DNA of 64,000 bases from Girardia tigrina (lineage: Eukaryota): contig MQRK01245821.1 of assembly GCA_001938485.1 (NCBI GenBank), positions 1-64,000 of the forward strand, written 5' to 3'. Positions within the stretch are counted from its first letter, which is position 1. Each line of letters begins with the position of its first letter. Shown here piece by piece: positions 1 through 64,000 of this stretch. The position numbers and the translations under genes are program-made. The notes beneath the pieces are model-generated. The model searched no databases. It saw only the letters and a list, made by a program, of their open reading frames with translations, and had not been told where the DNA came from.

Positions 1-1623
1 ATGGGACTATGGAAGAAAATATACAAACGATTTAAACCGTTAATTAACAAGTAAAGTGATACTTCTTACTAGTGAGGGTGATTAAAAAACCGAGTCTATC
101 GTCTTTTAGTTGAACGAGTGTTTAGAAACACTTATAGTTCGTGTACTGACTAGCTAGCAGATATTAGATAGTGATGTTGTTAGTTACACTGCAATACGAT
201 CGACTATTGAATACAATGTTCAGATGTTGGTTGTTAAAAATCGGGAATTATTTCACGATCGTATCTTTTATGAAATGAAATTTCAAATCTTTTATTTCCT
301 TTGATTAGAAAGTTGAANNNNNNNNNNNNNNTTTTTTTTCCTTCTATGTTGCAATCGGTTACTACAGCCAAATATTCCGTGTTTCTTTAGTAATTTTCTT
401 TTCCACTTTGCTTCTCAGTTTTTTTTCGTTATAATTTAATTTCTTCTCTTCGGTTGGATTCCTGATATATTTATGTAATAAATTATATCCACGGTGATTA
501 ATTATATTTTTTTTTTAAATTGTCAATCAATTTTTTTTTATTGATTTTTTTATTATTATATACTAATTAGTATATATATAACATTCAATTAAAATAACGG
601 TTTTAATAGAACACGGAAACAATTTAATTCAGGGCCTTCGAGCCGGCCAACATTTCATCGATATAATTTTTATATTGTAGAATTAAAGCTTTGAAAAAAA
701 ATCGATTTGTTCTGTATTTTTAAAATCTTGTTTCTTTGCCATTTCTTGATTTCTTTAATCGATTTGAACGACTCTCAACTTTAAATCGGCTACTTGCTTC
801 TTTAAATTTTCTTTTGTAAATCCAGATTATCTATTTTTATTCGTCTGTCATGATGTTNNNNNNNNNNNNNNNNNNNNNNNNNNNNNNNNNNNNNNTACGG
901 ATTGTGGTCTCTGAGTCTTCTCAATAACGACAAAAACAACAAACGAGCACCAACTTTTCTTTTTCCTCAAACACAAAATATACAAGGCACCATGTGTAGA
1001 AAGAGGAAAAAAAATCGCATACACGCGTTAGAAACAAACAAAAATTAGTAGGGCTCTACACCGTTTATTTGATTATTTCTATTCAAATTTTGATCTAAAA
1101 TTGATTTGAGTTTGATAATATCGCTTTCTTTAAGTTTATTTTGTGTCGAAATCTCTTCAGATTGACGCTCGAGATCTTTTGCCTTTTTATCTAACTTGAT
1201 TATTTTCGCTTTTTCCATTTCGATATTTCCAATCAATTTTTTGACTTCATAACCTAAATCGTGGATTAGTTTGTCTAATTGGAACATTAATATTTGCGAT
1301 CAATATATTATCTGATAAATCGATTTTTTCGAACATTTCTGAAATACTCGAAAAAGTGTTCAAAAATCAATTTTTTCGTATATATCTGAAACCCCTATAT
1401 TTAGATGTATGTTATTTACCATCAAACAATACCTCATGAATCGCCTAATGTACTACATCACCAATCACAAGTACCTTGGTTACCATAACCAAGATACATA
1501 ACCTTTTATTATACATTATGTAAAAATTACATATATTAAACTCTTATTATACTTAAAACGTGCATAGATATTATACATAACATCTGCATAATCATCTAAT
1601 GTACCTGAGCCTAGGCATCACTT

Positions 1624-1686
1624 ATCATGTCAACGTATTGTACTCATCATGTCAACGAATTGCATTCATCATGTCAACGAATTGCA
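1624..1686. repeat. 22-bp tandem repeat, ~3 units (atcatgtcaacgaattgcattc)
   Basis: Three adjacent near-identical units with no spacers. Confidence 0.9.
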
Positions 1687-1837
1687 CAGTTAACATTTTA
1701 TAGTATATATCAATATTATATATAATAAAAGTTGTTGTTTACATGTTTATGAATAAAACATGTATGAGACGAGTATTTTCAACAAACATATGTACAATAT
1801 ATACAAGTATATCATTCAGAAAAAATAATGTCCATGA

Positions 1838-2131
1838 GGTTGCTAAGGAAAGGGTCACTATTGCTATGGATATGGTAACCGTTACCATTGATACAATCGC
1901 CTTGAATCACTGCATCCGTTGCTAATGAAAAACATCCCTAGGTTACCCTTGCTTTGGTAACTAAGACCTTGGTTAACGTTATCAAGTGAACCGAAAGCGT
2001 TGTTAGGGTGATCGTGACCGTTGCTAGGGTGTTCGGAACCGTTGCTATGGTAAACGCGACCGTTGCCATGGCAACGGTGACCCACCCCCCAGGGGGTCTG
2101 GGGCCGAATGCCCATTTGCCCCCTACTTAGT
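1838..2131 (+). repeat. Degenerate ~20-22-bp minisatellite (ccgttgctagggt/ccgttgctatggt) ending in a GC-rich hairpin; probable Helitron-like 3' portion
   Basis: Repeated gttgctaNgg units, a perfect palindrome accgttgccatggcaacggt at 2059-2078, then ggggccgaatgcccatttgcccc followed by ctacttagt. Confidence 0.55.
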
Positions 2132-2346
2132 ACTAATTAATTAAAGTTTTATAATTATGAATTTTAATAATATTTTTAGTTAACGATTTTAACTTATTAA
2201 ATTTAATATCTATAAAAAAAATAATGTTTATTTTAAAAATTACATAATGCCTTTTTATCCAATAAAATTATGAGAAATTAAAAGTTAATATTAAAAAATT
2301 TCCGATTCATTGTTTTTTTTAGATTTGAATACATAAACAAAAAACT

Positions 2347-3105
2347 ATGTCAATCAAAGAAAGATTGAACGGTGCAAAGTATTTCACTACAATTGACTTG
2401 GGAAACGCATACTTTCAAGTTGAACTTGATGAAGAATCAAAGATTAAAACGGCATTCTCGACAAAGAATGGTCAATATTGTTTTAAAAGAATTCCTTTCG
2501 GAATAGCAGCCACTTCGGCCACCTTTTAAGAACTAATGGTAAAAATTCTTGAGGAATTGACCTGGAAGGAAGCATTTTTATATCAAGACGATATCTTGAT
2601 ATTTTATAAAGATAAGAAAGAACATCTACAAAGAATAAAGAATGTGTTAAAAAAAATCAAAGAATCAAAAAAAAAATCAAAAAATCAAAGAATCAGGTTC
2701 GAGGATAAATCCAGAGAAATGTCAATTTCTAGTAGAAAAGACCAGGTTTTTGGGCTACGTAATAAGTAAAGACGGTATAGAAACTGATAAAACAAAGATT
2801 GATGCAATTAACAAGTTTCAAAACCCATCATGTATTAAACATCTAAGAAGTTTCTTGGGTTTGACAAATTATTACATGAAATTCATAAATGATTATGCAA
2901 GATATTCGAAAGTTTTAGAAGGCATGTGTGGCAAAAACAAGGATAAGAGAATAGTATGAACAAAAGAATGTGACGAATTTTTTCAGAGATTAAAAGAAAG
3001 AATGGTTCAAACTCCAATCTTGGCGTATCCAAACTTCGATAAAGAGAATTTATATTGGACACAGACGCAAGTTTCGATACGATTGGAGCAGTACTGTTAC
3101 AAAAA
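2347..3105 (+). mobile_element. Degenerate Ty3/Gypsy pol fragment (reverse transcriptase into RNase H)
   Basis: Motifs YFTTIDLGNAYFQV, KTAFST..GQYCFKRIPFG, LYQDDILIF (YxDD), GYVISKDGI, LRSFLGLTNYY, PILAYPNFDK and LDTDAS...IGAVLLQ, broken by stops, frameshifts and a short internal duplication near 2650-2697. Confidence 0.93.
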
Positions 3106-4288
3106 CAAAATTAACCGAAACATAAAATTTCTAAATTCAAAATTTTAATTTAATTAATTTACATTTTTCTAAAAATGTTATAAATTGACATTTACAAAAA
3201 ACTCAATTGACCAATACACAAAATTTCTCAAACTTTTAAAATTTTTTAAGTTAACCTTTTTTATTCTCAAACAAATATTCATATCTTAAAAGAAACGTTT
3301 ATTAACCGAAAACAAATTATTAACAGTGTTAGTGATCTAAATTTTCAATTGACTGTTGATTAATTCGTTATAATTATGTCAGTAATTAGTTGAAATACAT
3401 TTGTCAAATTGTCGATGCAGTTCAAGATATCGAGTTTTCTCTAAGTCTTTCCGATTCTAATTTTAATTATCTCAGTCAGATGACACCAGACACACGTTTC
3501 GTATTATTGATGTTGTTGTTTATGTATAATTTGAAATTCAACACCAAGCTCGGCGAGAATAGATTTACTGTAATTCACAAACAACCCAGCGAGACCCCCA
3601 AAAGTGCGCAGCCGCAACACTGCACCTACGCATGTAACTTATAAAGACATGTATATATAAAGATGTACGGACTCATCAATTATCCATTTTATATATAATT
3701 TTTATTCTAATTTGTAAACAGGAAAGTTGTATAATTTAAAAGATACAAAACTCGTATAATAAATATGAGTAACTTTTTAACTTGTTTTTTTATAATTATT
3801 TTGATATCAAATTGTTTGCTTTAATGATGTCTTAACAAAATTCCTGTTTAACTAGATGACAATGAAATATTTATAATTTAATCAAATAAAATTCATTCAA
3901 TATGAGTCTCTTATAATATCAAATAGTAGCACTTGCTTTAATAAAATTCCTTTAAACTATAAACAGTAGTTTGTATTGTATTTACTTTAAATTTTCTAGC
4001 TTAAAAAGATAGAACAGTTTTTGTTCAGTTCACTCAAATGTTCGATCATTCGTCTTTTGTTAAGTACGTAAGAAATTCTTTTAAATATTGGAGTCGACAT
4101 TAAGAAAGAGGTTTTATTTGTACAAAATTTGATATTTCTTATTATTCTTTATTCGTATATAAATAATTTCTCGAAACTTTGTAATTTTACGTCTCCATTT
4201 TTTACAATTTAACAATTTTTATAATTTATGATTTTTCTTAATATCATTTAATATATTTTCAATATTTCCCTGGTTTAGTAATTCTAAT

Positions 4289-5229
4289 TCGTGCCCGTAT
4301 TTTGAGGCCCGTGCCCGTAGGGGCCTGGACCTTACTAAATATTTGATTAAATAGTTAATTTTAAAATTCTAATAAAATTAATATTTGATTTTATCAATTA
4401 TTTTGTTTTGAACTATTTATTTTTAACCAAACCTTTTAAAATGTCCTAAATAATAACACCATAATAAAATAATTATTGGATTTTTATCAATTATTGTGTT
4501 TTTTACCATTTAACAAAAATAAGAAGTTCATCTAGCCAACAGTCAATTTTCAATTTTAAATTTTCAAAGATTGAAAAAGAATCGTTTTTCTTCTTATCAG
4601 ATAACTCCAAAGCTGTCTTAACTTAATGCTGTTCCAAACATGTTTTGACTTTACAATTTTTTGACGATCCTATCATAATTAAGGGATTAAATGCCATTAA
4701 AGTTTCGCATAATGTTGTTTGAAGTGAAATGAAAAAATTTCCACAAATCTGAAAAAGTAATTTTTTGAAAACCGACATGGAAAAGGGGAGTTGTTGGCCA
4801 CTGATGGATGGAAAAAATTGTTTCCTATGAAAAGCATCTTTTAATCCAAATAGACCTGTTTTTCTTAATAGCTTTGAATTTTATTTTACAAGCTTAGTAA
4901 TTTTTGCGCAATTACAAGATTGTTGTAATTTTGTGAATTATCGATAATACCAAAAATATGAATGCTGCTACTAATGTAGTTTCTTCTAAAATGCCATCAG
5001 TTCTACTCATGAAATGTGCCGCTTATTGTATAAATCTTATTTTTTCTTTATTTGTTTTAATTAATGTATTATATATATTATATAAAATGTATTATATATG
5101 ATACAATATATTTTGTATATTATATAACAATTAATGAAATCCGAGCCCGTGTCCGTTCCCGGCCCGTTGCCCGTACCACTATGTCTGATGCCCGTAAAAT
5201 CTACCCGTGCCCGTACGGGCGGCACCCTA
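4289..5229. mobile_element. Probable hAT-type DNA transposon remnant with gcccgt subterminal repeats
   Basis: Clusters of (gt)gcccgt at 4289-4330 and 5140-5220. The right end reads TAGGGTGCCGCCCGTACGGG on the minus strand, an hAT-like terminus. No matching second TIR or TSD found. Confidence 0.45.
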
Positions 5230-8200
5230 GAATATAAACGTAACACTGGTTCATTTGTTGTGTTAATTCGAAATTCTGACAAAATCTATAGGATGAGCGG
5301 ATACATAATTTCTGAGAAACGGAAAACAAACTTTCGTCCGAAAAAAATGATATTAATGCTCTTAAATCACAAAAAATGTAATTATTTTATTACCAAAAAT
5401 AAATGCTTACGAAAATTAATTTTCTTCCTTCTCGTAATTCCTTCTCGGAAGCCAATTTGAGGATTGCGGCATCTGGATACTCATTTTAGCCTGTGCAATT
5501 TAAATAATCTTCAAAATAATCTAAGATTTTTGGAATTTCGTAATTCCAGTTTTAGACGACTGGCTTCGATAATATTTTTATTATTAATAATTTATTTCTA
5601 CAAAAAATATGAATCTGAATAAAAAATTTATTAATATAAAAAAATCGAAATAAAATGAGCATCCGATTTATTTGTTTCGACGATTCTCAAAACCGATCAT
5701 GAAAGAGAATAAAATTGCGTGTTTAATATTAAATAGACTCATTAATTTACGTTATTTCCTCAATTTGTTTTATGATCCAGACTATTTTTTCTAAACAATT
5801 ATTTTAATTTTTCTCAAAAATATTTTATAATTTTTTATTTATTATTTATTTTAATAAAATAAAATATATTGATATTTCAATAAAAACAAAAACAAACACA
5901 GTGTAATTAAATTATATTTTATAAATTTGTAAAATTCGATTTTAATTATTAAAAAAAATAATATTAAACAAATGATATTTTAATTGGATTTAATTTTTAT
6001 AAAAATAGAACAAAATAATTAAATTAAAATGGTAAAAGAAAATCAGATTTCGTAAAAATAAATTGATAAATTGAATAATATTAGTTTTATTTTTGAAATA
6101 TAAAATTGATTATTTTTTCGTAATTTTTAAGTATTATTTTTGTTATTTTCTCGTCTTTTACTAAACTTTAACAGAGAAATTGTATAATTTACTTCTTCTT
6201 TTAACGTCTTCTTCTGTATAAAATCGCTTCCCATAAGGTGAATGATGTAAAAGATCGAACTTCCTTTTATTTCACTTACCCATGCTTCATATTTGTATGA
6301 AGATGATCATTGTATTGGGAGAAAAAGATAAATTTTATTACTATTCTTTGTAAACTGCATTTGACATTATGTGATTATTTAATTTTTTTGTTTTGTCTAA
6401 AAACGCCCATGGTAATCGGGTGCACATTGCGAATATTAAAAATAATCGATCAACAATTCGGTGATTTTATGAGTCTTGATTTATCTAAACAATTTAGTGA
6501 TCATAAGAGTTCTGATTTATCTCTACATTATCTTTAGATATCAAGTATTTTAAAAACATAACACAGAATTTTATTGTATTTTTACTTATAATCCCTTAGC
6601 GTCCTAAAATACTGATGCTAGTTTTTCTAAGTCGTTAGCAGTACTTAGCTTTCTTTGACTGGTGGATGGAGTCTCAATGTTTCCATTATATATTTTGCTT
6701 TTTAGTCCAAGGGCAATAATGAAGATTCAGGTAATTCAACTGTTGTAACAGATTGTTAGGGTATGAAATGTTCATTAATCTTCAAAAATGTCAAAGACCT
6801 TTAATCAGCAATTCTGAAAAATAAATTAAATATTTCAGGCAATATATAGTCAACTATAATGTATATTGCATTCGAACCAGAGTTACCATCTGTATTACAT
6901 TTTGCGAGTAATTTTGAAGGATCGAAACATCTGAAATTACCACTGGTATCAGCTATTGACAACGATGAGTCTACTTAAAACGAGAAATGAACGAAAAGCT
7001 ACCAAAATTTGTGAATGTACATGACAAAAAATAGCCCTTGTAAAAAACATGTAAAATCAACTGTTCAAATTAATTCAAAAGAGCAAAGCAATTTGCATTA
7101 ATATTACTTTACTTTGCAAGATTCACGATATAATTACTTTTAATTTAAGGCATTCACTTATCCAGTTTTAAAATTGCAGTCTGTCTCTCCTCCATGACTT
7201 TACTGATTTTTAGGTAACTAGTTGGGATCTGAAGCTCCATAGTTTTTCAATTCGTGTGTTGAATCTTATAATGGCACCTTTTCATATAAATAGAAAAGGG
7301 ACATAAAAATATCTATTTAATGTTTGTCAAACTAGAAATCTTTACCTTTATCAGATACCTCTTTTAGTCTTTAATCAGATACATCTACCAATAAGAGCTC
7401 ATTATTCACACTATCTAATCAGTGTATCTTATCTTACGGGTTTTGAGCAATATTTACAAAATGTTTGAATGTGTGAATGTATGGATGCTGTATGTTGATT
7501 TAAGTATGTTGAACTTAGAACGGTGATTCTCCCACCCAGATGGAAATTGGTATTTTTTAAATTTAAAGTGATTGACTATTCGAACATCATTAAAATAATA
7601 ATTTAATAAGTTTATATTTTTTAAATTAACAATTAAAATTAAGTTTAATATTTTTATTAAAATTTAAATTAAATTCATTTTGAGTAATTTGATAACATTT
7701 TTTATTATTTTAGGTTTTTATAAGGAAATGGTTTAAATTATTTTTAATTAATATTTTTGAAATTAAATATTATTGACGATCTTATGAGAGTCATAATGAC
7801 TCGAAATGTGATAGTAATAAAAATTCAAATGAAAATTGTCTCATTGTTCTTAATATAGGTTATTCTGCTTTCCAAAAATATAATTTTTAATTAAAAACTT
7901 TCTTAGTCATCCATTTATTTTATATTTCTGACTGCAGACATTTATAGGATATATGAATCAAATGGCTTCTCTTCTTGGTGACATTGTATTCAAGTCCATT
8001 CGTGTCATGTATCTATTTAATTCTTTCAGTACTTCTCATCGTTGTAAAATTTTTGAATAAGCAATTTTTTCGTTCCTTATCAAAGGTGTTTAAACATTTT
8101 TGGCTTCTCGAAGCTACGTTGGGAAAATCTCAGTAGTCGAGGACCACGAAAAAAAATAATTTGTCAAATATTTATAACTAATGAACAACAATATAATTTA

Positions 8201-11200
8201 TTTTAATCATTTTAATCACATTTATGGTTCGGGCAGACTTGAGTCACGGATCGCAGGTTGGAAAACTATGTTATATATCGTAAATTCTTTTTCGTATTAA
8301 ACATTTAAGAAGGTAATAAAATCATTTGCCGTTTTTAGATTTAACCTAAATACGACAATGTGGTTATCTGTAGCTTGCTTCTTCCAGAAAATTTGCAAAA
8401 TTCGCAAAAACCGTCATTGTTAAAGTTTGCATCATTATATATTTCTTAAAATTTTCAACGTTTTCTTGAGTTACCTTCTGGCTTTGCAAAGGTATGTGTT
8501 TCATAAAGACATAAATTCTTCTTTGCATAGTCACTTTTCCCTGTCTTAATAATTTTTTCACTTGATAATTTTGAATAAATCCTTTTTGGAATATTTTTCT
8601 ATTCTTTGGTACCCTCAGCTCTCTTTGTGGATGTATGAATGAGATTCTTTTTCCATTGTTATAAATATTTTACTTCATTAATAATATCATAAAAACTAAA
8701 ATTTGTTAATACATTAATTATTTGCTTATTATGTACAATACTATAGATTTTTCTGTACTTTAAAAGAAATCTCAAATTATACTATTAAACACGAATTTGT
8801 TCAAAAAATATAAAAATACATTATAAGAGCAACAAGAAGAATGTGACTAAATTAATGAGCAAGGATGATATGTAAAGTAAATTTATTGTTAAATACAAAC
8901 AGTTATTAAATATGTATATACATTGTATTATTATTTACATTTATAATCATGATATTAACAAAGTTGCTGAAATCATTGTGCCTTAAATACCAATCATCTT
9001 TATTAATTTGATGTTAGTCCAGCAATTCCCTTCTTTTGATTTGAACGACCGCTTGTTGATCACCGTTATGTTGATATTATTCCAGAGACAGTACTGTGGT
9101 TGCGGTAGTCCGATCGACCGCCTACCGGAACATGGATTTGCACTGGGTTTCGTTGACTCCGGAAGTTCCACATGCTCCCTCCTGTCGATCTGCAGCAACC
9201 CGACCGTGGTACAATACATGTTTGTGCCGCTGTACCAGAGAATGGCGGCCAATAATCTGACAAGTTCACCCTTTGTCTAAGGTTTTCGGTCGAGATCAAG
9301 TATTCTGAGGATTGTGACGACTAAAGTCGGTCGCATCGTCATCAAGCATTTAGAGACAGAGGCCGATCGGACTCCGTCGAGAGTTGCATTTGAATTAGAA
9401 TACTCAACGATGAGTGTGTCATTATCAGCGCACATTTCACATAATAAGACGAAAAATACATAATTCAAAATTTTTTATTTTTTTCAAAAAGTTTTCTTTA
9501 ATTTTGCTTATTAAAATAATTCACACTTAATTATTTTTTTATTTATTTTTGCTGGAGTTTTCTGCGACACAACAAGTGCATTGACCGGTTATCCACTCGA
9601 GTGCAAATATATGCTGACACTGAAGTTACATTTAAAAAGCTGATAGTAAACTAAAAAGTTTTGTTTTTTTTTGAACAGAGCGTTAGTACAGCCTCCAAAG
9701 TCCACCTATCCAAGCATTACAAAGTCGTCGAAGTTATTCTTTCTACAAATTTATATTAGTTCCAGAGGGTGCACTTTCATAGGCTTTAGAACTTCCACCC
9801 TCTGCTATCCTTTGAATTTATTCCGAAAGATTCATCATGTGCAAAATAAAAATTTAAAGCACAAAACAGCGGATCGTAATGAGTTTATATACTATTTGAT
9901 AAACAAAAATTACAATTCCTAATAAAATTATGAATCTTTGTTTCTGTTTTTTATGTTGAAATTAATTTGAAAATCCAGAAATTCGAAACTTAATTTTATA
10001 TTCATAAAACTAATTTATTTATTCATATGAAAATAGAAAACACTTTCAATTAATTAATCATTTTAAATTCAGTCAAATATTACAGAAAAAAATCAGTGAA
10101 ATTTAAATAATTCAAGATTTAAATATATTAATTTATCCCAACACAAAATGAAAGAAATAATTCGACTTGATTAAACAAAATTATTATTTATTTTTATCAG
10201 AATATTTAATAAAACGTTGCTCCAAATAACACTTCAATAAAACAACTCAATAAATATTTCACCAATGTTAGTAAAATAAATATAAATAAACCAATTGTAT
10301 AATAATAGTTTTGTAAAATGAAAACAAAAAATAATATTTATTTTCAATATGTATTAAAAAAAACTACTTTAACAATTAATTAGCATTAATAACAAATAAA
10401 TAAAATTGTGAGTAATATTTGGAATTGTGTGTGGATGTGGTGTGTTTATTCGAGTGTGCTGAAAGTGGAATTGCGATTCACCCACCCAGTTGGAAAATTG
10501 TTGCCTCATTGTATTTGCGAGAAATGATCATTCGAACAGAATTAACATTTTTAAAATTAATTAAAATTTAATAATCTGATAAAATTTAAATTAAATAGTA
10601 ATAATATAGGGTAATATCTAATTTCAGTAAATTATTTTTAAAAATTCATATTTTAATTAATGGCATTTCTAGATTTCAATAATTTTAAAATTATTTAGTT
10701 AATTATTATAATGTTGGGAAGTATTTTTAAGTTTGTATGGGACTCACTAGTAGAAGGGGTTTTCCGAACGTTTCGTGGACGCCCACGTACTGGTTCAACC
10801 CAGTGGTCACCGGTCGGCATACGTTCGCAATGTCGCCACATGTCCGTGTTAGTTCCGGTGATGGTTCATCGCTCGTGACATATCCTGATTCAGCAAACGT
10901 TGCGATAGAGTTTTATTTACAATTGTGATAAAAAGAAAATGAAGATAAAGCACTAATTAACATTTATTTCCATCAAATCCATTTACTATTTCAAATTTTG
11001 TCAATTTTCATCACTTATTAAAACAAATGTTTAGTTGTTTTTTTTAATTAAATTACTCTCGGTCGCTTGAACGATTCACCACAGTTGTGATTACTCTTAA
11101 TGTGATATTAATAAATGTTTGCATAGTAATTGTGTCAGTGCTCGTAACAAAAATGAGATAATAAATAATCGAATTTTAATATTATTTCAAAAACAACATT

Positions 11201-11924
11201 TTCCTTCACCCAAAAAAAATATTATAATAAAAAATAACGACAAATATATTTCTTTTCTAATAACACTTGAAATATAAAACGATTTCTTTTAATTTTGAGA
11301 AATATTTTTTCTTTCAATAAAACAAGATAAAAATGCAAAATTGTTTAAAAGAAGGGGAAAAAGAGAAAAAGCAAACGAAATCGAGAATTGATTCAGAAAC
11401 AAATATTGGCATATCTTATTTGAATTCCACTGAAGGAATTAAACAAACAGATTGGGTTTCAGCAAATGGTATCTCATTTATATCCCCAAAGTCAACAGGA
11501 GCTGTCATTACTGGATTTCAATTCTATGAACTTATTTAAACAAATGTATTCAGCCTCAAATCCGTGTTGGTGCAAGTTTGATTGTTTGCAAATAAATGAT
11601 GTTACGGAAACGCAAAGATTCTCGAAATTAATCATTGATTATATTTTCCATCAATTTTCTGTTGACACCTTGAAATTTTACATTGGTGAATCATTCGTGT
11701 TAATTAAAACAAATTATTCAATTAGAAAAGATGATTGATGAATTATTAAAATCGAGTTATAAATTACAATTAAAATTTATTTCTTTTTCAAACAACAAAC
11801 GCAAAATATTAAAATAAATTATCTATAAAAAAATTAAACAAAAAATTATTATTATTATTTTTTTAAATTATAATGAGGAAAAAAAACATAAAATTAATTT
11901 TATTAATTATAAAACTATTATATA

Positions 11925-13250
11925 AGGTGTGTCCACTAAAAAAGTGCACAAGTTTTAAAACCATTATAACTTTTTAATGTAATATTATCTAATTTCGTAA
12001 ATTTGGAATTTAAATATTTGTTTTAATAGGTTAGAAATAGTAAAGCAGTTATTTAAAATTTTTGGTTTAATTTGGTTTAATGTTTTATTTTAGAGACAAT
12101 TATAATGATTTCAAAACGACATAAAGATATAATAAATTTTTTTTAAACGAACAGTAAAAGTGAGACTGTGACAAAGTTTATTGGCATTCATTTTTCCAGA
12201 AGAGGTATATATGCAATAATACAACGCTATGAGAAGACCGGCAGCATTGAAAGAAAAGTAGGAAGTGGAAGGAAACCTGTTAAAATGACGTCAGANNNNN
12301 NNNNNNNNNNNNNNNNNNNNNNNNNNNNNNNNNTTGGACAAAGTGTGAGAAAGTTAGGTAGAGAAATGAATGTTTCAAAGTCTTACGTGCATAAGATGCT
12401 CAAGACTAATAACATAGTGTTTCGACAGAGGAAAGAAGCCCCAAAGGTTACTCCGACATAGATTATTCGCCAGAAAACCAGGTTGCAAAATCTCGCTAAA
12501 TTAATGTGGAAAAGACCAAAACCGACTTCGTACTTGATGATGAGTCGTATTTTACACTCACCGGAGCAATGACATCGGGTTATTATGTGGACAAAAAGAA
12601 GTTCGGTGATGTATCTGATAATATTCGCCTTAAATTTCGAGAGAAATTGACAGTAAAAGTTTTGGCTTGGGCAACTGTTTCCAGACGAGGCATTTCAAAC
12701 ATGTACATCAGGAAATGGAAATCTGTATCTTCTAATTCGGATATTTATATCTCCGAGTGCTTAACGAAGCGTTTGCATCCTTATCTGAATGAGAAATACC
12801 CAGCTGGTCGCTTCATCTTCTGGCCAGATCTTGCTTCTTGTCACTACGCCAAAGCCAGTCTGAAGTGCTTAGAGGACAACAAAATTCCATTTGTCAAAAA
12901 AGATTCGAATCCACCTTGTGCTCCCCAAAAACGCCCAATTGAAAAGTTTTGGGCTCATTTAAAGGAGAAGGTGTATGGAAAGGGTTGGACTGCCGATTCT
13001 GAAGACCAGTTGATTCGCAGAATCAAAACTAAAGCAAAGCAGTTTAACAATTTATATTTTAGGACATTATTTGCAAATTTTAGACAAAGAATAATACTTG
13101 CTAACTCTTATGGCCTTAATAGTTTGATATAATAAAATAGTTATTGTGTTATTATGATCTAGTCTTTGTTCAGATTTCCGTCAATTTGAAAGTCTAATTA
13201 AAAAGTTATGATGGTTTTAAAACTTGTGCACTTTTTTAGTGGACATACCT
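11925..13250 (+). mobile_element. Full-length ITm DD37E DNA transposon with inactivated transposase
   Basis: 54-bp TIRs (11925-11978 / 13197-13250, 2 mismatches) flanked by TA on both sides. Confidence 0.93.
12105..13132 (+). pseudogene. DD37E transposase pseudogene
   Basis: N-terminal HTH with GSGRKP; DDESYF; FWPDLASCHY; NPPCAPQKRPIE with exactly 37 residues between the second D and the E. Stops near 12144 and 12459, frameshift near 12505. Confidence 0.9.
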
Positions 13251-13385
13251 TATTATTGAGTGTATAACTTGTCGGAGGTGTATAGATTGTCCAAGAGATT
13301 GAGTAACTTGAATAATAAATATTATTTTACAGTAACACCCACGCCGCTTCAATGTTTTGAAATTCTGTATTAAAATTATGGTGTA

Positions 13386-13950
13386 CTAGCAAAAGACCCG
13401 TCATGTGTACGGGTGAGCTAAATTTTCATCTTTGAAAGTTTTTGTTTTATAAATTTATTTTAAAAATAGTTTCTTTAGTTTTTTACTTTTAATTAATTAT
13501 TATATTATTTCTTTTCAATTTAATAACTTTTTAGTTTTCTTCCTTAAACCTTTTTTAATTTTTGAATTTTTTGGTTTTTTTAGTTAAATTTATTTTTTTA
13601 AATTTAAACCCAAGAATTTTTGTCAGTAAAAATTGTATACATCTTAATAATTCTATCGATATAAAAGAATCTGCGGCGATCCCAAACAGATTATAAGTAA
13701 AAAAAATCATTAATATTTTCTTGGTAAAAAACACATCTTATCTATCAGAAACAAATTAATTAATAAATAATCACAAATTAATCTACTTGCAATTGTAAGT
13801 AATCAATTAATAATAATATATTAATATATCTTGTTTTATTATTATTTTTTATTTAATTATCTACTTAGAATTTTAAATAGATCATCAAGCGTGACCGACA
13901 AACCAACAAACAAACAAACTAACATTTTAGACATATTATCTATATTATTC
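13386..13950 (-). mobile_element. Non-autonomous Helitron-like element
   Basis: Minus-strand 3' end has hairpin ACCCGT-acacatg-ACGGGT, then CTAG followed by T. A (TTTG)n-like tract lies near the 5' end (13895-13920). 5' boundary approximate. Confidence 0.65.
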
Positions 13951-14119
13951 ATAGTTAAATCATTAACCACAAAGCGCAAAATGACGCGACAAATCACACT
14001 TCACCAGAATGACACTTGAACAAAACTGTTGGGTGGTTAAATAAATTATATAATATTTACCAAGAAATTAGAATTTTCTAGACGTATTACTTTTAAGCTT
14101 TAATTAAAAAAAATAAACA

Positions 14120-14427
14120 ACCTGAACAGACGTACGAAAACATTTTTCAATGATTCAAAGTGATGATTTTCATGTCAGGGAGCAAGAAAGTTCTGGTCAA
14201 CCAATATTACTTTAGAGAAAGAATTTTGATTTAAGGGAAACTCTGTTCAAACAAAAGAATCTGTCAGATAGTTTAATGTCTCTCTAATGAGTCATAATAA
14301 AACGTTTACATTCTTTGAAAATGATTCAGAAAAAGGAAAATGAATACCATATGACCTAAATGAAGTTAAAATTAAAAGTAGTTTATTTTTTTGCAATCCA
14401 ATAAATCCGCTTTTATATCAAAATGTA
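14120..14427 (+). pseudogene. Old mariner (mauritiana-like) transposase, N-terminal part
   Basis: FQ*FKSDDFHV..SGQP and KGK*IPYDL resemble WFQRFKSGDFDV and GRWVPHEL. Continues at 16870 after the nested insertion. Confidence 0.6.
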
Positions 14428-15326
14428 TGTTGGGATCAGTGAGCTTTTCCTTCAACTCGGCATCGGACCTATTTATAGCGCCAGTACCGAGGCGAGCGAA
14501 AAAAAACTCCTAGAATCTAAAAACCGAAAAATAAGAGATTATTTTAAGGAATATTTCAGAATAATGTTTGTTGTTTGGTATGTTGTTTTAGGATTGTTTT
14601 TCCACCCCCCCCCATATGGAAAATTAATTTTTAAATAATTTTAATTAATTGATTAAACATTTGAAAACATCGGATTATTTAATCAATTTAAAAAATTTTA
14701 AAAACTTTTTTTCAAATTAAATAAATATACCATAAAGAATTTAAATTTTTTTGAACTTTAAAGTCTAAATTATTTTGTAATCGAGTTATAAATTAAATTG
14801 TAATTTAAATTTGTTTGAATAATAAAACCCTTACAAATATAATTTAAAATTTATCAATCAAGAACGATTACTAATTACAAAAGTTTTGTGGAGAATTGTC
14901 ATAATGGTGATTCAAATGGTGATATCAATAAATGTATTGAAAATCCAATTAGCGTTCCTAATAATTATACTAGTATAATTTGTAATATTAATTAATTAAA
15001 AAAAGAAACTTTTAATTGATTTTCTCCCTTGGATTCTCTTGAATTGGATATTTTCTCGTGAGAAAATCGGTGTATTGATTTTTAAGTCTTGTCTTGAACT
15101 GGGAACTCGCCATCCTTGCGTGGTCCCTGACGAATGAAGTTTTGATTGTTTATGATAACCGTGACAATTGTCCGGTTATTGGCTGAGTGAGTTTTTGGGT
15201 AAAAGAAAATTGTATCAATTCGTCGAAATTTATGCACTTATTAAAATTTATTTTCATCGAATAAATTTTTTCAAAAGATTTTTTTTTATTTTGGAGTTTA
15301 TGAAGGATGGAGAGCATCATCAAGGC

Positions 15327-15500
15327 TGCTGATCTGTCGATCGATAATGGCGGTGCTTATAGTGCCTGCCAAGACTGTTGACGATCAAGTAGCGATTATT
15401 AACTTGCTCCTAAAGAAAGTCGAACTCTACTGATCTGTTGATGGACATCGTTAGGTGCTTATAGTTGCTGTCGAGACTGTAGACGATCTGGTGGCGATGC
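15327..15500. repeat. Two diverged ~70-bp direct repeats, ~102-bp period, inside copy 1
   Basis: ctgatctgt.gat....ggtgcttatagt..ctg.c.agactgt.gacgatc occurs twice and is absent from copy 2. Confidence 0.7.
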
Positions 15501-15635
15501 AAAAGTGTTGTCTGGTGTTATCATGGAAAGAGCATTTGTTTCGCCTGCCTTTTAACCTTTTGTTTTTTTTCTTTTCCTTTAAAATTCACGCATTGCCATC
15601 GTTTAATTCCTTTTCAATGCAGTAATAAATGCACC

Positions 15636-16389
15636 AACTGTCCAGAAAAAACAATTGAATAAGAAGAATATATGAAGAATTCAATTCCTTTATCGGTTTA
15701 TAAACCGATCGTTGACAAATACATACGGGCTGAACAAACACTAAAAGATTTACGGAATGAAGCCATTGACATGAGGATAAAACAAAATGTCAATAATTAC
15801 CACAAGAAGATCGTTGACATAATCTCCCAGGAATTACCGAAGGTAATCCAGAAAAAGGTATCTGAGGTTGAAGAAATAAGACGAATGAAAATAATGTCGA
15901 ATGAAAATCGCCGGATCCGAGTTCTAAGATTTATGGATCAATCACAAAGAGAACATGTTGTTATCTTCCACTCGTATCATCAGCAGAGCTCAGAAACGAT
16001 GTGAACAATGAAAATGGAGCGCTCAATTATTTAAGCAAACCGAAGTTGAATTGAAAAAAATTTATGAACCTGAGCACGTAGGCTTTCATCTAGAATATGC
16101 ATATATTTTTCATCTAGATCACTTTTATTCAAAGGTGACTGTTGGACTTGAAAGTAACAAGGAATTTATTCTACCATCGACTTTAATCTCTCGCAAGAAT
16201 TCGATAAAGACACAAAACTGGCTAGATTACAAAGAGAAACACCAAGCGCTACTAGAACTCCGGGAGCCTCCGTTATCGATCACTAGTGTGCAGGGAAGGA
16301 ATTTATTAGTTTGTCTAATCTGGACCACTGATGGCGATGGTTGGAATTGTTTTGATTTACATTTATTTTGTTTTCTTATTATGATTTAA
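15636..16389 (+). pseudogene. Decayed ~250-codon ORF of unknown function inside the TG...CA element
   Basis: ORF pieces 15672-16004 and 16051-16389 align with 52960-53700. Several differences between the copies are synonymous third-position changes. Confidence 0.6.
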
Positions 16390-16522
16390 TGAAACAATGT
16401 CTATATCTAATTTTTTCATGTTCTCTTAGCTTTAATTTTGTTATTAATTTGGTTATTCATTATAACAAATATAATGATCAAATAGATAACACGTTGAGAA
16501 ATAAATATATTATCGAAAATTA

Positions 16523-16739
16523 CCGTATTTTCGTGCATATAACTCGCAAAATATATTCCTCTCCATGGACATTTTGGGTAGGTAAAATATCACATTATTC
16601 CATGTATATCATCGTGAAATGTTAGTTTCTATCGTATAAAATATTTTCAGTATATCCCGTCCATTTTTATACCCTGTGAGTGGCGTATGGCGAAGATAAA
16701 ATCACACATTTTCCGCAGATTATCTGCGTGAAATTACTG
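16523..16739. mobile_element. pogo/Tc2-like MITE nested in the TG...CA element
   Basis: Imperfect TIRs ccgtattttcgtgcatataa / ttatctgcgtgaaattactg with TA on both sides. Copy 2 shows the empty site near 53835. Confidence 0.75.
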
Positions 16740-16869
16740 TAAACAGAAGTACCCTAAGCCGACTTTCATATACTTAAATACCATTAAATATAATATTCTG
16801 AAGAACCCAAGAGGTACTTGATTAATTTCACTGGCGAGATAAAAGGGCCAGATGTGGTTAATTGATACA

Positions 16870-16995
16870 TGTAAGCCCCAAACCAATCAAATCAACACCA
16901 AAACGAAATATTTATCGAAGAAAGGTTATTTTGTTCATTTCGTGGAATCAGAAAGGATTTATGTAATATTATCTACTTGTACCTAATAAAACAAA
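16870..16995 (+). pseudogene. Continuation of the split mariner transposase
   Basis: PIKSTPKRNIYRRKVILFISWNQKGFM*YYLLVPNKT resembles mariner STARPN.FGKK.MLCVWWDQ.GVIYYELL.P..T. Confidence 0.65.
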
Positions 16996-18379
16996 AATAT
17001 ATTTTAACCAACCTCATATTTTAAATAATTTCTACTTCATATGTTATGCCCTCTTAGACAGCTCCAAAGTTTTCTGATACTTTTTGATTAATGTTAGAAA
17101 TTACAAAATCAATAAAATTAATTAAATAAATTATTGCACCATCAAAAAATTTAGAAAATTTCTTAATTTGTATTTGATAACTATTAAGGGGTTGAAAACA
17201 AACTTGACCTTTGAATATTCTTTTATTATATATATCATGTATGTGGGTATGTATGTTTGTTTTTAAAAATATATTTTAAAGTAGAATCTTGTCTTTTTAT
17301 ATGGTAACCTACTCAATTTTTCTCAGTTACATGATTCTCGAAGCGATTAATATACAGAAAGACATGAACGATAAATCAAATTATTCCAAAACAATAAATA
17401 ACACACCCGAAAATATACCACAAATATATTAAGATTCCCATGCACATACACAAAAAGATCACAAATCCATGGTAAAAATATAAACTCCTCCTCCTGATTG
17501 GTTATCCAATCAGGATTCAATGTTTTAATCAAGAGCAACGTAGTATATTTTTTTTAAAATAATTTTTCTTTAATTTAATTTACGTTGTGATTTTTTAATT
17601 TTAGTTTTCTATTTTAAAATTTTTCTCAGATATTCTAAATGTTTGCTGAATCCATAATTTTTTGCTCAAATAATAATAATAGTTATTATTATTATAAAAA
17701 TAATAATATGAATAATAATAAAATCATATTATATATTTTTTCCTTTATTCTTTTTTCTAAAATAAATTACATATTTGTAAAAAAAACAATAGAGAAATGT
17801 ATTTTCTTTGATCTTTATATGTAACATGCAGAATATTTTGTTATTATTTTGCTAATACACAGACTGGTTATTATAATGATTTATTCAAACGAAAGTGAGA
17901 CAGAAACGTAAACAAAAAAATAATCTTTGATAATTTTAATGATTTTCGAAAACATTTTTGATGTATAAAAGGATTTTGAAATAAGTTTTGATAAAATAAA
18001 TAAAATATTTTTTTTTATTTTTTGAAATAAAATATATAAATTTTTATTATTAGCAATCCTCTTATTCTAAATTAAATTTTTAAATAAAAATTAAATTTTC
18101 AAAATAAATTTAGTGGAACATGTCTTAAGAGTTTCCAATAACAATGTCATAAATTATACTTAAATATAAATTATTATTTTTTTCTAAGAAAGTTTAAAAT
18201 ATATTTCCGAAAGTAAAATTTTTAGTCTTCTTTTAGTCAAACTTTTAGGGACTTCAAATAATGAAGAACTCATAATGGTCCTTCTTATGATCTTACTTAT
18301 TCATTGTAAAAAATTTTGCATGGTGTGTTATTATACTCAGTGGTGGTCCTTACACAGCTACGAGGCAACCGTTCCTCTA

Positions 18380-19265
18380 ATATCTACAGAGATACCTGTC
18401 GCGATCGAAATCGCGTCAGACAATCTGGCACCTAGCCGTTTTGATGATTGATCGTTCTTCGCCGCACCATGAGACCGAGCACTCTGTCTTCATTAATATT
18501 TGCCGACAGCTTAGTTTTAGTTCAAAACTTTCAAGCGCTGCACCACGCGGTCAGCTGATACTTTTGTGATATCGATCATAGCATCGTCATGCTACTCTTC
18601 TGCAGCCTTCGCTACCTGTGAGTCCGACCTAAGCAGGTAGTCCATGTTTCGTCTCATAAATGTTGGTTTAACCCAAACGCTAGTCGCATAATGAAACACG
18701 CCTTCCAAACTTAGTGGATTACTTGATAGGAACACAGTCTCATGCCCACTTTAATCTGGAGATATTCCCGCTAAAAGTTGATTACCTAGAGCGATATACA
18801 CATCTCCTGCCATTTGTGAAGCTTTTCAGTGCACACAAGGCTCTCTGCGGTGTTGTTGGTAGTTCAATGTTTGGTAGTCCAAGATCGGCTGCACTTTCTC
18901 TTTGGTCGTCTGAACAACATCCATTAGCGACAGAAGCGCCCTTACTTTGCCTTTGAATGGGATGATCAACCTGTTTTTATTTCATTCTGTTAACTCTTGA
19001 CTCATCTCTTTCTCTTACTGCTTAACCTACGCTTAGGTGGCCTCTTCCCCAGTGACTATGGTGGCACCTCACCACTTTTCCGCTTTCATGTCGCCGTCCA
19101 GATCAGTTGAAAATGGCTTTCATAATTCACACAAACTTTGTCGACGGGACCAATGTCCTTCTTACGACTGATGTTGAACAGCCCGTGTCAACAATTGTCT
19201 TCACGGTCCTAAGGCACATGTTCACCGGAACGAATAACAGTCGTGCGTCCCCGCAGTTAGACCTA
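18380..19265 (-). mobile_element. Degenerate LTR-retrotransposon pol fragment (aspartic protease + RT)
   Basis: Minus strand reads VKTIVDTGCSTSVV (protease DTG), KEKVQPILDYQTLN, EYLQIKV, IMRLAFGLN, *HDD (decayed YxDD) and RVLGL, with many stops and frameshifts. Confidence 0.75.
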
Positions 19266-19461
19266 GTTGTCAAAAAATTCTTAATTCCTATTTCTTCTTC
19301 TTTTTTTAGTAATTGTATTGATATTTTTATTCATTGGAATTACCCATTGCGAGATTATAATAATTTATTATAATAATATTTATTTTTTCTTCTGTCTGTC
19401 TCAGTAAATGTGTAATATTTGGTTCCATAATAAAAAATAAGTGAAAAAAGATAAACATAAA

Positions 19462-19464
<3 letters not shown>

Positions 19465-19490
<26 letters not shown>
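19465..19490. repeat. (AT)n microsatellite
   Basis: Direct observation. Confidence 0.9.
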
Positions 19491-19495
<5 letters not shown>

Positions 19496-20510
19496 AGGTG
19501 CCATTTCAGTAAATGTCAGGTACCTGTGTTTATACCATAATAAAATAAAAAAACAATAATAAATTAATTATTTTTGCTAAAAAAAAATAAATCGATATCG
19601 AAGGAAATTTCTTTAAAAAAGTCCTCTTTATTTATTTACTTATTTTAAATTATAAAAAATGAAACGTGCTGAAATATCTCAATTTTATTTTTCTTTCAAT
19701 TTTTAATAAATATAAAATACAATAAGCTTTTAATTAAAGAAAAAAACATAATTTTAATTAGAAATGTTTTTTTTGTATCTTTGTAACTAAGAGAAAGTGA
19801 ATATTTTTCAATTTAAATTTCAATACATTCAAAGAAATATTTTACTTTGTTATTTATTTATCTCAACAAATTATTTATATTCTTTAAATATCATTTGCTT
19901 CTCTTATTGTTCTATTGATTTATTAAAAGAAACTTAAGAAAAATATTAATATTTTAGAGTAATAAATTTTTTAACTTATTAAGATATTTATTTTGTTTAT
20001 AACATAATACTTAAGGAAAAATAAATATAATATTTACTTAAATAGTTTAATGATATTGTAATAGAAAATAATTATTACGAGAAATAATAAAACTAATAAT
20101 TAAAATATCAAAATTGTTTATTAAATAATAATTCTTTAATTAAAATTTAAAATTTATAAAAAAATATTGTTTCATAAAAGTAATTAATTTTAAATTTTAA
20201 AAATAATGAATTAAAATATTTTTAATTAAGTCAATTTAGCTATCCATTAAAAATGAGCCTTTTGTATAAACTTTTCATGCTTTAATTAAAAACAAATTAA
20301 ATTTCTATAAAAATAAAACTTATGTGAATAAAGTATGACGAAAAAAATAATATATAATAATTTTATTTAAAAAAAATCATAAATAATATTTTATACTAAA
20401 AACATCTGACTGAAATTATAAATAAAAATTATTATTTGAGATTTAAAAAAAATATCAGAACAAAAACTTGTGAGAAATTGTAATAATGTTTTTGTTTTAA
20501 GTTAAAATAT

Positions 20511-20511
<1 letters not shown>

Positions 20512-20590
<79 letters not shown>
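20512..20590. repeat. (TAA)n microsatellite, ~26 units
   Basis: Direct observation. Confidence 0.97.
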
Positions 20591-22104
20591 TCATTATGTT
20601 AATAGTAAAAAACGCCTACATGAATCGTTTCATTTGTTGAAACAATTTTTTATTTAATAAATTTTTTTTCATTATAAAAATAATTATTATTTATCTTTAA
20701 AAAATTTTTTAAAAAACATGAAAATATTTGTATTAATTTATTTATTGTTGATTAATAATATTAATTATTATTTATCATTTATTATTAATATTTTTTATAA
20801 TATAATGAAAATATTATAATATATATTTTTTTATTATAATATAATTTTTATAATATAATATAAAAATTCTAGGACGTTTATTTTAATCTTTTTGATTCCA
20901 TTTGTTTCCGTCATTTACATGTTTCATCTAATTAATAATAAAGCCATTAATAATTGTATATGATTTTTTTCCATAGCTGAATAAAAATAATAAATCAAAG
21001 AAAGAATGAAAATAACGAATATTATATATTCATTATATTTTAAATATTTTTATGAAATATTTTCATTAACTGTTTTATATTATTATTATATTATTATAAT
21101 TAAACTCTAAAAATAAAAAAAGAAAATAATAATAAGATATAGAAAAAAATTAATATTTTTATAATTAATTTTTTTTATTTTAATAATAAGATATTGATGA
21201 AATTTTATTAAGAAAATTGATATTCAATGAATAAATATTTTTTTTAATTTGTAATGGGAAAATACACTTCACAAAATTTTTTTAGCATAATTAATTATAA
21301 TTATTATTAGTAATAATTGAACCATTAATTCTGTTTTCAATAAGTGAAAAGAAAAGAAAGGAAGTTCCATTATTAAAATTTTAATATTTTAATTAAAAAG
21401 ACTTATTAAAAAGGAAGGTCAATATATTTTATTGGTTTATTTATAAGAATTATGAATTTCATTTTATTTAAGTAATAGAAATATTATTTAATTTATCAAA
21501 GTAATTTTTGATTTTGAAATGTTTTCAAAAACTGTTTTTTATATTTTTTATAATAATTAAATAATTTATTTTCAAATTAATTATTTGATAAGTTTGATAA
21601 AATATTATTATAATTGATAAATATTTATTAGAATTATTATAACAGTAATTTCAAATCTGTTTTATGAGGGATATATAATTTTATACAATATTATAAATAA
21701 AAAAATGTAAACAATGTACTTAACAAAATTCTTTGAATTCAATATTTCAGTTTATTTATATTCAAAACAAATGAAAATATTTACACATAGATAAATACTT
21801 AAATAAACAATTATTTGTTTAAATACACAATAATAACAATAATAATTTACTTATTAAACTATGACTAATATAATTTAAAAATAAAACTTATTTTGAATTA
21901 TTAATATTACCATTTAAAATTATTAAATTAATTTAAATAATATTCAAATAAAATTTATTATATTGGACAACTTTAATTCGGGAGCAAAACATTGAAACTT
22001 TGAGGGCAAAATATGAGTTTTTACTAATTTTATATTTTTTTAAATTCAAAATTAACATAAATTATTGATTAAATTTTAAATAAATTATTAAATAAATTAA
22101 TTAA

Positions 22105-23710
22105 AAATGGACACCTTGATGAAAAATTAGGGAAGCAATTAAAACCAATAGGTTCCCAATCGGCTAAGTTATATGGACTTCCTAAAGTTCACAAGGATGG
22201 TGTACCTATGCGTCCAATTCTTTCAATGGTTCAAACTGCACAATATGACATCGCTAAATTTTTAGACTTAAAGTTAAAAGGTTTAATATCTGAAAAGTAT
22301 GCATGTCGTGACAGTTTTGAATTCGTTAACTATATTTCCAATTATGAATTAAGTAATAAAAATGAATTCATGGTTTCGTTTGATGTGACTAGTTTATTTA
22401 CTAATGTCCCACTAAATGAAACCATAAATTTATGCTGTGAAATTTGGAAAANNNNNNNNNNNNNNNNNNNNNNNNNNNNNNNNNNNNNNNNNNNNNNNNN
22501 NNNNNNNNNNNNNNNNNNNNNNNNNNNNNNNNNNNNNNNNNNNNNNNNNNNNNNNNNNNNNNNNNNNNNNNNNNNNNNNNNNNNNNNNNNNNNNNNNNNN
22601 NNNNNNNNNNNNNNNNNNNNNNNNNNNNNNNNNNNNNNNNNNNNNNNNNNNNNNNNNNNNNNNNNNNNNNNNNNNNNNNNNNNNNNNNNNNNNNNNNNNN
22701 NNNNNNNNNNNNNNNNNNNNNNNNNNNNNNNNNNNNNNNNNNNNNNNNNNNNNNNNNNNNNNNNNNNNNNNNNNNNNNNNNNNNNNNNNNNNNNNNNNNN
22801 NNNNNNNNNNNNNNNNNNNNNNNNNNNNNNNNNNNNNNNNNNNNNNNNNNNNNNNNNNNNNNNNNNNNNNNNNNNNNNNNNNNNNNNNNNNNNNNNNNNN
22901 NNNNNNNNNNNNNNNNNNNNNNNNNNNNNNNNNNNNNNNNNNNNNNNNNNNNNNNNNNNNNNNNNNNNNNNNNNNNNNNNNNNNNNNNNNNNNNNNNNNN
23001 NNNNNNNNNNNNNNNNNNNNNNNNNNNNNNNNNNNNNNNNNNNNNNNNNNNNNNNNNNNNNNNNNNNNNNNNNNNNNNNNNNNNNNNNNNNNNNNNNNNN
23101 NNNNNNNNNNNNNNNNNNNNNNNNNNNNNNNNNNNNNNNNNNNNNNNNNNNNNNNNNNNNNNNNNNNNNNNNNNNNNNNNNNNNNNNNNNNNNNNNNNNN
23201 NNNNNNNNNNNNNNNNNNNNNNNNNNNNNNNNNNNNNNNNNNNNNNNNNNNNNNNNNNNNNNNNNNNNNNNNNNNNNNNNNNNNNNNNNNNNNNNNNNNN
23301 NNNNNNNNNNNNNNNNNNNNNNNNNNNNNNNNNNNNNNNNNNNNNNNNNNNNNNNNNNNNNNNNNNNNNNNNNNNNNNNNNNNNNNNNNNTTAAAATGTA
23401 AAAAGAAAATCGGAGAAAATTATTTTCAAATTCTGTGTAATCGATTTAAAAATTACTGGGAGAGAGTAACGTGTGAGGCCTTATTAATAAGATCCATGGA
23501 TCCAAAAATAAATATCCAAGCTTCACACTCAACTTCTCTGTTAAACATTTTCAAATAGAGCCTTTATTACATGATTGATTGCGGAATCACCTTTCTCATA
23601 TATAAGCTGCAAAAAGCCAGTGTTAATTTAGTCTGAAGATGGCGGGTAATCCGCCGAAATTAATTACGAAAATAAATTGTGAAAAATGGCGTTCACTTTT
23701 TAATAATGAA
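22105..23710 (+). mobile_element. Penelope-like retroelement, 5'-truncated (RT, gap, GIY-YIG C-terminus, pLTR)
   Basis: LYGLPKVHKDGVPMRPILS and MVSFDVTSLFTNVP (PLE RT) precede the N gap. FQIL...EALLIRSMDPKIN (GIY-YIG tail) follows it, then a 3' region with a hammerhead core. Confidence 0.92.
23625..23678 (+). ncRNA. Minimal type I hammerhead ribozyme in Penelope pLTR
   Basis: CTGAAGA (23633-23639), stem II GGCGG-gtaat-CCGCC, GAAA (23656-23659), short palindromic stem III (attaat) with a UUA site, and flanks aattta/taaatt able to form stem I. Confidence 0.8.
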
Positions 23711-24716
23711 TATAAATTGCCATTATTTTTTAAATTCCTTATTGATTAAATTGTTTTAAATTATCAAAATGGTTGCATGATTTTCTTAGGACTTATTTTT
23801 GTGGCATATTTTATTCAAGACTCGAATAAAAAATGCTTCGTTAATTTAATTTACAAATGTTTAAAATTTCTAACTAAACTTTTGAATAATCAATAACGAT
23901 AATATGAAAATCCTCTCAATACAATCGATTGTGGATATGTTATGCTGAGGAACGACCTTTAAAGACCCTGAAGAAGAAGAATACTGTAATGTGGACGACT
24001 CACATAAGTTTGAACGACTGCCCTGATTAAGTCTTGTAGTGAGAAGACACGGATTTAGCCAGTCTCTGAGGCAGATGGCCATGGAAAATGTGAAAAGTAG
24101 TAAAACAAGACTTGCTTGTCAAGCCAAGGACAAAGAAACAGCTATTAACAACAAACTAGAAAGAAGGCAGACGGGAAAATGTAAAAATTTTCTATTGATT
24201 CTGAAGGGAGACATGAGTCTTAATAATTTCATAGATCGAGCTCACCGTACATTCTATCCCAAACAGACTGAATGACAGATATATCAGAAGGGAAGACTTA
24301 AAGGATATCCCTGACAATATTGAAAATATATTACCCTCAAAGTTTCAAGTCTTAGTTGTAATATTTGGAATTTTCTCTCCAAATAGTAAGAAAATGCCAA
24401 GGATATTTTTAAAAAGAATAAAAATGCGAACAATGAAGTGTACCTAGAGGTTATGAGGATAATTTGTCAGAGAAAATCACATTTTTTCACTGCTGGAAAG
24501 ACTAATTCTAGAGGTTTTTTCAGAATGTATGCATTATTTTTTTATATTTATTATCTCTTTTTATTTTTCACAATACTTCTAATCGTTTTCGTTTTATTGA
24601 ATAACAATTTACTGATCTTTTTATTACTGATTCGTCATTTATATATAAAAATATGATATACAATAAGAAAAGATTATATAACGAAATTTAGTAAAAAGAT
24701 TAATAACGTTTAAACA

Positions 24717-24967
24717 CAGTGTTATTCTGAAACATAAAACTTTTGATTACAGAATATAAACTTTTGATTACAAAACAAAACTTTTGGTTCCGAAATATAA
24801 CACTTTTAATAAAAAAATACTGGATACATATTATATATAATGATTTACACACAAACATTTGTATTCATATAAATATTTTATCAGGTATTTAAAGAAAAAA
24901 GTTTGATATTTTATGATCAAAGTTTTATATTTCGTAATCAAAACTTTTATATGTTGGACTAACACTG
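24717..24967. mobile_element. MITE with cagtgtta termini and ~20-bp subterminal repeats
   Basis: cagtgtta...taacactg ends; aaacttttgattac repeats on the left are mirrored on the right. Confidence 0.6.
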
Positions 24968-27900
24968 TAATTTAAAATTAAAAAATCTAATTTGAATTAT
25001 TAATTATTGTCAGATTTGAATCCCGAACAAAGATTTCATTGTTCGGGATAGTAATCACAAAAATGAATCATTAAGATCTGATTTATTATTATTATTAACG
25101 AAAGCCTAGTATGTGTTATTGATTTAGGCCGATAAGTGATTGAAATGGCTCTCTCTGATTGGTTAACCAATCAGGGCGAGGGGTTAGAGAAATTTCAGAT
25201 TTTAAAAATAACTTTCTTTGATATTTTTTGTTTTCTGATCATTGCTGAAATTTTGTTACTATAATCGACAGCTTTATGAATTTTGATACCGAGAAGGAAT
25301 TGGTTTCTGCTTGCTTGATTATTTGTTATTTTGATCGACATCTTTGATATTTGAAACGATGAGAGTTTTGCAGACATTGTTATTTTTAACGAATAAGAAT
25401 TTTAATCGAATGATGGGTTTTACTGTGTTTTTCTTTTGATTGGCAAATTTATAATTAAAAGAAAAATTTTTTTTACTAACTGAATTTTGACTTGAAACGA
25501 TTTAAAATCGTAATTAACAAATTTAGAAAATATTGTAGATACTTTGTCTTATCACTTTTTAGTTCTTTTTGATTCAATGTATGCGATAAAAGGACGATTA
25601 GTCTGAATAATAAAAATTGGCCTTGCACAAAACGTCCGAGCATTTATTCCATTACTGGGACTCTGTTACCGCCGTCTGGTCTTTGGGATAACCTATAGAT
25701 TGGATAGAATACAAAGTTTTATAGCACAAAACGAATAGTTTTTGTTTAAACTGAGTTTAGAAAAAATTGAATTTCGGTCAAACTAATGCTTTACTGATGA
25801 TGTTTTTCCTTATATTTCGAAAGTAGTGATTACTTTGTGACACTATCCTACATACATCAAAAATTTGGTCTCAAAAGTTTAAGAGATTTTCAAATTTATA
25901 AGGTTTTAACTAAATTCTAAATTTCTGTAAAGGAAATTTATTTTAAATAAACATATCAACAAACAAAATTTAAAACTTTAAAACACAAAGATATGTCAAG
26001 CCATAATTGCTTATAATATATTCAAAGATTATGATTGCTAGATGCTATGTGTTTCCAGTATGTAATTAAACCTCTGTACAACGACAAATAAATGTTGGGT
26101 TCTGTTTAAACTCTAAGTAGGCTGTTTAAAGTAATCTTTGCGTGAAATATACCAAGCAATAAAAGCAAAGCAACAGACTGAAACATTTGAATAGAATCTT
26201 TATTAATAATTAATTAAAAAAGGTACTACAATTGAGTCTTTAAAAATTTACTTATATGAATATAAGACTCAGGCCGTCTTTTAACATGTTAACTGTGTTG
26301 CCCTTGGCCACCCAGATACTTTGATATTATTGTTTTAGGCCACCCAGCAGTTTTCGCCTCAAAAACGCCCTCAGAAGAAAGTTATGTTAAGTTCAACTAT
26401 TTGCATCTCCATGTGAACAGTTGATTTATAAGGTATTCTTCACGACGAATAAAATCAAACATTACTATATATTATATTCTAAAGAACATGAAAAATAATA
26501 CAAATAGATATCAAAAAAACGACAATTCATACACGTATAACAAACAACAATTTTATGTGAATCAAAATGTATCATTTTGGTAAGTAAAAATAATTATGAA
26601 AAACAGAATATAATAAGCAAATAAATAAAATTATTTAATAAATAAAATTATTCATGTGGAAAAAATTGTTTTTTTTTTCGGAATTTTCCGATCAGTAGAC
26701 AACGAAGGAAACTGTCGAATACGAGGAGCTCTTTACGGTCTCATTATCCTCATTCTCAAAGGTAGGCCAGACTCAACTGAGCAAAATTATTTTAACTGAT
26801 AAATTAAAAACAATTAAAGAATCTTATCAATTAAAAAAAAACAAAAATCAGCAAATTTTCCTGAGAATAAAGAACTCACATTGAATTTTCCCTAAGCTAA
26901 AAGGCCGTACTTACGGATAAATTATGCGCAAAATCGGCCGACTCAGCCCAATTAATCACGATTGGGATTATTCATCCAACAAACTTTTTCGTGTAAAATG
27001 AGTTGAAATAACGTTATTATTTCCATTTTATTTTTTTTTAATAATTTTTCTCGAAATAATAATGAATTTGTGAGATTTTGATTAATATCATTAGACGAAA
27101 TCGTTCCTGCCTAATTTTAGTAATTTGAATTTTTTTACCTTTTAATCTTAATTATATTCTTTATAATTTATAATTTATTTCTTTTTGAAAATTCACAATA
27201 AAATATTTCAGACTTCATTAACGTTTTCTGTTGTCATTTTTCGTTTTGGGTCGGTAATAAAAAGACGTCTGGATACAAAAAAAAATAAGAAACAAAAAAG
27301 AATTTGAGTAAAAATAACTAAATAAATTCTTTTTTGACTAATCAATGCATTTCGAATTCAATTAATGTCAGAAAAATATAATAAAATCATATTAATTAAA
27401 ATTAATTTTTACAAAAAATCAGTAAATAAATTGACTTGTATAATATATATATATATATTTCAGGCGAAAAATTATTCAAAATAAAATTGTTACAAAATTA
27501 TTAAGTTATAAAGTTTTATTATATTTGGAATGAGTTTTATATTGCTTTATATTGTATAAAATCTTCCTTGCAATTTGATTGCCTATCAAAAATAATATAT
27601 GTTCGACATTTTAATAAGGCAATATAAATTCTACTTTATGGTTTGCCAGCTCTAAATTTTCATTAATTATTTGTAGATATTCTCGAAATCTCAAGAGACA
27701 AAATCACTATCTTAATCTCAAAGCAAAACTATTACTGACTTATTTTTTAGATTGGGAAGCTACAAATTATTTATCTAATTTCATGTTGGCCGTAAAATAA
27801 TACTTTATATTTCAGAGAAAAAGGAATCAGTGGAACAAGTATCCAATCCAGAAATTATATATATATANNNNNNNNNNNNNNNNNNNNNNNNNNNNNNNNN

Positions 27901-28127
27901 NNNNNNNNNNNNNNNNNNNNNNNNNNNNNNNNNNNNNNNNNNNNNNNNNNNNNNNNNNNNNNNNNNNNNNNNNNNNNNNNNNNNNNNNNNNNNNNNNNNN
28001 NNNNNNNNNNNNNNNNNNNNNNNNNNNNNNNNNNNNNNNNNNNNNNNNNNNNNNNNNNNNNNNNNNNNNNNNNNNNNNNNNNNNNNNNNNNNNNNNNNNN
28101 NNNNNNNNNNNNNNNNNNNNNNNNNNN

Positions 28128-28158
<31 letters not shown>

Positions 28159-28263
28159 TATATATATAGTTATATATTACTATATATCATGCGTCTCAAA
28201 AACATGCTTTTTTTTCTTTTTTTTAAGAAAAAAGAAAAGTATTTTAATAATATTTAAAAATAT

Positions 28264-28503
28264 TTAAAAAACTTTAATATGATTAGATGAATCATCTTGT
28301 ACGTTTAAGCATGGTTTATGATGCTTTATTAACAAAGTTTCGGCAATAATACTTTCATAATTTGTGTCAAAATTATTTAAAATCACTTTAAAATCTTTAT
28401 TGTAATCCATAAGATTACCTTTACATCTTTTAATATGGCTCAATATCGAACTATTTCTACTCGATTGAGTATGTTCAGCAATTCTAGTGCGGAGATGACG
28501 ACT
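28264..28503 (-). pseudogene. Penelope-type GIY-YIG endonuclease, C-terminal half
   Basis: Open minus-strand frame SRHLRTRIAEHTQSSRNSSILSHIKRC...FKVIL...AETLLIKHHKPCLNVQ...*. Not in the ORF track because it has no start codon. Confidence 0.85.
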
Positions 28504-28560
28504 TATCTCTCCAACGTTTGATGTAATAGTTTTTCAACTATATAAATAGTAATTAATCAC

Positions 28561-28618
28561 TTTATTTCATTGTACTGAAGATGCCGAAATGGTGAAACGT
28601 GTATGTATTGGGAATAAA
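28561..28618 (+). ncRNA. Second Penelope-associated minimal hammerhead ribozyme
   Basis: CTGAAGA (28575-28581), stem II GCC-gaaat-GGT, GAAAC-gt-GTA, imperfect stem I tttatttc/ggaataaa; TATA-like ctatataaatag just upstream. Confidence 0.7.
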
Positions 28619-28678
28619 TTTAATATTAAAAAATGACCTTTCTTTTCATTATATATATACAGAGAGAGATAGAGAGAA

Positions 28679-29956
28679 TAGTGTGTATAAATGACCCATC
28701 TGAGTTTTTGTTATATTTTAAATAAAAAGCTCTTTTTATTATTTATAAAATTTGTGGAAAAAAAGTTAAAGAATATTGAGAATGCTTTCAATCCCAGAAA
28801 AACTTTTTTATGTCATTTTATATGAAAACATAAAAAAACCTGGTGTTCATTAATGATTACTCAGTTATTGCCATTTTCATCAAATAGTATATGGTTATTA
28901 TATATTATTCTTTAGCAAATGAGGAATCTGTTTATATCCTAGAAGGTTCTACGATATTCCAGATTTTTTTCAGATTTACAATAAAAAGTAATTAATTAGT
29001 GAACTGAATAACTATCCAGTATAGTAGGCCTAGAATTGCCGGAGTCTATAAAGTTTCCAGTTGTTGTGCTTCAGAGTGAAGGAAACTCAACAAGACACAT
29101 TTCCAAGAGACTGGAAACCAGTCAGTATACAGTTTCCAGAACAATCAGGTTATATAAGAACTCAAACACCTTTATTTTGAAGAAACAATCAGGTCGAACC
29201 AAGACTCTTTCTGATAGAGTTATGAAGTCTCTAATGAGAGATCCTGACCTCTGTGGAGCTCTCAAACATTGCTCGAGACTTTCACCAGGTGAATGTAAGT
29301 CCTTCTACAATTAGAAGAAGATTAAGGAAAGAAGGCTTGAAGTCCCAATCCATCGGTTATAAACGAAGAATCACTGCAGTTCAAAAGAAAAAGAGACTGA
29401 CTTGGGTAAGGCAATACAAGAATTTCTCAGGCGAAAATTGGTTTAAGGTTATCTTCTCCGATGAAGCAAAATCTGATCTATTTTTTTCTCGAGAGAAAAG
29501 AATCAAGATAAAAAGGAGGAGTAATGACCTTTGATGTGTACCAAGAGACTGTAAAATTCCTAACTTCAAAAATGGTCTGCAACTGTTTTTCTGATAATTG
29601 AATTAGAAGAATTGAAAATAATCCAGAATTATCTTAAATGGGATTGCAGAAAAATAATTCTATGTTTTAGAAGGATAATGTTACTTGTCACAATGCCAAA
29701 ATTGTCAAGATGTACATGCAAAGTGATGGAATTCTTGTAATGGAGTAGTCTCCTAATTCTGCAGATCTAATTCCGATCGAAAACTTGTGGTCGATTGTGA
29801 AACTTAGAATTGTTAAGCGGGGTACCTCAAAATAAAGAGCAGCTCACAACGTTTTTCACAGAAGATTGGGAAAAAATTACCAAGACAAAGAATCGTTCTC
29901 TAAACTGATGAAATCAATGCCCGAGAGGATTAATAAACTGTTTAAGATAATGGCGG
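28679..29956 (+). mobile_element. Degenerate Tc1-family DD34E transposon (right end lost in gap)
   Basis: HTH with SGRTK; VSPSTIRRRLRKEGL; WFKVIFSDEAK; DNVTCH...SPNSADLIPIENLW with 34 residues between D and E; many stops and frameshifts. Confidence 0.88.
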
Positions 29957-30021
29957 NNNNNNNNNNNNNNNNNNNNNNNNNNNNNNNNNNNNNNNNNNNN
30001 NNNNNNNNNNNNNNNNNNNNN

Positions 30022-30064
<43 letters not shown>

Positions 30065-30780
30065 CTAAGTGTTTGATCCTGATTGAGGAGGCTGAGACCC
30101 TGGCTTGCCGGGAGTCGAGCTTGGTCATCAAGGCCAAGGGACTCAAGAGGTTCATTCCATTTACAACACAACGATAACGAAAGAGAGAATGTTGGCAATC
30201 GTCAATTCAGAGAGTCTAATGAAATTAATCAAATCAACCGAACTGCCTAAGTGTGTCGAAAATCAACAATATTATTGTTCAGAAAAAGTCTAGCATTAGA
30301 AAAGGAAGAATATTTAAAGAAATTCAGGATAGAATTATGAATTTTCCGTTATTTATTAAGCCCAGAAGATAAAATGTTTCATCCGAAAATTTGTCATATT
30401 CATTTCGTAAAGTAATTCAAAATCCTTAGACCAGGATATCAGAGGCTTTCAAACAGCAAGACTGTGGAATATTTTTTTCAATTATTCCTTAATTATTACC
30501 AGAATTACTCGGAAAATCGCCCTTAGTTTAGAAGATTTCACTTTATGATATTACTGATTGGAAAAATAAACATTACAGTAAAATAAATATTTTTTTACTT
30601 ATTTTTAAATTGATTAAATAAATGTTTTTGTTAGATTAAAGTATTAGATAAAATTATTAACGAAATAATTATTCTGTTCTATTTATGGCTGGAAACCATT
30701 ATGTCACCATGTCTTACATCAGAATACTCTAATATGATTGGACGAATCCCTTTGATCTTTTAAACAAGGTTTATGATACA

Positions 30781-30847
30781 TAATTAACAGTACTTCAGTA
30801 ATTATCTTTCCTTTTTGAAAGGATAATTACTGAAGTACTGTTAATTA
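30781..30847. repeat. Hairpin with a 26-bp perfect stem
   Basis: taattaacagtacttcagtaattatc ... gataattactgaagtactgttaatta. Confidence 0.9.
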
Positions 30848-33800
30848 AGTTTCAAAAATAATTAAAGTATAATTTTCAAAATAAAATCTTAAAATTATTT
30901 AAAATGAAAATTTGTTCAAATTATGAAATCTTGGCCAAAAATTATCCCAAAGACAATTCAAATTGTGATGAAAATAAATATATGAAAACCCATATTTGTG
31001 TTCTTAAAAATATTAAAATATCTAAAAATTTATTTTGTCATCACGAAATCATTAAATTAGTAGTAAAAAATTAGTAATTAATTTAGTAGTATTGTTAGGA
31101 AGAATATTAGTATTATTAAATTATTATTCAAAATTATAATCATTCAAATAAATATTAATTTATATAAAATTAATTAAATGTGGTTCCAATTATTTCATCA
31201 TTAATTCTCGCATGTTTTATGTATTTGTTTTAATTATTAAATATATTTTTGGGAAACGAAGTTATGTGTAATTCTTATTAAAAACTAACAAGTATGAAAT
31301 GGAAATTTTTGTTTGGAATATTATTCGAAAACGATTTATTCTTAAGACATCAATTTATTGTGAATTCAACCGAAGAAAGTTTTCTTGAGAGTTCACTTAG
31401 AGACAATTTGAACGGGGATAATAATAAACATTTTGAACAACATCTATTTTAGGACTAATTAATCACTACAAATAATTGATTTCAAAATTATTATTATATA
31501 TTATTATTAATAAATACAAATACAGACTAGGAATTATTTATGAATCATAAATTTATTTTATTTATATTTCTATATGTCGACTGTTTCTTTTCCTCTTCTC
31601 CACAAAACCCAAGCCAATCTTTTAATGGACGAAATCAATCGTTGATTTTTCAGTAATTATTTCCGCTAAAACCTGTGTTAAAGAATGTTCAAATGAAACT
31701 AATAAGAGCACATCTTTTTGAACAAATATTCATTCTTTATTTTTTTTTGCTTCACGGGTGACATCTCACACGATACTTTCAACGATATTTATTATTTATA
31801 TTTTGGTGTTTTAATCGTGTCGATAAATGAGATTCGATAATGAGCCATAAAGAATACAAAAAGAGCTGTGAGAGGAAATTAATAGTAATAAGATAGGATT
31901 GAATTAATTATCACAAATTTTTTTTCAGATCTTTCCACAAATTAATGAGGCAAAAATCAATAATTTATGATAGCAAAAGTAATTATTGAAAAAAAACAAA
32001 ATATTTATTATAATAAAAAATATATAATTTTGGAAATGTTTTTTTACTTAAATTTTTATATTTTTTTCGAAACAAAGATGTAGACTAAAATGAATAAATC
32101 TAAACAAATATATAAAAATTTTATAAACTTTATTTAGCTTTTATTATTTTAAACAAAAAAAATTAATATATTATTTTTCAGTAAAAATAACTCTGAAAAA
32201 ATATTAAATTGAAGTGAGACTCCTCCGGGAGATGAAGAAGAGGGATGTCACTTTTTATATATTTTGAATAATGTTGAAAAACAAAAAAAATAGGTAAAAA
32301 TATTTTGTTAAATTTTTTATTATGAAATATTTTTTACAAAAAAATGACACTTTTTTCTCGATAAATTTTTTTTTATAATTTTTCTATATTTTTCAAGTAA
32401 ATTAGACACATATTTTTTTAATTTATTAAAAAATAAAAAATTAAAATGTAAATTATGTAAAATAAATCGAATTGATTGGGTTCAGATTTGGTCCCATAAA
32501 TTTGACCTTGAATGAATATTTAAACAAATTTCCTCAAAAATCATAATTTGAATGAGAAATTGCAGTTTTTTTTGCAATTTTGACTTGTTTTAAATCGTTA
32601 TTGATAATATTAATTCTAAAAAGAATACTAAAAATAAATTACAAGAATTAAAAATATATACAGAATAATTACAGGGTGCGGTAGCTATTTGTGAACATAA
32701 TCCTTACAAAATCCATTATTTGCTGTGGTTCTGAATTCAACTTCGTAAGTTTTTTACCACTTACTATATAAAAGATGCTGCGGGTATATCCAGAGTTTCA
32801 TTCGGTAAAGACAGCTCGATGATATCTAATGTATATAAAGTTAGCTGACTGATATAATGTAATTATACATTCTGTCTACTCACCCTAATACAATAATGAA
32901 AGTTTTGTAATAATTATTTTAATTAATAAAACTCTGAACAGAAAGATGTAAAAATATGACTTCAATTCAAAAAACAAGAGTATATTGCGCATTGAGAATA
33001 TAATCAAAATATATTACTTTTTTTGTTCCAACCAAAGTATCAAAACAAATAGTTCACTTGATTCTTGCTTGAGAGACTAAGGCTAATGGTGCTAATGGAT
33101 CTAATTGATGGCATAAATGTTTTCTATCACCGTTATAAAGACTTTTTTCAGATATTATCTGTTAAGAATTGATTCGACGGAGATTACACTGATAAAGAAT
33201 TATCGTTGGAATATTAGTTGATTGAAGTGTACCTTTCGTGAAAATTCTAATGATACACCCGTTCTCATTTCCTTATGTAGCGGAGGCATTTAGATAAATA
33301 CCTATATAAAATGAATTATAAAAATTAATGAATATATAATGTAAAAATAAACAAACCAATAAGAATGGATGTCGTGTGCATTTGCTTAGATTCTAAATNN
33401 NNNNNNNNNNNNNNNNNNNNNNNNNNNNNNNNNNNNNNNNNNNNNNNNNNNNNNNNNNNNNNNNNNNNNNNNNNNNNNNNNNNNNNNNNNNNNNNNNNNN
33501 NNNNNNNNNNNNNNNNNNNNNNNTATAAGCATTATAATAGAGTAAAAGGCCTTTAGTTAAAGTTTAAATTTTAAGTAAAATTTATTTTAGATTTTTTCTG
33601 GGATCGACGAAAATGTGCTTATAAATCTTTGGAATTTTTTTAAATCTAAAACACGTGCCAAATCGCTTTCTACCTACATCGACTTACGTTCCATATTTTT
33701 AATATTTATTATATTTATCTATGCTAATAAATCAAAAATGCAAAAAAATACATGAATTCAACACAAAATTTTATTTATTTATATTATACATACATATAGA

Positions 33801-34381
33801 TTTTTATTTAAACACAATTAAGTCAAAAAAAAGAAAAATCTGCAATAAAAAATTCCAAATCCAAAAAAATATTCTTTCCCAAAAGACCACATACCGGAAA
33901 TTGTCATTCCTTGACATCTGTATTTTGTTCGACCTGGGAAATAGATTTTGAAGAAAGTAATAATTTTGAAAAAATTCAATTTCATTTACTTTTCTGTCGT
34001 TCGGAATCGTTGGATATACAACGTCGCTACAGTGTTGCACAATCCGTTCTGCGATCAGGGATCAGTTAAAAAAATCATCCATTTTTATATCCTATGATGC
34101 GTTGCTGATGTCTTATTATGTAAAATTGGTTATAAATAAATCAATAAATATATATATTTATAATTATTGATTTATATTATTATTTATCAGAATTTTTAGT
34201 AAATGCTTATTTTGCATTAATAAATGAGAATTGGTGTAATATAGTATGGTGAAATTGGATATTCACAATAATACAATAATCAAAAAACTTCAAACGCTTA
34301 GTAAGTAATAATAATTTTTAAAGTAATGATTTCTTAATTTAAAATTTAAATTTCAAATATCCCATATTACTATTGGAATTA

Positions 34382-35219
34382 TTAGGTTGTCCAAAAAGTT
34401 CTCGGTCAAGAATGGAAAATATTTTTTATGCAAGAATTTATTTTAAATAAATAACAATTAATCTTCAAAGCACAGTCCATCATTTTCGAATACTTTTTGC
34501 CAACGGTCTGCAAGCTTTTGGAACTGGTCAAAGTACCATTCCGGCTGCTTCGAATTAAAGAACTCTTGATATGCTTGTTTAACTTCATCGAATGCTTTGA
34601 ATCGGCGGCAAGAAGTGATTGTGGTTGACCAAGTAGACCTACTTCACGTCCGACGTCACAATTCGTTTCCAAACGCTGTCATCTCATGAATTCTGTAGCA
34701 GTTGTCGGAAATTTTGACTCTTTGATCGGCCTGTGCTTTGATCAGTTTGTGTGGATCTTGACGCGGTTTCTTGTGCAGAAAGTTGAGCTGCTTCAAATTC
34801 CAGTATGGTTGACTTGCCAACTCCAAGCTTAAATGCCAAATCGTGAGTGCTTGACGAAGGCTTCATGTCCAACTCTTATTGCAAGTCATCTTTATCCAAT
34901 TTTGTTGGTCGTCCAGAACGAGGACTGTCATTCAAGTCAAAGTGGCCTTTATTGAAACGCTTGAACCAATCAATTACTGTACTTTTTCTGACTGCTTGTG
35001 TACATTCAACATTGCGAATTGCCTTGACAACATCTCGTGTTGTCAAGCCTTTCTTCCAATAGTGACGCATCAACACAAGGATTTCAAGCTTTGTAATCTC
35101 GTAGTTCATATAATGCTATAAATAAATCGATATATATCAATATCAAATAAATAATGCCAAAAGAAATTAGAAAAAAATTGAATTTTCATTATTGACCGGG
35201 AACTTTTAGGCCAACCGAA
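34382..35219 (-). mobile_element. Internally deleted mariner (838 bp)
   Basis: TIRs ttaggttgtccaaaaagttctcggtcaa / ttgaccgggaacttttaggccaaccgaa with TA flanks. Transposase N-terminus (WFKRFNKGHFDLNDSPRSGRP) from 35109 to RIVTSD; catalytic core deleted. Confidence 0.9.
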
Positions 35220-37150
35220 TAACAATTATAAATAAATAAAAATCATAAATAACACTTAAATTATGAATATAAATAAGAATATATAAATAGAAAATGAATA
35301 TAAATACGGATAAAAAATATATAAAGAATATATAAATAATAAATAAATATACACATAAATTAAATATAAATAAATAATAGTGTCACCCATCCGACTGTAG
35401 CCTTACAAATTTACCACGATAATTCGTCATTTTTTAATTATCACTGGGGTTGTCCAAAATATTATTATTTTCGCTTCCATGATATCAGAATAAAAAAATT
35501 ACAAAAAGATAAATGTTTATTTATTTATAATAGTAAACAAACGATTACTACAATATCCATAACTTATATATCAATAAATATTTTTTAAATTTAAAATTTA
35601 TATTAACTGAATTTCAATTAATTGAAATATCACAAATAAATCTTGTTATAACCGTTCTTAAAGTACACGCGCTGTTAATTAATTTTAATTAAATCAAAAA
35701 AAAAATAAATAAAAAAAATTTAAAATATGCAGTGGAAAAGAAAGTAAAACGTGATAATTATTAATTTTAAAAATATAAAAAATAAAACACAAATATTTAA
35801 TTATAAATTTTTTTATAAATTTAAAAAATATTGAATATTTTGAGAAAAGAAAAAAAACATTAAATAATATTAATAATTAATATTTTCGTAATAGAAAACT
35901 TTTTTTAATTGAAATTGAAGAATCTGTTTAGCTGTTCAAATATACAGATATAATGCTGAAGAATTTTTTCAGTTCAATTAACTTCTTTTTTCGATTTATT
36001 TTTCATTGATTTTTTTGCTGATGAATGATCAAAGATTTGCATAAGATTTTATATAATAATAATAATAATAAATATTCATTAATTATAAAAAGATATAAAG
36101 AACTATTTCAACTAAATATAAACGTTTTATTTCTAAAACAATTTTTATTTTATTTAAGAACTTTTATTAATAATTTTTTTAATATTTGAAAAAAAAGTAA
36201 GGGTAAAAAAAAATTGATAGAAAAAAAATAGTTGATGAAATTCTATTTGGAATCAATTTAAATGTTTTGTTCTGATTTTAAAGAAAAATTTTCATCAACA
36301 GACAACAATTTATCAATATGCACGATTCTGGAATGTATTAAAAATGTATTTAAAATTATTAATGTATTTAAAATCAGTGAGAGTAAAAGGTATTTTAAAA
36401 AAATAAAATTAACTAAGAAATAAAATTATTTTTCAGTCACAAAGTTGATCCTAAACAATAAAACTTATAAACGACATCCGATAATTATTTACAACTGTAA
36501 AAATGTATTAATTTAATCATTTATAATTTTCCAAAATTGTCTTCCTTGGTGCAAGGTTGATAAATTGTAAACGTAAAACACATTTAGGTCTTCAAAGTAT
36601 GAAATTTGTAGAGCTAAAGTCAAAGTTTAATGATAATTCACCAATACAAATAATTTTGTAATTCATCAAAGTATGCGCCCATATAATGGACACTTTTTTA
36701 CCATTAGTGCGATAGCTTGTTTTCTGTGATCAAATTGATCTATTGTTTTTTTCTATGTCCGTTATTTTTTTCGTAACAATATATTTATTATATAATTCTT
36801 GATAAATTTCCTAGTTATGGATGTTTCTTTTTTTGACTAAAATTTTATGAAAATCAAAAGTTTTCTAGAACTAGTTTTAGTGCATTCAGGCATGTCTGAT
36901 TTGGGAAATTAAAAATGGAGCACTGGGTTGTTAGGTTGCAAGCCAGTCCATAGGGACCATTATTGTGAATGTTCATCCTTCTCATCCTTCACTGATCAAG
37001 TGTTACAGCAATTATCAAGCCGAAAGTAGTTTAGTTATGACATCAGAGATTCAACATACATAAAAAGGTACCTACCTCCGCAATACATAACGGTACCAGA
37101 TCAATGAACACACTAGAATCTGGTCATTGATTCTCAGTTAAGTGCTATTA

Positions 37151-38360
37151 TTAGGTGTACAAGTATGAAATGCGGATTAAATTTTGAAAAGAAATACGTT
37201 AAAAACAAAAGAACGATAAAAAAAGCTTTATTCAAAATATGCTCCATTACTAATGATACATTNNNNNNNNNNNNNNNNNNNNNNNNNNNNNNNNNNNNNN
37301 NNNNNNNNNNNNNNNNNNNNNNNNNNNNNNNNNNNNNNNNNNNNNNNNNNNNNNNNNNNNNNNNNNNNNNNNNNNNNNNNNNNNNNNNNNNNNNNNNNNN
37401 NNNNNNNNNNNNNNNNNNNNNNNNNNNNNNNNNNNNNNNNNNNNNNNNNNNNNNNNNNNNNNNNNNNNNNNNNNNNNNNNNNNNNNNNNNNNNNNNNNNN
37501 NNNNNNNNNNNNNNNNNNNNNNNNNNNNNNNNNNNNNNNNNNNNNNNNNNNNNNNNNNNNNNNNNNNNNNNNNNNNNNNNNNNNNNNNNNNNNNNNNNNN
37601 NNNNNNNNNNNNNNNNNNNNNNNNNNNNNNNNNNNNNNNNNNNNNNNNNNNNNNNNNNNNNNNNNNNNNNNNNNNNNNNNNNNNNNNNNNNNNNNNNNNN
37701 NNNNNNNNNNNNNNNNNNNNNNNNNNNNNNNNNNNNNNNNNNNNNNNNNNNNNNNNNNNNNNNNNNNNNNNNNNNNNNNNNNNNNNNNNNNNNNNNNNNN
37801 NNNNNNNNNNNNNNNNNNNNNNNNNNNNNNNNNNNNNNNNNNNNNNNNNNNNNNNNNNNNNNNNNNNNNNNNNNNNNNNNNNNNNNNNNNNNNNNNNNNN
37901 NNNNNNNNNNNNNNNNNNNNNNNNNNNNNNNNNNNNNNNNNNNNNNNNNNNNNNNNNNNNNNNNNNNNNNNNNNNNNNNNNNNNNNNNNNNNNNNNNNNN
38001 NNNNNNNNNNNNNNNNNNNNNNNNNNNNNNNNNNNNNNNNNNNNNNNNNNNNNNNNNNNNNNNNNNNNNNNNNNNNNNNNNNNNNNNNNNNNNNNNNNNN
38101 NNNNNNNNNNNNNNNNNNNNNNNNNNNNNNNNNNNNNNNNNNNNNNNNNNNNNNNNNNNNNNNNNNNNNNNNNNNNNNNNNNNNNNNNNNNNNNNNNNNN
38201 NNNNNNNNNNNNNNNNNNNNNNNNNNNNNNNNNNNNNNNNNNNNNNNNNGACACTACATAATTACTCAATATTATGACATCATTGCCTAACCATTGACCT
38301 ACTTTTTGCATTGTGCACAATCCGTTTTCTGAAATCCGCATTTCATACTTGTACACCTAA
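37151..38360 (-). mobile_element. Mariner, mauritiana-like; interior is an N gap
   Basis: Perfect 28-bp TIRs ttaggtgtacaagtatgaaatgcggatt with TA flanks; C-terminal CIISNGAYFE* on the minus strand next to the gap. Confidence 0.9.
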
Positions 38361-39052
38361 TATTAGAAAGGACAGTAATCACCAATGATCACACTGATAT
38401 GGGGTCGCGGAAGCTTATATAACGCAACACACATAAATTAATCTTTCTGTCAACATGGATCATCCACCCTTTCAACAGGACATTACCACAAACCATGATC
38501 AGCCCCAAAGACTGGGTCCCTCTTGTAGAATTTCCAAGACTTCAGTTGGATCGTGGATGGTGTATTCGTAATTGTGGAGGTTTTGCCTCTCCGTGGGTCC
38601 TCAAAGGCTTCCCATTGCCGCATGGACCGTCTGATATTTCATGCGACGCTGGCATTGGCTATTGATTTGATTCCATGACCTAAGTGTAAACCATTAAGGA
38701 TATTTTTATTGTTGAGCATCCATGTACCCAATGCACTAAAAATGAAAGTATCTAAAATAACAATAAACCCGCAATTCTCTGTAATACATTCTCATAGATG
38801 GAAATACTTATTAACATTTTTGATGTCAACATATTCAAGATTATGCGTGGTGTCATGTAGGCACTTGAAATCAACAAGAAACAAAGTATTTGAGTCTTCA
38901 AAATTATTTCATACATTAATTTAATCATTACGTTTTCCATTAATTTGTATTTTACAAAACGTTTTATTATTAACAAATAATTATATTTTAGTATTTTTTT
39001 CAAAATATTTATTACATTTATATTTAAGAAAAAAATTAACCTATTTTTAATA

Positions 39053-39228
39053 CAGTTGAACCTGTCTAATCCGCTCCTCTCTATTCTGGCAACCTGTCTA
39101 ATCCGGCAGCTCCGAAAATCCCCATTTTCCAATCACGGTATTTGTTCTGACTCTCTTTATTCAGGTAAACTGTATATTCCGGCATATTTTGAAATCCCTT
39201 GCCATGCCGGAATAGCCAGGTTCTGCTG
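39053..39228. mobile_element. pogo/Tigger-like MITE (176 bp)
   Basis: TA|cagttgaacctgtctaatccg ... cggaatagccaggttctgctg|TA, with internal repeats of the TIR core. Confidence 0.75.
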
Positions 39229-41617
39229 TACTTATATTTTACAAAAATTTAACATTAACAATAATTTATATTACAAAATTCATTATTTTTAATGAATTTC
39301 ATAATTATCTAATTCTTTATTTTGAACGATCAATCTTGATAATTTGAGATCACTCGAAGTATATTTAATTTTGATCTCTAAATTTATATTAAACTTTTTA
39401 ATCCTTCTACTGATTTACTCGTATCATATACGGGAGTATCATGCATTCAATTGTTAAACTTTTGTTGAATGTTGAAGAAACATACTTTAATCGATGTGGC
39501 CGTATTTCATGTTACACAAGAAGAGCTTAAAAATGAAATAATACAGTCGATTCAACACGGGATAATCTAATTACAAAGAAATCTTAACAGAAACAACTAA
39601 ATCTAACGAAGATCGGCACGCGGAATTTATAAACATAAAATGTCCGATTGTGTGATCGAAACTGTCTTTCATGAATAATGATTGTGAGGAATATTTTTGA
39701 GTAGTGTTTATTATATGTTGTTTGTATGTTGTTTTAAGATTGAGTTTCAACAATCTAAATGAAAGATTGATGTGCTATAAGTTTTAGACCGCCGTATTAC
39801 TTAGGCAATTTAAAAGAGTAAATAACAACATTAAGATTAAATTAATTTATCCTAATCATAAATAATATATTTCGAATTTGTAAAACGAAAGTTTTTAAGA
39901 GAGATTTCCAAAATAAGTATACTTTAAGAAGGATATTTATTTATATACCAACAATTTTGTATCAAGTCCCAAAACACTTTACCAAAGCACTGTTCCGAAC
40001 CATAGGATCAGATTCCTGTTTTTATTCTTTTTGAAAAAAGAAAAAGTCGAAATGTGAAACATTTTGACTTTTAAATTGGAAAAGTTAAAATATTATTTCA
40101 GAACGTATTTAAAAAAACATTTTATTACTGTTTATCATAAATGAATTTTAGAAATTCTTTAGACGTTTTTTTATTAGATTTTTTCTTTTATTTACATAAT
40201 TTTCAGTCTAAATGGGTAATTGTTATATAATTAGTTTTACATCTATCAGAAAGAAGAACACGTTTCGGATGAATAATGAACCATCTGGCGTTGGTTGAGA
40301 CTTATTTACAAAATAGTTTATTGCTTCTCTTTTATACAACAATTTATACTAAATAGAATTTTGGATTTCTTTACTTTGGAAAATCAGAGATATTTGTTAT
40401 AATTTTTCACTTTTTTCACTAAATCAATATGAATTTATAGCAATGCAAGATGGTAAAGATCAATGGTAAATAAGTCCTAGTAAAAAATGTTTTATACTAG
40501 TTTCCTACATCAAGTCATACATCTATAAATCAAAATCATTAGCCAAATCGTTGCGTCAAAGTTATACACGAAGAGGTCCCCGGTCGAATGGAGCAAAAAC
40601 AAATAGTTTACATGCAGAAATAAACGACCAAAAGATGAAACAATGTGTCGTGCTGGGATCGTTAATTTATTAAAAAAATCATATTAATTTCCATCTGGTT
40701 TCGACTCAATCTTAAGCTCATTCATTTTTCGGATGCTGAGATGATTGTAATGTTTAAAAGGTCTAAAAGATAATTATTGATTAATTATTCGATTGATGGA
40801 AAAACTTAATAAGGTCCATATTAATTGCCATTTGGCAAATATTTATTTTTTTAATTTTATTATTTCTGTTTGTTATTTATTTTATTTTAATAATTGTAAT
40901 TTATTCATTGTTATTATCTTAATTTTTATTTGTTTTATATGTTTTTGTGAAGTCTGTTGTTCCTTGTCCTCTATTTTGTCGAAATGATTTGTATAAAAGT
41001 AGAGGGCTCTGTAGATGTATGACAAAATTTGGATCTATAAAAGTTTATGTAAACCTTTTCTTTGGTAAGAATAATTTTATTCGTTTTTCTTTTCCTTTTT
41101 TGTTTTCGATGGAGGTTGGAAAATCATAAATGAAGACCTGCTAAAACCTGATAAAACTATTGACGGTCAGGTAGTCGAGAAAGCTGCTGACTGGTTGACG
41201 ATATGGTAGTTGAAGAAGAGCTAACGCTCCATAAAACGTCATGATAGTTTCTTCAGAGAACATTCTTGGAATATATTCAAAGCCACCGATCAGTGGTCTG
41301 ACAACAGCAGATTTTCAAAGTGCTATCAAAACGGTTGACTACCTGGCGAGAAGAGGAAAGATAAATTTGATCGTTCAACCTTCAGCAATCTCTGTTTCCA
41401 GTTTTTTGTTTTTAATTCTAAGAATTGATTAATCAAGCAGCGCACTTCAGAGTTTTATTCAAGTTTTTTTTAAACGGAATACTTATACATTGCAAGTTAA
41501 TCAATAAATTAATAATTGACATTTTAGAAAAAACTAAATGAGAATAATGTCTTCTAAACGAAATAACGTGTTAGAAATCAACAAAAGCACAATCATATTA
41601 AACAAAAATATAAAAAA

Positions 41618-41934
41618 TATAAAAGCCCAAGTCACTCACTGCCTCACTAACGCTGTAAGGTAAATTTTTGAAATGATTTTATAATCAATAAAGAAATGAT
41701 TGTATATTATTAAATAAATAATAGACTGATATTAGTGATGTATCTAATATCAGTCTATTATTTATTTATTAATATACAATCATTTCTTTATTGATTATAA
41801 AATCATTTCAAAAATTTACCTTACAGCGTTAGTGAGGCAGTGAGGCAGGCAGTGAGTGACTTGGGCTTTTATAATATAAAAAAATATTGAACCCCCGGCA
41901 AGAGAGGGCCGCGAAGCGGGCCGAGCGCGCAAGT
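41618..41934. mobile_element. Fold-back element (~120-bp inverted arms) followed by a Helitron-like 3' hairpin
   Basis: Arms 41618-41735 and 41744-41873 are nearly identical in inverted orientation with an 8-nt loop; cactcactgcctcact tract; GC hairpin ggccgcgaagcgggcc then gcgcgcaagt. Confidence 0.7.
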
Positions 41935-42255
41935 AAAAAATATTACATGTTTGCATTTTGATTGATTAAGCCCCTGGATAGAGTTGTGCTCAGATTTATA
42001 GAATATCAGTCATACCATAGAACAAAGAAGGTATTCGAATGCTTCCCGATTTCGGCATTTGTCATTTATTAGAACGAATGTGTTCTCTGAAAGAATTTCA
42101 TCGGTAAAAGATAATGTCAGACGAAATTTAATTTGAAAAAATAACAAGTCTTTTTTGAACGAACATCGAAATTTTTTATTATAAAAGTAAAAAGTATTAT
42201 TTGTGTTAAAATAAATAAGTTATAAAGTCATTTTAGCATATTTAATTAATATATA

Positions 42256-43407
42256 TTAGGGTGAACCAAAAGTCTTCGTATTTTTTATTAAAAATTTAAA
42301 CATAATTTTAAAACAAATAAAAAACATTTAAGTTTCAAAGTAAAGGCTATTTGAATCTATAGCTTTAATACATCTATGGGCAAGTGGTGCGATCCCGCTG
42401 CGGTACCAATCCTTGTTCTTAGAAGCGAAGAACTGGTGACACCCGTTTTCAACCTCGGCCAGATTATTGAAGCTGCGACCACGAAGAAAATGTGCCATAG
42501 AGCAGAGAAGGTGATAGTCGGATGGCGCAAGATCCGGACTATACGATCAAAGTTGGGCATTTCTTGCCAAGTGCCGCATACATTCGATCAAGTTTGGTAC
42601 GACCATTTAAAAACAAGCTCGAAGTGAATCACGCCTTCAAAATTCCACCAAACACACAAAAGTGCCTTCCTTGAGAAACGATCTCGTTTCGCTACCGGTT
42701 TCGCCATTTTTAAAGGGTCCAACCATTGATTTTGTTGGTCTGGATTACTGAAGTAAACCTACTTTTCATCGCAATTTACAATTCGACGGATGAAACGGTC
42801 ATCGCGCGGATTTTCAAGCAATTTTTGACAGGTTTCGAAACGTTTTTCGGCTTGAATTTGTGTCAATTCATGAGGCACTTCTCGACATCATCTATTGACC
42901 TTGTCAAGAGCGTGAAGGTATCGTACAATGGATTTTTGAGGAATATCGAGTTCGGCCGACAATCTGCGAGTACTTATTGACGGATTTTTCTCCACGGCTT
43001 CATTAATTGCTTCGGAATCTACGGTGATAGGTCGGCCTGAACGTGCATTGTCTCCGAGGTCAATGTCGCCTTCGTTGAACCTTTTGAACAAATTTTGTGC
43101 AGTACGATTTGAAACCACATTATCGCCTTCAACATTACATATCATCTTTGTTGCTGCAGTTGCGTTTAAGCCCTGTTTCCAGTAATGGCGTAAAAGAACA
43201 CGAATTTCAAAATTTTCCATGATTTTTCTAAAAGGCCATAAAAATTATATTAACGACTAATTAGAAGTTTTAATACATATAGTGATAGAGCAGTTCAAGA
43301 GCTTTAAAAATATATATCACATGTATATAAAATATCTTTATTTGGTAATACGAAACAATTGAACAAAAAGACGTAGAAAATACGAAAATACTTTTCGTTC
43401 ACCCTAA
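42256..43407 (-). mobile_element. Defective mariner (1152 bp)
   Basis: TIRs ttagggtgaaccaaaagt / acttttcgttcaccctaa with TA flanks. Transposase from 43220 shows RSGRP, EVPHEL, IVNCDEK, LLCVWWNFEG and YSPDLAPSDY; the DNARPH region is deleted. Confidence 0.93.
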
Positions 43408-44150
43408 TAATATATATTTTCATGAAAACTAATTTTATTTTTAGACAATTATAATTTTGGTATTTTGCTTTTTAAAGATGGTCACCACACTATGATTTAA
43501 TATAATTAAATAAAAAAATAATTAAATCTTTTTTTTCAAAAACAAAAATTTAATAACTTTAAATAATTTTTTTTTAATTCAATATTGGTTTTGATTTATT
43601 GAAAAAAAAATTCTTTTTATATAAATAAATAATGGTTTTATTTTTCAAAATTATTATTGATAATTTTTGATAAAATTAATTTAATTGAAATTTAAGGGAT
43701 AAATAACGATATTTTAAAAGAAAAACAAATTGTATGTAATTTAGATTGTAAAAAAATGAAATTAATTATTCGGCAGTCCTCCATCATTCATCTTTCCTCC
43801 TCCTCCTTCTATTCCGCCCTTCTTTTGTTACAGAAAACTGTTGCAATTACATGACTCACTTTCCTCCGAAGAATGAAATTTCCGTTTGAAAAATCGGGAA
43901 TTTTAATATTTTTAAAATTATAAATAAGAATCAACATTTTTTAATGGTTGATATGATTATTTAATTATAAATTTATTTTTTTGAAATTTTAATCATGATT
44001 TTTTGTGGGCACATAAAATTTGTGTAATTTAATACACCAGGGTATGTTTAGAGTTTTCCGTCAATAAAATACATGCATCTATTATTTTAATTTGTGTAAG
44101 TTTTAAAAAAGGAATACCAATTTTCTAATGAAAAATAATTATAGACAATA

Positions 44151-44720
44151 CAGTGTGTCCGCGACTGACGCGTTTCCGACCTACGCAGTTTCGGAAATAT
44201 GTGGTCAGTAACTGTTCTTGTAAATAAATATTTAGTAAATAAATAAGTTTAAATTGGATTAAATTTAGCAAGTTTTGAATTTAAATATGTCTCGAAATAA
44301 TTCGAAAAATGGAACACTTTTTTTAACAATCACAAACAAAAGACTGAAAACAATATTTTTTGCATTGTGATTCAAGAGCACTTAACAATGAAGAGTTGGT
44401 GGAACTCGAACAAGGGGATTAAAAGGAAGTTTGCGACAAAGAAGAGAAAACAGAACTTGTGAAACGATTTGAGACGAAGACAATGGCATATTGCTTTAGA
44501 CTGATTGACGAAGGACTAGCCGATTTAGAAGCTCAGAATTCTACGATTAAAATATTTCAGAAGGTATTTCAAGGTGTTTATGGTGTCAATTCATGCTATA
44601 AAGTTTTTTACAAAGAGAAGAAAAGAGCCGCAGTTCAAACCATACTTGACAATTTCGTTTTTTTTTGAAATCCGCATAGACAGTAGCAGAAGACGAAAAC
44701 AGTGAGAAGTGAACTTTATT
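44151..44720 (+). mobile_element. pogo/Tigger remnant: left TIR plus transposase C-terminus
   Basis: TA|cagtgtgtccgcgactgacgcg terminus; LNNEELVELEQ and CYKVFYKEKKRAAVQTILDNF resemble Tigger-type C-termini. Confidence 0.7.
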
Positions 44721-45567
44721 TACCTCCCTTCTCTGCATGAAATTATATATTTATATATTAAATATCTAAAACTTAAAATTATAAATTTGAAAAAATAATT
44801 AATTAACAATAAATGAAATTATTGATGTTAAATTGCCATGAAGACAAAAATCACTTACCTGAGAATGTTTAGTTCTTCGACAATTCATCCCTACAACAAC
44901 CGAAGTTAACCATTTAAAAGAAAATTAATTAAATAAAGAGAAGAAAAAAATATATTAAAAGAAAAATCCATATCCAAACCTCATATAATTCACTCCAAAT
45001 ATATCAATGCTCAACAATAATGAAAGAAGATAGGTCATCTAAAGAACCATTGCAATTATTAGTGATCATGCCATTCCTAAGATTGATGACAGTATTTTTA
45101 ATTAGTTAATTTCCCCTTACTACTCTCATTCATATTTTTAGTTATTGTATATACTTCTTTTTATCTTTCTGTTACAACTGTTTTTGTTGGTATAATTATT
45201 AAAAATTATAAAGAAAAAACTTTAAATTTCTCATTCATACAACAAGCATAACTAAAACACATCTAAAAAGATTGTTAAAAGCGAATTATAATATAAAACG
45301 TGGAACTAAGCGCTTTTAATAGTAATTATAAGTACTGTCAGTAGATAAAGGGTTAATCCTTTATATAATTAACAAATTGACAAATAAATTTAATAACCCT
45401 TTTTCAAATTGTATTTTAGTAATTGATTTAGGCGGAAGCATGAACATCGATCATATGATTAAGGCCCCACAGATCACTCTCTCCCAATACTTTTTAAATG
45501 GATTGCAAGAATTTTAAAATTATAAATGCGGATAATTTGAAGACTATTATTCGATCTTGCTTCAATA

Positions 45568-45976
45568 TATGTGACCAAAGATGAGAAAAGGGACCATAAG
45601 TAGGAAACTGAGTTAAGAGTGACACGTTTTAGGTCTTATAATAATTAACAACTGTGCAAAAAAATCATGCTGATATTCCATCATTTGACTCTTCTACAGA
45701 TATTACAATGGTCATATTCGTAAAAACTCGTTTTTGAGAAAACGCGAATTGAAACATTATGTTTATTAAAATCACTGCTACACACATAAATTGAATTTGG
45801 TAATTAAGGCCTATAAATAGGTCAGAACAACTAATGATGCATACTGTATACAGGGGCATGGATTGACCTATTGAAATAGACAGAGAACTACTTTTGCGCC
45901 ATTTTGACTATTACAGGCAATTTCTGGGCGTTTTGTGCAGTGACTTGTGGTCCTTTTTCTCAGCTGCGGTCACATA
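45568..45976. mobile_element. MITE with ~34-bp imperfect TIRs (tatgtgacc...)
   Basis: tatgtgaccaaagatgagaaaagggaccataagt versus right-end reverse complement tatgtgaccgcagctgagaaaaaggaccacaagt. Confidence 0.8.
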
Positions 45977-46149
45977 CTATTGGATCTTATATTTAATAAA
46001 TATTTTATATCGAAATTTTAATAAAATCATCATTAAGGAAGCTTTCATTATTTAAATTAATCAAAAAACAACAAGTAGTTTATGTAACTATATAAGTTTT
46101 GGTTTTTCTAAATGTAGTCAGACATATCGATTGATATTCGAATTCCGTT

Positions 46150-46690
46150 TAATCAATTAAGAACTTGTTGGGAGAAAGTAATTGGGAGGACCTAATAAAA
46201 TGTTTAAATTAATAAAATCGATGGTTTATCCCGGATTAACCAGATTAGATGACATGACCAATGTGGTCACATCCAAAAGAACTTGGTAGTGAGAGACGTA
46301 AATTGGTAGACGTAATGACGCAAACTGAGAACTGTTTTTACACTGTGATTACACAATTTACTTTTTATCTTATTTTTCCTAGCTTAAGCTCTATAGTGTT
46401 GTTTAATGACATGTATTTGTCGTCTTTCTGTATAATTTTGTATAAAAGTTGTATTGCAAAATATGATAATAAATTCTTTTTTGAAAATTAATTATTCTCT
46501 CAAACAATTTCAATATTAAACTCCAGAATTATGCTTTCTCAACTATCAACTTTAAAGAAAATTATTTTTTAAGAACAAAGTTTGTTATTACGGACAACGG
46601 TCGGTCCCATTATACGCCAATTCAAGTTCCTTGTCAATATACGAAAAGATTATCAAAGTATCATTGCATCTCAAAATGGAAATAAAAAAA
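46150..46690 (+). mobile_element. Highly decayed Gypsy RNase H / integrase relic
   Basis: IDGLSRIN (ADxLSR-like), VITDNGRS (TDNG) and YH..SQNG occur in the expected order. Confidence 0.45.
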
Positions 46691-47425
46691 ATTTAATATA
46701 AGAAAATATCTGATAAATTGTTTTTTTAATCATGATTTACCATTTTCAAATGCTTTTGATATAACTTTTATAAATTAATAATGGTATTAATAAAAACAAA
46801 TAGAAGTATTTCTAAAGGAGTAGAGGTATTTATTTAAGGAAGATAACCCTGTAAAAACATTTCAATTTTGTTCAAATATCATAATCACCTTCTACAATCT
46901 TTTGCTGATTTATTTAGAAAAAGGAACTTTAAAATTATCTTCCTTGATGTACTAAACAATGGCTTCCACATTAGGATATATAAAATCTTCAAATTTCATA
47001 TCGAAAATAATTCAAACGGTTAAAATACTCTTCAGAGTATAGCATAAATAAGAAGGATTTGGGGGGTCAAATAAAACTTATTCCTAACTGTTGGCAAAAC
47101 ATAAAAATAAAATTTCCATTTGTACCTGCGGCAAATACGACGTATAGTCCAAAATATCTACAAAGTAATTAAAATCTTTAAGAGTAGACGAATTATAATG
47201 AAGACGTATTCTCAGTTGGGAGGAAAATATTTTCATCCTCATTTAACAAACATCAATTTGTATTTCTTACTTTTTGATTCTCATTGAGCACTTGGAATAG
47301 CGCACTAAAAAACGATTGCAATAAAAATTATTATAATAAATTTTAATGTCATAAAAATATTGTGAATTAGTGAATTTGGCAAATATGAAAATAATTAAAT
47401 TATTATTTAAAAAAAATTTAAAATA

Positions 47426-48587
47426 TTAGTTTGGGGGAAAAAGAAATCCATTATTTTTGGCGTGAAATTCAAAACTTTATTTAACATGTTTTGGATTTTC
47501 CTCTTGGAGTCAAATATGCACCGTTTTGTTGTATAATTAGTTACCATTTTGAAGGTAGCTTCATAATGCCTCTCTCGTAGAAGTCTTGGTCCTTATTGGC
47601 GAAAAACTTATTAGCGAAATGGTGGATGCATTAAAACTTCCAAACCAAGGTCCCTGAGTTTCTGTCGAGTCACTACAGACGTATGTGGTCTGGCGTTGTC
47701 GTGATGGAACACAACACCTCTTCTATTGGCCAATTCTGGTCGTTTCTCATCAAGCGCTATCTTCAAACGGTCAAGTTGTTGACAGTACAGATCTGAATTT
47801 AGTGTTTGGCCATACGGAAGCAACTCATAATAAATGATTCCTTTCCAGTCCCACCAAATACACAGTAGAACCTTCCTCGCCATTAGTCTTGGTTTGGCGA
47901 CCGTATAAGGTGCTTCACTGTACTTTGACCACAATTGTTTTCGTACAATATTGTCGTATGTAACCCATTTCTAATCCCCAGTAACCATCCGTTTAAGAAA
48001 TGGGTCGATTTCATTTCGTTTGGCAAAGGCTTCGCAGATGGAAATTCGATCCATCATGTTTTTTTGGTTTTAATTGGTGTGGAACCCAAACATCAAGTTT
48101 CTTTTTGAATCCTGCTTTGCCCAAATGGTTTAAAATAGTTTTGTGGTCGATCTTCAGCTCCTGTGCGATGCTACGACGACTAAGATGCCAGTCAACTTCG
48201 ATCATTGCCGAGATTTTATCGACATTTACAACGATAGACCTGCATGTGCGAGGTGCATCTTTAACATCAAAAATGTCTCCACGGAATCGACGAAACCAAA
48301 ATTGCGTGTAATTAGCCGTTACAGTATTGACAACATAAACACCATTTGCAATAACAGCCGCCTGGCTTGCATTTTCGCTTTTATGGAATAAAAACTGTAA
48401 AATGTACCGAATTTTTTCTTTGTTGACTTCCATTTTTAACACCCTGTAACTCAGAACTGAATAAAGAAAGCAAAACATTTTTTGTGAAATTACTGTGAAA
48501 TGTTACCTTGACAAAGAGCATAAATTTGAAATTGTTTGATCGATAAATAATGCATTAAAATAATGGATTACTTTTTCCCCAACCTAA
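47426..48587 (-). mobile_element. Defective mariner, mellifera-subfamily-like (1162 bp)
   Basis: TIRs with TA flanks; MEVNKEKIRYILQF, LDVWVPHQL, KVLLCIWWDWKGIIYYELLP, FHHDNARPH and LMHPP; YSPDLAPSD segment deleted; frameshift near 48060. Confidence 0.95.
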
Positions 48588-49579
48588 TATTACTATTTTA
48601 TTTTAGAGTTGCTTTTGAATTGCTTTTGAAATTAAACTTGAACAAAGAGGTCGTTGTTCGGGTTAAGTGTATTTGGTTGACCGAGTGTGCCTAGTTGCTA
48701 GTGGGGATGTCCGAGCATTTCACCGGTCTGTTTTGTAGAATGTATAGTCTTATTCATGGATTGAGAATGATTAAAAAATCTTTTCACTGTTCATGTATTT
48801 TGTAACTTTTGTTATATGACTTTTTTAGTCTGATTTGATTATGGGGATGAAAATATTTTAGCGACATTTTTTGACGATTAATTTTCAAATTGATGAAAAA
48901 GAGTTATTTTGCTGAAAACGATTATTGAGAATGTTGAAAATTAAATTGTAGAAGAGACGAATATTTTGATGATTTTTTTATTTAAAATTGCGAGTAATTT
49001 TATTAATTGAAAATTTGAGTACCAGTTGAATATTTGAAAATGATTTTGATTTTCGTCGTAACTTAAACTTTGAACCCTTTTTAAAAGACTTCTTTCGTGT
49101 GAATATTCTGATATAAAAGGAGCAGAAAAAAAAGAACTCTGATTTATTTTTAAAATGAGCCCAGTACCATAAACATTATTATTTTAGCCGTTCTCTGCAG
49201 CAAATAAGGAGTTGTCATAACAGCGACTATCATTTAGCTGTCCGCAGATTCTCTCAGTGTTAAACAACACTAAGTGTTTTTTAGATGCAGATGTAGATAT
49301 ATGTTTTGTGAGTAATGTTTGATTGTAAAAAAAGGGGTGGCAAATTATTTCATCAACTTACCCAACCGGAAACAAACAAATGGATGTCAACAAATTATTC
49401 GAAATTATTATCAATCAAAGAAATCAAGTAGCAAAATATCAAAACTCGAACAGAAATCGAAACGAAAAGGTTTAGTAAAGCATCAATGTTATTTAACATT
49501 TGTCGAAACATATCGATCCATTCTCAGTTAATATCTCATAAATATCAAAACGAAGAGCTAATTATCCAGGTTATATTCA

Positions 49580-50717
49580 GGTAACCAGACAATTCGACAC
49601 AAATTTTTTAATTCGACATTTTTTTAATGGGACAAATATTTTATTTCGACATATTTAAATTTCAATTAATTTTTTTTAATTCAACAAATAACTAAAATGA
49701 AATATTTTCATTATTACTACACATTTTTTGAAACTCGACATTTTCAATAACTATATTTTTAGTTAGACTAATGAGTTATATCAATGAAAAAATATCAATT
49801 TAATATGAAAAAAAATCAATTTTTATGAAACAATTTTTTTTAATACGACACATTTATTAAAAAATAATTAAAATTAAAAAGTAAAAGTTAAATCTACAAT
49901 AAGACGACACAATTTTTTTAATTCTACACATTTATTAATTCGACACAGTAAAAGTTAATTTTTAACATTTTATTCATTGCAAATTAGCTAGCCAACGCAA
50001 GTATTTCAGTTTTTCATCATTCGATGCATTCAAATTGTATTCTTGCACAACCATTGCAATAGCCTCACTCAATGATACATATTTTTTCTTTATAACCTCA
50101 GGGCGACTTGAAAGAGCATTTGCCAAAGTCAGTCTATGACAAGCTATATCTCTTCCAAGTCCATCAAGCAAGGTCCAAACACTGGGGTGGCTGCATTGAA
50201 ATATGGCATTAAGAGCATTGTGGAAACCTTCACAACAATTTGTAGTTTTTGGTGTCTGCTCACCAGCAGAATCGAAATGGTTCCAGCATTTTATTGGAAA
50301 CTGAGGAGCTCTACCAAGAGCACCCTCAATATAAGTCGATAAGAAATATGTGAGAATTATCATTCCTCATCATGGAATGTTGCAGCAAGAATATCAAAAA
50401 CATTCTTGACATCAGTGTCAGGCACAAAAGCCAAAGCACAAAGTGATTTTAGCCTAAGTTTGATATCAATGTTGCTCTCATATTCATTCTTTAATCCAAC
50501 AATGTTGACTTTTCTGATAAGACTTTGACAGAGGTGAAATTAGCAACCTCTAACATCTACATAGAAAAATGAAAAAAGTTTTGAATTAAAAAAAACTAAT
50601 CGAAATTTAAAAATGTCGAAATAAAATATTTGTTCCATTAAAAAATGTGTCGAATTAAAAAATTTATGTCGAATTGTCTTGTGTCGAAAAGTACGTGTAT
50701 TGAATTGTCATAGAACC
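49580..50717 (-). mobile_element. Non-autonomous Mutator-like (MULE/Phantom-type) deletion derivative
   Basis: 9-bp TSD ttatattca / ttatataca (1 mismatch); GG...CC ends with long TIRs built of ttcgacac repeats; transposase C-terminal half (GC*FHLCQ, ALAFVP, TTNCCEGFHN, HPSVW). Confidence 0.92.
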
Positions 50718-52415
50718 TTATATACATTGTCGAATTTAGGAACAACAATCGGATTAGTTTGTCGAAACTATCTGAATTCAACAAAAATTCGCCACACAAT
50801 TAATGACGTTCTTGATTGTTTAATTGAAATTCTTTTAATAGAAAATTGTGTCAGAAAATGATTTGATTTAGTTATGTTTAAATTTAGTTATGTGTTGAAT
50901 TTTATGACTTAAAGAGTTGAAAAATATTTGTTCGTGTTTCTTTTGGATTTTGTAATTTGAAAGGAAAAGGGCAATTATTGAATTTGGATTGAATCTGAAT
51001 TTTTTTTAAAAAAAATTTAAATTTCATTAATTAAATTTGAAATTATTGTAATTTTTTTAATTGGAAAAATCGATTCGAAATTTGTAAAAAAAATTTAATG
51101 TTAAAAAAATCGATTTGTTTTATCGAATTAGTTTAATCAAAATTTGTGATTTTGTTGATATTTTGATTCGAATGAAAATATATTTTTTGGCGTTTCGGTT
51201 TTAAAATACTTCAAATTAAATATTTCAAATTGATGAACATAATGTCAATTTGTCTTGTGTGAAAAAATATTTTTTGCTCTGAATTCATAAATAAAAAAAT
51301 CAACAAATTCAATGAAAAACATTGAAAATATTCATTGGGATGAAAATCTAACTTTAAATAAACTATCAGCAGATTTTGGTAAAAAACGTAAAAAGTCGAC
51401 ATTCCGATTTGTTTGAAAACCAATCTTTCGGTTTTGATTTTGAAAGAAAAAAAATAAATTTGGAAAATTTGAATTATCTGAATAGAAGTCGTCAATTTGA
51501 CCGAATAAGTAAATTGTCGTTGTTTTTTAAGTCCAAATACGATGGTCGATCATGTAATTGTGTTCCACGAGAGTGTTTTAATCAATTTATTCATGATGCA
51601 ATACATCACTCGATTGCTGAATGCGCGCTGCTGGAATCGGTTTGCGGTTCCAACAATGACATATCGCAATAAATTTATATTTCGGTCGAGCATCCTCAGT
51701 GGTATATTCGAAATATACGACGGCAGTATTTCCAGTCCGTATTCGGCAGTAGTGGAGGTGATAATAGCGAGAGTGACGGACGCCAGGCGCGTTTGACCAA
51801 GAAGGACGCGTTTGATCAAATTAGAGGCGGTGAAAAAAACTTCTGGAAACATTTAAGATCAAATATATCTTCGAATTGATGTTAGAGAATAAAAAGATGA
51901 TGTTTGGACTACAAATCAGCTCATCAGAAAAAGTTGATCGGCACAATCGGTATCACGAATTTCACGTGATCTGTCTGCCAATTCTGCGCTGCAAGTTTTT
52001 TAATGTGTGGCACTCCTCTAATTATCAAATTGTTGGATTACTTTTCGACTAGGATATTCTCGAGATTAACTCCAGTTTACAATTGCAATTATACTTTAAA
52101 TCGATGGTGACCGGTCAGCTCTGTGTCGAGCTTGATTCGGTGTATTTAGTGGCCGACACAATACAAATGAAAATTAGCAGCGGCAACGGAATCCAATCGA
52201 CCGATCTCGCCGGAGTACAAAAATTAAAGGTATTTATCTGAACCTCCACGCGACTCGAATTCTGCCGCCCAACTACAGGGTGCTGCAATCACACGAGTCC
52301 AGCGCCCACTCTCTTATCAATAGTTGAGTTTTATTCCTCTAAGAACCACAATTGACTTTTATGTGACAAACTTTTTATTTTAACTTTGCTTTCCTGATCA
52401 AATTTTGAGCACACT

Positions 52416-53970
52416 AGTTGAGATCGGTGAATTTTTCCTTCACCCCGGCCTTGGACCTATTCATTCAGCGGGCAATGAGGCAAGCGAAAAAAATCCTCTA
52501 ATCTAAAAACCGAAAAATAAAATATTATAATTATAGTTTATAATATAAATTTATTAAAAAAAGAAACCTTTAATTGATATTGATCCTTACATACTGTCGA
52601 TTTGGATATTTTCTCGTGAGTAAATGGGTATCCTGATTTACTTAGTCTTGTCTTGACCTGGAAACTGATTATCATAGGGTGGTAACAGTTGAATGAAGGT
52701 TTGATTGTTTATGATAACAGCGAGAATCATCGGGTTATGGGATATCAGAGTTTTTGAGTAAAAGAAAATTGTATAAATATCTACCAAATTTTTGGATATA
52801 TTCAGATTTCATTGCATATTTTCATCGAATAAATTTTGTCAAAAGAATTCTTTTTAACTTAGTGCAGTTATGAATGAAACAAAAAAGAATGGCGATTAAA
52901 TCTGAGTGGCGTTGCACGAATTGCAAGAAAATAAAAGTAAATGTACCAAGATGAGCGATGAATTGTCCAGAAAAATGATTGAATATAAAGAATATAGGAA
53001 TAATTCAGTTCTTTTATCGGTTTATAAATTGATCGTTTGACAAATACATACGGGCTGAACAAATATTAAAAGATTTACAGAATTATGCCACTAAAATGAG
53101 GATAAAATAAAATGTCTTTAATTACAACAAGAAGATTGTTGAGATGTTCTCAAAGGGAGAACCGAAGATAATCCTGAAAACAGCATTTTAGATTTGAAAA
53201 AAAGAAGACCTGAAATGTTGAAAGAAAATTACCGGGTCCGAATTCTACGATTTATGGATCAATCACAAAAGAGGATATGTTGTTATCTTCCTCTCGTATC
53301 ATCAGTAGAGCTCAGAAACGGTGCGAACAATGAAAGCGGAGGACACAATTATTTAAACAAGCCGAAGATGAATTAAAGAAAATTTATGAACCTAAACACC
53401 TAAGCTTTCAGTTAGAAAATCCATATTTTTCCATTAAGATCCCTTTTATTCAGAGGTTACTGTTGGACGTGAAAGCAACAAGAAATTTATTTTATCATCG
53501 ATTATAATCTCTTGCGAGAATTCGGAAAAGAAACAAACTGGCTAAATTACAAATAGAAACATCAAGCTCAAATAGAACTCCGGGATAACCTCTGTTATCA
53601 ATCCATCACCTTGGGGCAGGGAGAGGAATTTATTAGCTTGTCCGATCTGGACGATGGATGGCGATGGGTTGATTATTTTAATTAAATTTTTTTTGTTTTC
53701 ATATTATGATTTAATAAAACAATACCTACATCTAATTTGTTCATGTCTTTTAGCTTTAATTTTGTTATTAAATCATGATAAAAAGTAAAATGACAAAATA
53801 GAGAACATGCTGTGAAATAAATATATTATCGTTAACTAAATAAAAGTAGCCTGAGCCGACTTTCATGTACTGAATATCATTAAATATAATATTATGAAGA
53901 ACCTAAAGAAATACTTGAATCATTTCACTGGCGGGATTAAATGGTCAGATGGGGTTTATTGGGTTCGATA
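52416..53970. mobile_element. Second, diverged copy (~1.55 kb) of the unclassified TG...CA element
   Basis: Colinear similarity to 14428-16869 from gttgagatcggtga to tcactggcgggattaaatggtcagatg; lacks the copy-1 insertions; termini decayed. Confidence 0.8.
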
Positions 53971-55687
53971 TAGAGACATTTCCAAATAATAATTTGGGTC
54001 AATGTAGTCTCATATCCAAACACTCACTAAAACATATTGATCTATTTAAATAAAAGCAAAATAATAATAATACACTTCAATTATTGTCATTACAGGAAAA
54101 AATGTCAAATATCTAAATTCTAAGTGTGAATTTTCTGATGATTGAAGTCTTCTCGAAGAACATATACAGGTTTCTTCAATTTTTGATACTCCTGACCTGA
54201 AATTTAATGAACTATTCAAAAACTTCAAAAAATCTATACAGTAGAGATGACAGACATACCATTGGAATTTCTAAGGGAACTTGCAGGGTTAAATGTATTA
54301 ACATCATCAATATGAGATTTACAACATTTATTAATACCACAAGCGCATTCACTATCTGATATCTCTCTTGATCAATATCTTTCTGAATTCATACTAATTA
54401 TTTTCAATAAATGAAAATCTTTTAATAAAAATTATTAATTCTAAAGAATCTAATAGGTTAAAAAAAATCTTAACATTTTTAAAAAAGTACATATTAAATT
54501 AATATATTAAAATTTTAAATTACATTAAAAATTAAATAATACATTCAAAAATTATTTTAAATCTTTTTAATTTAAAATTCAATTAAATTATTTTTAATTA
54601 GTAGGAATCAAAGAAAATATTAATCATCCATCTGTGTAGGAGAGGCACAATCCGAATCAACATACAACATGCACAATATCAACACACAATTCAAAACATT
54701 CCTCACAAAAGGCACAAACAACTTTCCAGTGAAAAAATGTAAAAAGGATAATAATGTAGTCGGAATAAAAAACTATGCAGTAAAATATCTAAAACTATGG
54801 AAGTCGCTATTACTTATGTCAGTCCCTTGAAGACATAGTGGATTGACCATAGTTAAATAAAGTTTTTTTTGAAGATTGAATTTGATTTGAATTATTCTAA
54901 TTTATATTTGATTGTAGATTAATTGAATTTTTTATGGTCAGGAAATGATAGAACACAAGCAGTCGCCTCAGCATATTCTGGTACTTTTTAGTACCACGTA
55001 TATCTGCGAGGCAACATTTCCAAACCTTGTATTTTCCAAGAACAAATGTCAAACATAAATAACAAACAAAAATCTCGAAACCGAAATAAAATTTTTAGTA
55101 TAAAGTCAGCTAACTGTTTTTCAACACTTAGTTCCCAATATGAAATACCAAGGAAATCCCTGGTGAAAGTTTTTTCTGGTATTAGTTATCTCGTATCATT
55201 TTAAAATAGCATTTATTTTATTCTTACATTTGTTTTTTCTATAATTTACAATCACAAAAAATATCTTCGCTTGATTAATCAAAGCTGTCAGATTGTTGAA
55301 GATTTTGTATATTGGCTTTATGGAAAGGTTATGTACCTCTGGTGTACGTCCAGCCAAGGAGACCCTCACTTCAAGTGGTATTACTGTTGTATTCATTGCA
55401 GCAGTATGAATATATCGGTAACACAAAATCATTTTGTAACTGATGCGAACCATCTTTTCAATGAATAATTCTGAATATTAGAACAACTTTAAATTAGTAT
55501 TTGCTATTTCCCTTTTGGATCTGATAAAAATGAGATGTTACACTTTACTGATAGTTTGATACAGATTGATAACTATCTCAGTAGGATCTAATTGATTTTC
55601 ATTTCTTTCCACATTCTTATAATACTTCAAAATATTTTAATACAAATGGTTTACTTAGTTTTTACTTAGGGGCTACATATAAATATA

Positions 55688-57015
55688 TTAGGTTGTTCGA
55701 TATGAAACGGGTCAAACTTCACACCTTACATTTCAATCGCGTATAACTTAACTTTGAACTATCGTATGAAAATAAATAAGGTATTTCTTGACATATATTA
55801 TTCCTCTTTAAAAATCAATTATTTAATTTCAAATATATTGAATAGTTTCTTGTNNNNNNNNNNNNNNNNNNNNNNNNNNNNNNNNNNNNNNNNNNNNNNN
55901 NNNNNNNNNNNNNNNNNNNNNNNNNNNNNNNNNNNNNNNNNNNNNNNNNNNNNNNNNNNNNNNNNNNNNNNNNNNNNNNNNNNNNNNNNNNNNNNNNNNN
56001 NNNNNNNNNNNNNNNNNNNNNNNNNNNNNNNNNNNNNNNNNNNNNNNNNNNNNNNNNNNNNNNNNNNNNNNNNNNNNNNNNNNNNNNNNNNNNNNNNNNN
56101 NNNNNNNNNNNNNNNNNNNNNNNNNNNNNNNNNNNNNNNNNNNNNNNNNNNNNNNNNNNNNNNNNNNNNNNNNNNNNNNNNNNNNNNNNNNNNNNNNNNN
56201 NNNNNNNNNNNNNNNNNNNNNNNNNNNNNNNNNNNNNNNNNNNNNNNNNNNNNNNNNNNNNNNNNNNNNNNNNNNNNNNNNNNNNNNNNNNNNNNNNNNN
56301 NNNNNNNNNNNNNNNNNNNNNNNNNNNNNNNNNNNNNNNNNNNNNNNNNNNNNNNNNNNNNNNNNNNNNNNNNNNNNNNNNNNNNNNNNNNNNNNNNNNN
56401 NNNNNNNNNNNNNNNNNNNNNNNNNNNNNNNNNNNNNNNNNNNNNNNNNNNNNNNNNNNNNNNNNNNNNNNNNNNNNNNNNNNNNNNNNNNNNNNNNNNN
56501 NNNNNNNNNNNNNNNNNNNNNNNNNNNNNNNNNNNNNNNNNNNNNNNNNNNNNNNNNNNNNNNNNNNNNNNNNNNNNNNNNNNNNNNNNNNNNNNNNNNN
56601 NNNNNNNNNNNNNNNNNNNNNNNNNNNNNNNNNNNNNNNNNNNNNNNNNNNNNNNNNNNNNNNNNNNNNNNNNNNNNNNGCAAAGCTACAGCAGTTGGGT
56701 CTCGAAACTCTTCGCCACCCACCATATTCACCGGATCTCGCACCCACGGACTACCACTTTTTCCAAAGCTTGGACAACTTCTTGTCGGGGAAAAAATTAA
56801 CTTCTTCGGGGGCTGTAAAAACGGCCTTTCAAGAATTCATTGACTCTCGTGAATCAGTGTTTTATACTAAAGGGTTAAATGTGTTACCATTGAAATGGCA
56901 ACAGTGTGTTGACAACATGGGGGGATATTTTGATTAAAAATAAAATGTTATTATTTAAAAAAAATCGATTTACATTTTACTTTAATTTTGACCCGTTTCA
57001 TATCGAACAACCTAA
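55688..57015 (+). mobile_element. Mariner, cecropia-like (Dtmar1-like); interior is an N gap
   Basis: Perfect TIRs ttaggttgttcgatatgaaacgggtcaaa with TA flanks; intact C-terminus KLQQLGLETLRHPPYSPDLAPTDYHFF...WQQCVDNMGGYFD*. Confidence 0.95.
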
Positions 57016-57639
57016 TATGTTTAAATTGATACACAGACATTTAATGTAAGATCTTTTTATACAATTGTGTATATAAATGTTTATAATATTTCATTTCTGC
57101 AATATTGAAAATAATTATATTTCCATTTTACATAATTTAAGTAATTTTAAAATCCTTGTAAGAAAAAATATTTTAAACTCAAAAAATATGAAATTTATAA
57201 AATAGAGAAAATATATAGAGAGACCGGAAAAATTCCTTTTCTACGTCATTTATAGAAATCTAAGAAAATACAGTTTAAAACATTTATTTGTGAAAAGAAC
57301 AATTTAAAATCATACTAAAATGGTTAGCCAACTATAATAAAATCTACAAATAGTCTTCATAAACTTCAAAGACACTGGAGGGACGTATATGCTTTTAAAA
57401 CTAGACTCTAAGTTTCGCTTCCAGTGCTGACTCCACAATTGTTGCACACCTCTCCTGAACTATTTAAGTTTTTTCCACTGCTGTAGCACTAAAGATAAAG
57501 CGATTTATGAGGTTTGTGTCTGATATTTAGGTCGGCGGCTTTAATAGAGACACATTATGTTCTTCAAGCCAAAGTTGAATCAACTGTGCTACGAGAGGTC
57601 TGGTTGTGTAATTCTGAATGATCACTTCCCAAACAAAAA

Positions 57640-58345
57640 GTATTATTTACAATTTCGAAGTTAATCATTTTCAGGAATTGTAGCTTTCTCTCTGCATTGA
57701 TGGATCTACCCTCGCTAAGACGTTGGAAATACGTGAGTGATTTTGTATTGGTGCTGGAAACGATAATTATTGTTTCTGAATATAAATATATATTCTGATT
57801 ATTATCAGAACTTTGCGATCACATATGGTTTATCTATCAATACGTGTTGATTACTTGTGCTATTTATCAAAAACACGGTTACATTTTGTATGGAGGTACG
57901 TCTGGGAGATAAATTCAAAGATTTTTCTTCTATCACAATGATGTTTTCGTTAGCCTTCTACATAATAAACAATCAAATTTTCTTGACAGCAAGTGACTCT
58001 GATTCTGTTGTTATTCTCAGTTATAATATGAGTGACTCATCTCCAGGAAAGTGACTTCTTTTCAAGTTTTTGTTTATATATGTAGAGAACATTCGATTCT
58101 TTAATGTGTCGTGCTCCCCTTCAAACAACATTAATGATGATTCTGAGCCCCCATTCGTTTTCTTAGAGTTCAACGGCAACTCTAACTATCACCACTTCTC
58201 TACATAGACATTTACTACACTTGGGGAGTAGACGCGCCTCCTTTACTTACATCAACAAGTTGTGTAAACATTAGAGCGCCTTTGGGTTCTTGATCAGTAT
58301 CGAGTACGGCCCGACTGGTAGCTCAGTTTCTTGAGGGGATGATAA
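57640..58345 (-). mobile_element. Possible very old Gypsy RT/RNase H relic
   Basis: Weak motifs in the expected order on the minus strand: KGALMFTQLVDVSKG, GEH...NLK, KEVTFL, TNTKSLTYFQ...LQFL..INFEI. Confidence 0.35.
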
Positions 58346-58440
58346 TAATTCTATACTACCACTATAACCATATCGATGTATTAACATTTAAAACTACAGG
58401 AAACGAAGAGAGCCTCATGAAAGAAAACGACGATCAGTCC

Positions 58441-58637
58441 GCGTGCCCCTTGCATGCTGCAGCCGGTCGGCATCACCTTCCTAAGGTTCCTCGCCCCAAA
58501 AAGTTCAAATTGATCATATTATTTGTCAAATATGTTGCATTTTATTCTGTACTCATTTACAACGTTTCACGATTTACTATCCTATTTACTGTTAAAACTA
58601 TTGTTCGGTGAGAAACGAAATGTGACTCTTCAAACCT
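58441..58637 (+). repeat. 197-bp perfect inverted repeat, left arm
   Basis: Exact reverse complement of 59870-60066. Confidence 0.97.
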
Positions 58638-59869
58638 TGCCGACCTTTATACTCGCAATTACTACATCATGTGAACGTTTATTTGTACGAACAACTAAGA
58701 GTCAACTAAATTCTATCGTGAAAATTAATTTAACAAATTCCAAAATAAAACAATTTAACGAACTCAGAAATAAGCTAAGTCAAAATGTAATAATCGATGT
58801 CCGGCTAAATTTATATCGTCAACCACGGTAATTGTCGAAACGAAATTATATGATTGAATTCATAACTGCCGAAGACAACGATCCTTTTCATTTTGGTAAC
58901 AATTTCCCTTTTATAAATCTATTCATTCATATTTATTTTATCTACATACATATTCATTTATGTCTATTATTTACAATTTCCCATCTTACAAAATCACTCG
59001 TAGATTTATTTATTTACATTTACACTTATTCATATCTAGTACTTACAATATTATTATTTCTATGTTTCCATCTCAAAACTATTAACAATAATCATCAATC
59101 GGAAACTTTACTCAAATATGAATTAGCAAATTAATTACAAATAAAATCATCATTAAAGTAATTGTTAACGAAAAGGATTAATTAGCAAAAGAGGATCATT
59201 AAATCTTTACTCAAACTATAATTTACAACAAACTACAATAAGTCAACCAAAAGAATTAATAAAGGAATATCATTAAACCTTTACTCAAATTATAAATTAT
59301 GATAAACTACAATAAGTTAATCGAATTTAATTATTAATGGAAATGGTTCGATCTCTAAACCAATCTAATAATATATTAATCAAAATTCTTACAAAAGGAA
59401 ATTATTAAATTGAAATTCTAAAATCATCGCGAAAGCAAAACATTGTTATAAAGTGTGAATTATTACAAAAGAAAACCATTAAATTAAAATATTATAACAT
59501 TACCATGAAATCAAAACATTATTATGAAACATAAAGCCAAACTAATAAAATGATTAAATGATTGAATTTAAGTCATCGTACTATTGTCAAATATAAAACA
59601 TCATGGCTGAAACATCATCTAAGGGGAAATATTATAAAATATTATTATAAACCGAGTTAATTAAATAATTGGATTTAAATACTCACACTATTATCAAATA
59701 TAAAACCTCATAAACTAAAATATTATTAAAGAGCAAACATTATAAATTATAAACCGAATCAATAAAATTAATCACATAATAACTAAATTCAAATGATTAT
59801 AAGTTTGCCATTCTTCTCATCAATCACAACTATTTACACGAATTTAAATAACATCAACTACATAACATC

Positions 59870-60066
59870 AGGTTTGAAGAGTCACATTTCGTTTCTCACC
59901 GAACAATAGTTTTAACAGTAAATAGGATAGTAAATCGTGAAACGTTGTAAATGAGTACAGAATAAAATGCAACATATTTGACAAATAATATGATCAATTT
60001 GAACTTTTTGGGGCGAGGAACCTTAGGAAGGTGATGCCGACCGGCTGCAGCATGCAAGGGGCACGC
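59870..60066 (-). repeat. 197-bp perfect inverted repeat, right arm
   Basis: Exact reverse complement of 58441-58637. Confidence 0.97.
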
Positions 60067-61925
60067 ATTTACAGGAACCTCGTATTTACAGGAACCGCGT
60101 ACGACTCAGTTACGCATCAGTGTCCAAGGACCATCCCTCTCGATCCCTTGGACGCGGAGACGAACCACCGTCGCACCGGTCTCAACAATTCGATTTCCGA
60201 GTTCGAGAGGTAAACCGTTTATAAAAAGAAGCATATAAGCAATTAAAATTGTACTCAGAAAATCAATTTACTTAACAATTTTGCTATTGTGAACTCAACT
60301 TTTAATTAGAATTTAAAACTCAAAATTAAATATATTAACACGATCCAAAATCAAAATCGAGAATAAAATAAATAATAATAATAATAAATAAAATCAATTC
60401 ATTTAATACTTTTATTAATATGCATTCGAATTATGAATTAAATTCAAAAGTAAGAAAACAAATATAACGACAATGTAACAATCAATAATGAATAATGATG
60501 AAAATAATAGTAACAATAAATTCAAATTATAAATTAAAGTTAAGAATAAGAAAGCAAATATATCAACAATAGAACAATCAGTAATGAAGGAACAATAATG
60601 AAAATAATAATAGTAAGAATAAATTACTATGCCGTATCTCCAAATAGATTTTGAAAAACGGAATGTACTTCTTTCTCGAAAAACAGGAATCTTGGAAAAC
60701 AAGTTTCTCCACAACTTCAAAGTAATTATAATTGGCGTTTAGAAAATTTAATATTTTCGTTTATTATTCTGATCCAATTATCACGTTTATAATTATGTTC
60801 AATCTAATGTTCGGTTTAAGAATGTTATTGCGTTTTATTGTTAAGTTTTTTTAAAGTTAATGGCTCTCGTAATTCGCAGCATCCTTGGATATTTATACCC
60901 TACAGGATGTTCAGCTCTGCCGTAGCGTTCGGACGACGTCCCGTTTATGCGTACGTGCGTCGCGTTATTACTGAAAAGGAAGTCCGACATCCTGTGGTGA
61001 ACATCCATCAGGGTTGTTTATACTTGTTATTATTACCGTTTATCGATTTTCATATTTGTAGCTTGAATCACGGATGCGCAACTGCAGTCGAAACTCGAGG
61101 GATACCGGTGCGTGGATTTGCAATGTTTATCGTTGCGACAATCCTGGTATGGTGAATTGTTATTATACCTTTCTGGATTGTTTATAATTATACGGGATCT
61201 ACCGCAATGATGTTTAGACTGTGGATTCGTTTTGGATTATGTGAGTTTAACTTTTAATTAATTAATTAAGATCTTTAATTAGGGTTTTTTAGCTTTTCAA
61301 GTTATTCAAATGGATTAGATTACAATCAGCGGACCGGAACCGCGATCCGACTCGGCACCTCGACAAGCTGGGAGCCAATTTAAAACTACTTGAGGATAGT
61401 CGAGTTTGACTATCCTCAACCATTCGGAACATGGCTCTCATGCGTAAGGGATGTCGGGTTCGGGAAAGAATTTATATGAGGATAACAGGACAGAGTTGTC
61501 ATAATTTGAACTCTGTCGTAACAAATGTAATTGACTCTTTAAATTGCTGAAAAGCTTAAGTTGTAATTTTTTTTAATAATTTCAAGCACAATTATGACAT
61601 TCTCTTTTGCAATGCTTGTTTTTGTCCTCCTAAACTTTCTTTTTGGTCACAAAATGGTTACTGTTCTTCGCATACTCTTTCTAAATATTCTAAACTAGCT
61701 AACGACGGTCAACGTTCTCTACTTCCTAACTTTCAACAAGAAAGCATATTTATTACAGTAAGATACTATTGGATATCTTACTATAATAATTTTAATTTTT
61801 AATGTTTTATTTAAAATTTTTTAAATATAAAATTTTTAAATTTTAAAAACTTTGTTGGCAAAGTAGAGTTCTGCCTGCATAAAGAAATATTAAAATTTTA
61901 ATTTTTGATTTACTAGTTTTAAAAT

Positions 61926-62586
61926 TCTACCGCTTGCAATCACCCAACTGTTTATAGTTTGATAAATCAATTTCGTACTGAACAATATATTGTAGAACTA
62001 ATTTTGCAGCGCATTAGAGCAGGTGAAGAATTCCCACTATTCTAATCGCAAATTTACGTCACAATAAGGGATAGGATTGAACGTGTTGTTGAGTAATATA
62101 ATAATTTACCAATATTGGATTATCTTAAAGGCGTTGCTCATAATTTAAACTTTTTGGATTAAAGCATATATTTACTGTTCCATTAATTTAATATATCAGT
62201 TTAATGTTTTTTGTATCTTTTTTCTATTTACACATTACATTTTTTTCGTGTGTTATTCATTTGTTCTAGAATATTATTTGAATTTTTTAAATTTGGAATT
62301 TACTAATTTTTTGTATGTTGTTTGTTTATTTTCTAAAATAAAAAGAATAATTAAATGTCATGTTGATCTGAAATCTTTTTCCATTTATGTTTTAAAATTA
62401 AAACCTTTGTATGATTATTTGTATGATCTGCGTTTAAGTTTTATCATTACTTAATTAAAAATTTTTATTCATATTTTAGATGAAATTGTTCACTTATTGA
62501 CAATTTTGTTGTAAATTTTCCGCGTTAAAATCGCCCGCGATAAAGTCACCCGCTGTAAAGTCGTCCGCGGTAAAGTCAACTCACCC
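61926..62586 (+). mobile_element. 3' end of a second MULE-type transposon
   Basis: CNHPTVYSLINQFRTEQ...ILDYLKGVAHNL (MULE C-terminus), then 15-bp terminal tandem repeats gtaaagtcgtccgcg at 62519-62586. Confidence 0.75.
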
Positions 62587-62789
62587 TTGCTAATAACAAC
62601 AATAATGTAATTATATTTTAATAAATTTTTACAGATATGATAGTTTTATTGATATGATGTAATTTGGAAAGAAAATTAACTTCGGTAAGACCGGTATTAT
62701 GAAGTTTGTAAACCAATGGCAGATCAAGGGGACAAGTCTGGGGGAGGGAGGTAATTTTTTATAAATAAAATTACTAAAATTATAGAAGT

Positions 62790-63300
62790 CCAATTAAAGT
62801 ATTTTATTATCAAAGTACATGTAAAAAACTACATTCCTGTTCGGAATACTTAACGTTATCCTCGGATAAAATGCTAACTCACCGAGCTAGAGTTGTTCAT
62901 TTGAGTTCATTACTTGCATCTTCTCTCTATAGAGAGATTCTGGTGAATCTGATGCAACCGTTGTAGGAGCAATAGTTGCTGCATATGACGTTTTTTTCTC
63001 CTTGTCAGAGTACAATACTCGAAATTGGAGACAATACACATGAGTCTCAGATTTTTTGTTGTCATCTCTGAAAACTTTAATTTTTTGAGTATTGTTTCTT
63101 TTTCACTCGGCTAGGAACCAAAACAACCTACCGCAATGGTGCCCAGTCGGACTTTCTATCCTTTGTGTGCTTTTTGACCTCCTCTTTCAGCATTTTATAT
63201 TTCGCCTAATTGTCTTTTCTTGCTTTCCTAAGAATTTTAAGCGCATTGTACGGTTTTTTGACATCGATCTGCCAGGGTTCTTTGGTAGCTTTATTGAATA
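62790..63300 (-). mobile_element. 3' end of an RLE-type non-LTR retrotransposon (NeSL/R2-group-like)
   Basis: Minus strand IDVKKPY...ARKDN*AKYKML, then TIAVGCFGS*P...ILKKL...LRLMC, matching the restriction-like endonuclease tail (D-V..P, K..KY..L, VG.LGSW); followed by a putative 3' UTR. Confidence 0.65.
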
Positions 63301-64000
63301 TTGGGGGGTTATGAAAGTGTGACACTTTGTGACGAGAGGGAAGGGGGGTCTAAAATTTCAAATTTTCGCGTTATGTATTTTACGAACGACCCCAAACAGG
63401 TGTTTGAAATTAATTTTATGTTGATGAAAAAAAACCGAAAATATTTTAAATATCGACTTTCGAAATTAATATCAATTTAAGCAAATCAGTTATAAAATAT
63501 TATTAATATAATTAAAAAAAGAACAATTATCTTTCAAAAGTTATAACCTGTTAATTATACACAAAAGCATTTTTTGACTCTAATTGGTTTTTTTTCAAAG
63601 AAAATAAAATTTCCTAATTAACATTTGTACATAACTTTGAGATTGAGTTTATTAATTAAATACGAAATGAAATGTGCATTTATTGATTAAATGTTATTGA
63701 AAATAATAAATTAATAATATTAATTTTAACAAAAATATCATTATTATTAACACAATTTTTAAAGCACTTGGTTGAAATATGAGCTCATGGAAGCTTAAAT
63801 CTAACCGTATTTACTTGTATCAGAGGAAAGTGTAGTTAACCTTCCTATGATCTGCAGTAAATAGTAAGTACCCCTTCCCATAAAATCTAAATTTAAACAT
63901 AGAGCAGTGTAACGGGACTGAGGGCTTTGAGAAAGAAAATTCAAATTTTATAGGTTCCCAATGTTTCATTGTTTTATTATACTTTTCTCAAGAGTTCAAT

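Follow-up and report, generated by a model that had tools for sequence, protein, structure and literature searches.

The element at positions 14,428 to 16,869 of the window, by which we mean the whole 64,000-nt stretch of DNA that was analyzed, on an AT-rich contig of 27% GC, is a decayed solo long terminal repeat (LTR) of a gag-env-pol Ty3/gypsy element, and it is very probably one that carries the remains of a real gene. LTRs are treated as noncoding, and solo LTRs as regulatory leftovers. What is new here is a whole env-bearing Ty3/gypsy lineage that keeps a selected, intron-preceded orphan protein gene in its LTR, so that any solo LTR may serve as a copy of the gene, in the manner of MMTV sag but outside the retroviruses. 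This architecture is well supported, and the function that we propose for the gene is a guess. The original prediction of an undescribed gene-bearing LTR thus stands for the long, gene-bearing retroelement LTR, left solo, but the parent element is of a known kind, so that the LTR gene, and not the system as a whole, is the undescribed part. The copy in the window is dead, and the value lies in its family. Taken as a whole, our best explanation, a dead solo LTR with a selected gene whose product probably acts in the nucleus, as a dimer, to regulate the element that encodes it, has about an even chance of being right.

By sequence inspection, the boundaries of this first copy read tgta/TGTTGGG at 14428 and ACA/tgta at 16869, exactly the TG...CA ends and duplicated tgta that had been proposed. 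Its features are as follows.

14424..14427, plus strand: left target-site duplication (TSD) tgta, read from the sequence
14428..16869, plus strand: solo LTR copy 1, subfamily A, decayed, from family comparison and the TSD census
14543..14963, no strand: later insertion of an unrelated AT-rich repeat, absent from other copies and matching unrelated flanks at 67-74%
15290..15622, plus strand: LTR intron remnant, start approximate and donor lost, ending in a pyrimidine tract and AG
15322..15394, plus strand: hairpin unit 1, a predicted RNA stem-loop (z -4.0)
15423..15496, plus strand: hairpin unit 2, decayed in this copy (z +0.4)
15623..16331, plus strand: broken LTR gene, start region missing, with frameshifts
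16523..16739, no strand: later MITE-like insertion, TA-flanked, with worn inverted ends
16829..16855, plus strand: block conserved in subfamilies A-D, a possible TATA/promoter (inferred), about 190 nt from the family right end
16870..16873, plus strand: right TSD tgta, beyond a loss of about 140 bp just inside the end

The 2442 bp of this copy include the two later insertions, a typical family copy being about 2.0 kb. Other copies start at the same TGTTGGG and extend about 145 bp further right, to the family right end ...AAAA(T/C)CCAACA; the window copy is missing about 140 bp just inside its right end and retains the last few bases and the TSD. Its gene shows 11 stops among 238 codons placed on the frame of an open sister copy. 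Apparent frameshifts (12-16 per subfamily A copy) are inflated by alignment across 30% divergence and were not used as counts.

The second colinear copy reported in the window is real, but it ends at about 54072 and not at 53970.

52416..54072, plus strand: solo LTR copy 2, subfamily A, without the intron, its ends worn and its TSD possibly CACT
52858..52872, plus strand: exon-exon junction directly 5' of the ATG, with the intron and both hairpins absent
52870..53660, plus strand: broken LTR gene, 5 stops in 241 placed codons

The two copies align in colinear blocks that are 79-83% identical. Because this similarity is confined to the element, the alternative of a segmental duplication falls away. 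The decayed frame described in both copies is real, and sister copies elsewhere in the genome hold it open at 256-270 aa. The excess of synonymous differences between the two window copies proved weak, with 21 of 65 single-base codon differences synonymous, a dN/dS of 0.75 and a codon-position test at p=0.36, as is expected of copies that decayed after insertion. Compared with subfamily B, the two window copies give codon-position values of p=7e-4 and p=1.5e-4, respectively.

The family extends far beyond two copies. A search with the element of the 1.43-Gb eukaryotic assembly, whose host is likely a planarian flatworm to judge by base composition and the relatives of the element, returned 5831 first-look candidates, 40 of which were scored, and a 26-base left-end pattern occurs 443 times in the genome, haplotype duplicates included. 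Besides subfamily A, a protein search with the open fragment of the window identified subfamily B (2.06 kb), which has open frames, and searches with two homologous proteins yielded subfamily C (1.9 kb; 124 of 141 matches at 68-95% identity) and subfamily D (12 of 148 matches at 83-96% identity); four loci suggest a fifth subfamily, E. The termini read TGTTGG...CCAACA in subfamilies A-C and end in ...CTAACA in D. TSD length was assessed across 36 rows with both ends, 33 of them solo-like, a set that includes one mis-started duplicate and excludes the window copy. An exact 4-bp TSD was present at the outermost end in 22 of the 33 solo-like rows and in 27 when any candidate end was allowed, 5-bp TSDs were found in 0 of the 33, and random pairing gave 12 in 1056 (1%). 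Most copies are solo, and 27 of 30 sampled left ends have no shared upstream flank.

The identity of the repeat as an LTR was established from what lies on either side of it. A primer site follows the right end after about 9 nt in 14 contigs, two of which belong to subfamily A, and complements the 3' end of the host tRNA-Lys(CTT) plus CCA at 18 of 18 nt. This spacer is longer than in other LTR families of the same genome; an earlier pattern with a spacer of 0-4 nt gave 3 matches, the real spacer being longer, and other LTR families own 29 of the 30 primer-site loci from one pattern search. Behind the primer site we identified Retrotrans_gag, a fusion glycoprotein domain (Monjiviricetes_fusion, PF24664, E 3e-40), protease, reverse transcriptase (RT) and RNase H, together with an integrase zinc domain. 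One locus (L128) shows the order gag, PF24664 env and then a protease motif in the env frame, and the best PDB match of the RT is the Ty3 RT. On the other side, an upstream integrase tail is common to 3 of 30 sampled LTR left ends, and the exact junction of integrase tail and LTR occurs at 18 places, with LTRs of B-, D- and E-type.

Paired copies flanking gag-pol, with a primer site and a polypurine tract, had been named as the pattern to look for, and the pair and the primer site were found. One contig (L185) runs from a 5' LTR through the primer site, a piece of laminin and pol into the first part of a 3' LTR; the remainder of this LTR falls in an assembly gap, which hides the TSD of the whole element. 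The two LTRs show 3 differences in 177 bp, counted by eye. A polypurine tract was not found, a 10-purine run preceding the LTR left end at 0 places and a C-run standing at the junction instead, and we take this as an oddity of plus-strand priming because all other features of an LTR element are present. No unbroken full-length element was seen in this fragmented assembly, and we estimate the parent at roughly half the size of the planarian element Burro. For subfamily A, the tie to the internal region consists of the primer site plus ~400 nt at the start of the leader, and does not reach pol. Gag-pol pieces downstream of another copy (L062), considered as the family's internal region, belong to other elements. 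As a separate observation, host coding sequence has been captured behind the primer site (laminin, NOMO-like), and a PHGDH-like frame in L179 is either captured or merely adjoins the element.

The parent works like the flatworm GAG-ENV-POL Ty3/gypsy elements, and, judged by gene order, it would belong with them. Smed_errantivirus_1-6 and their kin have the same gag, env, pol order and a Monjiviricetes-type fusion glycoprotein, and a motif near the end of the ectodomain segments given in the available part of that report also occurs, by eye, in the env of this family, in a copy without the N-terminal part of env (PMC13524379); the ENV of that group is of the HSV/gB type and has a cysteine pattern of its own. 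That part gives the LTR and primer site of six S. mediterranea elements as 'none' and, unlike what we find here, mentions no LTR gene for flatworm GAG-ENV-POL elements. In Burro/GYPSM1, env likewise lies in frame between gag and pol; according to the portion of the description available, the element exceeds 30 kb, has an ORF of ~4,900 aa with MATH, BIR, BCL2 and ankyrin parts and keeps its accessory ORFs internal, outside the LTR (PMC6431247). None of these MATH, BIR, BCL2 or ankyrin domains was seen in the partial family copies examined. The segment between protease and RT has no Pfam match here, and Burro has a dUTPase-like domain there, a likeness of position. The env segment found no relatives, near or longer, in the protein collection searched, which is weak evidence. 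An LTR gene is not mentioned in the available parts of PMC11410931 or PMC8532177, and a literature search, mostly without full text and with Repbase outside its scope, found no description of this protein or layout in Ty3/gypsy elements.

Open frames of 256-270 aa were collected from 14 distinct natural copies (10 from subfamily B, 3 from C and 1 from D), many of them picked for being open, so that no intact fraction can be derived from them; no open subfamily A copy was seen. The gene is kept in at least four LTR subfamilies at 43-52% protein identity. Between subfamilies, the differences amount to 0.49-0.60 at third codon positions and to 0.26-0.34 at second positions, with a dN of 0.33-0.52 and a dS that is 1.5-3.6 or saturated. 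The dN/dS ratio, proposed earlier as a check, shows constraint only between subfamilies, where DNA-only alignments give 0.10-0.25 in frame versus 0.76-1.8 in the two shifted frames. Within subfamily B, the ratio is 0.23-0.42 by NG86 and 0.49-0.95 by YN00, and selection inside a subfamily is less clear because the two methods differ. Judged from these codon comparisons, the LTR gene is real and under purifying selection between subfamilies.

In the searches made, the frame was not recognized as a known gag, env or host exon. Among 1.84 billion representative proteins there were 7 matches, all from this family and none over 289 aa, and a word-based protein search gave 6. Pfam returned nothing at curated cut-offs for the window fragments, four open sister ORFs or 23 aligned members. 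A PDB sequence search gave only weak matches to the occludin coiled coil, and Foldseek with a low-confidence model found nothing at E<=0.001 in PDB or BFVD. The top genome matches examined lie inside LTRs. In its layout the gene is like MMTV sag, a whole protein gene housed in the LTR and thus present in both LTRs and in solo LTRs; Sag is, as described in the available part of PMC11998498, a superantigen and type II membrane protein that a vertebrate retrovirus encodes, whereas the protein here is predicted to be soluble, bears a basic motif, is unrelated in sequence and belongs to a Ty3/gypsy element. It is also like ORF0 of rice Retrosat2 in being a lineage-restricted, fast-evolving ORF under purifying selection, but ORF0, in the part of the report available, is a second ORF upstream of gag-pol and not an intron-bearing gene inside the LTR (PMC3485330).

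A pyrimidine tract and AG stand 1-11 nt 5' of the ATG in every subfamily, with a GTAA donor about 250-400 nt upstream in subfamilies A-D. This GT-AG intron is absent from 6 of the 40 scored copies, namely two B copies (L060 and L076, in which exactly 361 nt are absent) and four A copies (L058, exact; L027, L040 and the second window copy, within a base change or a T-run, by eye). The exon ends differ between the intron-less A and B copies, and intron loss has therefore recurred; a large deletion in L161 does not run along the splice sites. The intron-less copies are most simply explained by reverse transcription of spliced element RNA. Spliced cDNA is also the route by which MMTV proviruses have lost the rem intron, as stated in the available part of PMC11998498. 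Contigs from two metatranscriptome runs, and from three others presumed to be RNA, extend evenly over the LTR and ORF, intron included; the leader lacks cover, to which we attach no meaning, and a splice joint at the predicted acceptor is absent from the RNA-library contigs covering the LTR; these contigs are therefore indistinguishable from DNA.

Inside the intron lies a hairpin of about 70 nt, of which subfamilies A, B and D have two units and the C copy that was examined has one. Against shuffled sequences, z was -4.0 to -7.5 in five of six folded units. Pairing is kept in 87.6% of cells across 31 units, and the covariation was reached by 3 of 500 shuffles; it is modest and consists mostly of one-sided G-U changes, which CpG decay can mimic. 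RNAalifold retained only 8 hairpin pairs, and Rfam gave no match in three LTR loci. AATAAA stands 23-35 nt from the right end in subfamilies A, B and C and not in D, and the conserved block, which has a TATA-like core, sits about 190 nt away from that end. From these two signals the gene is predicted to sit in U3.

The encoded protein is, as far as sequence and structure prediction indicate, an orphan, soluble and helical. No membrane segment was found in 18 sequences, the highest 19-residue hydropathy being 1.08 or less. All 18 of the 18 full-length sequences carry a basic motif, SR-x-KRREQRKRK. It is the best-conserved stretch and suggests a place in the nucleus or a nucleic-acid partner. 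Also conserved are the acidic C-terminal tail and a short C-terminal motif that could dock on a partner, and a loose pattern resembling a CRM1-type, leucine-rich export signal matches every sequence, at different places in B, C and D. The AlphaFold2 monomer is all-helical and of low confidence (mean pLDDT 61, pTM 0.25), with a confident N-terminal helix. Prediction with two copies gave a parallel coiled coil of residues 7-87 with a score of 0.54, against 0.00 for the best of three controls, the runs agreeing in at least 49% of contacts at a pLDDT of at least 51. Among solved dimers, 21 of 30 microbial and 17 of 29 eukaryotic ones (animals, 7 of 16) attained the mark used for this test, and no single chain did (0 of 23 and 0 of 30). 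A long coiled coil may clear this mark on general grounds. On this modeling, homodimer formation is supported.

From established retroelement biology we infer that tRNA-Lys primed reverse transcription of the element and that the integrase made the 4-bp duplication at insertion. Recombination between the two LTRs then left a solo copy, which decayed and, in the window, took up two insertions. We further propose that the spliced RNA would make a soluble protein of ~258 aa with an N-terminal coiled coil and an arginine/lysine-rich motif. That this protein may be a nuclear regulator of its own element is, on the predicted features, a question on which we are evenly divided. In a more specific and tentative form of this proposal, which is drawn by analogy, a Rev/Rex-like protein would recognize the hairpin that only unspliced RNA retains, and would thereby favor export or use of the full-length genome. 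We favor it because a protein made after splicing, an arginine-rich motif and a structured element present only in the unspliced RNA all fit. Rev, Rex and Rem are likewise small accessory proteins made from spliced RNA, with an arginine-rich motif and self-association, features that are predicted here, and they act with a structured element in the unspliced RNA, for which the hairpin is our candidate (PMC3856414). The available part of that source gives them only for retroviruses. Unlike them, the protein here has no sequence or fold match, an export signal that is not conserved in position and a long parallel coiled coil. Also against this role, copies without the hairpin still became fixed, so the hairpin would not be strictly needed there in cis, unless conversion by cDNA made these copies. 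That an invertebrate Ty3/gypsy lineage independently evolved a control circuit of the complex-retrovirus kind housed entirely in its LTR, with intron, RNA response element and Rev/Rex-like protein, is a speculative idea that we consider rather doubtful.

If the proposal is true, solo LTRs with open frames, in their hundreds, could serve as dispersed genes borne by the host that regulate the element, or hold it in check, in trans. The family also adds a new orphan protein family, and with it one could test directly how Ty3/gypsy elements balance spliced against unspliced RNA and whether virus-like accessory regulators arose before, or apart from, the Retroviridae. Such genes would escape annotation pipelines whose search is confined to the region between LTRs.

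A competing account, which partly overlaps with nuclear self-regulation, is that of a DNA-binding transactivator or anti-silencing factor, similar to foamy-virus Tas, acting as a coiled-coil dimer on the LTR, with the palindromic unit serving as its DNA site or as a small-RNA precursor. We regard this as unlikely, although worth keeping in view. The predicted parallel coiled-coil dimer with its separate basic helix agrees with it, as does an export signal that is not conserved in position. In bZIP proteins the basic region stands next to the coiled coil, whereas here the basic helix lies about 55 residues past it; no DNA-binding fold was found in Pfam, PDB or BFVD, and the G-U-type changes in the hairpin fit plus-strand RNA. 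For an anti-silencer, PIWI silencing targets planarian LTR elements, according to the available part of PMC8532177, and would favor a counter-measure.

An improbable account gives the protein a part in building or moving the particle, such as that of a coiled-coil adaptor to Gag or Env, or makes it a player in a host pathway, the role proposed for the extra domains of Burro and for MMTV Sag. Its long helices and conserved C-terminal short motif, a possible docking site, are consistent with this, and related planarian elements have host-interacting domains (PMC6431247, available part). Nevertheless, there is no membrane segment, unlike in Sag (PMC11998498, available part), and conservation is highest in the basic motif, which speaks for a nuclear place or a nucleic-acid partner.

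It is very improbable that the gene is a captured host fragment carried without use: elements of this family do take up host coding sequence, as the laminin and NOMO-like pieces attest, but the protein has no longer or unrelated homologue among the representatives searched, is under purifying selection across subfamilies whose synonymous sites are saturated and has the top genome matches examined in LTRs; no single-copy host gene with several exons was seen for it. Least credible of all is a stand-alone, nonautonomous cassette mobilized by an integrase, the other option originally offered, or a derivative of a Ginger-type DNA transposon, for which the TGT...ACA ends with 4-bp TSDs, the mostly solo copies with unshared left flanks and a weak 25-nt inverted match near both ends of the window copy could be cited. 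Ginger-type transposons have long terminal inverted repeats and their own integrase-like transposase. No transposase was found within the 2-kb unit, and its inverted termini measure only 5-7 bp; a Ginger-type transposon was our first reading of the window copy, from its ends and the weak inner inverted match, and was dropped on the family-wide ends and subfamily B. A cassette is not needed because the LTRs of the family precede a primer site with gag, env and pol and follow integrase. The 2-kb unit flanks gag-env-pol on both sides, next to a tRNA primer site that matches perfectly, the loss of the intron needs an RNA step, and the contig with two LTRs largely refutes the cassette.

Downstream of the tRNA-Lys primer-binding site, two loci of the gene-bearing LTR family in the host genome assembly (G000) carried laminin coding sequence with Laminin_B and EGF_laminin domains in place of the leader, gag and env. 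At L123 (G000:C118803) this sequence ran from the primer site onward for about 3.6 kb, and at L185 (G000:C228438), a contig harboring both LTRs of one element, 588 bp of it started immediately 3' of the primer site. The two laminin stretches were 92% alike and look like host mRNA captured by the element. Retroposition via LTR elements is on record in PMC5131818.

Two further loci showed coding sequence of possible host origin. The leader of L126 (G000:C176986), the stretch between primer site and gag, contained NOMO-like coding sequence about 400-1300 nt past the primer site with a weak Pfam match to NOMO_6th (E 0.002), which is probably a second host-sequence capture. An intron-less D-2-hydroxyacid dehydrogenase frame of 535 aa without breaks, presumably phosphoglycerate dehydrogenase-like, was found at L179:3796-5400 (-) (G000:C195015), about 500 nt ahead of the element 3' tail and LTR and on the same strand as the element. 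This frame is a possible capture by the element.

In the leader of L124 a 60-bp tandem repeat, open as a repeated peptide, preceded gag at about 1870-2210 nt past the primer site. Six loci (L082, L121, L122, L125, L127 and L128) shared a distinct leader sequence behind the primer site, a piece of which was seen by eye in inverted orientation near the L140 3' junction.

The spacer from the LTR end to the primer site was about 9 nt in this family. A CCAACA LTR-like end ahead of a tRNA-Lys primer site occurred at 230 places in G000, most of them with a spacer of 4-5 nt and belonging to other LTR families. At the 18 places in G000 with a 3' LTR junction, the purine tract was absent, and a run of six C's followed by five more bases lay just 5' of the LTR. 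Plus-strand priming and end trimming of the element may be unusual.

No host genes were recognised among the 14 frames scanned in the window, which held the following other features:

58441-60066: 1.6-kb stretch bounded on both sides by perfect, GC-rich 197-bp inverted repeats; it lacks an obvious TSD, and no frame of any length could be recognised in it as long and identifiable
49584-50682: 1.1-kb element that has 102-bp inverted repeats and contains part of a transposase, which we take to be MULE-like and which had no Pfam match
2651-2956, 12500-13129, 29012-29531, 42891-43244, 47614-48502: gypsy-like RT and Tc1/mariner transposase fragments

Within the first of the two solo LTRs in the window, positions 14461-14485 and 16830-16854 formed a 25-nt inverted match (76%) between conserved blocks near both LTR ends, which by eye was weaker in subfamily B.
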